Source: Dehalococcoidia bacterium | GTDB taxonomy: Bacteria; Chloroflexota; Dehalococcoidia; Lucifugimonadales; JADFKI01 | Assembly (NCBI GenBank): GCA_965214635.1 | Contig: OZ243964.1 | Span: 2,572,764-2,636,763, forward strand | Reading direction: 5' to 3' | DNA: 64,000 bases | Shown: piece after piece, positions 1 through 64,000 of the stretch | Numbering within the stretch: position 1 is the stretch's first letter | How the letters are laid out: each line of letters starts with the position of its first letter | Translations under genes and position numbers: made by a program | Notes under the pieces: model-generated | The model's input: only the letters and a program-made list of their open reading frames with translations | The model's database searches: none | What the model was told of the DNA's origin: nothing

Positions 1-205
1 CTCCCTTGTTCATGTTCGGCGTTTCCGCGACTACCTACTCGCTCGTGCGGCGTCAGCTGATGGGTTTCATGTTCGGTTGGGTAATCCCTATCACTGACGA
101 CTGGCAAATAGCGCCTCTTGTATTGACAGAACGCCGCTTTTAGCCAATCATTAGTGGCATTGATGAATGCGAATTTCCAATGGCGCAAATGGCGTGGAGG
201 CAGAT

Positions 206-1528
206 ATGGCAGCACAACCTGAACGCGGGCATATGCATGGGCACAGCCACCGACACTACGGCGAGGCTATGCTCAGCGTTGAGGATGCGCTGGGACGCAT
301 CTTGCGGCATTTTCGCACGCTAGAGGCGGAGCGCACACCGCTGCTTGACGCACTGGGGCAGATTCTGGCAGAAGATGCGGTGGCGCAGCACGACATCCCG
401 CCGCTGGACAACTCTGCCATGGATGGGTATGCGCTGCAAGCGGCGGATGTGAGTGGGGCGTCTGCGGATGCGCCGATTACGCTGCGCGTGGTGGGCAGCG
501 TGGCGGCGGGCGAACTGCCGCGCGACACCGTTACGCCGGGCAGCGCCGTCCGCATAATGACCGGCGCACCCGTCCCTGAGGGCGCTGATGCCGTCGTCCC
601 GTTCGAGGACACGGATGAGCAAGAACGCCGAGCGGGGGGCGATGCGCTGAACGAAATCGGCGTTCGCTTCGCCGTATCGGTCGGCGACGACATCCGCCCT
701 GCCGGACAGGATGTGCGGCTCGGCGAGACCGTGCTGCAATGCGGCACTATGCTGCGCCCGTCCGAAATCGGTGTGCTGGCGTCGCTAGGGTTCGACAGCG
801 TGAGCGTGGTGCGGCGGCCGCGCGTGGCTATCCTCGCCACCGGCGACGAGCTGCTAGAACCGGGTGAGCCGCATCAGCCGGGCAAGATATTCAACAGCAA
901 CAACTACGGCGTCGCCGCAAGCGTATTGCGCTATGGCGGCATCCCCAAGCTCATCGGCATCGCGCGCGACAACCTGCCGTCCATGAACGCCAAGCTTCGC
1001 GAGGGGCTGGACGCCGACATGCTCGTTACATCCGCTGGCGTGTCCAAGGGCGATTACGATATGGTAAAGGATGTGCTGGCGCAGCACGGGGAGATAGACT
1101 TCTGGTCGGTGCGGATGCGTCCCGCAAAGCCGCTGGCATTTGGCGTGCTTGCCGCCCCTGACGGGCGGAGCGTGCCGCATCTGGGGCTGCCGGGCAACCC
1201 TGTCAGCGCAATGGTGGCGTTCGAGCAGTTCGGCGGCGCGGCGATACGCAAGATGATGGGCAAGCCGCAGCTTTCCAAGCCCACAATTCGCGCCGTGCTG
1301 GACGAGCCGATATACAACAACGATAGCCGCCGTGTCTATGCGCGCGCTATAATACGGCGCGAAAATGGGGAATACCGCGCACGACTGAGCGGCGCACAAG
1401 GCTCCAACCTGCTGACATCCATGGCGCGGGCAAACGGGCTTGTCATCTGCCCGGAAGACATATCGCACATCCCTGCCGGCAGCGTCGTGGAAGTGCAGAT
1501 GCTAGATTGGACGGAGGAAGTCTTTTGA
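206..1528 (+). CDS. moeA: Molybdopterin molybdenumtransferase (gephyrin-like)
   Basis: PPLDNSAMDGYA, RIMTGAPVPEGADAVV, ATGDEL, MRPAKPLAFG and LPGNPVSA motifs; start moved to ATG 206 after GGAGG. Confidence 0.93.
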   Translation: MAAQPERGHMHGHSHRHYGEAMLSVEDALGRILRHFRTLEAERTPLLDALGQILAEDAVAQHDIPPLDNSAMDGYALQAADVSGASADAPITLRVVGSVAAGELPRDTVTPGSAVRIMTGAPVPEGADAVVPFEDTDEQERRAGGDALNEIGVRFAVSVGDDIRPAGQDVRLGETVLQCGTMLRPSEIGVLASLGFDSVSVVRRPRVAILATGDELLEPGEPHQPGKIFNSNNYGVAASVLRYGGIPKLIGIARDNLPSMNAKLREGLDADMLVTSAGVSKGDYDMVKDVLAQHGEIDFWSVRMRPAKPLAFGVLAAPDGRSVPHLGLPGNPVSAMVAFEQFGGAAIRKMMGKPQLSKPTIRAVLDEPIYNNDSRRVYARAIIRRENGEYRARLSGAQGSNLLTSMARANGLVICPEDISHIPAGSVVEVQMLDWTEEVF

Positions 1529-1530
1529 AT

Positions 1531-1995
1531 ATGAGTACGGACATGATCTCGCATCAGGACGAAGTTGACGATTACCCTCAATTCGTCATATCCGAAGCGC
1601 ACGCACAGCGCATCAATGCTGCGCTGCCGATTATGATAGCGGACCGGCTCGGCTATGTCGACCGGCAGATGTTGGAAGAAGAGCCGTCCGCCAACTCGGA
1701 CATTCAGTCATACATCGACATGATAGTCGAGAGCAGCAGCAAAGAACCTGACTACCTGATGCCCGACACGCCGATGAAAGAAGCGCTCTTCCGCGTCATC
1801 CTCGCCAACGGCAACCGCCCGATGACAGCGGCGGAGATAAGCGAGCGGCTGACCGAAGAGTGGGCGATGTCTGCCTTCCCGCGCAACCTGTCCCCGTATG
1901 TCATCAACCGCCTGCTGGAACACAGCGGCAACTACTGCATCGTGCAAGTGCCGGATGAGCCTGAGGACGCAGACGGCGAAGCAGACGAAGCGTAG
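1531..1995 (+). CDS. Hypothetical acidic protein, possible winged-helix C-terminus
   Basis: ATG 2 nt after the moeA stop with GGAGG upstream; host-like codon usage; ALFRVILANGNRPMTAAEISERL resembles an HTH. Confidence 0.7.
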   Translation: MSTDMISHQDEVDDYPQFVISEAHAQRINAALPIMIADRLGYVDRQMLEEEPSANSDIQSYIDMIVESSSKEPDYLMPDTPMKEALFRVILANGNRPMTAAEISERLTEEWAMSAFPRNLSPYVINRLLEHSGNYCIVQVPDEPEDADGEADEA

Positions 1996-2143
1996 GGAGC
2001 GCATTCCCCCGATGCAGGAAGCCTGCGATAGTGCACACAAAACCATTGAAGCCCCCGTATCTTATGGTAAAGTGTAAGTATCGGCATCCGCAGCATGTGC
2101 CATAAGAGCATATGCCCTGCTTCTAGGAGGTGGACGCATCGAT

Positions 2144-3715
2144 TTGGTGATAACGAAACCGGACTCCGACCTTCAATCGCTGGTCGATACGCTGCCCGAG
2201 CACCTGCGGGACACGCTGCTGGAACGCTCGGACATTCACGAACTGCTGGAGGTGGTGCTCGACTTGGGTCGCCCGCCCGAAGCGCGCTTTGTTAGCGAGA
2301 GCCTAATCATAGACGAGCAGGAGATTTCGCAGGCGGACATAGAGCATGTGATACGCTGCATCGGCAGCTTCGGCGAGGATAACCGCGCCGGCATAGAGCG
2401 CACGCTGCACCGCATATCTGCCCTGCGCAACCGCTCCGGCAAGATTATTGGGCTGACCCTGCGTGTGGGCAGGGCGGTGTACGGCACCATCCGCATCATC
2501 GAAGACCTCGTGTTGAGCGGCAAGAGCGTGTTGCTGCTCGGCAAGCCCGGCGTTGGCAAGACCACCATGCTGCGCGAAATCGCCCGTGTGCTTGCCGATG
2601 ATGCCCGCAAGCGCGTCATCATCGTGGACACATCCAACGAAATCGCCGGCGACGGGGACATCCCCCATCCCGGCATCGGCAGGGCGCGCCGCATGCAGGT
2701 GCGCTCGCCGGCGCTTCAGCACGCCGTCATGATCGAAGCCGTCGAGAACCACATGCCCGAGGTCATCGTCATCGACGAAATCGGCACGGAAGCAGATGCC
2801 GACGCAGCGCGCACCATCGCGGAACGCGGCGTGCAGCTCGTCGCCACAGCACACGGCAACACCCTCGACAACCTGATAATGAACCCCACGCTGTCCGACC
2901 TAGTGGGCGGTGTGGAAGCCGTTACGCTCGGCGACATCGAGGCGCGGCGGCGCGGCACGCAAAAGACCGTCCGCGAGCGGCGCGCCCCTCCCACATTCGA
3001 CATACTCGTGGAGATACAGGGCTGGAACGAGGTTGTCGTACACGAAGATGTGTCTGATGTGGTGGACAAGATGCTGCGTGGCAACCCGATTTCGCCGCAT
3101 CTCCGCACGATGGACGAACTCGGGCGGCTGCAGCGCGGGCGCGTTGAAGCCAAGCTGCCCGCCATATTCAACGGCGGTGGCACGCCGCGCCGCAGCGCCC
3201 CCATACCAATGCCGCATCCCGATGAGCAGCACGCCGAACCGCCGCTCAAGTCGGTCAACATCCTGCCTTATGGCGTCAACAAGGGCAAACTCCTGCAAGC
3301 CGTGCGCGGCATCAACGCCCCTGTGGAAGTGGTGGGCGACCTGAACAAAGCCGATATGCTGCTAACCACCAAGAACTACTATCGGCGCAGCACGCAGGCG
3401 CTGCAAACGGCAGAGAAGCGCGGCAAGCCCGTCTATGTGCTGCGGAAGAACACGCTCCCGCAGATTCAGCAGTTCGTCCAAGCGCTCACCCGCAAGCAGT
3501 CCCAAGACGCCCGCTTGGAGTCGGAGCACTCGGATGCCATAGATGAGGCAGAGCAGGCGGCGATGCGGCTCGATGAGGGCGAGGTGCAAGTGCGGCTTAA
3601 CCCGCAGACAGCGTATGTGCGGCACTTGCAGCACAAGGTCGCCAATCGGCGTGGAGTGTCTTCTAGCAGCGAAGGGCGCGAGCCGAACCGCCATGTGGTG
3701 ATGTACAGGCGGTAG
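2144..3715 (+). CDS. SpoIIIAA/Ycf45-like AAA ATPase with C-terminal R3H domain
   Basis: Walker [22 protein letters not shown], Walker [14 protein letters not shown]; C-terminal R3H-like RHLQH...[11 protein letters not shown]; AGGAGG SD. Confidence 0.88.
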
Positions 3716-3720
3716 CGCGT

Positions 3721-4458
3721 ATGGCGTACTTCATCTCGTTTGAGGGCGGCGACGGCGCTGGCAAAACCACGCAGGCGCAGCGCCTCGTCAAGCGGCTGAA
3801 CGCTCGGGGCGTCGAGACGCTGTTCGTTCACGAACCCGGCGGCACAAATCTCGGCGAAATCGTCCGAGATATTGTCAAGCGCGGGCTGCCTTCCGAGCCT
3901 ACGCTGACCGATGCCGCGGAACTGCTGCTGTTCGCGGCGGCGCGAGCAGAGCTTGTCGGCAAGGTGTTAGCGCCGATACTAGCATCTAACTCGCGAACTG
4001 TGGTAGTAGCCGACAGGTATGTGGACTCCACAACGGCGTACCAAGGCGGTGGGCGCGGCATAGATATGACGCTTGTGGATGCGGTCAACGCCCTAGCCAC
4101 AAACGGCGTGATGCCAGACATGACCTTCTTGTTGGACATCCCGCCCACAGAGGCGCTGACACGCTTGGGCGGCATGCAGCTCGGCTTCCAATTGGACGAA
4201 CCTTCGGAGTCGCTGCCGCCTGAGCGCCATATGCGCCACATGGAGGGCACAAAGTTCGAAGAGCAACCTATCGAGTTCCACAAGCGCATCCACGACGCCT
4301 ACAGGCGCATGGCTGCGGCGCATCCCGAACGCTGGCGCACCATATCCGCATCCGCACCCGAGGACGACATAGCCGATGCGGTGTGGGCAGGGCTTGTGCA
4401 AAAGTTCCCCGGACTTGTCGACGCTCCGATGTCTAGCGAAGCAATTACAAGTCCATAG
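3721..4458 (+). CDS. tmk: Thymidylate kinase
   Basis: FISFEGGDGAGKTTQ, HEPGGT, ELLLFAAARA, DRYVDSTTAYQG. Confidence 0.93.
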   Translation: MAYFISFEGGDGAGKTTQAQRLVKRLNARGVETLFVHEPGGTNLGEIVRDIVKRGLPSEPTLTDAAELLLFAAARAELVGKVLAPILASNSRTVVVADRYVDSTTAYQGGGRGIDMTLVDAVNALATNGVMPDMTFLLDIPPTEALTRLGGMQLGFQLDEPSESLPPERHMRHMEGTKFEEQPIEFHKRIHDAYRRMAAAHPERWRTISASAPEDDIADAVWAGLVQKFPGLVDAPMSSEAITSP

Positions 4459-4513
4459 CTGCCAGTGAGAAAATTGCAACCGACAAACCGATGAACCACT
4501 TCTGAGGACAAAA

Positions 4514-4921
4514 ATGACGCCTGAACAAATTGACGCTTACTTACGGCAGCCGCGCATTGCGGACCTCGCCACGCTGAACCCGGACGGATCGCCGCACATC
4601 GCACCCGTGTGGTATCGCTATGATGGCGAGGTGGTCAAGGTGTTCACGCAGACCACAGCGGTTAAGGTGCGAAACATACGGCGCGATGGGCGCGTGGCGC
4701 TCTCCGTCGCGACTCAAGAGTCGCCCTACGGCTATGTCATCGTGAACGGCAGCGCCACCATATCTTCGGACGGCATACCCGACGAAGTGCGCGCTATGGC
4801 AATCCACTACAAGGGCGAGGTCGAGGGTGAGGCGTACATCACGCAAGCCCTCGCCGAGATGACCTTCTGCTTGCTGACCATCACGCCAACCAAGATTATT
4901 GGCTGGATGGACGGGGAGTAG
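4514..4921 (+). CDS. PPOX-class (F420/FMN-binding split-barrel) oxidoreductase
   Basis: LATLNPDGSPHIAPVWY, KVRNIRRDGRVALSV. Confidence 0.85.
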   Translation: MTPEQIDAYLRQPRIADLATLNPDGSPHIAPVWYRYDGEVVKVFTQTTAVKVRNIRRDGRVALSVATQESPYGYVIVNGSATISSDGIPDEVRAMAIHYKGEVEGEAYITQALAEMTFCLLTITPTKIIGWMDGE

Positions 4922-4957
4922 GCGACGAGCCTGTGGCGGCTTCGGCGCTCAGCGTCC

Positions 4958-5752
4958 CTAAAGTCCCACCCGCTCTGCTATGGGGAAGGCGGGCGTGCTA
5001 TAGACCGACGCGTCGGTGAGCTTGGGCATCATGGGCACAGGCTTTCCTTCCAGCATCGCCTTGGGCACATGCAGCGTCATCGCCTCAGCATGTCGGGCGC
5101 TGGTAACCTCGCTCGCAATCCGCAGCGCCTCTCCCAGCTCAGGCGTGCGCTTTCCGCGCGGCGAATGCGTGTCCGATGACAGGATGTGCGCCATGCCGCA
5201 GCGCATTAGCTCCAGTGCGAACAGGCGCACAGGCTCGCCCCAGTGCCCCAACAGGCTGCCGCGCGTGAGCTGGCTCAGCATGCCCATTGCGATGTAGCGT
5301 TGCAGCAGTTGGGGGTTGCGCTGGAACGCCTCGATGCGCTCCGGGTGTGCGAACACTGGTGTCAGCCCCTGTGCTTGCAGCGCCACAAGCGCCGGCTCCA
5401 CGAATGCGTGCTCGCCGAAGAAGGGCATCTCCACCAAGATGTAATGCGTGCCGTTCATCGTCAGCGCCTTGCCGTCGGCGACATCTTCGGGCAGCGATGC
5501 GTCGATGTGGTTTTCCATACCCAGCGCCAGCCTGATGCCGATACCCTCAGCGTCTACACGCCGCCTGAAGTCGTCGGCAACGGCGCGTAGGTGCGCCACT
5601 GACGACAGCTCTGTAACATCCTTGCGGTGCGGCGTGGCGAGGATGAGCTGCGTGCCGTTTGCGGCGGCGATGCGCGCAATGTCTAGGGCGTCGTCCATGC
5701 AGGTGGGGCCGTCGTCCACGCCGGGCAGGATGTGTGCGTGCGTGTCGTACAC
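4958..5752 (-). CDS. PHP-family tyrosine-protein phosphatase (CpsB/CapC/YwqE-like)
   Basis: DTHAHILPGVDDG, ATPH, AHPER, SSDTH. Confidence 0.88.
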   Translation of the reverse strand: MYDTHAHILPGVDDGPTCMDDALDIARIAAANGTQLILATPHRKDVTELSSVAHLRAVADDFRRRVDAEGIGIRLALGMENHIDASLPEDVADGKALTMNGTHYILVEMPFFGEHAFVEPALVALQAQGLTPVFAHPERIEAFQRNPQLLQRYIAMGMLSQLTRGSLLGHWGEPVRLFALELMRCGMAHILSSDTHSPRGKRTPELGEALRIASEVTSARHAEAMTLHVPKAMLEGKPVPMMPKLTDASVYSTPAFPIAERVGL

Positions 5753-5928
5753 TACGGCGACTCCCTGTGGATACCGCCCGCCAACGCCGTGCTCATCGCT
5801 CCCGTCTTGGGCGCATCAACCCGTTTCAACGGGCGGCGTCCGGGCGCAGCGGAGCGGCGAAAGCCCTGCGAAAAGCCACGAAAATGCGATTGAGAACCTG
5901 CCAGCGGACAAGCCAAGTGGTCTTTCAT

Positions 5929-6627
5929 CTATCCCCTGAAATGGATGCGGCGAAAGCCCTCGGCATACGGCACATTCGCCATCTGCCCCTGCCGCTGTGC
6001 GTTGGCTTTCACGAAATCGTCCACATTCCTGCCCGAGCTTGACACTTGGCTGGCGTGCTTTTTGAGCGCGGTTATCTTCTGCTCTATGGTGTCGGTGATG
6101 TCGATGAAAGTGTCGGGGCGCTCCGTTCCCCACATCAGCACATCTGCCACCTTGTGCGTCTCCAATCCATCTTGGATGTGCTCATTGTAGTGCAGGAAGT
6201 CGCGGGCGTAGGGAAACACGGCGTCCAGCGTTACCTGCCCGGAGATGCGGTGGTCGCGGTGCATGTAGAATGTGGTGCGAAACGGGTCTGTGCAGAAGAC
6301 GACATTGGGCTTGTGCTTGCGTATCGCCCTGACGAGTTCGCCGCGAAACTTCGCAGTGTCTTCCAGCTCGCCATCGCCATAGCGCAAGTATATGACCTCT
6401 TTGACGCCGAGCGCTGCTGCCGCTGCTGCCTGTTCCTGCTCGCGGACGGCGGCGAGCTTGGCGGTCGTCATCTCCGGGTCGCTCGTCCCCTTGTCCCCGT
6501 TGGTGCACAGCACGAACACCACCTCCGTGCCGGCGGCGACCCACTTTGCCACCGTCCCGCCAACGCCACCTTCGCCATCGTCCGGATGCGGTATCACCAG
6601 CATCGCCTTCTCTGGTCTGTCGAACAT
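5929..6627 (-). CDS. PIG-L/LmbE-family Zn deacetylase (MshB/Mca/BshB superfamily)
   Basis: PHPDDGE, TNGDKG, HRDH, ALKKHASQ. Confidence 0.88.
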   Translation of the reverse strand: MFDRPEKAMLVIPHPDDGEGGVGGTVAKWVAAGTEVVFVLCTNGDKGTSDPEMTTAKLAAVREQEQAAAAAALGVKEVIYLRYGDGELEDTAKFRGELVRAIRKHKPNVVFCTDPFRTTFYMHRDHRISGQVTLDAVFPYARDFLHYNEHIQDGLETHKVADVLMWGTERPDTFIDITDTIEQKITALKKHASQVSSSGRNVDDFVKANAQRQGQMANVPYAEGFRRIHFRG

Positions 6628-6909
6628 TTTGTCCTCGAGTGATTTGGGAGTTGATATTTGTCAGTTATCACGCTTGGTTGTGTGAATAGGTATGTTCAGT
6701 ACGCTGAATATCATAATGCGATATGCGGATTAAGGGCAAGTATTGGCAAACAAAAGACGGGAGTTGTGAGAATGCGCTTGTGACGCATGTGGATGACCAA
6801 TTGATGACTGACAGTGCTGAAATGATAATGCCCAAGCGTATGTGATACAATTCGCAAGCGGGATGATGCGCGCGGCGTTCACAGGTTCACAGAGGGAGGA
6901 TGTTCTGCA

Positions 6910-7833
6910 TTGAGTACGGGGACGATACGACGCTTTGAGTGGGCTGATGTCAGCGGGCTTGTCTCCGTGTTCAACGAGATTGGCGGGCTGAGCGGGACGG
7001 CGCGGGAACACGATGCGGACACGCTCAGCCGCATGCTTTCCCTGCCCGGCTGCGACCCGCAGCGCCACTGCCTCGTCGCTGTACAAGACGATGAGATTGT
7101 GGGATATTCGCTCACTGCGTATGAGCCGCCCATTGGGCGCGCGGTGGCGAGTGGCGGCATAACGCAGGCGTACAGGCGGCGCGGCATCGGACGGGCGCTG
7201 CTGTCGCACACCGTGGCGCATGCGGCGGCGTTGGATGTGGATGTGCTGCACATAGAGGTGCGCGCAGATGACTGCGTCGCAAACGATATGCTTGCGTCCG
7301 AGGGCTTTGCCGCCATCAAGACGCACTGGCAGATGCGCTGGCAGTGCAGCGATGCGCCGGAAGTGCGCCTGCCCGAGGGGTTTGTGGTGCGCCCGCTTGC
7401 GACAGGGCAGGACGAACCCGCGCTGACCGAGCTGCAGAACATCGCATTCGGCGAGAACTGGGGCTTTAGCCCCAACACTGTGGAGCAGATTACGGCGCGC
7501 GTGGCGAACAACCGCGGGGGACCGGAGAGCATCTTGTTCATCGTCGAAGACGGTGAGCCGGCGGCGTACAACTGGACGATGCTGGACGATGCGCCTAGCC
7601 CCGAAAGCGAGCGGGCAGGCGTCATATCCATGACCGGCGTCCATCCGCGCTATCGCGGGCGCGGCATAGGGCGCGCAGTGGTTGCCGCAGGCATTGCGCA
7701 TCTAGTGGTCAGGGGTGCGTCCGCCATATATTTGGAGGTGGATGCCGACAACACGCCCGCCCGCGAGCTTTACCTCAAACTCGGCTTTCGCAAAGTGGGT
7801 AGGACCGTGTGGCACGAGCTGCGCTTCAATTAA
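6910..7833 (+). CDS. Tandem-GNAT acetyltransferase, mycothiol synthase MshD-like
   Basis: Two acetyl-CoA motifs (YRRRGIG, YRGRGIG); C-terminal GVHP...YLEVDADNTPARELYLKLGF resembles MshD; TTG start after GGGAGG. Confidence 0.72.
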   Translation: MSTGTIRRFEWADVSGLVSVFNEIGGLSGTAREHDADTLSRMLSLPGCDPQRHCLVAVQDDEIVGYSLTAYEPPIGRAVASGGITQAYRRRGIGRALLSHTVAHAAALDVDVLHIEVRADDCVANDMLASEGFAAIKTHWQMRWQCSDAPEVRLPEGFVVRPLATGQDEPALTELQNIAFGENWGFSPNTVEQITARVANNRGGPESILFIVEDGEPAAYNWTMLDDAPSPESERAGVISMTGVHPRYRGRGIGRAVVAAGIAHLVVRGASAIYLEVDADNTPARELYLKLGFRKVGRTVWHELRFN

Positions 7834-8621
7834 GACGATCTAGGCGCATTTAGGTTGCGGTTGGCTTCGTTCGCAGCCGCCTCAATCTCCTGCATCTTGT
7901 TGAGCCTCGCGCGGTCGAAGAAGGGTGAGCGCAGCATCCCCAGATTCCCCGGCACGACCACGCCGCCGGAGAACACCGTCTTCATCGCCTGCTCCACGGT
8001 GAGGGTGCTCTCGTACACCTTTTCTTCGGGCACAAACGCGAGGTTGCCCGATGTGGGGTTCGGCACTGTGGGGATATAGACAACGATAAGCTCGGTGTCG
8101 TCGTCATCCGACGGCTGGCTCTGCCCTGTGGTGAACCCGAGTGCGAGGTTGCCTGCGCGCGGCCATTCCACGAACACCACGCGGCTAACTTCGTGCCCCG
8201 ACGGTGTGGTAAGGCTGTCCGTTGCCTGTTTCGCCACGCCGTAGATGCTCTTGACCACTGGGATGTGCGACAGTATGGCGACCTTCACATCCACCGCTCT
8301 TCGTCCAACATGGATGGTCATGAGCGTCCCGAATATGTAGAACAGGATCAGGGTGATGATGACTCCCAGCCCTGGGAATGGGATAGGCACGGGGCCTATG
8401 CTCATGTTGTCGGGCATGACGGGGTGGAATATTCCACCCTCTCCGAAATAGAAGCCCTCGATGCTCACATACACGAACTGTATAATGATGATCGTAACGA
8501 ATAGTGGCAGCAGTACCAGAAACCCTGCCAGCACATGGCCCCAGAAGTGCCGCTCTATGCGTATGTGCACAGATGGACGCTTTCCCCCCTCTTCGCTGTT
8601 GGCTTTATTAGACCTTCTCAT
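7830..8621 (-). CDS. DUF502-family membrane protein
   Basis: N-terminal TM segments, IPVVKSIY, VYIPTVPNPTSG, VFSGG. Confidence 0.87.
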   Translation of the reverse strand: MRRSNKANSEEGGKRPSVHIRIERHFWGHVLAGFLVLLPLFVTIIIIQFVYVSIEGFYFGEGGIFHPVMPDNMSIGPVPIPFPGLGVIITLILFYIFGTLMTIHVGRRAVDVKVAILSHIPVVKSIYGVAKQATDSLTTPSGHEVSRVVFVEWPRAGNLALGFTTGQSQPSDDDDTELIVVYIPTVPNPTSGNLAFVPEEKVYESTLTVEQAMKTVFSGGVVVPGNLGMLRSPFFDRARLNKMQEIEAAANEANRNLNAPRSS

Positions 8622-8623
8622 TA

Positions 8624-9847
8624 TTAGCCTCCTGCGATGTTTTCAAGCGCCAATCCTAGCGTGGTAGAGTAGCAGTTTAACATACGCGATGCTACGCCGC
8701 CCCAGCTCATGGTCTGTGCCTTGCGCTGGGCGGCGTTGTCCATTGATGCGCGCAGTGCAGGGTTGGCGAGCAGCGTATCGAGCCGATGTGCGAAAGGCTC
8801 GGCGCAGCGCCAAGGCACGAGGTAGCCGGTTTCCCCATGATCTATGAATGTCTTCAAGCCACCCACGCGCGACACCACAACCGGTGTGCCGCATGCCATC
8901 GCTTCCAGCGCCACTAGTCCGAAGCTTTCGTAGTAGGTGGGAAGTGCGAACACATCGGCGGCGCTGTAATACGCAGGCAGCTGCTTTTGCGGCAAAGAGC
9001 CGGTGAAGCTGACCATGTCGCTGACGCCCAGCTCGGATGCGAGCGCCTTGAGGCGGTGTAGCTCTGCGTCATGGTCTAGGTTGCCCCCTACGATTATCAG
9101 GCGTGTGAGGCTGCGCTCGTCCAACAGTGTCAGCGCTCGCAGCAGGATGTCCAGCCCCTTGAACGGCTCTATACGCCCCACATACAGGATAATATGCTTG
9201 TCAAGCAGCCCAAGCGACTGACGAGCCTCGCACTTGTCCATCGGCTGGAACATGGACAGGTCTACGCCCGGGGGGATAATGCGCACCTTGCTCGTGGGCG
9301 TGCCGTAGAGCTTGGTGAGGTCTTCCTTTTCCACACTTGTGGACACCACGATGGTGTTCGCCTTGTCGCTCACCATGCGCTCGATGTGGGCGCGCTGTTT
9401 GGGTTCCTGCTCGCCGGGACGGGCGCGCTGCTTGACTCGAGCGAGGGTGTGGAATGTGGTGATGTGCGGTGCGCTCCAGCGGCGGCTTAATTCTATGCCG
9501 ATGCGCCCGGACAGCCAGTAGTGGCTGTGGAGCAGGTCATACGAAAGCCCCTCGCGCTTGCGGAACGCATCTACGGCGTTGACGAACTCTGGGATGTACT
9601 GATACATGTCGTGCTTGCTGCAAATGAGCGGCCCAGCGTTTAGGTGCACCATGCGCACCCTGTCGCCTATGTGGACGATCTGCGGCTCTTCGGGGTTGTG
9701 GCTGCGGGTGAACACATCCACATGGTTGCCGCGCTTGCCGAGTTCGCGCGCAATCTCTTGCACATAGACATTCATTCCGCCGGCGTCTTTTTCGCCGAGC
9801 CGCGCCACCGGGCAACTATGGAAGCTTATCAGCGCAAGTCTGAGCAT
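8624..9847 (-). CDS. mshA: GT4 glycosyltransferase, D-inositol-3-phosphate glycosyltransferase MshA-like
   Basis: DAGGMNVYV, HSHYWLSG, FHTLARVK, ESFGLVALEAMACGTPVV. Confidence 0.8.
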   Translation of the reverse strand: MLRLALISFHSCPVARLGEKDAGGMNVYVQEIARELGKRGNHVDVFTRSHNPEEPQIVHIGDRVRMVHLNAGPLICSKHDMYQYIPEFVNAVDAFRKREGLSYDLLHSHYWLSGRIGIELSRRWSAPHITTFHTLARVKQRARPGEQEPKQRAHIERMVSDKANTIVVSTSVEKEDLTKLYGTPTSKVRIIPPGVDLSMFQPMDKCEARQSLGLLDKHIILYVGRIEPFKGLDILLRALTLLDERSLTRLIIVGGNLDHDAELHRLKALASELGVSDMVSFTGSLPQKQLPAYYSAADVFALPTYYESFGLVALEAMACGTPVVVSRVGGLKTFIDHGETGYLVPWRCAEPFAHRLDTLLANPALRASMDNAAQRKAQTMSWGGVASRMLNCYSTTLGLALENIAGG

Positions 9848-10054
9848 CAGTTCGCTATCCGTTCATTCGTACTTGTTTCCGCAACCGCCATCTCATTGTC
9901 CTCTCTAATATATCTGCCCCGGATAGCGAACGACCTTACGCTCGATGCTGGGAGCACTCAAACTCGCGCTGTCCCGCCGTCCGACATTTCTGTGTGTGTT
10001 TCGCAGCGATGACGGGGTGGGCATCCTGCGAACATCCCCATCTGCGGAGGCGCA

Positions 10055-11032
10055 TCAGCGCCGCACCACCAGTTCGTGGACGGTTTGGTCTGCTCCGCCG
10101 AGGTTGTACTTGTAGCGCTCATTGCCGCGCAGGAAGTCGAAACACTGCCTGCCGCTCTCTATCGCCTCGCGGATGCACAGCGCCTTGTTCAGCAGCCCCA
10201 CGCTGAGGGATGAGTATGCCGGGTCGTAGCCGCTGTTGTACAGCAAGAAGTTGTCGGCGTAGTCGAAGCAGATGCAGGACGCCACCGGCGCATTGTCCAC
10301 TTCTAGGAAGAAGAGGTTGAACTGCCCACGCTCAGCTAGTTCCTGCGCCAGTTCGCCGAAGAACTGCTCGCGCTCGGCTGTGAGGAAGCCGTCTTTGTCT
10401 GGGCTGCTTGCGCGCATCAGCCGAAAGAACTCGGGCATCGCCTCCGCCACTGCGTCCGCATCCGAGACGAAGTACTGCTTGGCGGATGCGCCGTTTTCTA
10501 GGCGGCGCAGCTTGCGGCGCAGTTCGTGGCGGTCTTTCTTTCGCAGCGACATCAAGTATTCGTCCCAAGACGGCTCCAGCGCCTTGAAAGGCGACACATC
10601 CTCATCGCTGATTTCTGCGCGCAAGCCGTGCTGTTCGGCGAGGGCGGGCAGGTGCGTCAATGTGTCCGAGTCGCCCCGCAGCGATTTCAGCATCAGCGTG
10701 TGCCAGTCCATTCGCAGCGCATAGTGCCACACGGCGTCATAGAAGTCGGATTCGCAGCCGCGCCCCACTAGGAAGTCGTGATAGTCGAACAGGTCGGTGT
10801 CGCCGAGGAACGAGAGCGTGTCGCCGCTTATCATCAGCGGCGCGATGCCGAGCAGTGTATCGTCGCGTCGCACGGACAGGATTTGCAGTTCGGCATCGCC
10901 GCCGTATCGCTCCCACCACAGCTGCTGCCACCATGGAGTTACAAATATGGTGTTTGCTGCAGTGTGCGGCAGCAGCGCCTCCCATTCGCAGGCGATGCTC
11001 TCGAAGTTCTCTTGGAGGATACAAATACCCAT
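10055..11032 (-). CDS. CelD/BcsL-like (Acetyltransf_6, Fem-type double GNAT fold) acyltransferase
   Basis: SWDEYLMSLRKKDRHELRRKLRRL, YNSGYDPAYSSLSVG, FDFLRGNERYKY; start ATG 11032 just after the folE stop. Confidence 0.82.
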   Translation of the reverse strand: MGICILQENFESIACEWEALLPHTAANTIFVTPWWQQLWWERYGGDAELQILSVRRDDTLLGIAPLMISGDTLSFLGDTDLFDYHDFLVGRGCESDFYDAVWHYALRMDWHTLMLKSLRGDSDTLTHLPALAEQHGLRAEISDEDVSPFKALEPSWDEYLMSLRKKDRHELRRKLRRLENGASAKQYFVSDADAVAEAMPEFFRLMRASSPDKDGFLTAEREQFFGELAQELAERGQFNLFFLEVDNAPVASCICFDYADNFLLYNSGYDPAYSSLSVGLLNKALCIREAIESGRQCFDFLRGNERYKYNLGGADQTVHELVVRR

Positions 11033-11034
11033 AC

Positions 11035-11592
11035 CTAAATCTCCCTCAGCAGCCATAGGAACTCTTGGCGCGCGGTGGCTTGAGTTCTCAGACTGCCCCT
11101 AGTGGCGGTGGTAACGATTTTGCTGCCGGGCTTGCGAGCGCCCCGCAGCGTCATGCACATGTGCTCTGCGCTGATGACGACCGCAGCGCCGGACGCATCG
11201 AGCGTGTCGTAGATGGTGTCGGCAAGCTGGCCGGTGAGCCGCTCTTGCAGCTGCGGGCGGCGGGCGAGGATGTCCAAGGCGCGGGCGAGCTTGGATGCGC
11301 CGACAACGCGCCCGGTGGGTATGTAGCCGATGTGTGCGCTGCCGTAGAACGGCAAGAAGTGGTGCTCACAAATGGAGTAGAACGGCACATCGCGCAGCAG
11401 CACGGGTTCGTCGTGTGCCTCATCGAAGCTGGTGGACAGCACGCTTGCGGCGTCTTTGCCGATGCCGCAGAAGAACTCGCCGTACATCTCGGCGACACGG
11501 CGCGGGGTGTCTGCCAAGCCCTCGCGCTTCGGGTCTTCGCCGATGCCGAGCAGGATTGCCCGTACGCCGTCTCTTATCGTGTCATAGTCCAT
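11035..11592 (-). CDS. folE: GTP cyclohydrolase I
   Basis: GEDPKREGLADTPRRVA, SICEHHFLPF, RRPQLQERL, HMCMTLRG. Confidence 0.95.
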   Translation of the reverse strand: MDYDTIRDGVRAILLGIGEDPKREGLADTPRRVAEMYGEFFCGIGKDAASVLSTSFDEAHDEPVLLRDVPFYSICEHHFLPFYGSAHIGYIPTGRVVGASKLARALDILARRPQLQERLTGQLADTIYDTLDASGAAVVISAEHMCMTLRGARKPGSKIVTTATRGSLRTQATARQEFLWLLREI

Positions 11593-11787
11593 TTAGAAAG
11601 CCAGTCTGTCGGTTCGTCTGGGTTAAAACGCAGTTCTGGGATGAAGCCGTGTCAGATTATATATCGTTCAAGGCTAAACAGGGTTTAATTTTTGCGTGTT
11701 TCGTGCCGAAAGACTCTCGGACTATCTGTATGTTGGCGGTTTGGATGTGCAAGGCGGATGGATGTGGGCGATGCTGTGTGCAAAAGG

Positions 11788-12843
11788 CTACGCCAAATTC
11801 AGGTAGCGCTCTATGGCGGCGAGGTCGGCGGGATGCTCGGTCATGGATGCGGGCGGGACGGATACTGCGGTGTCCGGGTCTTTGAGGCCATTGCCGGTGA
11901 TGACGCACACGATTTTGCTTTGGTCAAAGCGCATGCCGCCGCGAGCCAGCTTCAGCAAGCCTGCAACAGAGGCTGCCGACGCCGGTTCGCAGAATATGCC
12001 CTCCTGCCGCGCCATAAGTGTGTACGCTTCCATGATTTCGTCGTCGGTTACGGCGTCTATCAGCCCGTTGGACTCGTCGCGCGCCCTGACCGCCTTCTTC
12101 CAGCTTGCGGGGTTGCCCACGCGGATGGCTGATGCGATGGTCTCCGGCGCCTCTATGGGATAGCCGTTGACGATGGCAGCCGCCCCCGCCGCCTCGAAGC
12201 CCATCATTTGGGGCAGCGTGTCCGCCCACCCGAGCTGGTGCGCCTCACTGAAGCCCATCCAGTACGAAGTGATGTTGCCTGCGTTGCCCACGGGGATGAA
12301 CAGGTAGTCCGGCGCATAGCCCAAGTCTTGTACTATCTCAAACGCCGCCGTCTTCTGTCCTTGCAGACGATATGGGTTGAGCGAGTTGACCAGCACGACG
12401 GGGTGCTTGTCGGCTAGGCGGCGCACGATGGCGAGCGCATCGTCGAAGTTGCCATCTATGAGCAATATGCGCGCGCCGTAGGTGATGGCTTGGGCGAGCT
12501 TGCCGCGCGCCACATAGTTCTTCGGGACGAATATGATGGTGTCCAAGCCGTAGCGCGCGCCGTACGCCGCCGCCGATGCGCTCGTGTTGCCCGTGGATGC
12601 GCAGACAATGGCGCTGCCGCCGTGTTCCAGCGCCTTTGCGACGGCGACCACCATGCCCCTGTCCTTGAACGAACCGGTGGGGTTGCAGCTTTCCAGCTTG
12701 AAGTAAAGCTCGGCGCAGCCGACCTCATCCGCCACGCTGTCAGACTTCACGAGCGGGGTATCGCCCTCGCCCAAAGTGAACATCGGCGTGTCGTCGGTTA
12801 CGGGCAGATAGTCCTTGTAGCGTTCCAGAACTCCCGTAATCAT
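11788..12843 (-). CDS. thrC: Threonine synthase
   Basis: LGEGDTPL, NPTGSFKDRG (PLP lysine), CASTGNTSAS, PVGNAGNI, TGNGLKD; start trimmed to ATG 12843. Confidence 0.93.
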   Translation of the reverse strand: MITGVLERYKDYLPVTDDTPMFTLGEGDTPLVKSDSVADEVGCAELYFKLESCNPTGSFKDRGMVVAVAKALEHGGSAIVCASTGNTSASAAAYGARYGLDTIIFVPKNYVARGKLAQAITYGARILLIDGNFDDALAIVRRLADKHPVVLVNSLNPYRLQGQKTAAFEIVQDLGYAPDYLFIPVGNAGNITSYWMGFSEAHQLGWADTLPQMMGFEAAGAAAIVNGYPIEAPETIASAIRVGNPASWKKAVRARDESNGLIDAVTDDEIMEAYTLMARQEGIFCEPASAASVAGLLKLARGGMRFDQSKIVCVITGNGLKDPDTAVSVPPASMTEHPADLAAIERYLNLA

Positions 12844-13199
12844 CGTGCTCTGTGCAGCCTTGTCTTTCAGATTTGCCAAGCACAGGCGAATGGAGCGCTT
12901 GGCATGCCTTTTAGTGTGTGAATATGCAGATGCGCAACTCACACACCCGCATCGGTCGGGCATCCTAACTTGTTTGCCACAAACTTGTCTGATTTTATCA
13001 CACTTATCGGGAAGTTTTCAGTCATTGGGGGAGGGCAGGCATTCCCAGTCTGCGGTGGTGTCTACGCAGTGTCTGCCAAGTAAATCTGACGCCGAACATG
13101 CGGGTTCAACCTCAGGTGTATTTTATCATTATAGTCAGCCCGCCCGCTTATCCTTTCCCTGTTCATCCGATTGTGGGCAGCAGGGGCTGCCTGTCTGCC

Positions 13200-13229
13200 T
13201 TGAAATCCCATCGCCGTAACTAATACAAT
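13200..13229 (+). promoter_or_regulatory. Sigma70-type promoter for hpf
   Basis: TTGAAA-N18-TACAAT upstream of hpf. Confidence 0.55.
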
Positions 13230-13300
13230 ATAGGTTCACGCCACAGAGTGCTTATCGGGTGGCGGGCTGGCAATGAACCTTACATTAGAGAGCGCGGAGG

Positions 13301-13897
13301 ATGCCTATGGAGATGCAGATTTTCGCTCGCAATATAAAGCTGAACAGCGGGTCTGAAGACTACATTCGCAAGAAGATGGCGCGTCTTGAGCGGCACTTGC
13401 GCGAGGATGCCGACGGCAAGCTGGAGCTTTCGCGCACGGCGGCACGCTCGCAGATGGATCGGTTCGTGGCGCAGATGACGCTCAACGCAAGCGGCGCAAC
13501 CCTGCGAGGTCAAGAGTCGGCATCCAACCTGCACGCCGCCATAGACGCCGTTGCCGATGTGATGGACAAGCAGATTCGCCGCTACAAGGGCAAGGTGTAT
13601 CGAAACGCACAGGCTCGCAAGTCGGCGCGCAACCGCATGATGCGCGAGGACGCCAATGCGCTGCTCGCCGATGTGGACGACGAAGACGAACAGGACGAAA
13701 CCCTTGCTCAGCTCGGCAAGGTCGTGCGCCTCAAGCGCTTCGCCATGAAGCCGATGACTGTCGAGGACGCCGTGATGGAGATGGAACTGCTCGACCACGA
13801 CTTCTTCTTGTTCCACAACATAGACACTAGCGAGTACGGCGTGGTCTATCGCCGCAGCGATGGCGACTACGGCGTCATAGAGCCGACCATTGGCTAG
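13301..13897 (+). CDS. hpf: Long-form ribosome hibernation promoting factor (HPF/RaiA)
   Basis: S30AE domain (LHAAIDAVADVMDKQIRRYKGK) plus C-terminal KPMTVEDAVMEMELLDHDFFLF...VVYRRSDGDYGVIEP. Confidence 0.93.
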   Translation: MPMEMQIFARNIKLNSGSEDYIRKKMARLERHLREDADGKLELSRTAARSQMDRFVAQMTLNASGATLRGQESASNLHAAIDAVADVMDKQIRRYKGKVYRNAQARKSARNRMMREDANALLADVDDEDEQDETLAQLGKVVRLKRFAMKPMTVEDAVMEMELLDHDFFLFHNIDTSEYGVVYRRSDGDYGVIEPTIG

Positions 13898-14522
13898 CGC
13901 AACTGGTGCGGATGCATTGCGAACGGACTTGCCGCAAACCTTCCTCCAAGAACTGGTGGTTCTGGAAGCCTCTTACCTGAAAGAGACCGACCCCATTCGG
14001 CAATCCGGCTTCAGCGGCGGCGCAAAGCGATGGCGGGCAGAGCGCGAGCCTATTCTAGACGCTATCGAGTCAGACGGCGACCTGCTGGACATCGGATGCG
14101 CCAACGGCTATCTCTTGAAGTGCCTGCTGAGCTGGGGGCGCGAGCGCGGGCTGAACCTGATTCCGCACGGGCTTGATCAAGGCGCTGAACTGGTTGAGCT
14201 TGCTAGGCAGCGCCTGTCGGGATACGAAGGCAACATCCACACGGGCAATGTGTGGGGTTGGCGACCGCCTAGAAAGTACAAGTATGTCTATATGCTGTGC
14301 GACTGCGTTCCTCCGAGTTATCTGGCAGAATGTGTGCGTAGCCTTTTGGACTGCGTGGTGGAGCCGGCAGGTCGTCTCATAATCGGTTCTTACGGGAGCA
14401 GGTCTGACGGAATTCGCCCTATGGATGTGGCTGCGTTCTTCGAATCCGTCGGACTGCAAGCCACAGGCGAGGCGCGCGGGGGAAGCCCGCCCGTAACGGC
14501 GTTTGCGTGGGTAGATGCGTAG
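13890..14522 (+). CDS. Class I SAM-dependent methyltransferase
   Basis: LLDIGCANGYLL, HGLDQ; overlaps the hpf stop. Confidence 0.8.
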   Translation: MASATGADALRTDLPQTFLQELVVLEASYLKETDPIRQSGFSGGAKRWRAEREPILDAIESDGDLLDIGCANGYLLKCLLSWGRERGLNLIPHGLDQGAELVELARQRLSGYEGNIHTGNVWGWRPPRKYKYVYMLCDCVPPSYLAECVRSLLDCVVEPAGRLIIGSYGSRSDGIRPMDVAAFFESVGLQATGEARGGSPPVTAFAWVDA

Positions 14523-14565
14523 ATGCGCGAGGATGGGGATTGAAGATGGATAAGGAGGCTGTACA

Positions 14566-15810
14566 TTGAGTTCACTGATGCAGCAAGACCCTGAGATAGC
14601 CCGGGCTATCGAGAACGAGATAGAGCGGCAGCGCAGCAGCATCAACCTCATCGCATCGGAGAACTATGCGAGCAGGGCGGTGCTGGAAGCGCAAGGCTGC
14701 GTGATGACTAACAAGTACGCCGAGGGCTATCCCGGCAGGCGTTACTACGGCGGCTGCGAGTTCATAGACGCAGCAGAGCGCCTCGCCATCGGGCGCGCAA
14801 AGACGCTGTTCGGCGCAGAACACGCCAATGTGCAGCCACACAGCGGCGCGCAGGCGAACATGGCGGCGTACTTCGCCACGCTCACACCCGGCGACACCAT
14901 CATGGGCATGAGCCTAGACCAAGGCGGACACCTTACGCACGGCGCATCGGTCAACTTCTCTGCCAAGATATACGACATCGTGCCGTACGGCGTTGACCGC
15001 GAGCTGGAGACCATCGACTACGACGAGGTGGAGCGGCTGGCAAAAGAGAATCGCCCCAAGCTCATCGTTACCGGCGCAAGCGCATACACCCGCATCATAG
15101 ACTTCCCGCGCTTTCGTGCCATCGCCGACGAGGTGGATGCCAAGCTGATGGTGGACATGGCGCACATCGCTGGGCTTGTGGCGGCGGACGAACACCCCTC
15201 GCCCGTGCCGCATGCCGAGATAGTAACCACTACCACGCACAAGACGCTGCGGGGGCCGCGCGGCGGGATGATACTCTGCGATGAGCAGCATCGGCGCGCC
15301 GTGAACAGCGCCGTGTTCCCGAACATGCAGGGTGGGCCGTTGGAGCACATCATCGCCGCGAAGGCTGTGGCGTTCCGCGAGGCGATGACGCCGGAGTTCA
15401 CTGCATACCAGCGCGCCATACGCGCCAACGCCCTTGCGCTCGCCGACGAGCTGCGCGCAGGCGGTCTGCGCCTCGTGTCCGGCGGCACAGACAACCACAT
15501 CGTGCTAGTGGATCTCACGCCCGCAGACATCACGGGGCGGCAGGCTGAAGAAGCGCTCGGCGAGGCGAACATCGTGGTGAACCGCAACGCCATTCCCTAC
15601 GACCAAAAGCCGCCGCGCACGGCAAGCGGCTTGCGGCTCGGGACGCCCGCCATCACCAGCCGTGGGATGGGCGAAGCAGAGGCGCGGCACATCGGCAGGC
15701 TCATCCTTCGCGTGCTCGCAAGCCCGAACAGCGACGCTGTGAAGCGCTCCGTCCACGACGAGGCGCTCGCCCTGTGCGCCCGACACCCAGCGCCGGGCAT
15801 CGACGCATAA
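14566..15810 (+). CDS. glyA: Serine hydroxymethyltransferase
   Basis: [36 protein letters not shown]; TTG start after AAGGAGG. Confidence 0.97.
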
Positions 15811-15946
15811 GCCGTTCAGCCTGCCAGAGCCGCCTCCCCCCTGTGTTACTTGTATTGGGAAATGTCCGTTAGGCATCTGGGGCATAGCCCTGTCGGGGTG
15901 AATCCCGCCAATTGGATGGGGGCGGGCGGAACAGCGAGACGAAATA

Positions 15947-16657
15947 TTAGCCGCCGCTTGGCTCGATGAAGCCGTAGCCCACATTGTTCACAGTGCGGAT
16001 GCAGTCGCTGCCGCGTGCGCCGAGCTTGTGCCGCAGCCGTCGAATGTGCACATCTACCGTCCGTGTGTGGCCGTAGTGCTTATGCCCCCAGACGCTGGAT
16101 AGCAGATGCTCTCGCGTGAACACCCGCCCGGCGTTCTGCATCAGGTAGCGCAGCAACTGGAACTCCATCCATGCCAGCTTGATAGGCTTGCCGTCCACGG
16201 TTACGCGGTATTTATCCGTGTCGATGACGATTGCGCCCACGCCGAGCAGGGACGAATCGCGCGCTCTTGCCCGATGTGTCAGGCGCTCGATACGCTTGCC
16301 CAGCTCCGCCGCCGAGCAGGATGCTGCCACGAAATCGTCAAAGGCGAGGTATAGGTCTTCCCCCTCGGCTTCGGTAGCAGACAGGCAGCGCAGGAACGGC
16401 GGCAGTATGCGGGTGAGGGACTTCTTGCTGCGGAGGCTTGCGATGATGGATGGGGAGAAGCCGGGCCCGACGATGACCAGTGCGGGTGCAACTTCCTCGA
16501 TGCGGGTTTCTAGGCTGGCGCCGCCGTCAAGCGGCACTGTCAGCACTGTCCCAGCAGCGTTCAGCGCATCCAACGCCCCGCCGATGATGGCGCGCCCTTC
16601 GTCTGCCACGAGCACGGTCTGTGCCGCATCCGTCATGGCGTTCGCATCAGCTAGCAT
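15947..16657 (-). CDS. OmpR/PhoB winged-helix regulator with degenerate receiver domain, GlnR-like
   Basis: EFQLLRYLMQNAGRVFTREHLLSSVWG...TRTVDVHIRRLRHKLG; receiver lacks canonical phospho-Asp and KP motifs; no kinase adjacent; near amt/gln/glt genes. Confidence 0.75.
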   Translation of the reverse strand: MLADANAMTDAAQTVLVADEGRAIIGGALDALNAAGTVLTVPLDGGASLETRIEEVAPALVIVGPGFSPSIIASLRSKKSLTRILPPFLRCLSATEAEGEDLYLAFDDFVAASCSAAELGKRIERLTHRARARDSSLLGVGAIVIDTDKYRVTVDGKPIKLAWMEFQLLRYLMQNAGRVFTREHLLSSVWGHKHYGHTRTVDVHIRRLRHKLGARGSDCIRTVNNVGYGFIEPSGG

Positions 16658-16750
16658 AATCCGCCGCAGCGCAGCTCTTTCGGCGCACCTTACGGCATAT
16701 TCCTCCTCATAACCGCATCGAGAGCATCGTCTTTATGTTGACGCCTGCAT

Positions 16751-16788
16751 GTTTCGTTGCGGTTACAAGGATGTGAATTTTTTGTAAA
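16751..16788 (-). promoter_or_regulatory. GlnR-type operator array (4 sites), candidate autoregulation
   Basis: Minus strand TTTAC-n6-TTCAC-n6-GTAAC-n6-GAAAC. Confidence 0.7.
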
Positions 16789-16863
16789 AAGAGCCTGCTA
16801 TGTCGGGCGAATTGCGTCTAGCCCTAGTCCGCGCAGGTGGCTTGTTTGAGCGTCGGGTGCGCC

Positions 16864-17733
16864 TTACTTGAGCTTTGCAAGCGCCTTGAGGGCTGCCTGC
16901 GCCGCCGCCGTTTCAGCCGCCTTCTTGCCCTTTCCACTGCCCTTGCCCAGAATCCTGCCGTTCACACACACCTCTACGGTGAAGGTCATAGCGTTGCTCT
17001 TGCCGCGCTTATCCGTAACGCGATATTGGGGCAAGACGCCGTACTTCGCCTGCACCAGTTCTTGCAGTGCAGATTTTGGGTGCTTGCCGCCAGTGTTGAG
17101 CGGCTTTTTGTTGGGCTTGGCTTTAGCAGTTTGCTTGGGCGGCGCTGTTACCTGATCGTACGCATCATCTATGGCGTCATCCAAGACTCTCAAACAGAAT
17201 GTGCGTGCTTCGGGATAGCCCTTGTCCGAGAAGATTGCGCCCACCACAGCCTCGAATGCGCCGGCAAGGTTGCTGTTTCGATTGCGCCCGCCGCTGCGCT
17301 CTTCGCCCCTGCCCATCAGAAGGTAATCGCCAAGATCCAGCGACCGGGCTACGCGCGCCAGTGTCTTGCCGTTCACCACCCGCTGGCGAATCAGCGTCAT
17401 CTCGCCCTCGCTCAGTTCCTCGTCGTCATCTTCGTTCTCGTTCTTGTGGTGGTAGGGATAGTAGGGGGAGGGGGAGGGGTCTTCCTCTCCGCACAGGTCT
17501 TCGGCGACTGCCAACCCTATGACGGCATCGCCCAGAAACTCTAGGCGCTCGTTGTCCTCGCCGTCGTAGTCGTGGTTTTCGTTCAAGTATGAGCTGTGTG
17601 TGAGCGCAGTGGTCAGCAGTTTGGTGTTGCGGAAGTTCACGCCCAGAGTTCGCTGAATCTGCGTAAGTTGCTGCCAGTCGAATGGCTGGTTCTCTAGGGC
17701 AGATCGGAGGAACACGAGTGCGGCCGGTACCAT
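16864..17733 (-). CDS. rnc: Ribonuclease III
   Basis: ALTHSSY, NERLEFLGDAV, AFEAVVGAIF, dsRBD PKSALQELVQ...GKGKKAAETAAA; start uncertain. Confidence 0.92.
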   Translation of the reverse strand: MVPAALVFLRSALENQPFDWQQLTQIQRTLGVNFRNTKLLTTALTHSSYLNENHDYDGEDNERLEFLGDAVIGLAVAEDLCGEEDPSPSPYYPYHHKNENEDDDEELSEGEMTLIRQRVVNGKTLARVARSLDLGDYLLMGRGEERSGGRNRNSNLAGAFEAVVGAIFSDKGYPEARTFCLRVLDDAIDDAYDQVTAPPKQTAKAKPNKKPLNTGGKHPKSALQELVQAKYGVLPQYRVTDKRGKSNAMTFTVEVCVNGRILGKGSGKGKKAAETAAAQAALKALAKLK

Positions 17734-17896
17734 AGCACGAAACTCCTTGAGTTCAAGGCAAAGAATTCGGTTTGGCAGCCTCCAAGCATCAAGACTTTTG
17801 CAGGGCTTGATAGTTCGAGGCTGACGGTATGTGTTGTGTTGCCGGTTGGGGGAGCGCCGCCGTTGCGCCTTACCCCCAACCGGCGTGAGCGGCTTG

Positions 17897-18550
17897 CTAG
17901 TCTAGCACGCCCTTGGGCCACGGTGGCTGCGGGCGCTTGATTTCGCCGAAGTAGTTGCGATGGCTTGCGATTGCGATGTAGTGCTCAAACGAGGCTACGG
18001 CGTCTTCATCAGACGGGATGAACGCCTTGAGATAGGCGGTGTTGCCGTTCTCGAACACATATGTGGGCGTGCCGAAAATGCCCTGCGAGACGGCTTCTTC
18101 GTGGTCTGCGCCGATGGTCTTGCGAAGCTCAGGGTCTTGCATATCCTCGCGCATCTGTGCGGTGTCCAAGCCCACGCTTTCGGCAAGCTCTAGTATCGGC
18201 TCGGAGTCGTTGAGGGGTATGCGCCCCCCGCTGCCATGCCGTGCCGTGAGCAGCGCAAGGTGGAACTTGGCGTGCGCTTCCTTGCCCTGCCTGCGCGCTG
18301 CCTCCGCCGCAATCTGCGCTATCAGCGAGCGCCCCTGCGTGGCGTCATCCTCGTCCCACACCTTCCAGTCGGAATCTGTGCCCTCTGCCTTCTGCTTCAG
18401 CGTGAAGGCGTTCTGCTCAAGCGAGAAGTTCTTCCATGTGATGTCCAAGTCTTCCCCGTACTCGCGGTGCACCTTATCCAGCCACACGGCTGTATTGTAC
18501 ACCCAGGGTCAGGCGTAGTCCCCGTATATCTGCATTCGGATTTTCTGCAT
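17897..18550 (-). CDS. Putative selenoprotein, DsbA/thioredoxin fold, Rv2466c (mycoredoxin-2)-like; Sec at codon 14
   Basis: AAAGGAG SD, ATG 18550, MQKIRMQIYGDYA-TGA(18511-18509)-PWVYNTAVWL in frame with ORF 17897..18502; cis-Pro GTPT; C-terminal FGEIKRP; hairpin 3' of the TGA. Confidence 0.8.
18466..18503 (-). promoter_or_regulatory. SECIS-like hairpin
   Basis: GGUGUAC/GUGCACC lower stem, CAGCC/GGCUG upper stem, GUGU apical loop 21 nt after the UGA. Confidence 0.65.
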
Positions 18551-18671
18551 AGCCGAATCTCCTTTGTTAATGTCTGTCCGATTCGCCGTTTTAGGGGGTA
18601 GATCCCTAATGCGCTTGGTCAGATTGTAATTAGAGACTGACGCTTTGTCAAAACCCAGCGGACGCCATCGG

Positions 18672-18731
18672 GTAATACATTTTTAACACTTGTGCAACAT
18701 TTATGTTACATATGCTTAACATCGTGGAAAC
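18672..18731 (+). promoter_or_regulatory. GlnR-type operator array (6 sites) upstream of amt
   Basis: GTAAT-n6-TTAAC-n6-GCAAC-n6-GTTAC-n6-TTAAC-n6-GAAAC, exact 11-bp phasing. Confidence 0.8.
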
Positions 18732-18794
18732 AAACTAGGCTTAATCTTTACGGGAGTTATTACAAACCCTAGTGGTATAGCAAGGAGAGGGACG

Positions 18795-20102
18795 ATGAGT
18801 CTTATCAGAGCGATGGTGAAGCCCACTACGCTCAAGATGCGCCTGATGATGTTGGTGCTCTTGGGCGTGGGCATATTTATGACGGGCGGCGGCGTTGCCT
18901 ACGCACAGAGTGCCGCTGAGGTGAAGGGCACGCTGGACAACGCCATCTTGGTGTTCGCCGCTGCGCTGGTGTTCTTCATGCAGGCGGGCTTCGCCTTCCT
19001 CGGCGCAGGGCTAATCCGCGCCAAGAACACCGTGAACTACATGACCAAGTCTTTCTTGGACTTCTGCATAGCCTCGCTCGGGTTTTGGGCGTTCGGTTAT
19101 GCGCTGATGTTCGGCGGCGGCGCTGCGGCGGGCATCATAGGGCTTGAAGGCTTCTTCCTCGCCAACTTCAACGATGGCGACCTCGTGGGCTGGTTCTTCC
19201 AGATGGTCTTCGCAGGCACGGCGGCGACTATCATCGCCGGGGCTATGGCAGAGCGCACGAAGATAAACGCCTACTTCGCATACAGCTTCATCGTGGGCGC
19301 GCTCATCTATCCCATATACGGGCATTGGGCGTGGAGCGACTTCGGCTGGCTGACTGGTATGGGCTTTGCGGACTATGCCGGCTCTGGCGTGGTGCATATG
19401 ATAGGCGGCTTCCTCGCCCTCGCCGGCGCAATGGTCGTCGGCCCCCGCAAGGGCTGGCAGCAGGGCATCGTCATCCGTGGGCACAATGTGCCGTATGTGG
19501 TCATCGGCACATTCATCCTGTTCTTCGGCTGGTTTGGCTTCAACATCAACTCTAGCACGCTGGGCTTGAACGCTGTGAACACGCTGCTCGCGGGCGCCGC
19601 TGGCGCAACTTCGGCGATATACATCACGCTCATACGCACGGACAAGGCGGACATTGAGATGGCGGCAAACGGCGCACTCGCCGGGCTGGTCGGCATCACC
19701 GCCGGCTGTGCATATGTGGACACATGGGCTGCGGTGGTCATCGGGCTGCTCGCTGGGGTCATCATGATTTTCGGCGTGTCGTTCGTGAAGAACATCCTGA
19801 AGGTGGACGACCCTGTGGGTGCGGTAACTGTGCACGGCATCTGCGGCGCTTGGGGCTTGCTGGCAGTGGGTATCTTCGCCTCGGGCCATAACGATGTTAC
19901 CGGGCTGGTTGTGGGCAATGCCGCACAGATAGTCCCGCAGATAGTGGGCATCCTCGTCGCCCTAGCGTGGGGCTTCGGCGCAGGCTACATCCTCTTCAAG
20001 GTGCTAGACCTCACCATGGGCTTGCGCGTGGACGAAGCCGAAGAGGACGACGGCTTGGACGAGCACGAGCACGGCACCGTCGCCTATCCCCAGATGAACT
20101 AG
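18795..20102 (+). CDS. amtB: Ammonium transporter
   Basis: FFMQAGF, FQMVFA, DYAGSGVVH, GWFGFN, DDPVGAVTVHGICG (twin His present). Confidence 0.93.
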   Translation: MSLIRAMVKPTTLKMRLMMLVLLGVGIFMTGGGVAYAQSAAEVKGTLDNAILVFAAALVFFMQAGFAFLGAGLIRAKNTVNYMTKSFLDFCIASLGFWAFGYALMFGGGAAAGIIGLEGFFLANFNDGDLVGWFFQMVFAGTAATIIAGAMAERTKINAYFAYSFIVGALIYPIYGHWAWSDFGWLTGMGFADYAGSGVVHMIGGFLALAGAMVVGPRKGWQQGIVIRGHNVPYVVIGTFILFFGWFGFNINSSTLGLNAVNTLLAGAAGATSAIYITLIRTDKADIEMAANGALAGLVGITAGCAYVDTWAAVVIGLLAGVIMIFGVSFVKNILKVDDPVGAVTVHGICGAWGLLAVGIFASGHNDVTGLVVGNAAQIVPQIVGILVALAWGFGAGYILFKVLDLTMGLRVDEAEEDDGLDEHEHGTVAYPQMN

Positions 20103-20262
20103 GTTAGGCTAGGCTAGGAAGGACGGGCTTTCGGCGGCTGACAGCCGGAAGCGAGCGAGTAGATAGAGCGAATAAGTAGGCAGGACAGCCACCGAGTTAG
20201 CGGCTGCCCTGCCTATCCCCTGTCTCAATAGAGGCGGGAGACTTCGCGTAGTCGGTCTTCCT

Positions 20263-20311
20263 GCAACAGGCGTGTAACATTTATTTAACATTCTTGCAAC
20301 TTCCCTGAAAC
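20263..20311 (+). promoter_or_regulatory. GlnR-type operator array (5 sites) upstream of small ORF and glnII
   Basis: GCAAC-n6-GTAAC-n6-TTAAC-n6-GCAAC-n6-GAAAC. Confidence 0.78.
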
Positions 20312-20387
20312 ATGTATCGTTCAGAATATATCCATCATTAATGCACTAATACAGAGTTTTACAGATAAAGAGCGGGAGGTTCTACGA

Positions 20388-20480
20388 ATGGAAGTGGTAC
20401 TTGGTGGCGTGGCATTCGCAGCATTGTTTGCAGCATGGGTGATTGTGCCCAGCATGGTACGCAAGAATCGCACGAAGTAG
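20388..20480 (+). CDS. 30-aa single-pass membrane microprotein MEVVLGGVAFAALFAAWVIVPSMVRKNRTK
   Basis: GGGAGG SD 8 nt before ATG; about 20 hydrophobic residues then a basic tail; below the ORF-track size cutoff. Confidence 0.7.
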   Translation: MEVVLGGVAFAALFAAWVIVPSMVRKNRTK

Positions 20481-20532
20481 GGCATTCAGCATTCGAGATA
20501 TAGCGATTCACGGGGTTTAGGTTGTACAATAT

Positions 20533-20568
20533 CGGCGAGGCTTTGTTGTGATGAAGTCTCGCCGTTTT
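20533..20568 (+). terminator. Terminator-like hairpin between microprotein and glnII
   Basis: CGGCGAGGCTT...AAGTCTCGCCG followed by TTTT. Confidence 0.55.
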
Positions 20569-20617
20569 ATCATTCACAAAAACTGTTACAGGCGGTGGGA
20601 TCCGTCAGGAGGTTGAA

Positions 20618-21625
20618 ATGGCAGGCGTTTACAAGGCGGAATACATCTGGATAGACGGAGGAGACCCGACGGCGCATCTTCGCTCTAAGGGCAAGGTGGT
20701 GCCGGTGGGCGAAGAGCCGCCTATATGGGGCTTCGACGGGTCTAGCACCAACCAAGCGGCGGGCGAGGATTCCGACCGCGTGCTCAAGCCGGTGTTCGTC
20801 TGCCCTGACCCAATTCGCGGGGGGGACAACAAGCTCGTGATGTGCGAGGTGCTGCTGCCCGACATGACGCCGCATTCGTCCAACACTCGCGCAGCCTGCG
20901 CCGCCGCCGCCGAGAAGTACGCTGACTTCGACATGTGGTTTGGCATCGAGCAGGAATACACCTTCTTCGATGGCATCAAGCCGCTGGGCTGGCCCGACAA
21001 CGGCTTCCCCGCGCCGCAGGGCGGCTACTACTGCGGCGTAGGCTCGGACGAGGTGTTTGGGCGCCCGGTCGTAGAAGACCATCTGGACGCCTGCCTTGCC
21101 GCCGGGTTGCAGATAGCCGGCATCAACGCCGAGGTTATGCCCGCCCAGTGGGAGTTCCAAGTCGGGCCGCTGGGAGCGCCCGAGGTGGCAGACCACCTCT
21201 GGGTGGCGCGCTGGCTGCTGTATCGCATTGGCGAAAATCACAATGTGAGCGCCAAGCTGGATCCCAAGCCGGTTCATGGCGACTGGAACGGCGCAGGCGC
21301 ACACACTAACTTCTCCACGCGCCAGATGCGTGAGGCATATGAGCCTTGCGTGGCGGCAGCCGAAGCGCTGGGCGGCAACCACGACGAGCACATCGCCAAC
21401 TACGGCGACCGCATCGAAGAGCGCCTCACCGGGCTGCACGAGACCTGCTCGTATCGCGAGTTTCGCTACGGCGTCTCCGACAGGGGCGCATCCGTCCGCA
21501 TCCCATGGCAGGTCGCCCGCGACCGCAAGGGCTACATCGAGGACAGGCGACCCAATGCCAACTGCGACCCGTACAAGGTGTCGGAACTCATCTTGAACAC
21601 GGTTTGCGGGGCAGCATCGTCCTAA
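20618..21625 (+). CDS. glnII: Glutamine synthetase type II
   Basis: 335 aa; AEYIWIDG, WGFDGSSTNQA, GIEQEYT, INAEVMPAQWEFQVG, GDWNGAGAHTNFS, GYIEDRRPNANCDPY. Confidence 0.93.
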   Translation: MAGVYKAEYIWIDGGDPTAHLRSKGKVVPVGEEPPIWGFDGSSTNQAAGEDSDRVLKPVFVCPDPIRGGDNKLVMCEVLLPDMTPHSSNTRAACAAAAEKYADFDMWFGIEQEYTFFDGIKPLGWPDNGFPAPQGGYYCGVGSDEVFGRPVVEDHLDACLAAGLQIAGINAEVMPAQWEFQVGPLGAPEVADHLWVARWLLYRIGENHNVSAKLDPKPVHGDWNGAGAHTNFSTRQMREAYEPCVAAAEALGGNHDEHIANYGDRIEERLTGLHETCSYREFRYGVSDRGASVRIPWQVARDRKGYIEDRRPNANCDPYKVSELILNTVCGAASS

Positions 21626-21665
21626 TCCGGACAGGGCAAACGCCAAATCACGGATAACAAACGAA

Positions 21666-21711
21666 GCCTGTGCCGCAAGACAGCCGAGTATCTTTGCGGC
21701 GCAGGCGTTTT
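21666..21711 (+). terminator. Intrinsic terminator after glnII
   Basis: GCCTGTGCCGCAA...TTGCGGCGCAGGC followed by GTTTT. Confidence 0.65.
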
Positions 21712-21785
21712 GCACCGCCTTGTAATTCGTTGTAATTCGCTGAACATCTGCGCTCAATCCTGACTCGTTGGACAGCCTGTTTTGT

Positions 21786-21814
21786 TTGACACATTTTTCA
21801 CAAACTGCTATATT
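21786..21814 (+). promoter_or_regulatory. Sigma70-type promoter for glnA-gltB-gltD
   Basis: TTGACA-N17-TATATT with extended -10 TG. Confidence 0.72.
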
Positions 21815-22010
21815 CCAAGATGGGTTTTTCTTACATTTATCCTTGCATTCCTGCGCGGAGTGAGCATATCGGGTGGAGTTACCCTGCGCAGTTTGGGCGC
21901 ATCCACGGGCACTGAACTGCTGAATGCCGATGCGCTAAAACCTCACAAGCACTGATTTTTATACCCGCAGTCGCTCACCCATCCTAAAAGAAAACCATAG
22001 AGAAAACATA

Positions 22011-23351
22011 ATGACATCAGTCAGAAACCCGGAAGCTGTTGAGTTCGCTCTGCACAAGGCGCGCGAGAACGATGTCAAGTTCATACGCTTGTGGTTCGCC
22101 GATATTTTGGGCAACCTCAAGGGCTTCGCCATCACCGTGGAGGAGTTGGAACAGGCGCTCACTCGCGGCATGGGCTTTGACGGCTCTTCGATGGAGGGTT
22201 TCGTGCGCTCCGAAGAGCGCGACCTGTATGCTCTGCCCGACCCGAACACATTCAGCATTCTGCCTTGGCGCCCGCGCCAAAACGCTGTCGCCCGCATGTT
22301 CTGCGACATTATCACCTCCGACGACAGCGCGTATGAGATCGACCCTCGCGCCGTGCTGCGCCGTAATCTCGCCGCCGCATCCAAACTCGGCTATACCTAC
22401 TATGTTGGGCCAGAGATAGAGTATTTCTACTTCCAAAACTCCCGAGATACCACGCCATTGGACAGCGGGAGCTACTTCGATCAAGGCGCTACCGACCTCG
22501 CCACCGACCTGCGGCGCGAAACCGTCTTGACTTTGGAAGACCTCGGCATCCCCGTCGAATCCAGCCACCACGAGGCAGCGCCCAGCCAGCACGAAATAGA
22601 CCTGCGCCACACCGACGCCCTTACGATGGCAGACACGGTGATGACCTACCGTCTTGTGGTCAAAGAGATAGCCCACCAGAACGGCTACTACGCAACCTTC
22701 ATGCCCAAGCCGGTGCATGGCATCAACGGCAGCGGCATGCACATGCACCAGTCGCTCTTTCAAGGCGACCGCAACGCATTCTACGACGAGGAAGACCCGC
22801 AGCACCTGTCCAACACCGCCAAGTATTTCATTGCGGGGCTAATGCGCCACGCCCGCGAAATCACCGCGGTGACCAACCAGTGGGTCAACTCATACAAGCG
22901 CCTCGTCCCGCGGTTTGAAGCGCCGACTTTCGTGTCATGGTCAACCGTGAACCGCGACGACCTCATTCGCGTACCTGATTTCAAGCCCGGCCGTGAGGAA
23001 TCCCGTCGCATCGAGTACCGCGCCCCAGACCCGGCGTGCAACCCATATCTCGCCTTCAGCGTGATGCTCGCCGCCGGCTTAAAGGGCATACAGGAACGCT
23101 ACGATTTCCCACCACCGGCGCCCTCCAACGCCTACTTCATGAGCGGCGCACAGCGCTCTGATCTTGGCATAGAGTCGCTGCCCGCCAATCTGTGGGAAGC
23201 AATCCGCATCACCGAGCGCAGCGAACTCGTCCATGATGCGCTTGGCGAAGAGGTGTTCAAGGGCTTTATCGAGAACAAGAAGATAGAGTGGGAAAATTAC
23301 CACAGCCGTATTGCAGACTACGAAACCGAACACTACCTGCGTGTGCTGTAA
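22011..23351 (+). CDS. glnA: Glutamine synthetase type I family
   Basis: [52 protein letters not shown]. Confidence 0.88.
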
Positions 23352-23418
23352 GCGCACATTCCGCAGCCTTGCAACCCCGAACCGCACCGCAAACAGCCGC
23401 CATCGGCGAGGCAACGAT

Positions 23419-27960
<4,542 letters not shown>

Positions 27961-27994
27961 CCGCATATGCATATAGAGATAGGCAAGCCGATAT

Positions 27995-29464
27995 ATGGGA
28001 AAACCCACCGGATTTAAGGAATACGGCAGGCAAGTGCCGTCGCAGCAGCCTATATCACTGCGTGTTCAGCACTTCGACGAATTCTACGATGATTGGAGCG
28101 AAGCGCAAGCCCGCGAACAGGGCGCGCGCTGTATGAACTGCGCCGTCCCATTCTGCCACACGGGCTGCCCGCTCGGTAACCTCATCCCCGACTTCAACGA
28201 CCTCGTATATCGCGGCGACTGGCAGCAGGCGCTCGCCGAACTCCACTCCACCAACAACTTCCCCGAATTCACCGGCAGAGTCTGCCCTGCGCCCTGCGAA
28301 GCTGCTTGCGTCCTGAACATCAACCAAGATCCCGTTACCATCGAGTACATAGAGAAAGCCATCGCCGACCGCGGCTGGGACGAGGGCTGGATAACACCCG
28401 ATGCGCCCAAGCAGCGCACCGGCAAAAGCGTTGCCGTGGTAGGCTCGGGGCCTGCGGGTATGGCGGCAGCGCAGCAGCTCAACCGCTGCGGCCACTGGGT
28501 AACCGTGTTCGAGCGCAGCCACTACATTGGCGGCTTGCTGCGGCTGGGCATCCCAGACTTCAAGCTAGAAAAGCGCATCGTGCAGCGGCGCGTAGACCAG
28601 ATGCAGGCAGAGGGCGTTACCTTCAAGACTGGCGTCAATGTGGGCGTTGATATAACGGCGGACGAACTGACGGCAGAGTTCGATGCAATCGTGCTCACGG
28701 GTGGCAGCACCATCCCGCGCGACTTGCCCGTTCCCGGGCGCGAACTAGACGGCGTTCACTTCGCCATGGACTTCCTCACGCAGCAGAACCTCCTGAACGC
28801 CGGCGAGCATATCCCGCCAGCCGAGCGTATCAGCGCCGAGGGCAAGCGCGTGGTTATCCTAGGCGGTGGCGACACTGGCTCAGACTGCCTCGGCACATCC
28901 CATCGGCAGGGCGCAGAGGTCGTCTATCAGTGCGAACTTCTCTCCGAGCCACCTGTGGAGCGCAGCCAGAATAACCCTTGGCCGTTCTGGCCCCTGATAC
29001 TCCGCACCTCATCCTCGCAGGAAGAGGGCGGCGTCCGAGATTACGATGTGCTGACCACGCACTTCAGCGGCAGAAACGGGCATGTGGAGAAGCTCCACGC
29101 CGTCCGCATCCACTGGGGCGCTCCCGATGCGTCCGGCAGACCCAGTATGGAGCGCATAGAGGGCAGCGAGTTCGAGATAGATGTTGACCTTGTTCTGCTC
29201 GCCATGGGCTTCCTATATCCGCAGCGCGAAGGCTTGCTCACGGACTTGGGCGTGGCGCTAGACGGCAGGGGCAATGTGCAGACCGATGGCAACAAGATGA
29301 CCAGCATCCCCGGCGTGTTCGCTGCCGGGGATATGGCTCGCGGCCAGTCGCTGGTGGTGTGGGCGCTCGCGGAGGGACGGGAGGCGGCTCGCGGCATCGA
29401 CCTCTATCTGATGGGCAGCACGAGCTTGCGCCCAGTGTTGGCGGGAGCGCTTGCGCGGGCGTAA
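27995..29464 (+). CDS. gltD: Glutamate synthase small subunit
   Basis: MGKPTGF, RCMNCAVPFC, GRVCPAPCE, GSGPAG, GGGDTGSDC, AGDMARGQSLVVWA. Confidence 0.96.
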   Translation: MGKPTGFKEYGRQVPSQQPISLRVQHFDEFYDDWSEAQAREQGARCMNCAVPFCHTGCPLGNLIPDFNDLVYRGDWQQALAELHSTNNFPEFTGRVCPAPCEAACVLNINQDPVTIEYIEKAIADRGWDEGWITPDAPKQRTGKSVAVVGSGPAGMAAAQQLNRCGHWVTVFERSHYIGGLLRLGIPDFKLEKRIVQRRVDQMQAEGVTFKTGVNVGVDITADELTAEFDAIVLTGGSTIPRDLPVPGRELDGVHFAMDFLTQQNLLNAGEHIPPAERISAEGKRVVILGGGDTGSDCLGTSHRQGAEVVYQCELLSEPPVERSQNNPWPFWPLILRTSSSQEEGGVRDYDVLTTHFSGRNGHVEKLHAVRIHWGAPDASGRPSMERIEGSEFEIDVDLVLLAMGFLYPQREGLLTDLGVALDGRGNVQTDGNKMTSIPGVFAAGDMARGQSLVVWALAEGREAARGIDLYLMGSTSLRPVLAGALARA

Positions 29465-29526
29465 CTAGCCATCGCACCGGTATGCGCCGCTTCGGTTTCG
29501 GTCGGCGCTGTGCTTTTCGGGTTTGC

Positions 29527-30054
29527 TCAGATGAGCGCCGCAATATACGGCAGGTTGCGATACCGCTCGTCGTAGTCAAGCCCGTAGCCGACGACGAACG
29601 CGTCCGGTATGTCGAACCCGATGTAGTCGATAGGCACATCCACGCGGCGATGCGCTGTCTTGTTCAACAGGGCGCATACGGCGATGCTAGCAGGGCGCTG
29701 CCTCTCGATGTGTGCCAGCAGCCGATGCAGCGTAAGCCCGCTGTCTATAATATCCTCGACGAGGATGACATCGCAGCCATCGATGTCGGAGTCTAGGGGC
29801 TTTGTGAAGCGCACTTCGTTCGTGCTCTTTCGCCCGATGTAGCTCGAAACCCCAATCATATCTACGCGCACGGGTATGCTTGTCGCGCGCATCAGGTCTG
29901 CCATAAACACCATCGCCCCTTTCAGCACGCCCACCATCAGCACTTCTCTGCCCATATAGTCGCTGGATATTTCGGCGCCCAGCTCACACACGCGCTGTTG
30001 GATGCGCTCCGCCGTCAGCAGCACGCTGCCTACACATTGGGTATCAGATGCCAC
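29527..30054 (-). CDS. hpt: Hypoxanthine phosphoribosyltransferase
   Basis: GVLKGAMVFMADL, VILVEDIIDSGLT, FVVGYGLDY; GTG start after GAGGGG chosen. Confidence 0.92.
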   Translation of the reverse strand: MASDTQCVGSVLLTAERIQQRVCELGAEISSDYMGREVLMVGVLKGAMVFMADLMRATSIPVRVDMIGVSSYIGRKSTNEVRFTKPLDSDIDGCDVILVEDIIDSGLTLHRLLAHIERQRPASIAVCALLNKTAHRRVDVPIDYIGFDIPDAFVVGYGLDYDERYRNLPYIAALI

Positions 30055-30119
30055 TATCGTAACCCCTCGCTCGGAAAAGCTTAAAAACATCTCATCACTA
30101 ATGCTATCATTGATGCGCT

Positions 30120-30875
30120 ATGGTTGACACGACGGACGATACGAAGAGTACAGCAGGTGTGGCGAGTTCGCCTTACGCAAGGTATGCGTGGAACATCGCC
30201 GCCATCCTGTTCGTCGCGCTTGTGCCGCTGCTTCTCATCACTAGCAGCGTGCGGCTGGTGATAAATCTCCCCGTGCTGTATTCATACGGGTTCGACCGCT
30301 ACGAAATAGAGGCTTACACGCGCATCAGCCGTTCCGACCTGATAGCCGCCGGCGCTCAGATACGAGACTACTTCAACAACGATGCCGAAGACCTCATCAT
30401 CCGCACATTCGTTGGCGGCGTACTGGTGGAGAGCCTGTACAATGAGCGGGAGATACACCACATGCGCGATGTGAAGGCGCTGGTGCGCGGCGTGTACCGG
30501 GCGCAGTTGCTCTCAGCGCTGTACATGGCTGTGTTCATCGCAGCCGGGTTCGCGATGAGAGGGCGGGCGTTCGTATGGGCGCTGCTGCGCTACATCGCGC
30601 GCGGCGGTGTGGCAACGCTGCTGCTTGTAGCGGCTGTGGGGCTGATAGCGCTGGTCGGGTTCGAGCAGGCGTTCCTCGTGTTCCACCTAATCAGCTTCAG
30701 CAATGACCTGTGGCAGCTCGACCCGCGCCGCGACTACTTGATAGCGATGTTCCCGCAGGGGTTCTTCTTCGATGCGACGATGCTAATAGCGCTGTGCAGC
30801 ATCGCGGGGGCGGTGTTGTGCGCCGTGCTGCCGAGATTTGTGCTGCGGGTGCGGCGCCGGTCGACAGCCGGGTAG
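30120..30875 (+). CDS. TIGR01906/DUF1461-like integral membrane protein
   Basis: EIHHMRDVK, FLVFHLISFSNDLWQLDP...LIAMFPQGFF. Confidence 0.8.
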   Translation: MVDTTDDTKSTAGVASSPYARYAWNIAAILFVALVPLLLITSSVRLVINLPVLYSYGFDRYEIEAYTRISRSDLIAAGAQIRDYFNNDAEDLIIRTFVGGVLVESLYNEREIHHMRDVKALVRGVYRAQLLSALYMAVFIAAGFAMRGRAFVWALLRYIARGGVATLLLVAAVGLIALVGFEQAFLVFHLISFSNDLWQLDPRRDYLIAMFPQGFFFDATMLIALCSIAGAVLCAVLPRFVLRVRRRSTAG

Positions 30876-30951
30876 AGCTTGGCAGGCACATCTCGCGCGA
30901 TGGTCTGCACCGCTCCACCCGGTGGGACACGCAGCGGGCGGGATGGCGTGG

Positions 30952-31497
30952 CTATTTGTTCGTCAGGATGGTAACCACAGTGTCGAAGATTTCGGCGGCG
31001 TTGGCGCGCAGCTGCGCCTCGCTCAGCCCGGCGATTGGGTGCGGGGTGAAGATGACCGGGTAGCCCGGTGCGCCCCACATCGCCGCCATAGACTTGGATG
31101 TTTCTATGAAGCGGTCGGTACAGATTGTTACTGCGGGGATGCCGGCTTTTTCTACATGTACTCCGTCGTGCACACTGCACGCGCTGCACGAGCCTCAATC
31201 ACCCACACCGACGATAACATAGTCGCAGGTCGCCGCTATATCCGCAACGACTGCGGGATCTGCCGGCTTGGACGCCGAGGGCTTGGCGTGGTACTTGATG
31301 CTAGCGATGCCAAAGCGCTCGTCTAGCAGGTCGGTCAGCTGCGTTAGGTACTCTTTGGCGTTCACCTTGCTGTCGTCGATGACGCCCACGCGCTTGTTGG
31401 TCAGGTCTTGCAGTCGGGGTGCGCCTTGGAACTCCGGCACGATGGGCAGTGTAGTGGGGTCGATGAGCAGTGTGCGGACTCCGGTTGCGGTTGCCAT
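30952..31497 (-). CDS. UGSC-family selenoprotein (thioredoxin-like); Sec at TGA 31197-31195
   Basis: ORFs 31195..31509 and 30952..31173 are in frame and join as VIVGVGD-TGA-GSCSACSVHDGVHVEKAGIP; GGAGG SD before ATG 31497; hairpin after the TGA. Confidence 0.88.
31166..31191 (-). promoter_or_regulatory. SECIS-like hairpin
   Basis: UCGUGCA/UGCACGA 7-bp stem beginning 3 nt after the UGA; possible CGC/GUG extension with GUGCA loop. Confidence 0.55.
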
Positions 31498-31602
31498 ATC
31501 ATCCTCCAAAAGCGTTTAGTTCGGCGGTTGGTGTGTCTAGCGCAGGGGTTTCGTGGGTGCGGGGTTTGCGTTTGTGTGTAATGGGACGCGTGGAGATGCG
31601 GG

Positions 31603-31842
31603 CTATACGCCCATAGCGCAGGCACATGCGCCGCCGGCTCCGCCACCGCAGCATCCGCCGGCGCCCGCAACGGCGCTCGTCTGTCCGCTGCCGTTGCTCG
31701 TGAACGCCGCAAACACAGAGAACACCCGCTTTGACTTACTGCCGCAGTCGGGGCAGGGCGCAGGCTCGTCCATCGCGCTCATCGATCGGCGCTTCTCGAA
31801 GCGGTTGGTGCAGGTTACGCATGCATATTCGTAGATTGGCAT
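31603..31842 (-). CDS. FmdB-family zinc-ribbon regulatory protein
   Basis: [11 protein letters not shown]...CPDCGS and a Cys/Gly-rich tail GGCCGGGAGGACAC. Confidence 0.87.
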
Positions 31843-32052
31843 CGCAGTCCCCCTTCAAGTCTGACTGTTGGGATGGCGTCTTTCCCAGTCGGTTTGGGTT
31901 GTCTGAAAGTCATTCCCATTTTAGGCAAGCATTTGCATAAGGTCAACCGAGGGGTGATAATAGTTGATGGTAGTTGTCGCTCCAAGAGACACTTGCAGTT
32001 GTTAACCAGCGATTGGCTGCTTGCCGCATATCTGAAAAACAAAGGACGGCAT

Positions 32053-33264
32053 ATGAGTATGACCCACAGCGCTTCTGCGCTTCCTGATGACAGAGGGCGC
32101 TTTGGCGCATTTGGCGGGCGCTTCGTACCCGAGACGCTGATGAGCGCCATCGAGGAGTTGGAGTATGAGTACGGCAAGGCGCAAGCCGACGAGACCTTCT
32201 CCGCCGAGCTGAAGTCGCTTGCGGCGCACTATGTCGGGCGTCCCACGCCGCTGTACTTCGCAGAGAATCTGACCGCTGAACTCGGCGGTGCGCAGATATA
32301 CATCAAGCGCGAAGACCTCGCACACACGGGGGCGCATAAGATAAACAACGCCCTAGGGCAAGCACTGCTGGCGCGGCGCATGGGCAAAAAACGCATCATC
32401 GCCGAGACGGGCGCAGGTCAGCACGGGGTCGCAACGGCGACGGTGTGCGCTATGCTCGATCAAGAGTGCATCGTCTATATGGGCGAAGAAGACATACGGC
32501 GGCAGGCGCTGAATGTGTTCCGTATGCGTCTGCTTGGCGCTGAGGTGCGCTCGGTAACATCGGGCAGCCGCACGCTCAAAGACGCCATCAATGAGTGCAT
32601 CCGCGACTGGGTTACGAATGTGGGCGACACGCATTATCTCATCGGCAGCGTAGTGGGTCCGCATCCGTATCCGATGATGGTGCGCGACTTTCAGAAGATC
32701 ATCGGCGCAGAGGCGCGGGCGCAGCTTCTGGAGCGCGCGGGCAGACTGCCGGACTACGCTGTTGCATGCGTGGGTGGCGGTAGCAACGCAATGGGGCTGT
32801 TCTATGAGTTCATCGGGGACGAAGATGTGAGGCTCGTGGGTGTGGAGGCGGGCGGCGATGGTGTGGATGGCGTACGCCACGCATCCACGCTTGCGGTGGG
32901 CGATGTGGGCGTGCTGCACGGCAGCATGTCCTACTTGCTGCAAGACGCCGATGGGCAGGTGATGGAGACACACAGCATATCCGCAGGGCTGGACTATCCG
33001 GGAGTGGGGCCGGAGCACAGCTGGCTGAAAGACAGTGAGCGGGCGCAGTATGTCAGCGTGACGGACGCTGAGGCGTTGGAGGGCTTCCAGCTTATGTGTC
33101 GCACAGAGGGCATCATCCCGGCGCTAGAGCCGGCACACGCCGCCTACCACATCTCGCAGCTTGCGCCCACGCTCTCGCCCGACCAGATCATTCTAATGGG
33201 ACTGAGCGGGCGCGGCGACAAGGATATGGACACGGTGGCATCAGCATTAGATGTGGGGTTGTAG
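32053..33264 (+). CDS. trpB: Tryptophan synthase beta chain
   Basis: [64 protein letters not shown]. Confidence 0.96.
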
Positions 33265-33311
33265 GTGCCCTCAATGCCGCTATGCGCGAGATGCCTCGCT
33301 TGAAAGCCGTG

Positions 33312-34505
33312 CTAGCTCAGTGTCTTGATTGCGGCAGTGTGATCCCAGGGTTGCACCCACTCGTCTAATATCTCCATGCCAAAGCCGGGGGCGTCCGACG
33401 GCACGACGAAGCCGTCTTTGGGCATCGGCATACCCGGGATGGGGCAGACTTCTTCCAGCGGAACGCCGGGGTCGCTGCCCATCCAGAACTCCGCCATAGG
33501 CGATTCGGGCATTGCGAAGGCGAAGTGCTGCCCGAAGGGTGTGCCTGCGCCTGCGTGTGGGATGGTGGCGATGCCCGCCGCCTCCGCAATGGTGTATATC
33601 TTCACCGCCTCGGACAAGCCGCCGCACCACTTGATGTCGGGTTGGGCGATGTCTATGGCGCGATGCTCCACTAGCTGGCGAAATGCGTGCCGTCCGTGAT
33701 GGTCTTCGCCGGTCGCCAGCGGCACCCAGTTGATAGCCTTCTTCAACTCTATGTGCCCCTCTAGGTCGGTGGGGATGAGCGGCTCTTCCAGCCAGCGCAG
33801 CCCGTACTTGCGAAGCCGCTCCGCCACCCTCACGGCGAACTCCACATTGAAAGACATCACCGGGTTGTACATCAGCTCCACATCGTAGCCCACCTCGTCG
33901 CGCGCTCTGCCGATGTGCTCGTCTAGGATGTTCAGCCCGTCTATGCCCTCTTCATAGTGGACTGGGTTGCTGACCTTGAACGCCGTGAAGCCGAGTTCCT
34001 TCGACCAGTCGAGATCGTCCGATGTGCAGTATAGCTTGACTTTGTCGCGGCATGGCCCACCAAGCAGGCGATAGACGGGTTGCTCCAGCAGCTTGCCCTT
34101 CAAGTCCCATAGGGCGAGGTCGATGCCACTTTGGGCGACGGTGGCGATGCCGCCTGCGCCAAACCGCTGCGTAGAGCGCCACATTAGGTCGTTTAGAAAC
34201 TCGGTGGCGAAGCAGTCGCGCCCTTGCAGCAGCGGCGCAAAGTGATAGTCCACCAGCGCCGCCGTCAGCTCGCCGAAGCTGCACTGCCCAAGCCCGTATG
34301 TGCCATCCTCGGCGACGACCTGCACCCAGATGTCTTCGCGCGTGTTTGCGCCCGGCATGTGTCCGTGCATGCGCGGGAACTCTGGGTACTTGTTGATGGG
34401 CAGGGCGCGCCTTGCGTGGGTGTTCCAATTGGGGCGGCGCGCCTCAGTCTTGGGCGGCGTGCGCGGGATGTTGACGGATACGGCGCGAACCTGCTTGATT
34501 TTCAT
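33312..34505 (-). CDS. Mandelate racemase/enolase-superfamily sugar-acid dehydratase (L-rhamnonate dehydratase-like)
   Basis: SGIDLALWDLKGK, PVYRLLGG, WLEEPL, ATGEDH, QPDIKWCGG, IPH. Confidence 0.82.
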   Translation of the reverse strand: MKIKQVRAVSVNIPRTPPKTEARRPNWNTHARRALPINKYPEFPRMHGHMPGANTREDIWVQVVAEDGTYGLGQCSFGELTAALVDYHFAPLLQGRDCFATEFLNDLMWRSTQRFGAGGIATVAQSGIDLALWDLKGKLLEQPVYRLLGGPCRDKVKLYCTSDDLDWSKELGFTAFKVSNPVHYEEGIDGLNILDEHIGRARDEVGYDVELMYNPVMSFNVEFAVRVAERLRKYGLRWLEEPLIPTDLEGHIELKKAINWVPLATGEDHHGRHAFRQLVEHRAIDIAQPDIKWCGGLSEAVKIYTIAEAAGIATIPHAGAGTPFGQHFAFAMPESPMAEFWMGSDPGVPLEEVCPIPGMPMPKDGFVVPSDAPGFGMEILDEWVQPWDHTAAIKTLS

Positions 34506-34783
34506 CGGCAATTTCCCCTCAATCGTACTTGTGCGGTGTGTCAGCGTGTATGCGGGGCGCAGGCTCGGCGTGCCTTCCCCACAGTGCGTTTCCATGCTCC
34601 GCTAATGGTAGCACACACGGGCGCAGAGTTCAGGGCGTGCGAGCCGTCCTCGCCGTCTTCGCTCATTGGGATGGAACGGCGTTGTTGTAGGCGAATATGC
34701 CCCCTTTTGCTGTGCGAACAGCCGGCGGCAGGTGTGATATTCTTTTCCCCAGAGCGGACTGAAAGATTTTGGCATGCTGGCAT

Positions 34784-35554
34784 ATGACCGAGCATCGTAG
34801 CATACGGCTGACGACAGAGGGATACGGTGAGCGTGCGGCGCTGGACACGGCGGTGTCGCGCGCGCTGCTGCGGCAGGTCGCCGACGGCGCAGAGCCGGAG
34901 ACGCTGAGGCTGTACACGCCCGCAGATGTGGTGGCGTTCGGGCCGCAAGACACACGGTCGGACGGCTATGCTGCTGCCGTCGCAGCAGCGCGCGTCGGCG
35001 GATTCGAGGCGATTGAACGGCTTGCCGGTGGGCGTGCAGCGGTGTTCCACCGCGACACCATCGCCTTCTCGTGGACGATGCCAGATACGCTCCCCCGCGC
35101 CGATGTGATGGCGCGCTTCGATGAGACGGCGAACATCATCATGCATGCATTGCGGCGGCTAGGCGTGGACGCCCGTATCGGCATGGTGGACGGGGAATAC
35201 TGCCCGGGACAGCACAGCGTCAACGCGCGGGGCGAGCGCAAGATTGCGGGCATCGGGCAGCGTCTGATACGCAGCGCCGCACATGTGGGCGGTGTGGTGG
35301 TGGTTGCGGGGAGCGAACGCATCAGGGACATCCTCACGCCAGTGTACGATGCGCTGGGCATCGCTTGGCAGCCGAGCACGACCGGCAGCATCGAAGACGA
35401 GCTTGGTAGCGCAGACTACGCCGCAGCTGCGCAGGCGATTATAGACGAGTTCGCTGCTCGGTACGCCCTGTACGAGGGCGCAATCTCATCCGATACCATA
35501 CGCATTGCCGAAACCTTCGAGCACGAACACCTGCCGCCATACGCGGCTAGCTAG
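34784..35554 (+). CDS. Lipoate-protein ligase/octanoyltransferase-family protein
   Basis: RLAGGRAAVFH, GEYCPGQHSV, KIAGIGQR. Confidence 0.8.
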   Translation: MTEHRSIRLTTEGYGERAALDTAVSRALLRQVADGAEPETLRLYTPADVVAFGPQDTRSDGYAAAVAAARVGGFEAIERLAGGRAAVFHRDTIAFSWTMPDTLPRADVMARFDETANIIMHALRRLGVDARIGMVDGEYCPGQHSVNARGERKIAGIGQRLIRSAAHVGGVVVVAGSERIRDILTPVYDALGIAWQPSTTGSIEDELGSADYAAAAQAIIDEFAARYALYEGAISSDTIRIAETFEHEHLPPYAAS

Positions 35555-35637
35555 ACGGTCAGTTCGTCCGGCTGCGGATAAGGCTGTTCGCTTATCCGTG
35601 CTGCCATTCTTGCGAAGGCGAGGTATGCCAGCCCGAC

Positions 35638-36039
35638 TTACTCATAAATCATCCATTCCAGCAGGTTTTCGTCGGGGTCGCGGGCGTATAGGCTGACGGC
35701 GGGCTTGTGTCGGAGGGCACCCCTGCGTTGCCCCGGGCCTGCGATGATTTCCACGCCGGCGTCTTGGAGCATCTGCTCGCATTCCTCGGCGCTGCCGTCC
35801 CACACGAAGCAGATGTCGGCGCTGCCGGGCACGGCGGTTGGCCCGCGCAGGCTTGCGGTGTAGCCCTCGGGGTGCACATTTATCTTGGAGTTGCCCACCT
35901 GTATGGATATGATATGTGCCTTGCCTGCGCGCCATTCCGCCTCGTCGTTTATCGTGAAGCCGAGCCGCTTATAGAAAGAGATGAGCCGCTCGATGTTTGC
36001 CGTGGGCATCGCGATGTGGTCTATGCCGACCGTTGCCAT
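35638..36039 (-). CDS. VOC/glyoxalase-family protein
   Basis: IDHIAM, KINVH, PGSADICF, SLYARDPDENLLE; AAGGAG SD. Confidence 0.85.
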   Translation of the reverse strand: MATVGIDHIAMPTANIERLISFYKRLGFTINDEAEWRAGKAHIISIQVGNSKINVHPEGYTASLRGPTAVPGSADICFVWDGSAEECEQMLQDAGVEIIAGPGQRRGALRHKPAVSLYARDPDENLLEWMIYE

Positions 36040-36362
36040 AGTGGACTCCTTCGTGGGTGTTGGGGTGGGTATAGGATATATGGATATATGCACGGTTGTT
36101 GGCTGTTCGGGGGCAAGCCACCTGTCTGGCAGCAGCGCTAATTTGGGTGTAGGTTACAGTGGCTCGATGTTTAGTGCAATGGGGCGATATGCTCTATCCC
36201 GTGTTCACCGCCGATTGGGCACATCTGACGGGGTTGGGAATTGGCTAATGCGGCGCTGTCGCTTATAATGTGTGGGGTGCATGGGGGATACTTGCGAGTT
36301 CAATGGCGCACTAACCCTGCATTATCGTACGGATAGACCTGTAAACTGAAAGACGGAACAAG

Positions 36363-37115
36363 TTGGACGAAAACCGCCTGCGTGCCATCCTGCGTAACTA
36401 TAAGGGCGACGGGATCAGCGAGGATGATGTCGTATCGCGCCTGAGAGACCTGCCATACGAAGACTTGGACTTTGCGAAGGTTGACCACCATCGCGCTCTG
36501 CGTAAGGGCTTCCCTGAGGTGGTGTTCGGGCAGGGCAAGTCGCCTGACCAGATTGCGGGCATATCCGCTGCGCTGCTCCGTCGATCAGACCGCCTGCTCG
36601 TTACCCGCGCAAACCAGAGCGCCTACGACGCTGTCGTCGCCGACATCCCGGACGCCAAGTATCACGAGATGGCGCGCTGCATCGTAGTGGATCGCCGTCC
36701 GCCCGCTGAGCGCAAGACCACACCCGGCGTGCTTGTGGTGTGCGCCGGCACCGCCGACCTGCCTGTGGCGAGCGAAGCGGTGGTTACGGCTGAGGCTATG
36801 GGCTGCGAGGTTGAGCGCGTGTTCGATGTGGGCGTGGCGGGCATCCACAGGCTTTTGGCGCAGATGCCATCCTTACAGAGGGCGCGCGTGGTGGTCGCCG
36901 TGGCGGGCATGGAGGGCGCTCTGCCGAGCGTGGTCGGCGGGCTGGTGGAAGTGCCGGTCATCGCCGTTCCCACCAGCGTGGGCTACGGCGCAAGCTTCGA
37001 CGGGCTGGCAGCGCTGCTCGCTATGCTCAACAGCTGCGCCACAGGCATCGGCGTGGTGAACATCGACAACGGCTTCGGCGCAGGGTTCTTGGCGGCGCTT
37101 ATCAACAAGAGATGA
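36363..37115 (+). CDS. larB: Nickel-pincer cofactor biosynthesis protein LarB
   Basis: DHHRALRKGFPEVVFGQGK, AGTADLPVA, DVGVAGIHR, AGMEGALPS, PTSVGYG, VVNIDNGFGA. Confidence 0.93.
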   Translation: MDENRLRAILRNYKGDGISEDDVVSRLRDLPYEDLDFAKVDHHRALRKGFPEVVFGQGKSPDQIAGISAALLRRSDRLLVTRANQSAYDAVVADIPDAKYHEMARCIVVDRRPPAERKTTPGVLVVCAGTADLPVASEAVVTAEAMGCEVERVFDVGVAGIHRLLAQMPSLQRARVVVAVAGMEGALPSVVGGLVEVPVIAVPTSVGYGASFDGLAALLAMLNSCATGIGVVNIDNGFGAGFLAALINKR

Positions 37116-37368
37116 GCGGCAGCAAACAGCCATTCCCACACTCAGCCGTCAAGCGTCGTTCCCAGCCTTGCACATCGGTTCAGACGGCATTCTTGTGTGC
37201 GTGTGTGTTGCCATGCTTCACCGGCATTTGTGTATCGGGCACGCTGTGGGAGCGAGAAAATCGCCATGCGAAAAATCTTACATAATGCCCTGCAACATCC
37301 CGATGAAATCGCCCCAATGCGACCCTCACTCTGATAAACTTGACCGGCTTGTAACATAAACGGCTGAT

Positions 37369-39096
37369 ATGCTGCCGGGGGATGATGAAATGGATTTGAC
37401 GGCGCAAATAGACAACTTCGTGGAGCAGCTCCCCAGCGTTTGGCAGGCGGATGCGTGCGGCGTAACCCGCTCGGAGACGCCGATACCCGTGCTGTTGCAC
37501 ACCGACGCATATGTGCCGGACACGAGCCGCACCCGCGTGCTGCTGATAGCCGGGCTTACGGGCGCCACTGCGGATGTGGAGTGCGCCTTTGATGTGCTGC
37601 AGTCCTATGTGGATAGAGGCGCGCCCATCCAGAGTGACATCGCGCTTAGCGCCATACCATGCGGCAACCCCAGAGGGCTTGCGCTCGGTGTGCTACTGAG
37701 CAACGGGTCGAGCGGTAACCCGTCCAAGGGTTACCCGCCACAGGGGCGTTTCTATGACGACCCGCACGAACCCGAAGCGCGCTACCTGTGGCGCTGGATA
37801 GGCTTTAATGCTCCGGATGTGGTCTTGGAGGTGTGCGAGGGGCACAATGTGCGCTGGGAGTTTGCAGGGCCTATCAAGCGCATAGCAGATGCCCTCAACG
37901 CCTATCCGATAACGGGCAACGGTTCGCTCACGAGCGCACTTGCGTCCGAGACGCAGAATAACCTTGCTGCCATTCCCACGCTTTCGCTCACCTGCCCGAA
38001 GAGCGCTCTCATCGCAGAGATCGACAGGCTTTGGCGGCTGCTTGCGCCGGAGTCTGCGCTGCGGTCGTCGCCGGCGCGCAGCAGTTTGGACAGGCGGCGG
38101 GAACGCACCCCGCTTGAGACGGCGCATACGCTGGCAAAGTCATACGGGCATGCGCTCAATCCGGTCATCTACACGCAGGGCGTTGCGCTGAGCGGCAGGC
38201 TGCGCCTTGCCGAGCTAGATCCGGATGCGCCAAGCCCGGCAGCGGACATCGAGCGACTCGTGAAAGGCTATGCCTCTTGCACGATACAAGAGGCGTTCGG
38301 CGAGAGCAACGGAGGCGCTAACCTCGCCGGGCTGGTGTGGGCGGACGAATTGGCTGATGCCACCGATGATCCACATTACACCGACCTGCTCGTGAGCGTG
38401 GCAAACAGCCGCTACCGCCCCGCGATCCCCGGCGACATCCCGCCGGCGTCCGACGCCGACTATCGCGTGGAGGATATGTTCTTCGGCGCTGCAGTGCTCG
38501 GGCGGGCGCAGCGCGTTACCGGCGACGCAAGCCTGCTGGACATCCACACACGCTTTTTGCTCGACGCCAATGTGCAGCAGGAGAATGGCCTGTTTTGGCA
38601 CTGCCGCGATGCAGAGTGGTTCTGGGGCAGGGGCAATGGCTTCGCCGCGCTGGGATACGCCGAGACGCTGACATATCTGCCCTCCGACCATCCCGACCGC
38701 AGGCGTCTCAGAGAGCAGCACCGCCGCCACCTCTCTGCGCTCAAGGCGTATCAACAGCCGTCCGGAATGTGGCGGCAGATTATCGACTTCCCCGGCTCAT
38801 ATCAAGAGATGACGGCGACCTGCATGATAGGCTATGCGTTGGCGCGCGGGATAAGGCGGGGCTGGCTCGATGCCACCGACTATGAGGACACGCTTGCGAT
38901 GGCGTGGCAGGGCGTCAACGAGCGCATCGACGATGAGGGCGGGCTGGTGGATGTGTGCACAGGCACGGGCGTCCAAAGCAGCACCCGCGATTACCTCGAC
39001 AGACCCGCAATCTTTGGCTGGGACGAACGCGGCGGCGCAATGGCTCTGTGGTTCGCCTGCGAGATGGAGCAGTATCTGCGTCATCGGAGCGAATAG
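37369..39096 (+). CDS. Fusion of degenerate M14 carboxypeptidase-like domain and GH88/GH105 glycoside hydrolase
   Basis: N-terminal VLLIAG, IPCGNPRG, EPEARYL...PDVVLE; C-terminal GLFWH, FWGRGNG, YQQPSGMWRQIID, EMTATCM; start may be 37390. Confidence 0.72.
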   Translation: MLPGDDEMDLTAQIDNFVEQLPSVWQADACGVTRSETPIPVLLHTDAYVPDTSRTRVLLIAGLTGATADVECAFDVLQSYVDRGAPIQSDIALSAIPCGNPRGLALGVLLSNGSSGNPSKGYPPQGRFYDDPHEPEARYLWRWIGFNAPDVVLEVCEGHNVRWEFAGPIKRIADALNAYPITGNGSLTSALASETQNNLAAIPTLSLTCPKSALIAEIDRLWRLLAPESALRSSPARSSLDRRRERTPLETAHTLAKSYGHALNPVIYTQGVALSGRLRLAELDPDAPSPAADIERLVKGYASCTIQEAFGESNGGANLAGLVWADELADATDDPHYTDLLVSVANSRYRPAIPGDIPPASDADYRVEDMFFGAAVLGRAQRVTGDASLLDIHTRFLLDANVQQENGLFWHCRDAEWFWGRGNGFAALGYAETLTYLPSDHPDRRRLREQHRRHLSALKAYQQPSGMWRQIIDFPGSYQEMTATCMIGYALARGIRRGWLDATDYEDTLAMAWQGVNERIDDEGGLVDVCTGTGVQSSTRDYLDRPAIFGWDERGGAMALWFACEMEQYLRHRSE

Positions 39097-39249
39097 GGCT
39101 GCGCTCATTCACCGGTGCGTATGACAGACGCTCTATCGCTTGGCGGGATACCTGTGGGCTGGGTGCATAGTGCGCCGACCCGCATCTACCCTATCCTGTA
39201 AATGGGCGAAGTCACTGTGCGCGCAACCCTAATTCTTCATTCCTAGCCC

Positions 39250-40044
39250 CTACACCCACGGCCAAGGCACATCGCGGTATGGGTCTAGCATGGGCAGTTT
39301 GCGGCGCTGTAAGAGGTATTCGAGGCGCTGACACATGGCGTCCATCTCTTGCGGGGCTATGAGCGCAGACAGGGCGCAAGACAGGCTGTCCGACGGCTCT
39401 TGCAGGCGCGCTTCAAGGGAGGCTAGGTCGTCTAGCAAGGCGTCCGGCACAGGCTTGCCCCAGTACTCCACCATCACTGTGCGGAGCTTGAACATCGGGT
39501 GGAATGTCAGCCCGTGGTCGATGCTCCATAGCGCACCGGCTTCGTCCAGCAGGCAGTGTCCCGCCTTGCGGTCGCCGTTGTTCGCCAGCACATCGAATAC
39601 AGCGAACTTGGCGAACTCGTCGGCGTGTTCGTCCGACTCAATCAGGTCGAAGTAGGTGGTGTCCGGGTCGCAGTCGATATACATCTGCATGGAGCCGATG
39701 CCGTACGGCCCGTCGCGCACCAGTGTGTACGGCACATTCGGCCAGCCGAGGGCGCGGCTCAGGACGAATGCGGCGTATTCGCGCTGGTAGAGCGTGCCGG
39801 ATGGGTAGTCGTAGAGCGGGCGCTCGCCGTCGCGGGGCTTGTAGATTGCGCGGATGCAGTTGCCTTCGCCGGCGTCCAAGTGCACCATGAAAGTGTAGTT
39901 GGAGCCGTAGCGCATGCGGTAGCCGCCCAGCACTTCGGCGCACTCCAACAGCGGAATGGCGTCCGCCTCCGTCATCTGTACGGGCGTGGCATCAATCGGC
40001 TGTGGCTGCGGTCGTCGGCTGTAACGGCGTCTTCGTGAAGGCAA
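39250..40044 (-). CDS. SCO1664-family (PI3/4-kinase-like) protein
   Basis: GSNYTF, AIYKPRDGERPLYDYP, REYAAF, DGPYGIGSMQ, NNGDRKAGH, IDHGLTFH. Confidence 0.87.
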   Translation of the reverse strand: MPSRRRRYSRRPQPQPIDATPVQMTEADAIPLLECAEVLGGYRMRYGSNYTFMVHLDAGEGNCIRAIYKPRDGERPLYDYPSGTLYQREYAAFVLSRALGWPNVPYTLVRDGPYGIGSMQMYIDCDPDTTYFDLIESDEHADEFAKFAVFDVLANNGDRKAGHCLLDEAGALWSIDHGLTFHPMFKLRTVMVEYWGKPVPDALLDDLASLEARLQEPSDSLSCALSALIAPQEMDAMCQRLEYLLQRRKLPMLDPYRDVPWPWV

Positions 40045-40269
40045 TTTTTCTCAGCCCGTCAGTCGGTCTTGAGATTAAGGGGCGAATGGCTGCGGCTTTC
40101 ACGCTCCCAACCGACATGAACATCAGATGGGTGAGGGGACTTTGTGGACGCTCTGCCGCAGGGTGTTAAGCTCAATTGGGCATACTTTGGTAAGAAAGGG
40201 CGACTGCCGACAGTGCAGGATGAATCTAGCACGCACGGCTGGCTGATGCGGCGACTGTGCTGTGCGCGG

Positions 40270-40779
40270 CTACTCAGTGAGCTTGGCGTGTCCGTTTGCG
40301 CGGGGACAGATGTGGCCGTCTGGGTCTATGGGTCTGTTGCAGAGCGGGCACATCGGTCTGCCGGCGGCGCAGACGCGGATGGCTTGTTTGGCGAACTCCT
40401 CCATCTGGCGGCGCGTGGCCCATATGCGTACGGTCGCCGCTTCGTCGTCTATCTCTGCGACATCGTGTGCGTCTATGAGGAACATCTTGCTGTTGTTGTC
40501 TAGCCCGAGCGCCAGCCTGCCTATCTTGAAGTTCAGGTTCGTCAGCCCCGGCGCCTCGCGCTCCGGCGGGATGTCGCCCTCCACCCCTTGGTCCGGCAGG
40601 CTCGCCATAAGCTGCTGGATGCCCCTGGCAAGCTCTTGCAGGTGCTCTTTTTCGAGCCACAGCACAGCGCTACTGCTCTCGCTGTCCGCGCGTATGCGAA
40701 AGGTGCGCTTGCCCGGCTCGCCAATAGATTCTGGTTCAAGCCTGCTCGTGTTCGTAAACTCTATCTTTGCGTCTGCCAT
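40270..40779 (-). CDS. DUF3090-family protein
   Basis: IGEPGKRTFRI, WLEKEHLQEL, AAGRPMCPLCNRPIDPDGHICPRANGH. Confidence 0.87.
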   Translation of the reverse strand: MADAKIEFTNTSRLEPESIGEPGKRTFRIRADSESSSAVLWLEKEHLQELARGIQQLMASLPDQGVEGDIPPEREAPGLTNLNFKIGRLALGLDNNSKMFLIDAHDVAEIDDEAATVRIWATRRQMEEFAKQAIRVCAAGRPMCPLCNRPIDPDGHICPRANGHAKLTE

Positions 40780-41070
40780 GCTGTGATCGTCTGCGGTTGT
40801 CTGTCGGTCTCGTAGAGTAAGAGGTTCGTCCGTGTATCGCTAATATTATTCGCTTACCGCCGCCGCCGCAAGGGTAATTTTCGCCCACAGAATTGCAAGA
40901 TGCCCTTCCGTCGGACGGGGTTGCAGCAAATCCCTCCCCATCGGGCTGGTTGCGTAGACTGTGCGCCGCTCGGAAATCCATGCCCGCTAATGGCAGGCGA
41001 GGCTCTGCTGGGGAGAATGCGAGAATGCGGTATTGGGACAGGGTGCGGCTCAAATGAAACACTGCTGCCA

Positions 41071-41922
41071 CTAGCGCCCGCGATACTTGGGGGCGCGCTT
41101 TTCGACGAAGGCGCGGACGCCCTCTTTGTGGTCGGCGGTGCGGCGGGCGATGTTCTGTGCAGGGCCGGCGAGGCGCAGGCTCTCGGCGAGGTCTGTGTGG
41201 AGCGACCTATGCACTAGCCGCTTTATCATCGCCATTGAGTAGGTCGGGCCGGCGGCGATGCGCTGCGCCAACTCCAGCGTAACATCCATCAGCGCATCGT
41301 GCGGCGCAACCTTGCTCACCATGCCCAGCCGGTACGCCTCTGCGGCGTCTATGGCGTCGCCGGTGTATTGCAGTATGAATGTGTTACTGATGCCAATCAT
41401 GCGGGGCAGCTGCCAGCAAGAGCCGTCCGCCGGTATCAGCCCGCGCCGTATGAATGTCTCGGAGAAGCGAGCGTTCTCGGATGCGATGCGGATGTCGCAG
41501 GATAGGGCGATGCCCATCCCCAAGCCCATTGCGTAGCCGTTGACGGCGGCGATTGTGGGCTTTTGCATGTTGTGCAGCGTGAGCGGCAGGAAGCGCACGC
41601 CATCCATGTAGCTTGCGCCGTCTGCGCTCGCCGCCCATTGCTGCTCGAGATACTCCCAGGGCGTCTGGTCAGCGGGGATGGGGGCGGCGCTGCGCTGCTC
41701 GTTGGCGGTGTTCATCTGCTTGACATTTGCGCCGGAGCAGAACGACGGGTCGCGCCCCGTCAGCACGAGTGCGCGCAGCGATGAAGACGCTTCTAGCCGC
41801 TCGATTTCGGCGTTGATTTCCGCCGCCATCTCGTCGCCGATGGCGTTGCGTGTGGGCGCATCATCCATCGTGATAACCAGCACGCCGCCGCTTTCCTGCA
41901 CATCGATGTAGTCGTATCCCAA
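41071..41922 (-). CDS. Enoyl-CoA hydratase/isomerase-family protein
   Basis: FCSGAN, KPTIAAVNGYAMGLG, CDIRIAS, EGVRAFVEKRAP. Confidence 0.88.
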   Translation of the reverse strand: MGYDYIDVQESGGVLVITMDDAPTRNAIGDEMAAEINAEIERLEASSSLRALVLTGRDPSFCSGANVKQMNTANEQRSAAPIPADQTPWEYLEQQWAASADGASYMDGVRFLPLTLHNMQKPTIAAVNGYAMGLGMGIALSCDIRIASENARFSETFIRRGLIPADGSCWQLPRMIGISNTFILQYTGDAIDAAEAYRLGMVSKVAPHDALMDVTLELAQRIAAGPTYSMAMIKRLVHRSLHTDLAESLRLAGPAQNIARRTADHKEGVRAFVEKRAPKYRGR

Positions 41923-42053
41923 AGTTTTTGTCCTTCAAAGCAGATGATTAGCCGTTTAGTTCGCTAGTTACTCTTGTCAGCGTGATGCAGCGCTTGTGTT
42001 GGATGAAAGAATGGGACGCGGCACGGGAACTGGCGATTGTTGGCAACTAGAAA

Positions 42054-42494
42054 CTATCCGCTCTCTACTTTTTCCTTGAGGCAGTCGAAGAATCGGTTCA
42101 TCAGCAGGCGCGATGCGTTTCCCATCAGGCGCTGTCCCACGCGCGCCACGACGCCGGTAACCTGTGCGTCGCCCTCGATGCTGACGATGGTGCCCCCGCC
42201 GTCGTCCTCGAAGCGCAGCACGCCCTCGCCGCGCACACCGCCGCCGCCGCCTCTGCCCTGCACAATCATCCGATACGATTGCAGGTAGTCTTTGTCCGCG
42301 AGCGTAACGCTGCCGCTGTATGTGCCGCGCACAGCGGCGACTCCCACGCGCATCACCACAGCGTAGGCGTCATCGCCTGTAGGTTCGAGGTTTTGGCAGC
42401 CGGGGATGCAGGTGGCAAGCGTGTCCGCCGATAGCAGCATCTCCCAAACGCGCTTGCGCTCGGCGGCGAATCGGTATGTGCCGGATATTCTCAT
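42054..42494 (-). CDS. coxG: CoxG (SRPBCC) accessory protein
   Basis: LATCIPGC, VGVAAVRGTYSG, GVVARVGQRLM. Confidence 0.85.
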   Translation of the reverse strand: MRISGTYRFAAERKRVWEMLLSADTLATCIPGCQNLEPTGDDAYAVVMRVGVAAVRGTYSGSVTLADKDYLQSYRMIVQGRGGGGGVRGEGVLRFEDDGGGTIVSIEGDAQVTGVVARVGQRLMGNASRLLMNRFFDCLKEKVESG

Positions 42495-42654
42495 AAGCAG
42501 TTGTTATCTCGCGGTCTGAACGGCGTGGTTAGCGATTAGCGGCGCATTGTTCGTTTCGCTGCCCGCGCATTAGCCTGTTATCTGCCGCTGGTTTTTGTGG
42601 ATGTGTGCCTGCGCCAAAGCCGATAACCGGCATGCGGCTGCCGAACCCTATCAC

Positions 42655-43524
42655 CTATCCTGCGGCGTTTGCGATGGCGGCGCGGATGGCACGCTCAGCG
42701 TACACGGAAGTGAGGTGTGCGCGGTATTCGGCGGATGCGTGGATGTCGTCGTTAAACTCGATGCCGTTGCCTGCTGCGCTTGCGGCTGCGGCAATGGCAT
42801 CGTCATCCAAGCCGCTGCCTGTGAGCGCCGCCTCTGCGTCTGAGGCGCGTGTGGCGCTAGGCCCTGCGCCCGTGATGCCAATGCTTGCGCTTGTGCAGCT
42901 GCCGTCCTCCGCAATCGCTATCACCGCCGCAACGCCCACGATGGCGTAGTGCGAAGCCTTGTTGCCGAACTTGGCATACGCCGAACCGCTGCCCGACGGC
43001 TGCGCTGGGATGCGGATTTCGTTCAGGATTTCGTTAGGCTCTAGCGCTGTGGTCAGCAGGTCTACGAAGAAGTCATCTGCCGATATGCTGCGATGGCCGC
43101 CTGTGGAGCTGGTAACGAGTTCTGCGTTTAGCGCAATCGCCACGGCGGGGAGGTCGCCGGCGGGGTCGGCGTGGGCGAGCGAGCCGCCGATGGTGCCCAT
43201 ATTGCGCACCTGTGCGTCTGCCACTTGGCTTGCGGCGTCTGCAAGGACGGGGGCATTGGTGCACACAGCGTCGGATGTTTCGAGCGCAGTATAGGTGGTC
43301 ATTGCACCGATGGCGAGAGCGCCGCCATCCTCGTTGATGTAGGACAGCCCTTCTATCTTGCCTAGATCGATGATGATTTCAGGCTCTGCTAGGCGCAGTT
43401 TCATCAGCGGGATAAGGCTATGTCCGCCGGCGAGCAGTTTGGCTTCTTCGCCGTGCTCGGCAAGCAGATCAGCAGCCTCCGCTACGCTGGTTGGAGCGTG
43501 ATATGTGAATGCGCTGGTAACCAT
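42655..43524 (-). CDS. coxM: Molybdenum hydroxylase/CO dehydrogenase FAD subunit
   Basis: LAGGHSLIPLMKLR, VRNMGTIGGSLAHADPAGD, DIHASAEYR; AGGAGG SD before ATG 43524. Confidence 0.88.
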   Translation of the reverse strand: MVTSAFTYHAPTSVAEAADLLAEHGEEAKLLAGGHSLIPLMKLRLAEPEIIIDLGKIEGLSYINEDGGALAIGAMTTYTALETSDAVCTNAPVLADAASQVADAQVRNMGTIGGSLAHADPAGDLPAVAIALNAELVTSSTGGHRSISADDFFVDLLTTALEPNEILNEIRIPAQPSGSGSAYAKFGNKASHYAIVGVAAVIAIAEDGSCTSASIGITGAGPSATRASDAEAALTGSGLDDDAIAAAASAAGNGIEFNDDIHASAEYRAHLTSVYAERAIRAAIANAAG

Positions 43525-43804
43525 TTCAGCCTCCTGTTGCCCCAATTTGGGGGCATTCGTTGTGTGAACACTATTTGAATGGCAAACGCCATCGTGGCTT
43601 TGCTGCCGCATTGAGAAATTGTCCGCCGTAGATTTCGCCCCCGCATCGGGTGCTGCTTGCGCAGCGTCGCATATGGATGGGACGATGCATCTCGGGGAAC
43701 GGCGAATGGGATTCGGCGTACTATCATTTTCGCACGGACTGCGTGTGTAGGTGCTGGAGAAATGTGAGTGGAACTAGCCTGCAGCCCTACAGCATCCCAT
43801 CAGG

Positions 43805-44278
43805 CTAGCCGCTCATCTTGTCGGCGGCGTATTGGACGGCGCTGACGATGTTGTGGTAGCCGGTGCAGCGGCACAGGTTGCCCGCAAGCCCTTGCCGGAT
43901 TTCATCCTCGGACGGGTTGGGGTTCTTGGTGAGCAGGTCGTACGACATCATAATCATGCCGGGGGTGCAGAAGCCGCACTGCAAGCCGTGCTTTTCCCAA
44001 AAGCCCTCTTGGACGGGGTGCAGGTCGCCGTTTTTGGCGGCCAGTCCCTCGACGGTGGTAACGCTGCCGCCGTCCGCTTGCACGGCGAACACGGTGCAGG
44101 ATTTGACGGCGCTGCCGTTTAGGATGACGGTGCATGCGCCGCAGTTGCTAGTGTCGCAGCCGATATGCGTCCCCGTCATGCTGAGCGTCTCGCGCAGGTA
44201 TTGGGCAAGCAGCATGCGCGGCTCAACATCGCTAGAATAGGATGTCCCGTTGACCTCTACGCTGATTGACTGTCCCAT
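43805..44278 (-). CDS. coxS: Molybdenum hydroxylase/CO dehydrogenase 2Fe-2S subunit
   Basis: [29 protein letters not shown]; GGAGG SD before ATG 44278. Confidence 0.9.
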
Positions 44279-44730
44279 ATTTAAACCTCCCGTAATCCAC
44301 AAGCCGCACGCGCCTGCGGCTCATTCGGATGCCTATTCTGGTTTTAAGCTAATCTTGAACTAGGTGCCTGTCCGTAATTTAGGGCGATTATATCAGGGTA
44401 TTTTGAGTTTGTCAGTTATCATAGTATTGGGGCAGTTAAGCGGCTTTCAGCACCTGTTTTGCCCTTTACGCGGCGCAGTTTTGGAATTGGACAAGACGCC
44501 CTGTTCAAGCATACGCTTGCCCTATGGTGTACAATGCTACCGAGAGCGTAGATAGACCGGACACGGGTTTAGTGCGCGCTTATCGCACGCCGCCGTTCAG
44601 TCTTGACGCTCTTTCAAGCAAGCCACTAGAATAACCTTGTGTGAATGCCGCCTATGCACAAGGCGCAGGCGGACGGTAATGTCGCATATGCGGCGCATGC
44701 GAAGAAGATTAGGGAGGGTAACACACAACA

Positions 44731-45177
44731 TTGATAGAGATGATGTCGGCGGGTGGAGTGGTGTGCAGGATGAATGTCGGTGGCGTGCCGGATGTGATAG
44801 TTTGCGGCTTCGATACGCACGATGATGCTGTGGTGTGGGGGCTGCCGAAGGGCACACCCGAGAATGGCGAAAGCCGCGAGCAGACCGCTCTGCGCGAAGT
44901 TGCCGAAGAGACCGGATTGCAAGTGCGTATCCACAATTATCTTGGCAGCATCGAATACTGCTTCAAGCGCTTTACCGATGGCGTGCCCTGCCACAAAGTC
45001 GTCCACTTCTACCTTATGAGCGCACACGGCGGCGACATATCGCTCCATGACCATGAATTCGACTATGTTCGATGGCTGTCAGCGCCCGAAGCGCTTGGCG
45101 CACTCACCCATGATAATGAGGTCTCAGTTGTTAAGAATGCCCTTTCCCTTGTCACGGAAAAAGCCCCGTCCGGTTGA
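44731..45177 (+). CDS. NUDIX hydrolase
   Basis: Nudix box GLPKGTPENGESREQTALREVAEETG. Confidence 0.88.
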   Translation: MIEMMSAGGVVCRMNVGGVPDVIVCGFDTHDDAVVWGLPKGTPENGESREQTALREVAEETGLQVRIHNYLGSIEYCFKRFTDGVPCHKVVHFYLMSAHGGDISLHDHEFDYVRWLSAPEALGALTHDNEVSVVKNALSLVTEKAPSG

Positions 45178-45730
45178 AAATCTGGAAGTGCGCGGCGAAC
45201 TCGTTACCCTGCGAGAAAAGCGCATCGAGGACACACCCAACGACTACGCATGGCGCGTAGACCCAGAATTGGCGCGCCTAGACGCCACTCGCCCCCTGAA
45301 CATGGCATATGAGGATTTCCTGCGCTACTCGCAAGAAGAGATCGACTACCCAAGCACCCGTTCTAGGCGCTTCGGCATCGACGATTTGCGCGGCAAGCAC
45401 ATCGGAAACTGCATGTACTATGACATAGACAACCGTCGCGGCGAAGCCGAACTTGGCATTATGATTGGCGACCGCGATTACTGGAGCAAGGGATACGGCA
45501 CGGACGCTGTCAACCTGATGCTGACGCACATCTTCAGCGAAACGCAGTTGCGGCGCGTATATCTTCACACGCTAGACTGGAACTTACGGGCGCAGCGTTC
45601 TTTCGCCAAGTCCGGCTTCAAAGAGGTCAAATCCGTGCGGCGGCGCGGGCTTGAGTTCATCCGGATGGAGATCCTGCGCCCCGAATGGGAATGGCGGCGC
45701 AACCACCCCACCGACGGGCCGCATAACTGA
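45137..45730 (+). CDS. RimJ/RimL-family N-acetyltransferase
   Basis: AELGIMIGDRDYWSKGYGTDA, NLRAQRSFAKSGF; start uncertain. Confidence 0.82.
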   Translation: MPFPLSRKKPRPVENLEVRGELVTLREKRIEDTPNDYAWRVDPELARLDATRPLNMAYEDFLRYSQEEIDYPSTRSRRFGIDDLRGKHIGNCMYYDIDNRRGEAELGIMIGDRDYWSKGYGTDAVNLMLTHIFSETQLRRVYLHTLDWNLRAQRSFAKSGFKEVKSVRRRGLEFIRMEILRPEWEWRRNHPTDGPHN

Positions 45731-45743
45731 CGCGTTGGGCGGG

Positions 45744-46679
45744 CTAGCTCTCCCCGAACCTGTCGCCCACCTTCAGCCCCACCGCGTCCGACCACTCCGG
45801 CGCCATCACCTTGCGCCCCCGCCCTGCTTGCACTCGCCCGACGAATATAGACCCGCCGTTTGCCGCGATGCGAAAGCCGTCTGCGGTTACTTCGGTAACC
45901 GTGCCGGGCGTCGCCCCGGCGTCTGCGTCCGACTTGCTGGCGCGATACAGTCGTAGGCTCACATCGCCGTAGGTCGTGCCTGCGCCCGGGCTGGGGTCGC
46001 TGCCCCGTATCATGTTGTACACATCGCCCACCGGCGCTTGCCAATCTATGAGCACATCGGCGGCGCGGCACCAACCCTCGTAGGTGGCGTCGTCATGGTT
46101 TTGCTCGATGCGCGGGGCGTTGCCGCTCTTCACCAAGTCCACTGCCTCTACCATCGCATCAACGCCCATTGGGAACAGCCTGCCGAAATAGACCGAGCCG
46201 AGCGTATCGTCATCGCCGATTTCGGTCTCTTTTTGCAGCAGGATTGGGCCTGTGTCCAGCCCCTTGTCGGGCCAGAATATGGTCAGCCCGGTCTTGCTTT
46301 CGCCTTGGATGATGGGCCAGTTGATGGAGCTTGGCCCGCGGTGCAGGGGCAGTAGCGATGGGTGATACTGGATTGTGCCATGCGTTGGCGCTTCCAATAT
46401 GGCGTCCGGCACGATGTCGGTTACGAACGCCATCACACACAGGTCGGCGTTCAGCGCCTTGAAGGCGTCGATGGCGTCTTGGTTGCGCATGCGGCGGAAC
46501 TGCAGGACGGGGATGCCGTGCGTTTCAGCCGCCGCCTTGATTGGGTCCGGCGCTCTGCCTTCCCTATCCGGCGGACAGAACACGCCGACCACATCTTCGC
46601 CGTGTTCCATAAGCGCATTGAGCACGCTCTCTCCAAACGCTGCCTGCCCAATCACCGCAATTCTGAAGGTCTTGTCCAT
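45744..46679 (-). CDS. Formyltransferase-family protein (Fmt-like / 10-formyl-THF hydrolase-like)
   Basis: IAVIGQAAFG, IQYHPSLLPLHRGPSSINW, GLTIFWPDKGLDTGPILLQ, IRGSDPSPGA. Confidence 0.82.
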   Translation of the reverse strand: MDKTFRIAVIGQAAFGESVLNALMEHGEDVVGVFCPPDREGRAPDPIKAAAETHGIPVLQFRRMRNQDAIDAFKALNADLCVMAFVTDIVPDAILEAPTHGTIQYHPSLLPLHRGPSSINWPIIQGESKTGLTIFWPDKGLDTGPILLQKETEIGDDDTLGSVYFGRLFPMGVDAMVEAVDLVKSGNAPRIEQNHDDATYEGWCRAADVLIDWQAPVGDVYNMIRGSDPSPGAGTTYGDVSLRLYRASKSDADAGATPGTVTEVTADGFRIAANGGSIFVGRVQAGRGRKVMAPEWSDAVGLKVGDRFGES

Positions 46680-46789
46680 AATATCCATCCCCTTATCGTG
46701 TCTCTGCCCTGCTGCAAAAGCGCCCCTTGGGTGTGTGGACAAGGAGCGCTTTGAGTTGCCTTATGGCGGTGGTTGTATGGTAACGATGC

Positions 46790-47551
46790 CTAAGACAGAT
46801 GCTTGGCGCAGAACTCGAAGACCTTGTTCCAGCCGTCCACTGCCTGCTCTTGGCGGTATGCCCCGCGGTCATAGTAGAAGAAGCCGTGCCCGGCACCCGC
46901 GTACATGTGGAACTCGTAGTCTTTGCCTGCGTCTTTGAGCGCCTGTTCGTGCTGCTCTACTTGTTCGACGGTGGGAGATTGGTCTTCTTCGCCGAACAGC
47001 CCTAGCAGTGGGCAGGACAGGTCTGCGGTGTAGTCGATGGGCGCTACGGGCTGCTGTGGTGGGAGGTCGTCCGCCGCCTGCACTACGCGTCCGCCCCAAA
47101 GTTCCACTGCGGCGTCGAATGCGGTGGAGCGACAGGCGCACAAGAAGGCGTGGCGTCCGCCAGAGCAGCTGCCGAAGACGCCTACCTTGCCACTTGAGTA
47201 GGGGAGAGAGCGGATGTATGCTGCCGCCGTTGCCATATCGCCCACGACTTGGTCGTCGGGTGCGCCGCCTTCTCCGCGAGCCTTCGCCGCCACATCGTCG
47301 GGCGTGCCGCTGCCGAAGCGGTGATAGAGGTCGGGCGATATGGCGATGTAACCGTGATGGGCGAACTTGCGGGTGAAGTCTCGGTAAAGCTCGTCCCAGC
47401 CGGGCAGGTGGTGTATCAGCACCACCGCAGGGAACGGCCCACTGCCGAGCGGGCGCGCAAAGTAGGCGTTAATCGCATCTCCATTGTGCCCGTTTATGGT
47501 TATCGTCTCCGCCAGCATCCCCTCGTACATATCCGTGGTGTAGTTGTGCAT
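46790..47551 (-). CDS. Dienelactone hydrolase-family protein
   Basis: Nucleophile elbow GSCSGG, EED, YAGAGHGF. Confidence 0.87.
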   Translation of the reverse strand: MHNYTTDMYEGMLAETITINGHNGDAINAYFARPLGSGPFPAVVLIHHLPGWDELYRDFTRKFAHHGYIAISPDLYHRFGSGTPDDVAAKARGEGGAPDDQVVGDMATAAAYIRSLPYSSGKVGVFGSCSGGRHAFLCACRSTAFDAAVELWGGRVVQAADDLPPQQPVAPIDYTADLSCPLLGLFGEEDQSPTVEQVEQHEQALKDAGKDYEFHMYAGAGHGFFYYDRGAYRQEQAVDGWNKVFEFCAKHLS

Positions 47552-47768
47552 ACTTTGCTCCTGTGTGTTCTACATTCGCTTTGAAGCGCCAATACTAGCT
47601 CGTCGCTAGGAATTGGGGCATTGACTTCGGTCACGCCGCTTGCCCATATACTACTGCTTTACGGGTATGGGCGCAAATCAAGGCGCTGTCGCTCAGCTCG
47701 CAATATTACATTCATCGTCGCACGGGTGTGTGCGACTTGGGCGTTGCAGTTTTACAGCGGCTAGGATT

Positions 47769-48569
47769 CTAGTCAGCCTCGAGTTCTCGCTCATTGAGCT
47801 GGAACCACTGGATGCCCCCTTGGTTTATCAACTCTTGTGTTGCGTAGTCGTTGACTATGCTGGCAACTACGGCGATGGCAGGGAGTCCTGTGAACCGGGT
47901 CAGGAAAGCGGCGTTTCTAATGGCTCGATCAGTGTCCCGGTTGTCGGCGGTGAAGGAAGCCTCGGCTGCGATGTAATGGATGTTGTCTGTGGAGTCTATG
48001 CCTTCAATGACCAGATCGGCGGCGTAGAAACTGCGGCGCTCCCCGAAGGGTATGCCGCTAGCCTCGCCCGAACTGCGTACCATTCGTCTCAGGTCATCGC
48101 GGGATAAGGTTCTTACGAAGTCTAGGTCGAAAATGTCTAGGATTTCTTCAGTGTAGTCTCTAAGCAGGCGGCGGGCAGCGTTGCCCTTCAGTATGCCAAT
48201 GTTGTCATCGATCCGGTTGAGACGCTCTTCGACACGGGCGTTAACGCCCTTCTGGTACTCGATGAATTCGTTGGTGCTTGCGATGAATTCGTTGGTGCTT
48301 GCAATGAATTCGTTGGTACTTGCAATGAATTCCTTAGTGCTCGCAATGAATTCGTTAGTGCTTGCGATGAATTCCTTGGTGCTCGCGATGAATTCGTTAG
48401 TGCTCGCAATGAATTCGTTGACATAGGTTGTGAACTGGGAAAAGCGTTCGGGCAATTCCAGCAGTTCGTCGCTCAGCAGCTGCCGACGCACAGCGTCGCG
48501 GAATTCGTCGTCTTCTTTCAGAGATTGGAGGAAACGGGAGCGTTCTGTGGGGGTCAGGGTTGTACTCAT
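47769..48569 (-). CDS. Coiled-coil heptad-repeat protein with C-terminal PD-(D/E)XK-like domain
   Basis: DEFRDAVRRQLLSDELLELP N-terminus; 8 heptads; ADLVI...AAEASF...DTDRAIRNA; lower GC than neighbours; CGAGG SD. Confidence 0.75.
   Translation of the reverse strand: MSTTLTPTERSRFLQSLKEDDEFRDAVRRQLLSDELLELPERFSQFTTYVNEFIASTNEFIASTKEFIASTNEFIASTKEFIASTNEFIASTNEFIASTNEFIEYQKGVNARVEERLNRIDDNIGILKGNAARRLLRDYTEEILDIFDLDFVRTLSRDDLRRMVRSSGEASGIPFGERRSFYAADLVIEGIDSTDNIHYIAAEASFTADNRDTDRAIRNAAFLTRFTGLPAIAVVASIVNDYATQELINQGGIQWFQLNERELEAD
48261..48422. repeat. 21-bp tandem repeat, about 8 copies
   Basis: GAATTC recurs at 48264, 48285, 48306, 48327, 48348, 48369, 48390 and 48411; encodes T(N/K)EFIAS on the minus strand. 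Confidence 0.95.
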
Positions 48570-49039
48570 AATGATTACCTCGCCCTTAAATTATAACATT
48601 GCCCCAGCGACAATGGCGTGGTGGAGGAATTTGGTATTGAGCCAAATGGTTTGTGTAAATGGTTTGTGTAAAGGATTAGTGCCGCATTATTTTAGATTGT
48701 GCGGGCACTTGAGATATATGCTAGGTTAAAGCCATGGCTAACACAAGGTTAATTGCCGCTCCCCAAGTGGGTTGTCGGTGGAGGTTGCCGCATAATTCCC
48801 TATCCGCCTTCAAGAAGCGAAGCAAAGGGGAACTTTGAGCGTTCACAGTGCAACCCTTGATTTTTAGTTCTCAAATCCTAGCACCCCCTAACTAAAAAAG
48901 GGGCGCAGGCGGGCGTGTCCAAATCCGTCCTGCCGTGTGATAGAATGCCAGTGCTATGGCTCGGTTCGTCTATCTATGGAGCGACTGACGAGCCTTCATA
49001 CTCTTAACTTTGTGATAAAGAACAGCAAGGAGCAGCGTT

Positions 49040-49828
49040 ATGCGACCCAACAGACTTCGGGAAAAGCTCGATGCGGGCGAACCCACTCTCAGCACGCACA
49101 TCCTGTCGGCTTGGCCCTCCGTAGTGGAGGCTATCGGGCATACGGGCATATATGACTATGTGGAGTTCGTGGCGGAGTACGGCTCTTTCGACTTGCACGA
49201 TTTGGATAACCTGTGTCGCGCCGCCGAGCTGCATAACATGGGCACGATGATAAAGGTTGACCAGAGCCATCAGGCGTTTTTGGCGCAGCGCGGCATAGGC
49301 GCAGGCTTCACCAGCGTGCTGTTCACCGACTGTCGCTCTGCCGCCGATGTGCGCGAGTGCATCCGCCAAGCCAAGCCCGATACGCCCAACGACCAGGGGA
49401 TGTATGGCGTCGCCACTCGCCGCAACACATACATGGGCTACGGCGGCTCGCCAGAGTATGTGGACTCGCTCAACGATGTGGTGATGGCGGTGATGATAGA
49501 AAAGAAGGGCGCGGTGGACGAGCTAGAGGCGATTCTGGAAATACCAGAGCTGGATATGGTGCAATGGGGCGGCTCGGACTTTTCTATGAGCATCGGCAAG
49601 CCGGGCCAGCGCAACGCCCCTGAGGTCGTGGCGGCGCAGCAGAAGACATTCGAGACGGCAATCAAGATGGGCGTGCCGCCGCGCGCTGAAATCCAGTCGC
49701 CCGACGAGGCAAAGCGCTACCTCGATATGGGCGTGCGGCACTTCTCCATCGGGACAGATCTTGCCATCCTATATGGCTGGTGGAAGAGCAACGGGGAGGC
49801 GCTGCTGCGCGCAATGCAGGGCGAATAG
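49040..49828 (+). CDS. HpcH/HpaI aldolase-family protein
   Basis: MRPNRLREKL, DYVEFVAEY, VMIEKKGAV, GGSDFSMSIG. Confidence 0.85.
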   Translation: MRPNRLREKLDAGEPTLSTHILSAWPSVVEAIGHTGIYDYVEFVAEYGSFDLHDLDNLCRAAELHNMGTMIKVDQSHQAFLAQRGIGAGFTSVLFTDCRSAADVRECIRQAKPDTPNDQGMYGVATRRNTYMGYGGSPEYVDSLNDVVMAVMIEKKGAVDELEAILEIPELDMVQWGGSDFSMSIGKPGQRNAPEVVAAQQKTFETAIKMGVPPRAEIQSPDEAKRYLDMGVRHFSIGTDLAILYGWWKSNGEALLRAMQGE

Positions 49829-49923
49829 CTTTGTGGGCAGCATACGCTTTGCAGTCTTCTCGCCCCTGTGAGCGAGATTAACCTTGCCTAACAGCGCATG
49901 TGAGGCTACAATGTGATTGGTGT

Positions 49924-49999
49924 CGGGGCGTAGCGCAGTCGGAAGCGCGCCACGTTCGGGACGTGGAGGTCGCTGGTTCAAGTCCAGTCGCCCCGACCA
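49924..49999 (+). tRNA. tRNA-Pro (anticodon CGG)
   Basis: CGGGGCG/CGCCCCG acceptor stem, CCACG-TTCGGGA-CGTGG anticodon arm, GGTTCAAGTCC T arm, encoded CCA. Confidence 0.97.
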
Positions 50000-50076
50000 C
50001 CCTTTTTCCCGCATTCCTCCTGCTATTCCTCCCTAGCCGTATCCCCACGCCCTTACTCCGGCGTGCGTGTAATTCA

Positions 50077-50105
50077 TTGACACGCATTAATTCGTTTGCT
50101 ACTCT
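50077..50105 (+). promoter_or_regulatory. Sigma70-type promoter for the T-box/ilvB leader
   Basis: TTGACA-N17-TACTCT. Confidence 0.55.
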
Positions 50106-50154
50106 ATTCACAAGCTGGCGTGTAGACGCTGGCTTATAACAGGGATATACACAC

Positions 50155-50418
50155 GCGATGATGGGGAGTAGTACGAGGGCACTGAGCCTCAGAGAGTCGG
50201 CGGTGCTGCGAGCCGATGCAGAACCCCTCTGGAACTCGCCCCGGAGCGTCTTGCCTGAGCCGCCTATGCGCGCGGTTAAGGTCGGACGGCTGGCAGCCGT
50301 TATCAGCCGACAAGCGGCTTGCCCACGCTGGCGCATTACCAAGCTAGCGCATTGTGGCAGGCAAATTGGGTGGTACCGCGAGATTTTCAATCCCGTCCCT
50401 TTAGTGGGCGGGATTTTT
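50155..50418 (+). ncRNA. T-box riboswitch, Leu (CUC) specifier, with terminator
   Basis: AGTA, AGAGA and GGTGCTG stem I motifs; GAA-CTC specifier (CTC 50235-50237); CCGTTATC; AATTGGGTGGTACCGCG 50364-50380; terminator AATCCCGTCC...GGGCGGGATTTTT. Confidence 0.92.
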
Positions 50419-50452
50419 GTTACAAGCGATTATGAGCCGAGAGGTGCGGCAT

Positions 50453-52153
50453 ATGAAAATGACGGGCGGACAGATGGTCTGCGAGAGCCTGATTCGAGAG
50501 GGCGTAGATGTGATATTTGGGCTGCCGGGCGGCGCGATACTGCCCCTGTATCAGACGCTGCCGGAGTTCCCGCAGCTGCGGCACATACTCGTGCGGCACG
50601 AGCAGGGCGCGGCACACGCCGCTGATGGCTACGCACGCGTTACGGGACGCCCCGGCGTGGCATGGGCAACATCGGGTCCGGGTGCTACCAACCTCGTTAC
50701 CGGCATCGCCACAGCGCAGATGGACTCGGTGCCTATGGTGGTCATCACGGGGCAGGTTGGGCGCGCCGCCATCGGCTCCGACGCCTTCCAAGAGTGCGAC
50801 ACCACCGGCATCACGCTCCCCATCACCAAGCACAACTACCTCGTGATGAGCGCCGCCGAAATACCGCGCGTCATCAATGAGGCGTTTTACATCGCCAATT
50901 CCGGCAGACCCGGCCCCGTGCTCGTGGACATCCCTAAGGATGTGTTCACAGAAGAGGCGGAGTTCGTGTATCCCGAATCCATAGACCTGCCCGGCTACAA
51001 GCCCACGCTCAAGCCACATTCGGGTCAAATCAAGCGCGCTGCCAAGCTTATCAAAGAGGCAAAGCGTCCCGTCATCCTCGCCGGACACGGCGTCATCATA
51101 TCGAGGGCGTATGACGAGCTTTTGGAGCTTGCGGAAAAGGCTCAGATACCGGTGGTTACTACGCTGCTCGGCATCAGCGGCTTCCCGACCGGGCATGTGC
51201 TGTCTGTGGGTTGGCCCGGCATGCACGGTATGGCATATGCGAGTCTCGCCCTCGAAGAGGCAGACCTGATCATTGCGCTGGGAATGCGCTTCGATGACCG
51301 CATCACCGGCGACACCAATTCGTTCGCCCTCAACTCCAAGAAGATACATGTGGACATAGACCCGTCGGAGATCGGCAAGAATGTGCCGGTGGATGTGCCG
51401 ATAGTGGGCGACCTGAATCTGGTGCTGCGCGCCCTGAACAAGAAAGTGCCGCCGCTGCTGCACGGCGATTGGGTTTCGCGCATCGAGGAACTACGGCGGG
51501 AGCATCCCCTCTACGATGCCAACAACTGCGACACGCTGCAGATGCGCTATGTCGTGAAAGAGATAGCCGATGCCACTGAGGGCAACGCCGTAATCGTAAC
51601 CGGCGTGGGACAGCATCAGATGTGGGCGGCGCAGTACTACCCGTTCAATCGCCCCTGCTCGCTGGTATCGTCCTGTGGCTCTGGGGCTATGGGCTACGAA
51701 GTGCCGGGGGCTATGGGCGCACAGGTCGGGCGCGAGGATAGCGTAGTCTGGTCCGTGGCGGGTGACGGCGGCTTCCAGATGACGATGGTGGAGCTTGCTA
51801 CCATCGTGGAAAACAACATCCCGGTCAAGTTCGCGATTATGAACAACAACTCGCTCGGCATGGTGCGCCAGTGGCAGGACTTCTTCTACCACAAAGACCA
51901 TGTGGCGACCGAGTATAGCGGCAATCCCGATTTCGTGAAGCTCGCCCAAGCCTATGGCATACTCGGCATTCGCGTTACGGACAAAGAGCAGGTTCGCGAC
52001 GCCGTTGACCGCGCTATGGCGCACTCCGGCCCCGTCATCGTGGACTTCATCATACAGAACGACGACAATGTGTATCCGATGATACCTGCGGGACAATCGA
52101 TAGACCAGCTCATAGAAGAGCCAGAGGTCGCCCTCCGAGGAGTAACCGTATGA
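50453..52153 (+). CDS. ilvB: Acetolactate synthase large subunit
   Basis: FGLPGGAILP, RHEQGAAH, TSGPGATN, GMRFDDR, GVGQHQMW, GDGGFQM. Confidence 0.96.
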   Translation: MKMTGGQMVCESLIREGVDVIFGLPGGAILPLYQTLPEFPQLRHILVRHEQGAAHAADGYARVTGRPGVAWATSGPGATNLVTGIATAQMDSVPMVVITGQVGRAAIGSDAFQECDTTGITLPITKHNYLVMSAAEIPRVINEAFYIANSGRPGPVLVDIPKDVFTEEAEFVYPESIDLPGYKPTLKPHSGQIKRAAKLIKEAKRPVILAGHGVIISRAYDELLELAEKAQIPVVTTLLGISGFPTGHVLSVGWPGMHGMAYASLALEEADLIIALGMRFDDRITGDTNSFALNSKKIHVDIDPSEIGKNVPVDVPIVGDLNLVLRALNKKVPPLLHGDWVSRIEELRREHPLYDANNCDTLQMRYVVKEIADATEGNAVIVTGVGQHQMWAAQYYPFNRPCSLVSSCGSGAMGYEVPGAMGAQVGREDSVVWSVAGDGGFQMTMVELATIVENNIPVKFAIMNNNSLGMVRQWQDFFYHKDHVATEYSGNPDFVKLAQAYGILGIRVTDKEQVRDAVDRAMAHSGPVIVDFIIQNDDNVYPMIPAGQSIDQLIEEPEVALRGVTV

Positions 52154-52713
52154 CCACCACAACGGTCAACAAGCACACCATTACGGCACTGGTGGAGGAT
52201 AAGCCCGGCGTCCTCAACCGCGTGGCGAGCATGTTCCGGCGGCGCGGGTTCAACATATCCAGCCTAGCCGTCGGCGCAAGCGAGGTGCCGTATCTGTCCC
52301 GTATGACCTTCGTCGTCGAGGGCGACAGCCGCACTGTGGAGCAGGTAAACAAGCATCTGCACAAGCTGATAGATGTCATCAAGGTGTCGGACATCTCCGA
52401 CGACAACGCAGTGGCGCGCGAACTGGCGCTCATTCGCGTCCGCGTCAATGTCCGCACCCGCAGCGAAGTGATGCAGATTGCGGATCTGTTTCGCGCCAAC
52501 ATCATCGATGTGGCACTCGACAGCGTCATCATAGAGGTCGTGGGCGACGAGGAAAAGGTGAACGCAATGCAGAACCTGCTAGTCCCGTTCGGCGTAGCTG
52601 AGGTGATGCGGACCGGCATCGTGGCGATGACTCGCGGGATGAACTCAGAAGGCAGCTCCAGCCGCAACGGTAGAGCCACACGCCGCGTCTTCACCGAATC
52701 GGGCAGCGTATAG
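52150..52713 (+). CDS. ilvN: Acetolactate synthase regulatory subunit
   Basis: VEDKPGVLNRVASMFRRRGFNISSL, RELALIRV, RTGIVAMTRG. Confidence 0.95.
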   Translation: MTTTTVNKHTITALVEDKPGVLNRVASMFRRRGFNISSLAVGASEVPYLSRMTFVVEGDSRTVEQVNKHLHKLIDVIKVSDISDDNAVARELALIRVRVNVRTRSEVMQIADLFRANIIDVALDSVIIEVVGDEEKVNAMQNLLVPFGVAEVMRTGIVAMTRGMNSEGSSSRNGRATRRVFTESGSV

Positions 52714-52775
52714 AGATGCACAGCCAACGGGCTTACCGAAACCGACAACCATCATCTGAGAACCGGAGACGATAA

Positions 52776-53774
52776 ATGGCAACAATGTACTACGAAGCCG
52801 ACGCCGATATGTCCCTCGTGGACGACAAGACTTTCGGCATCATCGGTTACGGCAGCCAAGGGCACGCCCACGCACTCAACCTGCACGATAGCGGGCTGGA
52901 TGTGATGGTCGGCTTGTACGAGGGCAGCAGCAGCATCGCCAAGGCGGAGGCGGACGGGTTGAAGGTTGGGATGGTCGCGGATGTCGCCGAGCAGTCGGAC
53001 ATCATAATGATGCTCATCCCAGACCATCTGCAATCGGAGGTCTATCGCGAATCCATCCTGCCGCACATGATGCCGGGCAAAACGCTGATGTTCGCTCACG
53101 GCTTCAACATTCACTACGGCACTATCACAGCGCCGGAGGGCGTGGATGTGTCTATGGTGGCGCCCAAGGCACCCGGGCACCGGATGCGCGAGGTGTTCAC
53201 GAAGGGTTCGGGTGTGCCGGGGTTGCTCGCAGTGCATCAGGACGCAAGCGGCAGCGCGCACAGCATCGGTCTAGCATACGCAAGGGGCGTGGGTTGCACG
53301 CGTGCCGGCGTGCTGGATACAACCTTCAAGGAAGAAACCGAGACCGACCTGTTCGGCGAGCAAGCCGTGCTGTGCGGCGGCGTTACGGCGCTTGTCAAGG
53401 CGGCGTATGAGACGCTCATAGAGGCGGGCTATCAGCCAGAGTCGGCGTACTTCGAGTGCATGCATGAGCTTAAGCTCATCGTGGATCTGCTCTATCAAGG
53501 CGGCATGGGCTATATGCGTTACTCGGTCAGCGACACCGCCGAATTTGGCGACTACACGCGCGGCCCCGTCGTGGTGGACGAGCATGTCAAGGCGAACATG
53601 AAAGAGGTGCTGGCGCGCATCCAAGACGGCAGTTTCGCCCGCGAGTGGATAGCCGAGAACGATGAGGGACGCCCCACTTTCTACAGAATGCGCGATGAGA
53701 ACGCCGCCCACCCTATCGAAGATGTGGGCAAGGAACTTCGCGGGATGATGCCCTTCCTGCAGGATGTGGACTAG
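52776..53774 (+). CDS. ilvC: Ketol-acid reductoisomerase
   Basis: [41 protein letters not shown]. Confidence 0.97.
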
Positions 53775-53857
53775 GGCGCGAACGCCAACATCCACGGACG
53801 GGATGGATTGCCGCATGATAGTGGCGGTTGAGCATAGTTGATCAGAAAGGTTTGCGC

Positions 53858-54526
53858 ATGACGCAGACGCCCGACATAGAAGCCGTGCTGTTCGACGCGG
53901 ACGGCGTCTTGCAGATGCCGATTGACGGCTGGCGCAAGCGCCTCACGGACATGTGCGGCGCAACACCCGACAACCACGCCCCCGACAATGACGATAGGGA
54001 GGCGTTCCTGCAAGACTTATACGCTGCTGAGATGCCGGCTCTGCGCGGCGAGGGTGACTTCGCCGACTTGCTCGCCGATGTGCTGCGAAAGTGGAACTCG
54101 CCGTTCACATCGCAGGAAGCCGTCCATAACCATACGACCATCGTCCAAGCGAACCCGGACGCCATCGCCGTAGTGTGTGCCCTGCGTGCCGCCGGAGTCG
54201 GCGCATTTGTGGCTAGCAACCAGCACGAGTATCGCGCCCGCCACATGTCTGCGCACATGGGGTATGCAGCCGTGTTCGACGGCGAGTTCTACTCCTGCCG
54301 GCTGGGATACAAGAAGCCCGACATCGGCTACTTCCGCGCGGTATTGGAGGCGCTGCCCATTCCTGCAGAACGGTTGCTCTTCATTGACGACCGCGAACCC
54401 AATGTGGCAGCGGCGTGCGAAATCGGCATCCAGGGCGTCGTGTTTCACCCCGACGGGGGAGCGCCTGCCCTGCGACAGATACTCGTCGAACACGGCATAG
54501 AAGCGCTGAACGAATCGGGCGAATGA
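53858..54526 (+). CDS. HAD-superfamily hydrolase
   Basis: VLFDADGVL, SN, KKPD, FIDDREPNV. Confidence 0.85.
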   Translation: MTQTPDIEAVLFDADGVLQMPIDGWRKRLTDMCGATPDNHAPDNDDREAFLQDLYAAEMPALRGEGDFADLLADVLRKWNSPFTSQEAVHNHTTIVQANPDAIAVVCALRAAGVGAFVASNQHEYRARHMSAHMGYAAVFDGEFYSCRLGYKKPDIGYFRAVLEALPIPAERLLFIDDREPNVAAACEIGIQGVVFHPDGGAPALRQILVEHGIEALNESGE

Positions 54527-54625
54527 GCGAAATAGCAAAGCAAGACATAGCGTTATTCGATAAATGCGTATCACAGAAGGGACTTGCACAGACTTATTGA
54601 AAAGAGGAATTAAGCGAGGGGTATC

Positions 54626-55027
54626 GTGAGGGCAGACGAGATACGAGCAAGCGTAGTTGAGGATTTTATAGACCCTGCGCGCGAAGCCGGAGAAGAGAGC
54701 GTGTTCATCCTGTTCAAGGATGTTCGTAGCCGCATCGGGCCGCCGCGCCCGGACCGCACCGCCATACGCGGAGCGCTGACGGCACGCAAATTCTTGCGCG
54801 CTCAGAATCTCGACATGGAAGTTAACAAATACACCAGCATCAAATTCACTATACTAGGGCCAAAGCCGCCGGAGCCTACGCCCCCACCCGTGCGTGCACG
54901 CGCATCGCTCCGCAATCAGGTCGCAGATCTATCCCAACGCGAATTCGAATCCCTAGTCCGCGGATACATTCAGGACAAGGGCTTTGGCAACGCCGAAGTT
55001 ACCGTTACGGTTACGATGAAGATGTAG
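54626..55027 (+). CDS. Hypothetical protein ending in a truncated Mrr-like segment
   Basis: GAGGGG SD and GTG start; Pro-rich linker; C-terminal LSQREFESLVRGYIQDKGFGNAEVT. Confidence 0.65.
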   Translation: MRADEIRASVVEDFIDPAREAGEESVFILFKDVRSRIGPPRPDRTAIRGALTARKFLRAQNLDMEVNKYTSIKFTILGPKPPEPTPPPVRARASLRNQVADLSQREFESLVRGYIQDKGFGNAEVTVTVTMKM

Positions 55028-55082
55028 CGCAAGGCGCCGCCGATTCGGCGGTCGGTCATAGTTCAGCAGGAGCAAGTCGCAA

Positions 55083-55169
55083 ATGAATCGCAGGGAGGCA
55101 TTCCTCGCAGTTCGCCGCAAGGGCCGGGTCTTGGCATGGCTCGGTTCGGCGGACTGCGCCGTCCTTTAA
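55083..55169 (+). CDS. Candidate 28-aa leader peptide upstream of leuA
   Basis: AGGAG SD; MNRREAFLAVRRKGRVLAWLGSADCAVL; downstream hairpin. Confidence 0.4.
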   Translation: MNRREAFLAVRRKGRVLAWLGSADCAVL

Positions 55170-55250
55170 CCGGCTAACCCGCTCTCACGCCAAATCTCGG
55201 CGGCGTTCCCGCCGAAACCTGAGAATAACGCAACTTTTTAGGAGAGAAAA

Positions 55251-56804
55251 ATGCCTGAAGACAAGGTAATCATCTTCGACACCACGCTGCGCGACGGCGA
55301 GCAGTCGGCGGGCATCGGGTTGACCACGCAAGAGAAGCTGGAGATAGCACGCCAGCTGGATCGGCTGGGTGTGGATGTCATAGAAGCTGGGTTTGCCGCA
55401 AGCTCGCCCGGCGACTTCCGTGCGGTACAGACCATCGCGCGCGATGTTCGCCGCCCCGTCATCGCATCGTTGGCGCGCTGCGTGCTGCCCGATGTGGACG
55501 CCGCTTGGCAAGCCATCAAAGACGCCGAACGCCCGCGCATCCATGTGTTCATATCTAGCTCCGATGTGCAGATTATGAACCAGCTCCGCAAGAACCCGGA
55601 AGAGGTGATGGACATGGCTATCGCCTCTGTCGAGCGCGCCAAGAGCTACTGCGACGATGTGGAGTTCTCGCCGATGGACGCCACACGCACAGACGCCGAA
55701 TACCTGTACAAGATGCTGGAAGGCGCAATAGCCGCCGGCGCAACGACCATCAATGTGCCAGACACCGTGGGCTATGTGATGCCGTGGGAGTTCCGAGAGC
55801 GCATCCGCCTCATCAAAGAGAATGTGCCGAACATAGACAAGGCGACGCTGAGCGTGCACTGCCACAACGACCTAGGGCAAGCAGTGGGCAACAGCCTTGC
55901 GGCGGTGGCTGAGGGCGCGCGGCAGGTGGAAGGCTGCATCAACGGCTTGGGCGAGCGCGCCGGCAACGCCGCCCTAGAAGAGGTCATCATGGCGCTGGAA
56001 ACGCGCAAGGATATGTACGGCGTGTCCACCAGCGTGAACACGCGCCAGATATACCGCACCAGCCGCTTGGTGAGCGACATCACCGGCTTCCCCGTACAGC
56101 CGAACAAGGCTGTGGTGGGCGCAAACGCCTTCCGCCACGCATCTGGCATCCACCAAGACGGCGTGCTCAAAGAGCGCACCACCTTCGAGATCATGGATCC
56201 GCAAGACATCGGCTGGCCGAGCAACGAACTGGTGCTGGGCAAGCTGAGCGGGCGGGCGGGGCTGCGCTCGCGCCTCGACGAACTTGGCTACCACTTGGAG
56301 CAAGACGAACTGAACGAGACGTTCGAGGCGTTCAAGAACCTCGCTGACCGCAAGCCTGAGGTTACGGACGCCGACCTCGTGGCGCTGATGAGCAGCCAGC
56401 GGCGCATCGCCGATGTGCCGAACACCTACACCTTGGAACACATACAGGTGTCGTGCGGCAACCACGATGTGCCCACCGCCACGGTAACGCTGGTGAACCC
56501 GGACGGCGACTCTACCACGGATGCCGCCACCGGCACCGGCCCAATAGACGCCGTGTACAAGGCGATAAACCGCATCGTAGAGGTGCCAAACAGGCTGACG
56601 GAGTATCGCGTGGACGCCGTTACCGAAGGCATAGACGCTCTCGGCGATGTAACCATACGCATCGAGAAGGACAGCAACGCCTATGTCGGGCGCGGCTCGG
56701 ACACGGACATCATTGTGGCGAGCGCCAAAGCGTACATGAATGCGCTGAACCGACTGATAGCGACTGAAGACTTGCGCCCTACGGAGGAAGTACCGATTTC
56801 GTAG
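55251..56804 (+). CDS. leuA: 2-isopropylmalate synthase
   Basis: FDTTLRDGEQS, PDTVGY, HCHNDLG, GERAGNA, HASGIHQDG, C-terminal regulatory domain. Confidence 0.96.
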   Translation: MPEDKVIIFDTTLRDGEQSAGIGLTTQEKLEIARQLDRLGVDVIEAGFAASSPGDFRAVQTIARDVRRPVIASLARCVLPDVDAAWQAIKDAERPRIHVFISSSDVQIMNQLRKNPEEVMDMAIASVERAKSYCDDVEFSPMDATRTDAEYLYKMLEGAIAAGATTINVPDTVGYVMPWEFRERIRLIKENVPNIDKATLSVHCHNDLGQAVGNSLAAVAEGARQVEGCINGLGERAGNAALEEVIMALETRKDMYGVSTSVNTRQIYRTSRLVSDITGFPVQPNKAVVGANAFRHASGIHQDGVLKERTTFEIMDPQDIGWPSNELVLGKLSGRAGLRSRLDELGYHLEQDELNETFEAFKNLADRKPEVTDADLVALMSSQRRIADVPNTYTLEHIQVSCGNHDVPTATVTLVNPDGDSTTDAATGTGPIDAVYKAINRIVEVPNRLTEYRVDAVTEGIDALGDVTIRIEKDSNAYVGRGSDTDIIVASAKAYMNALNRLIATEDLRPTEEVPIS

Positions 56805-56988
56805 TCTTTGCAAAGAACAAGCGCCCCTCCCCTAGCAAGGGTGTCCGACGAGATATTCCTGCGGGGAGAGGCGCTGTACGAATACTGCACCCATTCCAGA
56901 TTTTCGGCTCTGTGAGAAGGGGCTTTTGCCCAAAACTCCAAGTCGAAACGACACTGCAGAACACACAAAACAACTTTTGAGGACAAAA

Positions 56989-58389
56989 ATGCCACCAAAG
57001 ACAATGTTCGAGAAGATTTGGGACAGCCATGTGGTTCACGAAGAGGTGGGGCAGCCCACCGTCTTGTATGTGGACTTGCATCTCGTCCACGAAGTTACAT
57101 CGCCGCAGGCGTTCGATGGGCTGCGGATGACGGGACGCCGTGTGCGCCGCACCGACCTGACGGTCGCCACCGCCGACCACAACACCCCCACTTGGGATCT
57201 GTCCCTGCCCATCACCGACCCCATCGCACAGCAGCAGTTGGATGCGCTCAGCCGCAACTGCGAAGAGTTCGGCATCACGCTGTACGACCGCTTCAGCCCG
57301 CTGCAAGGCATCGTGCATGTCATCGGGCCGGAGCAGGGTTACACGCAGCCGGGCAAGGTCATCGTCTGCGGCGATAGCCACACATCCACGCACGGCGCTT
57401 TCGGCGCTTTCGCAATGGGCATCGGCACATCCGAAGTAGAGCATGTGCTCGCTACGCAGACGCTGCGCCAGTTCAAGCCCAAGACGATGGAGATACGCGT
57501 CAACGGCAGTCTGCCCGCCGGCGTTACCGCCAAGGATGTGGTGCTGAGCATCATCAGGCATATCGGCGTGGCAGGCGCAACCGGGCATGTCATCGAGTAC
57601 ACGGGCGAGGCTATCCGATCCATGTCGATGGAGGGGCGCATGACCGTGTGCAACATGTCCATAGAGGGCGGCGGACGCGCGGGAATGATTGCGCCGGACG
57701 ACACCACATTCGAGTATATGCGCGGTCGCCCTCAGGTGCCGCAAGGCGATGACTTTGACGCCGCCGTGGAGCAGTGGCGCTCGCTCGCCTCCGACGAGGG
57801 CGCAGAGTACGACAGCCTCGTGGAGATAGACGGCAGCGCCCTCGAGCCGCATGTTACTTGGGGCACGAACCCGGGCATGGTCGTCCCCGTAACGGCGCGC
57901 GTCCCAGATCCCAACTCGTACGATGACGCTGGGGAAAAGGAATCCGCCGAGCGCGCCCTGCAATACATGGGGCTTGAGCCGAACACGCCCATGCAGGACA
58001 TCAAGCTTGACCGCATATTCATCGGCTCATGCACGAACTCACGCATCGACGACCTGCGCTCCGCCGCTGAGGTCGCACGCGGGCGCAAGGTGAGCGACGA
58101 TGTGTACGCCATGGTCGTGCCGGGGTCTGCCGCCATCAAGAAGCAGGCAGAGGATGAAGGCTTGGACGCCATATTCAAGGATGCCGGCTTCGACTGGCGT
58201 GTGGCGGGCTGCTCCATGTGTCTGGGGATGAACCCGGACATCATCCAGCCCGGCGAGCGCTGCGCCTCCACCTCCAACCGCAACTTCGAGGGACGGCAAG
58301 GCAAGGGCGGCAGGACGCACCTCGTCAGCCCAGAGATGGCAGCGGCGGCGGCAATCGCAGGCCACTTCGTGGACATCCGAGAATGGTAG
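56989..58389 (+). CDS. leuC: 3-isopropylmalate dehydratase large subunit
   Basis: [44 protein letters not shown]. Confidence 0.97.
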
Positions 58390-58474
58390 ATGGACATCGG
58401 CGGCTTGCCGACCAGAGTCTTGGCTCTGTCTAACGAATACGCGCCCCAACTCGCCGCGTGCAGGATGTGAGAGC

Positions 58475-58822
58475 ATGGTCAATCGCAGTACGAAGTGGTT
58501 GATGCTTGGGGCGATGGTGATGGTGAGCGCAATGGCTTGCGGCGCACAGCCGAGTGGTGCTGAATTATTCGCTGACAACTGCGCCCAATGCCACGGCGCC
58601 AAAGCGGACGGCACGGCTACCGGGCCGCCGTTGGTGCACAGGTTATATGAACCCGGCCATCACGCGGACTTTGCGTTTCAGAATGCGGTGCAGAACGGCA
58701 TTGTGGCGCACCACTGGAATTTTGGCGATATGCCGGCAGTCCCCGGACTATCAGAAGGCGAGGTAGCAGCGGTTATCGAACATGTGCGGCAGCTGCAGCG
58801 GCAAGCAGGCATCATCAAATAG
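58475..58822 (+). CDS. Monoheme cytochrome c, probable lipoprotein
   Basis: Signal peptide with AMAC lipobox-like motif, CAQCH, GPPL, HWNFGDMP. Confidence 0.85.
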   Translation: MVNRSTKWLMLGAMVMVSAMACGAQPSGAELFADNCAQCHGAKADGTATGPPLVHRLYEPGHHADFAFQNAVQNGIVAHHWNFGDMPAVPGLSEGEVAAVIEHVRQLQRQAGIIK

Positions 58823-58857
58823 GCAAGAAAGATATGACGAGGTAAAGGTTAAAGGCA

Positions 58858-59478
58858 ATGGAAGCATTCACAGCACATAGCGGTGTGGTTGCGCCGCTTA
58901 ACAGGGTCAATGTGGACACCGACCAGATTATACCCAAGCAGTTTCTCAAGCGCATCGAGCGCACTGGCTTCGGGCAGTTCCTGTTCAACGATTGGCGCTT
59001 TCACGAAGACGGCTCGGACAACGCCGACTTCATCCTCAACAAGCCCGGCTACGAGAGCGCATCTATCTTGGTTGCGGGGCGCAACTTCGGCTCAGGCTCG
59101 TCGCGCGAGCATGCGCCCTGGGCGCTGCAAGACTACGGCTTCCGCTGCATCATCGCCCCGAGCTTTGCTGACATCTTCTACAACAACTGTTTCCAAAACG
59201 GTGTGTTGCCCGTAACGCTGCCCGAGGATGTGGTGGAGCGCATCTTGGAGAAGGCGGAGAACACGCCGGGCTACACGCTCACTGTGGACTTGGACGGGCA
59301 GCGCGTATGGGATGACGATGAGGAAATCTCGGCGTCGTTCGACATAGAGTCGTTCCGCCGCCACCTGCTGCTGAACGGGTTGGACGACATCGGGTTGACG
59401 CTGGAGCGAGAAGACGCCATCGCCGCATTCGAGGCGAACCGCAGCCCGCACGGGGGGACGCTGACTGTGGGCAGGTGA
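58858..59478 (+). CDS. leuD: 3-isopropylmalate dehydratase small subunit
   Basis: [43 protein letters not shown]. Confidence 0.97.
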
Positions 59479-59508
59479 TATTAAGCGCCCTGATGCTACC
59501 CCTTGCTG

Positions 59509-60357
59509 CTAGCGCTCGGCGGCGGGCGGAGGCTCATCCGAGTCGTCGGGCAGCAGCAGTCCAGACTTTTCGACGCGATCTTCAAGCCGCCTCAGCGTTC
59601 TGCGGGTGGAGCGCAGTTCGCGCAGGATCTCGTCGCGTGATGCTGGGCGCTCCAACTCTCGAAGCTGCTCCATCTTCGCCTCATCGAGGTTGTTGATTAC
59701 CACAGCGATGAACAGGTTGATTACCACGAAAGTCCCTGTTACTACGAAACTCGCAAAGTATATCCACGCCAGAGGGTACACCTCCATGGCGGTGTCCATG
59801 ATGTCTGTCCAGCCCTCGAGGGTCAGCAAGCGGAACATCGTCAGCACCGACACACCGAGGTTCCGCCAGTATGTCGGGTCGTGTTCGTGGAAGAGCTGGT
59901 GGCCTATGATGGCGTAGATGTATACGATGAGGCTCATCAGCAGCATGATGTGTCCGATGCTGGGAATGGAACGCACCAGCGTGGTAACCATCAGCCGCAG
60001 TTCTTGAATAGTGGAGATTAGCCGCAAGACGCGCATCAGACGGGCGAGCCGTGCTACGACGGCGAATTGGCCCGTGGCAGGAATTAGCGAGAACACGATG
60101 ATCAGGAAGTCGAAGACATTCCAGCCGTCCTTGAAGTAGCGGTCTATCCGCGGCGCTTCGGCAGCCATCTTGAGCAACGCCTCTAATATGAATATGCCGA
60201 TGGTTATCTGGTGTCCAAGTTCGAACCAGTATCCGTACTTTGCGGTCAGGGTGGGGGAAGTCCCCATGCCCAACAGGACGGCGTTGCCTATGATAAGCGC
60301 AATTATGGCGTACTCGAAGGCGAGTGTGCTGACAATTCGCTGTGCGATGTTTCTCAT
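59509..60357 (-). CDS. Bacterial voltage-gated sodium channel (NaChBac/BacNav-like)
   Basis: GWNVFDF, S4 RLARLMRVLRLI, filter TLEGW, S6 VINLFIAVVINN, C-terminal coiled coil. Confidence 0.88.
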   Translation of the reverse strand: MRNIAQRIVSTLAFEYAIIALIIGNAVLLGMGTSPTLTAKYGYWFELGHQITIGIFILEALLKMAAEAPRIDRYFKDGWNVFDFLIIVFSLIPATGQFAVVARLARLMRVLRLISTIQELRLMVTTLVRSIPSIGHIMLLMSLIVYIYAIIGHQLFHEHDPTYWRNLGVSVLTMFRLLTLEGWTDIMDTAMEVYPLAWIYFASFVVTGTFVVINLFIAVVINNLDEAKMEQLRELERPASRDEILRELRSTRRTLRRLEDRVEKSGLLLPDDSDEPPPAAER

Positions 60358-60370
60358 TCGTGCTTAACCT

Positions 60371-62164
60371 CTATGCGGGAGAGTCATCGTCTTGTGAGGT
60401 TGTGGTTTCCTGCGAGCGGCGCAGGGATATGCGTCTCATCCCGGTGGACACCATGCCTTGCAGCGCGCGCGCCTCGCGGTTGACGGCTGCGCTGATGTAT
60501 GAGCTGTATTCGCCCATGTTGCGGAACTTCTTGTAGCGCTCTTTCAGCAGGCGTTTGATGGGCTTGGCTTGCAGCTCGGCAAGCTCTTGCAGCAGGACAC
60601 GCCGCAGCTGGCGTGCCGCCTCGTTCGGGTCGGTGTGCGCGCCGCCGGGTGGCTCTTGGACGAGCATGTCGACGATGCGATACTCGCGGCAGTCGTGCGC
60701 CGTCAGTTTGAGCGATTCGGCGACCTCGTCCGCGCGCCCTTCGTCTTGGTATATGAGTTCGGCGGCGCCTTCGGGCGATATGACGGAGTAGATGGCGTTT
60801 TCCATCATCAGCACGCGGTCGGTTACGCCGAAAGCCAGCGCCGCTTCGCTGCCGCCCTCGCCGATGACCACGCCTACCGACGGCGTTGCAACGCCACTCA
60901 GCTGCGTTATCGTGCTTGCGATTGCCACTCCAAGCCCGTGTTCCTCGGATGTGATGCTGACATCGGGGCCGGGTGAGTCCAGCAGCGTAATGATGGGCAG
61001 GTCGAACTTGCGCGCCATGTTGAATGCGCGCTGCGCCTTGCGAAATCCCTCCGGCGCTATGCCGCGCCCAGACGGTCTGATGCGCTCTTGTCCCACCACC
61101 ATCACCGTCTGCCCGCCTAGGCTGCCGAAGCCGCAGATGACGGAGGGGTCGTCTGACCCGCTACGGTCGCCGTGTATCTCGATGAAGTTGGCGAACACGC
61201 GCTCGATGTACTCCGATGCGGTGGGGCGATATTCGTGGCGCGCCAGCCGCACCGAGTCCCACGCATCGGTGCGCTGCGGCTCAACCATCTGCGGGCTGCT
61301 CTTGCGGCGCGGCGTTAGGCTGTACTGCTGTCCGAGCAGCTCCAGCATGGTGGCGAGTAGGGTTCGCAGATGGGAGCGGTCCACGATGCCGTCGAGCAGC
61401 CCGTATTGCAGATGCGCCTCGGCGGTCTGAGAGCTGCTGGGCAGCGGCTCTTCGGTGGCTTCTTTCAGGTCGCGCACGGGGGAGAAGCCGACGATGGCTT
61501 CGGGTTCGGCGACGACGATGTCGGCGAGGCTTGCGAAGCCTGCGTAAGTCTGCCCGATGGCGGGGTTTGCTAGGGCGGCGATGAAGGGCAGCCCGGTTTC
61601 GGCGTACTTCACGGCGGCGATGGAAGTCTTCGCCATCTGCATCAGCGACAGCACACCCTCTTGGATGCGCGCACCGCCGCTGGTGATGACTGCGAGCACG
61701 GGCAGGTTGCGCTTGGCTGCCTGCTCGAAAGCGAGCGCTATCTTTTCGCCAACCACGCAGCCCATCGTGCCGCCCATGAAGCCGAAGTCTAGCGCAATGA
61801 GCATTATGGGGCTGCCGCCTATGGCGCATCTGCCGGTTACCACCGCTTCGGCAAGCCCGGTGCGCCGTTGGTCGCTGAATATGCGCTGCTTGTACGAGCC
61901 GCGCGACGAGAACGACAGCGGGTCGAGCGAGGTTACGGATCGGTTTATCTCGCGAAAACTGCCCTTGTCCACGAGCGATGTGATGCGCTCGCGCGCCGTG
62001 ATGCTGTAGTGGAAGCGGCACACGGGGCAAACTCGCAGCGTCAAATACAAGTCGGATAGCGCCATGCTTTGGCCGCACACGAGGCAGATTTCGCGCTCGT
62101 GCGGCTCGGCTTCCCCGTTGCGCCCGCCTTTGACTGAACTCAAGATGCCGGTAAGGTTACGCAT
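60371..62164 (-). CDS. Fused acyl-CoA carboxylase carboxyltransferase beta/alpha (AccD-AccA)
   Basis: CLVC...CPVC zinc finger, DFGFMGGTMG, SGGARIQEG; then RPTASEYI, IHGDR, PEGFRKAQR, YSVISPEGAA, EPPGGAH. Confidence 0.88.
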   Translation of the reverse strand: MRNLTGILSSVKGGRNGEAEPHEREICLVCGQSMALSDLYLTLRVCPVCRFHYSITARERITSLVDKGSFREINRSVTSLDPLSFSSRGSYKQRIFSDQRRTGLAEAVVTGRCAIGGSPIMLIALDFGFMGGTMGCVVGEKIALAFEQAAKRNLPVLAVITSGGARIQEGVLSLMQMAKTSIAAVKYAETGLPFIAALANPAIGQTYAGFASLADIVVAEPEAIVGFSPVRDLKEATEEPLPSSSQTAEAHLQYGLLDGIVDRSHLRTLLATMLELLGQQYSLTPRRKSSPQMVEPQRTDAWDSVRLARHEYRPTASEYIERVFANFIEIHGDRSGSDDPSVICGFGSLGGQTVMVVGQERIRPSGRGIAPEGFRKAQRAFNMARKFDLPIITLLDSPGPDVSITSEEHGLGVAIASTITQLSGVATPSVGVVIGEGGSEAALAFGVTDRVLMMENAIYSVISPEGAAELIYQDEGRADEVAESLKLTAHDCREYRIVDMLVQEPPGGAHTDPNEAARQLRRVLLQELAELQAKPIKRLLKERYKKFRNMGEYSSYISAAVNREARALQGMVSTGMRRISLRRSQETTTSQDDDSPA

Positions 62165-62365
62165 CGTGCCCTCCCCCGCCTTGCGGACTGCCTGCCACCA
62201 TTGAAGGCGCGCGGTGCGTCAGCAGTGTCCCAACCATTCCGGTAAGGAAAGCGACTCTGCGGCGTTCTCATATGACGATATGGCGTGCCGCAGAGTTTGC
62301 GTCTTGTGGGTTGCCGCACCTGTTTTGATGCCCTGCAAGGCTTGCTCGTCTTGGGATGTCGGGTA

Positions 62366-64000
62366 TTATACCTGACTGATTATAACATCCCTAGACTTTG
62401 AGCCGTCACCTGCGCCCACGATGCCGTTGTCTTCAAGCTCATCCATTAGGCGGGCGGCGCGGGGGTATCCGATGCGCAGGCGGCGCTGAAGCAGCGATGT
62501 GGACAGCTTGTTTTGGGAGTACGCCAGCTCTACCGCCTTGTCGAACAGGGGATCGGTGGAGCTGTTCGTCCCTTCGTCGTCGGCTTCGCCCTCTTCCGGG
62601 ATGGCTTGCAGGTTGACTTCGGGCATCCACCTTCTCGGTGTGGACTGCCAGAACTGAATGAGCCTGTCGATTTCGTCGTCCGATATGAACGCCCCCTGTG
62701 CGCGCAGCGGCCTCGCCGAGTCGCGCGGCAGATAGAGCATGTCGCCCTTGCCCAGCAGCTTCTCAGCGCCGTTGGTGTCCAGAATGGTGCGGGAGTCGGT
62801 GTGCGATGTAACGCCGAAGCTGACGCGGCTGGGGAAGTTCGCCTTGATAAGCCCGGTTACCACATCGACGGAGGGGCGCTGTGTGGCTAGGATTAGGTGG
62901 ATGCCGGTTGCGCGCCCTAGCTGCGCTAGACGGCAGATCGACTGCTCCACATCGAAGGCGGCTGTCATCATCAGGTCTGCCAGTTCGTCCACGACTACTA
63001 TCAGGAAGGGCATCGGTGATTCGGGCGTGCGGGTGTTGTACGCTTCTATGTTGCGCGCGCCAATCTCTTCCATCTGCCGATAGCGGTTCATCATCTCGTT
63101 GATGACGCCTTTCAGCACGCCGACCACCTCATCCACCTCCACGATGACGGGGCAGAGCAGATGCGGTATGCCGTTGTATGGCGTGAGTTCTACGCGCTTG
63201 GGGTCGACGAGTATCATCCGCAGTTCTGCGGGTGAGCGTTCCATCAGCAGCCCGGAGACGATGGCGTTGAGCGCAACGCTCTTGCCCGAGCCGGTGGCGC
63301 CGGCAATGAGCAGGTGCGGCATCTTGGCTAGGTCAAGCGCGATGTTCTCGCCGCCTGTGCCCTTGCCCAGTGCCACGGGCAGGTCTGACTTGCCGAGTAG
63401 GTCCTTGTACTCTGCGCTCTCCATGATGGAGCGGAGCGTTACGGGGGCAGGCTCACGGTTGGGTATCTCGATGCCCACTTGCGCCTTGCCCATCACGGGC
63501 GTTTCCAAGCGCAGGTTGGGCGTGCGGAGCGCAAGGGAGAGGTCTTTTTCGCGGGAGAGGATGGCGTCGACCTTGACGCGGGTGCGCTGTTCCTGCCGCT
63601 GCACGACCTGCTTGCCCTTGTCGTCCAAGATGGGGTTGCCAAGTTCGTCCTCGAGTTTCACCTGCCTGTACTTGCGAATCCAGCCGGGGATGATGCCGTA
63701 CATGGTAACCGTAGGGCCGTACTTGATGCTGCCGATCTCCACTTCGATGTTGTAGTCGGCGAGGGTTTGGCGGATGGTCTCAGCGGTTTCGTGGATCTGG
63801 TCTTTGGGGATGCCACGGTCTTCCACGCCATCTAGCATCTCGATGGGGGGTGTGTCCCACTTTTCGTGCCGCCTGCCCAGCATGGGAATGTTTAGCCCGG
63901 ACAGACGGCTGTCCACCTGCTGCACCGCAGGGGTGTGCGATGGGAGCGTGCTTGCGTTGGTGTCGATTACGCGCAAGTCTTCTTCGTCCAGAGCATCCCC
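62366..64000 (-). CDS. ftsK: DNA translocase FtsK/SpoIIIE, 5' end outside window
   Basis: PHLLIAGATGSGKS, VVDELADLMM, ATQRPSVDV, gamma domain STSLLQRRLRIGYPRAARLMD; frame open to the window edge. Confidence 0.95.
   Translation of the reverse strand, partial: GDALDEEDLRVIDTNASTLPSHTPAVQQVDSRLSGLNIPMLGRRHEKWDTPPIEMLDGVEDRGIPKDQIHETAETIRQTLADYNIEVEIGSIKYGPTVTMYGIIPGWIRKYRQVKLEDELGNPILDDKGKQVVQRQEQRTRVKVDAILSREKDLSLALRTPNLRLETPVMGKAQVGIEIPNREPAPVTLRSIMESAEYKDLLGKSDLPVALGKGTGGENIALDLAKMPHLLIAGATGSGKSVALNAIVSGLLMERSPAELRMILVDPKRVELTPYNGIPHLLCPVIVEVDEVVGVLKGVINEMMNRYRQMEEIGARNIEAYNTRTPESPMPFLIVVVDELADLMMTAAFDVEQSICRLAQLGRATGIHLILATQRPSVDVVTGLIKANFPSRVSFGVTSHTDSRTILDTNGAEKLLGKGDMLYLPRDSARPLRAQGAFISDDEIDRLIQFWQSTPRRWMPEVNLQAIPEEGEADDEGTNSSTDPLFDKAVELAYSQNKLSTSLLQRRLRIGYPRAARLMDELEDNGIVGAGDGSKSRDVIISQV

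Follow-up and report, generated by a model that had tools for sequence, protein, structure and literature searches.

A Fem-fold GNAT as the proposed replacement of the cysteine ligase MshC in a mycothiol-type gene cluster of Chloroflexota

Actinomycetota make mycothiol with MshA, the phosphatase MshA2, MshB, MshC and MshD, and the mycothiol genes of actinomycetes are scattered. Bacillithiol is made by BshA, BshB and BshC: a GT4 glycosyltransferase and a PIG-L deacetylase act before cysteine is added. A third group of enzymes, the Fem-type transferases (FemX/FemABX, MprF, VlmA, PacB and Orf11/Sba18/Sbb17), shares a double-GNAT fold and serves cell-wall, lipid or antibiotic synthesis. In literature searches we found no description of a Fem-type route to a mycothiol-like thiol. 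Here, we describe a gene cluster that may encode such a route.

The cluster lies in a window of 64,000 nucleotides (C1:2572764-2636763), the whole stretch of DNA that was analysed. The host genome is a complete, single-contig genome (99.8% complete) of the Dehalococcoidia/SAR202 type, a marine-type member of the Chloroflexota. All genes that the initial annotation assigned to the cluster (PIG-L, tandem GNAT, DUF502, GT4, Acetyltransf_6 GNAT and folE) are where it had placed them (Table 1). The Fem-type GNAT, annotated as 10055..11032, is present, but its longest open reading frame starts at 11056. Its gene is directly upstream of the GT4 gene in the same orientation and overlaps folE by 22 bases, while the PIG-L gene is divergent from the tandem GNAT gene.

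Table 1. Genes of the cluster, with positions in the window and profile scores
Feature	Length (aa)	Position	Strand	Profile match
CpsB/CapC-type PHP phosphatase	264	4958..5752	-	PF19567 157.2 bits
PIG-L/LmbE deacetylase	232	5929..6627	-	PF02585 107.8 bits
Tandem GNAT, MshD-like	307	6910..7833	+	TIGR03448 MshD 111.3 bits
DUF502 membrane protein (predicted)	263	7830..8621	-	PF04367 83.5 bits
MshA-like GT4 glycosyltransferase	407	8624..9847	-	TIGR03449 MshA 374.9 bits
FemAB-fold double GNAT (Acetyltransf_6)	333	10055..11056	-	PF13480 114.9 bits, FemAB_like 20 bits
folE (GTP cyclohydrolase I)		11035..11592	-	TIGR00063 216.8 bits

The window holds no CysRS-like gene, as had been noted before; both CysRS-family matches of the genome lie outside it, at C1:1780037 and C1:2435951. 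A canonical mshC is not found elsewhere in the complete genome either, since both matches are below the MshC cut-off (TIGR03447 315 and 209 bits, cut-off 485.1), and no protein of the genome exceeds the cut-off for BshC. One of them belongs to the housekeeping CysRS; the second comes from a protein that joins a full-length CysRS to a GT2 domain (C1:2434907-2437093; TIGR00435 385 bits, positions 1-459 of 466 of the cysS model). This fusion could be the cysteine ligase of the host, leaving the Fem-type GNAT with a different role in the cluster: MshC itself is a CysRS paralog, and a second full-length CysRS, which 32 of 41 order relatives share and three more have in part, could activate cysteine. 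We consider this improbable. The fusion was not found in six order relatives that have Fem and GT4 (G025, G026, G029, G030, G032 and G036), none of 80 loci has it within 10 kb, and most Fem-only genomes of the phylum, including complete ones of 1.4-1.9 Mb, have a single CysRS-family match. Moreover, the fusion keeps the full length of the cysS model, whereas MshC-like paralogs do not.

Across 201 Chloroflexota genomes the Fem-type GNAT and the MshC-like paralog show an either/or distribution that is not strictly exclusive. Counts are per genome and uncorrected for shared ancestry, and MshC-like proteins were called by a score-based rule. The MshA-like GT4 is present in 145 of the 201 genomes. 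The Fem-type GNAT alone accompanies it in 52 genomes and a truncated, MshC-like CysRS paralog alone in 81; six genomes have both and six have neither, with four of the latter 58-91% complete and one carrying a partial Fem match. The six genomes with both count against a replacement of MshC in a mycothiol-type pathway, and so do six genomes that have a strong Fem match but no MshA-like GT4 at E ≤ 1e-50. The eight MshC-like paralogs that we spot-checked are all 388-420 aa long and without the CysRS C-terminus, and they reach 360-410 bits on TIGR03447; not one of the 201 genomes reaches the MshA or the MshC cut-off. The MshC-type cluster, GT4 - PIG-L - MshC-like (locus L127), mirrors the Fem-type cluster, Fem - GT4 - PIG-L (locus L136). 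In a tree of 76 GT4 sequences, the proteins cluster according to taxon family, and Fem-type and MshC-type sequences are intermingled. Within the clade of f48 (support 100) Fem-type sequences are sister to MshC-type ones, within that of f40 (support 99) the types are mixed, and well-supported branches force at least nine changes of the MshC label.

The AlphaFold model of the Fem-type GNAT (pLDDT 94) is closest to FemX (TMq 0.67), Sba18/Sbb17 and MprF/A-PGS/L-PGS among solved folds. The fold alignments have 10-16% identity, and at the sequence level the protein matches no solved structure. Sba18/Sbb17 are aminoacyl-tRNA-dependent peptide synthases whose two matched structures have the amino-sugar substrate streptothrisamine bound. 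A precedent is Orf11, which according to PMC12945691 glycylates streptothrisamine in a Gly-tRNA-dependent manner. From sequence and model, we propose that the Fem-type GNAT is an aminoacyl-tRNA-dependent cysteinyl (aminoacyl) transferase that acts on GlcN-inositol and replaces MshC. The host genome has only one tRNA-Cys gene and hence no dedicated isoacceptor, which counts against the use of Cys-tRNA.

The fold invites two other readings. Firstly, the double GNAT could use acyl-CoA like ordinary GNATs and N-acylate GlcN-inositol or another cluster intermediate; its Pfam family is named as an acetyltransferase family, and acetyl-CoA tandem GNATs and a glucosamine N-acetyltransferase are among the fold matches (2wpw, VipF and 5kf1). 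However, acetyl-CoA enzymes reach only TMq 0.38-0.53, compared to 0.55-0.67 for aminoacyl-tRNA-dependent enzymes. In the homologue alignment, the conserved C-terminal block shows no Q/RxxGxG/A, which we take to be the acetyl-CoA loop motif. Furthermore, re-acylating a freshly deacetylated sugar would leave the complementarity with MshC-like ligases unexplained. We judge the use of acyl-CoA to be very improbable. Secondly, FemX is the top fold match, so the protein could build peptidoglycan cross-bridges like FemX, FemA and FemB. The chance of this is close to nil: the linkage of the Fem gene is to GT4 and PIG-L rather than to cell-wall genes, and an MraY match is absent from the complete genome, while 10 of 14 control genomes exceed the cut-off. 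Without MraY, a cell-wall Fem enzyme would lack its lipid I/II substrate, which contradicts such a role.

The other pathway enzymes resemble those of mycothiol synthesis at a distance. In profile searches the GT4 remains below the MshA cut-off of 462.5 bits, but other GT4 models trail far behind MshA, with the next family at 145 bits, BshA at 117.7 and the sucrose-phosphate synthase domain at 109.6. C. glutamicum MshA (3c48) is its best PDB sequence match with 287 bits, but a protein from a cyanobacterium, deposited under the name Tll1590 (6kih) and presumably a sucrose-phosphate synthase, is nearly as close with 263 bits. Residues N26, K78, Y110, H133, T134 and R152 match what we take to be the Ins-P site of MshA. 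All 76 Chloroflexota homologues share R152 and E156, and the acceptor-site residues are conserved equally in both ligase types. With the caveat of 6kih, the GT4 is thus MshA-like and not sucrose-type, both by score and by its inositol-phosphate-binding residues, and we propose from its sequence that it is a UDP-GlcNAc:inositol-phosphate GlcNAc transferase. The PIG-L enzyme, which matches BshB1 best (109 bits; MshB 54 bits, both under cut-off), is the proposed GlcNAc-inositol deacetylase in the role of MshB. The tandem GNAT covers positions 34-291 of 294 of the MshD profile below the cut-off of 163.1 bits and is the proposed N-acetyltransferase for aminoacyl-GlcN-inositol. That GT4, PIG-L and tandem GNAT are all under their equivalog cut-offs counts against a mycothiol-type pathway. 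So does the rarity of MshD-like proteins: the searches detect one in only 45 of the 201 genomes, and none in family f20, whose eight genomes all have Fem and GT4. The PHP phosphatase is a candidate, by inference, for the GlcNAc-inositol-phosphate phosphatase (MshA2 role), and the genome encodes an inositol-phosphate synthase, Ino1 (125 bits).

What the pathway makes can be approached through the enzymes that would use its product. The host has an S-(hydroxymethyl)mycothiol dehydrogenase that scores far above its cut-off (TIGR03451 641 bits, cut-off 512.9), a mycoredoxin domain barely over its own (89.8-93.5 bits, cut-off 89.5) that is fused to a TrxR-like domain, and an MDMPI-family protein (TIGR03083 54.8 bits, cut-off 50). 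Mycothione reductase was not found in the host genome, where the best match is a dihydrolipoyl dehydrogenase, and this counts against mycothiol. TIGR03451 exceeds its cut-off in 11 of 201 genomes: five Fem-only, four MshC-only, one with an MshC-like protein but no GT4 hit and one incomplete. In family f40, both ligase types have nearly equal scores (654-667 bits). Of the 167 genomes that have at least one pathway gene, 40 show a mycoredoxin-like match (E ≤ 1e-22); the other 34 genomes show none. A link of the pathway to the seleno-redoxin is only suggestive.

These enzymes bear on another possibility, namely that what the Fem-fold enzyme attaches to GlcN-inositol is not cysteine but another amino acid or an acyl group (e.g. 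Gly, Ala or Ser from aminoacyl-tRNA) and that the product is an osmolyte, signalling molecule or surface glycoconjugate without a thiol. According to a review, the donors of known Fem-fold enzymes include Gly-, Ala-, Ser- and Lys-tRNA among other aminoacyl-tRNAs; the specificity of these enzymes is not readable from sequence. All pathway proteins being under the mycothiol equivalog cut-offs fits this possibility, and genomes with both Fem and an MshC-like paralog would be sensible if the products differ. Nevertheless we think it unlikely, because Fem-only genomes, the host included, have the dehydrogenase and mycoredoxin-like proteins without an MshC-like ligase, because the two ligases swap on one orthologous GT4 lineage and because the cluster includes an MshD-like N-acetyltransferase.

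The linkage between the GNAT and the MshA-like GT4 is strongly conserved. The two genes adjoin in 20 of 20 order relatives (43-73% identity). Of 80 named Dehalococcoidia/SAR202 loci, 78 show the same adjacency. Among these 80 loci, DUF502, a conserved cluster member and predicted membrane protein, follows the GT4 in 44, a tandem GNAT is present in 51, PIG-L in 42 and the PHP phosphatase in 27, mostly directly after PIG-L or DUF502. Upstream folE, found in 55 of the loci, raises the question of whether the cluster makes a glycosylated pterin, with folE coupled to GNAT and GT4 and PIG-L giving a glucosamine glycoside. The overlap of folE with the Fem gene fits this idea, as does a weak match of the GT4 to tetrahydrobiopterin glucosyltransferase (46 bits). 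We regard it as highly improbable. The GT4 is far nearer to MshA and keeps its phosphate-binding residues, folE is absent from 25 of the 80 loci with Fem and GT4 retained and from the clusters of small Dehalococcoidia genomes (L136), and thrC neighbours the cluster about as often (56 of 80). Probably, folE is an operon passenger.

We consider it moderately probable, going by sequence, that the Fem-type GNAT is a Cys-tRNA-dependent replacement of MshC in a mycothiol-type pathway. Every step draws on family resemblance, gene context and distribution. The GT4 would put GlcNAc onto inositol phosphate from Ino1. A phosphatase, perhaps the neighbouring PHP enzyme, would remove the phosphate, and the PIG-L enzyme would deacetylate the product to GlcN-inositol. 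The Fem-fold GNAT would then move cysteine from Cys-tRNA(Cys) onto the glucosamine amine, the step for which MshC uses ATP, and the tandem GNAT would acetylate the cysteine amine. The pathway would thereby yield mycothiol or a close analogue, which would serve the dehydrogenase, the mycoredoxin-thioredoxin-reductase fusion and the MDMPI-family protein. This interpretation gains support from the either/or distribution, the Fem fold and the presence of mycothiol-dependent enzymes in a genome without MshC. The initial annotation had suggested the same pathway, and it is supported: the searches for a canonical mshC, for a broken linkage and for a sucrose-type GT4 all failed to overturn it. If true, a tRNA-dependent-type enzyme replaces the usual cysteine ligase of a protective-thiol pathway, a route that is now testable.

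Compared to mycothiol synthesis in Actinomycetota, the host shares the MshA-like GT4 with its inositol-phosphate residues, PIG-L/LmbE, the MshD-like tandem GNAT, Ino1 and mycothiol-type enzymes. It differs in having a Fem-fold GNAT instead of MshC, proteins under equivalog cut-offs, clustered genes and no detected mycothione reductase. With the Fem-type transferases it shares the double-GNAT fold (TMq up to 0.67, FemX). According to PMC12945691, Orf11-type enzymes aminoacylate an amino-sugar amine from Gly-tRNA. This is the chemistry proposed here; the proposed acceptor (GlcN-inositol), the proposed donor (Cys-tRNA) and the setting in a cofactor pathway set the host enzyme apart. Bacillithiol synthesis has the same order of steps, and its BshB1 is the best match of the host PIG-L. 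In contrast, the GT4 scores 117.7 bits on BshA against 374.9 on MshA, BshC is absent and the acceptor residues suit inositol phosphate rather than malate. The MshC-type Chloroflexota variant has the orthologous GT4 lineage, a PIG-L neighbour (L127) and, in f40, the mycothiol-type dehydrogenase; it relies on an ATP-type ligase, the CysRS paralog of 388-420 aa, whereas the host would use a Fem-fold GNAT.

The proposed substitute for the mycothiol ligase MshC is an Acetyltransf_6/FemAB-like double GNAT (Fem). Its gene lies immediately upstream of that of an MshA-like glycosyltransferase (GT4), in the same orientation, and overlaps folE by 22 bases; thrC lies beyond folE, further upstream of the cluster. 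The tandem GNAT and PIG-L genes are transcribed divergently. Coordinates and domain scores confirm the genes named in the initial annotation at their places in the window.

Features discussed in the text, with the profile matches that identify them (plain numbers are window positions; G000 is the source genome, C1 its contig, G080 a genome of family f40, and L numbers are extracted loci)
Feature	Position	Strand	Evidence
CpsB/CapC-type PHP phosphatase	4958-5752	-	downstream of PIG-L
PIG-L deacetylase	5929-6627	-	PF02585, 107.8 bits; best NCBIfam model BshB1, 109.3 bits (cut-off 182.5); MshB 53.6 bits (cut-off 224)
Tandem GNAT	6910-7833	+	MshD model TIGR03448, 111.3 bits (cut-off 163.1), profile positions 34-291 of 294
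DUF502 membrane protein	7830-8621	-	PF04367, 83.5 bits
GT4 glycosyltransferase	8624-9847	-	MshA model TIGR03449, 374.9 bits (equivalog cut-off 462.5)
Acetyltransf_6/FemAB-like double GNAT (Fem)	10055-11056	-	PF13480, 114.9 bits
folE	11035-11592	-	TIGR00063, 216.8 bits
Selenoprotein candidate	17897-18550	-	PF01323, 62 bits, with TGA read as U
tRNA-Sec gene	C1:504708-504805
Mycoredoxin-TrxR-like fusion, 399 aa	G000:C1:883061-884260 (L231 3062-4261)	-	two domains
CysRS-GT2 fusion, 729 aa	G000:C1:2434907-2437093 (L041 4905-7094)	-	TIGR00435, 385 bits; best model PRK14536
Fem gene split over two frames	L217 5355-6300 (G080:C3:17351-18293)

The pairing of Fem and GT4 is conserved. A Fem-type protein occurs in 40 of the 41 genomes of the order sample, the source genome included, and the lone miss is a genome that is 85% complete. 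Fem directly adjoins GT4 in all 20 relatives examined over 20 kb (43-73% identity) and in 78 of 80 named Dehalococcoidia/SAR202 loci. In one of the two remaining loci the contig ends past the Fem gene; the other has no GT4. Other neighbours are less constant across the 80 loci: thrC is found in 56, folE in 55, the tandem GNAT in 51, DUF502 in 44, PIG-L in 42 and the PHP phosphatase in 27. None of the 80 loci has a CysRS-type gene within 10 kb.

GT4 falls short of the MshA equivalog cut-off, and scores on other models are 145 bits for the next GT4 family, 118 for BshA and 109.6 for the sucrose-phosphate synthase domain. A PDB sequence search gives 287 bits for MshA versus 263 for Tll1590 (6kih), a small margin, and a closer kinship to MshA is tentative. 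The homologue search returned close SAR202-type relatives and no named outgroups, some of them under the JGI name 'D-inositol-3-phosphate glycosyltransferase'. Aligned to MshA (3c48), residues N26, K78, Y110, H133 and T134 of GT4 fall on the inositol-phosphate site, which we take to be N25, K78, Y110, H133, T134 and R154 in Corynebacterium glutamicum MshA. R152 and E156 are invariant in all 76 homologues and match the RxxxE spacing of MshA. The site residues are kept alike in genomes with Fem and in genomes with an MshC-like protein.

PIG-L reaches neither the MshB nor the BshB1 equivalog, and the tandem GNAT, with its two Acetyltransf_1 stretches, stays below the MshD cut-off. Judged by these cut-offs, the cluster proteins are non-members of the MshA, MshB, MshC and MshD equivalogs. 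The PHP phosphatase is a candidate for MshA2, the GlcNAc-inositol-phosphate phosphatase; we know of no gene identified for this step in actinomycetes.

The source genome is a single contig of 2.67 Mb, 99.8% complete, and among named genomes it is closest to those of uncultured Dehalococcoidia and of the SAR202 cluster. The absence of an MshC-type ligase, noticed earlier for the window, extends to the whole genome: no protein exceeds the MshC cut-off (TIGR03447, 485.1 bits), and no BshC was found. The MshC model matches two proteins, both outside the window and both full-length CysRS types, so no truncated MshC-like paralog is present. One (315 bits) is the housekeeping CysRS adjoining ispDF, the other (209 bits) a CysRS with a C-terminal GT2 domain. 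An inositol-1-phosphate synthase is encoded near a CDP-alcohol phosphatidyltransferase.

The CysRS-GT2 fusion could itself be the ligase, or it could supply the Cys-tRNA. It is full-length in 32 of the 41 order-level genomes and partial in three more, and every genome that carries it also has a standalone CysRS. However, the fusion was not found in six order relatives that retain Fem and GT4, and across the phylum the majority of Fem-only genomes yield just one CysRS-family match. Hence we rank the fusion as a minor alternative to Fem as the ligase. No dedicated tRNA-Cys isoacceptor was found: the source genome has one tRNA-Cys among its 48 tRNAs.

To follow both ligases across the phylum, we used the same 201 Chloroflexota genomes for every profile; three of them are flagged as unpublished (G078, G185, G213), and no conclusion depends on these three by themselves. 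The Fem profile, built from alignment A1, which omits one locus whose reference contains a stop codon, matches 79 genomes, 64 of them at E <= 1e-60. With the MshA model, 145 genomes give a match at E <= 1e-50, none over its cut-off (best 417 bits). Many genomes encode a second CysRS paralog that outscores CysRS on the MshC model. All eight paralogs that we extracted are 388-420 aa long and score 360-410 bits on MshC. All eight end at positions 324-398 of the 466 in the cysS model, and thus lack the anticodon-binding end. We count a genome as MshC-like positive if its best match has E <= 1e-104, or if it has at least two matches and a best E <= 1e-99. By this rule truncated MshC-like paralogs occur in 103 of 201 genomes. 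The curated MshA and MshC cut-offs are reached by none of the 201. Hence standard annotation would miss these proteins or mislabel them as CysRS.

Fem and MshC-like proteins largely replace each other. Among the 145 GT4-positive genomes, 52 have Fem only, 81 MshC-like only, six both and six neither. The six 'neither' cases are four genomes of 58-91% completeness, a fifth with a partial match to Fem and a sixth at the borderline of the MshC-like rule. The 56 GT4-negative genomes comprise six with Fem, 16 with MshC-like (12 of them in family f35) and 34 with none. A Fisher test gives p of about 1e-25, uncorrected and over related, non-independent genomes. Both ligase types occur inside families f40, f48 and f63. 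The swap is mirrored in cluster layout: an MshC-type genome has GT4, PIG-L and MshC-like in a row (L127), and a complete 1.36 Mb Dehalococcoidia genome has Fem, GT4 and PIG-L (L136).

Two further observations belong to this survey. The 12 genomes of family f35 (for example L141) carry MshC-like, no GT4 at E <= 1e-50 and no Fem; in two of the 12, a match to MshD exceeds the cut-off. Family f40 includes an MshC-type genome whose Fem gene is split over two frames, either through decay that followed displacement or through an indel in the assembly.

The two ligases could belong to one pathway or to two. A maximum-likelihood phylogeny was inferred for 76 GT4 sequences, taken from genomes of either ligase type (IQ-TREE quick search, LG+G4, SH-aLRT). 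Its groups follow taxonomic family and not ligase type. Fem-adjacent and MshC-type GT4s are sisters within the f48 clade (support 100), and the two types are intermingled in the f40 clade (support 99). Placing the MshC label on the tree takes 15 changes, at least nine of which are forced by well-supported branches. Extra GT4 copies (L151, L159, L168, L170, L178, L184, L189, L209, L211) cluster apart as a paralog clade (support 100) drawn from Fem-type, MshC-type and mixed genomes. Since this clade also occurs in single-ligase genomes, second copies are no sign of parallel pathways. Because GT4 groups by family and its acceptor residues are alike in both types, the pattern suggests non-orthologous displacement of the ligase within one pathway.

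What would the replacement do chemically? Fem is a member of Acetyltransf_6; it scores 20 bits on FemAB_like (PF04339), below the cut-off of 27. A PDB sequence search returns nothing up to E = 1, and matches in the ESM Atlas are unnamed or BioF2-like Acetyltransf_6 clusters only. The AlphaFold model (pLDDT 94) has the double-GNAT Fem fold, and its best Foldseek match is Weissella FemX (E 4.6e-13, TMq 0.67). The other top folds are another FemX, Sba18 and Sbb17, MprF, alanyl- and lysyl-phosphatidylglycerol synthase domains, and FemA. Sba18 and Sbb17 are described as 'aminoacyl-tRNA-dependent peptide synthases' and were crystallised with streptothrisamine. Acetyl-CoA-dependent tandem GNATs match the model less well (TM-scores 0.38-0.53), and alignment A1 has no recognisable acetyl-CoA loop. 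This fold ranking and the absent loop are indirect evidence that the donor may be an aminoacyl-tRNA.

A role for Fem in peptidoglycan cross-bridges is excluded, because the source genome has no match to MraY; 10 of 14 control genomes have one over cut-off. Given 99.8% completeness, the organism thus probably has no peptidoglycan. The same has been reported for cultured Dehalococcoidia.

The source genome itself offers evidence on whether the product is a thiol. It encodes an S-(hydroxymethyl)mycothiol dehydrogenase (TIGR03451, 641 bits vs a cut-off of 512.9; glutathione-dependent model, 246) and a protein with the 'mycothiol-dependent' MDMPI domain (TIGR03083, 54.8 bits vs 50). It also encodes a fusion of a mycoredoxin domain (residues 9-82; TIGR02200, 89.8-93.5 bits vs 89.5, hence marginal) and a thioredoxin-reductase-like flavoprotein domain (residues 93-393; 320 bits, cut-off 343). 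NADPH-dependent reduction in the thiol system is a candidate role for this fusion. Of the 14 control genomes, Corynebacterium glutamicum alone passes the three mycothiol-enzyme cut-offs.

The dehydrogenase exceeds its cut-off in 11 of 201 genomes: five Fem-only, four MshC-only, one MshC-like without GT4 and one that is 58% complete. In the genome without a GT4 match it adjoins the MshC-like gene (L219), and in family f40 its orthologues score 654-667 bits in both ligase types. Forty genomes have mycoredoxin-like matches at E <= 1e-22 (10 Fem-only, 26 MshC-only, four others with part of the pathway); none of the 34 pathway-less genomes does. From gene content, Fem-only and MshC-type genomes therefore appear to rely on one kind of thiol.

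The DsbA-like, thioredoxin-fold selenoprotein candidate matches the mycothiol-dependent, Rv2466c-like reductase family weakly but over the full length (24.8 bits, cut-off 27), and its U takes the place of the active-site Cys in the alignment with PDB 7dk9. A tRNA-Sec gene is present.

Other points count against a thiol product: the marginal mycoredoxin, the single tRNA-Cys, MshD-like proteins in 45 of 201 genomes, and the lack of a mycothione reductase in the source genome (TIGR03452, best 235 bits vs 635.65). The protein at C1:25208-26560 was rejected for the latter role; it is a dihydrolipoyl dehydrogenase (Lpd, 560 bits). MshD is too divergent to mark a common last step; only seven of its detections are over cut-off, all in MshC-type genomes.

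The initial annotation proposed that the organism makes mycothiol or an analogue and that the GNAT may stand in for MshC, or may add a different acyl group. The interpretation is supported as far as computation reaches, and we lean, by a little, towards Fem as a candidate Cys-tRNA-dependent MshC replacement that makes a mycothiol-type thiol. By gene counts, about 72% of the sampled Chloroflexota (145 of 201) appear to have a mycothiol-type pathway, in which an ATP-dependent ligase and a transferase of Fem fold, probably dependent on tRNA, seem to have been swapped repeatedly. A broader reading is more tentative, and we hold it with less confidence. In it, most Chloroflexota would have a mycothiol-type compound as their principal low-molecular-weight thiol, made with two interchangeable ligases. 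The Fem-fold Cys-tRNA(Cys) ligase would serve Dehalococcoidia/SAR202 and other lineages, the clustered PHP protein would be MshA2, and the Sec-containing DsbA/Rv2466c-like reductase would work alongside.

Mycothiol is regarded as an actinomycete trait, and to our knowledge no small protective thiol is established for Chloroflexota, the phylum of the organohalide-respiring Dehalococcoidia and of the SAR202 clade, which is very abundant in the ocean. Our literature search, supplementary files aside, turned up neither an account of mycothiol in Chloroflexota nor a mycothiol-like pathway with a Fem-type ligase; one SAR202 paper only lists a 'mycothiol maleylpyruvate isomerase' annotation. If the broader reading is true, redox cofactors would for the first time be known to have a tRNA-dependent step in their synthesis, and thiol supply would be coupled to the charged tRNA used in translation. 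Confirmation would add cofactor synthesis to the cell-wall, lipid and antibiotic settings of aminoacyl-tRNA-dependent chemistry. It would also provide a clean natural case of non-orthologous gene displacement and name a candidate for the MshA2 phosphatase.

Related systems are on record. In the sections consulted, Iyer and co-authors (PMC2922099) present MshC as a tRNA-independent CysRS paralog and the cooperation of Fem/MprF-type ligases with aaRS paralogs as a general theme; those sections describe no Fem-type thiol system. According to an excerpt of a 2026 review (PMC12945691), Orf11 converts streptothrisamine to glycylthricin in a Gly-tRNA-dependent reaction, and is thus a precedent for tRNA-dependent aminoacylation of an amino-sugar amine. 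Seen through sequence and structural model, the Chloroflexota system would work like mycothiol biosynthesis in which the ligase has been exchanged for a Fem-fold transferase.
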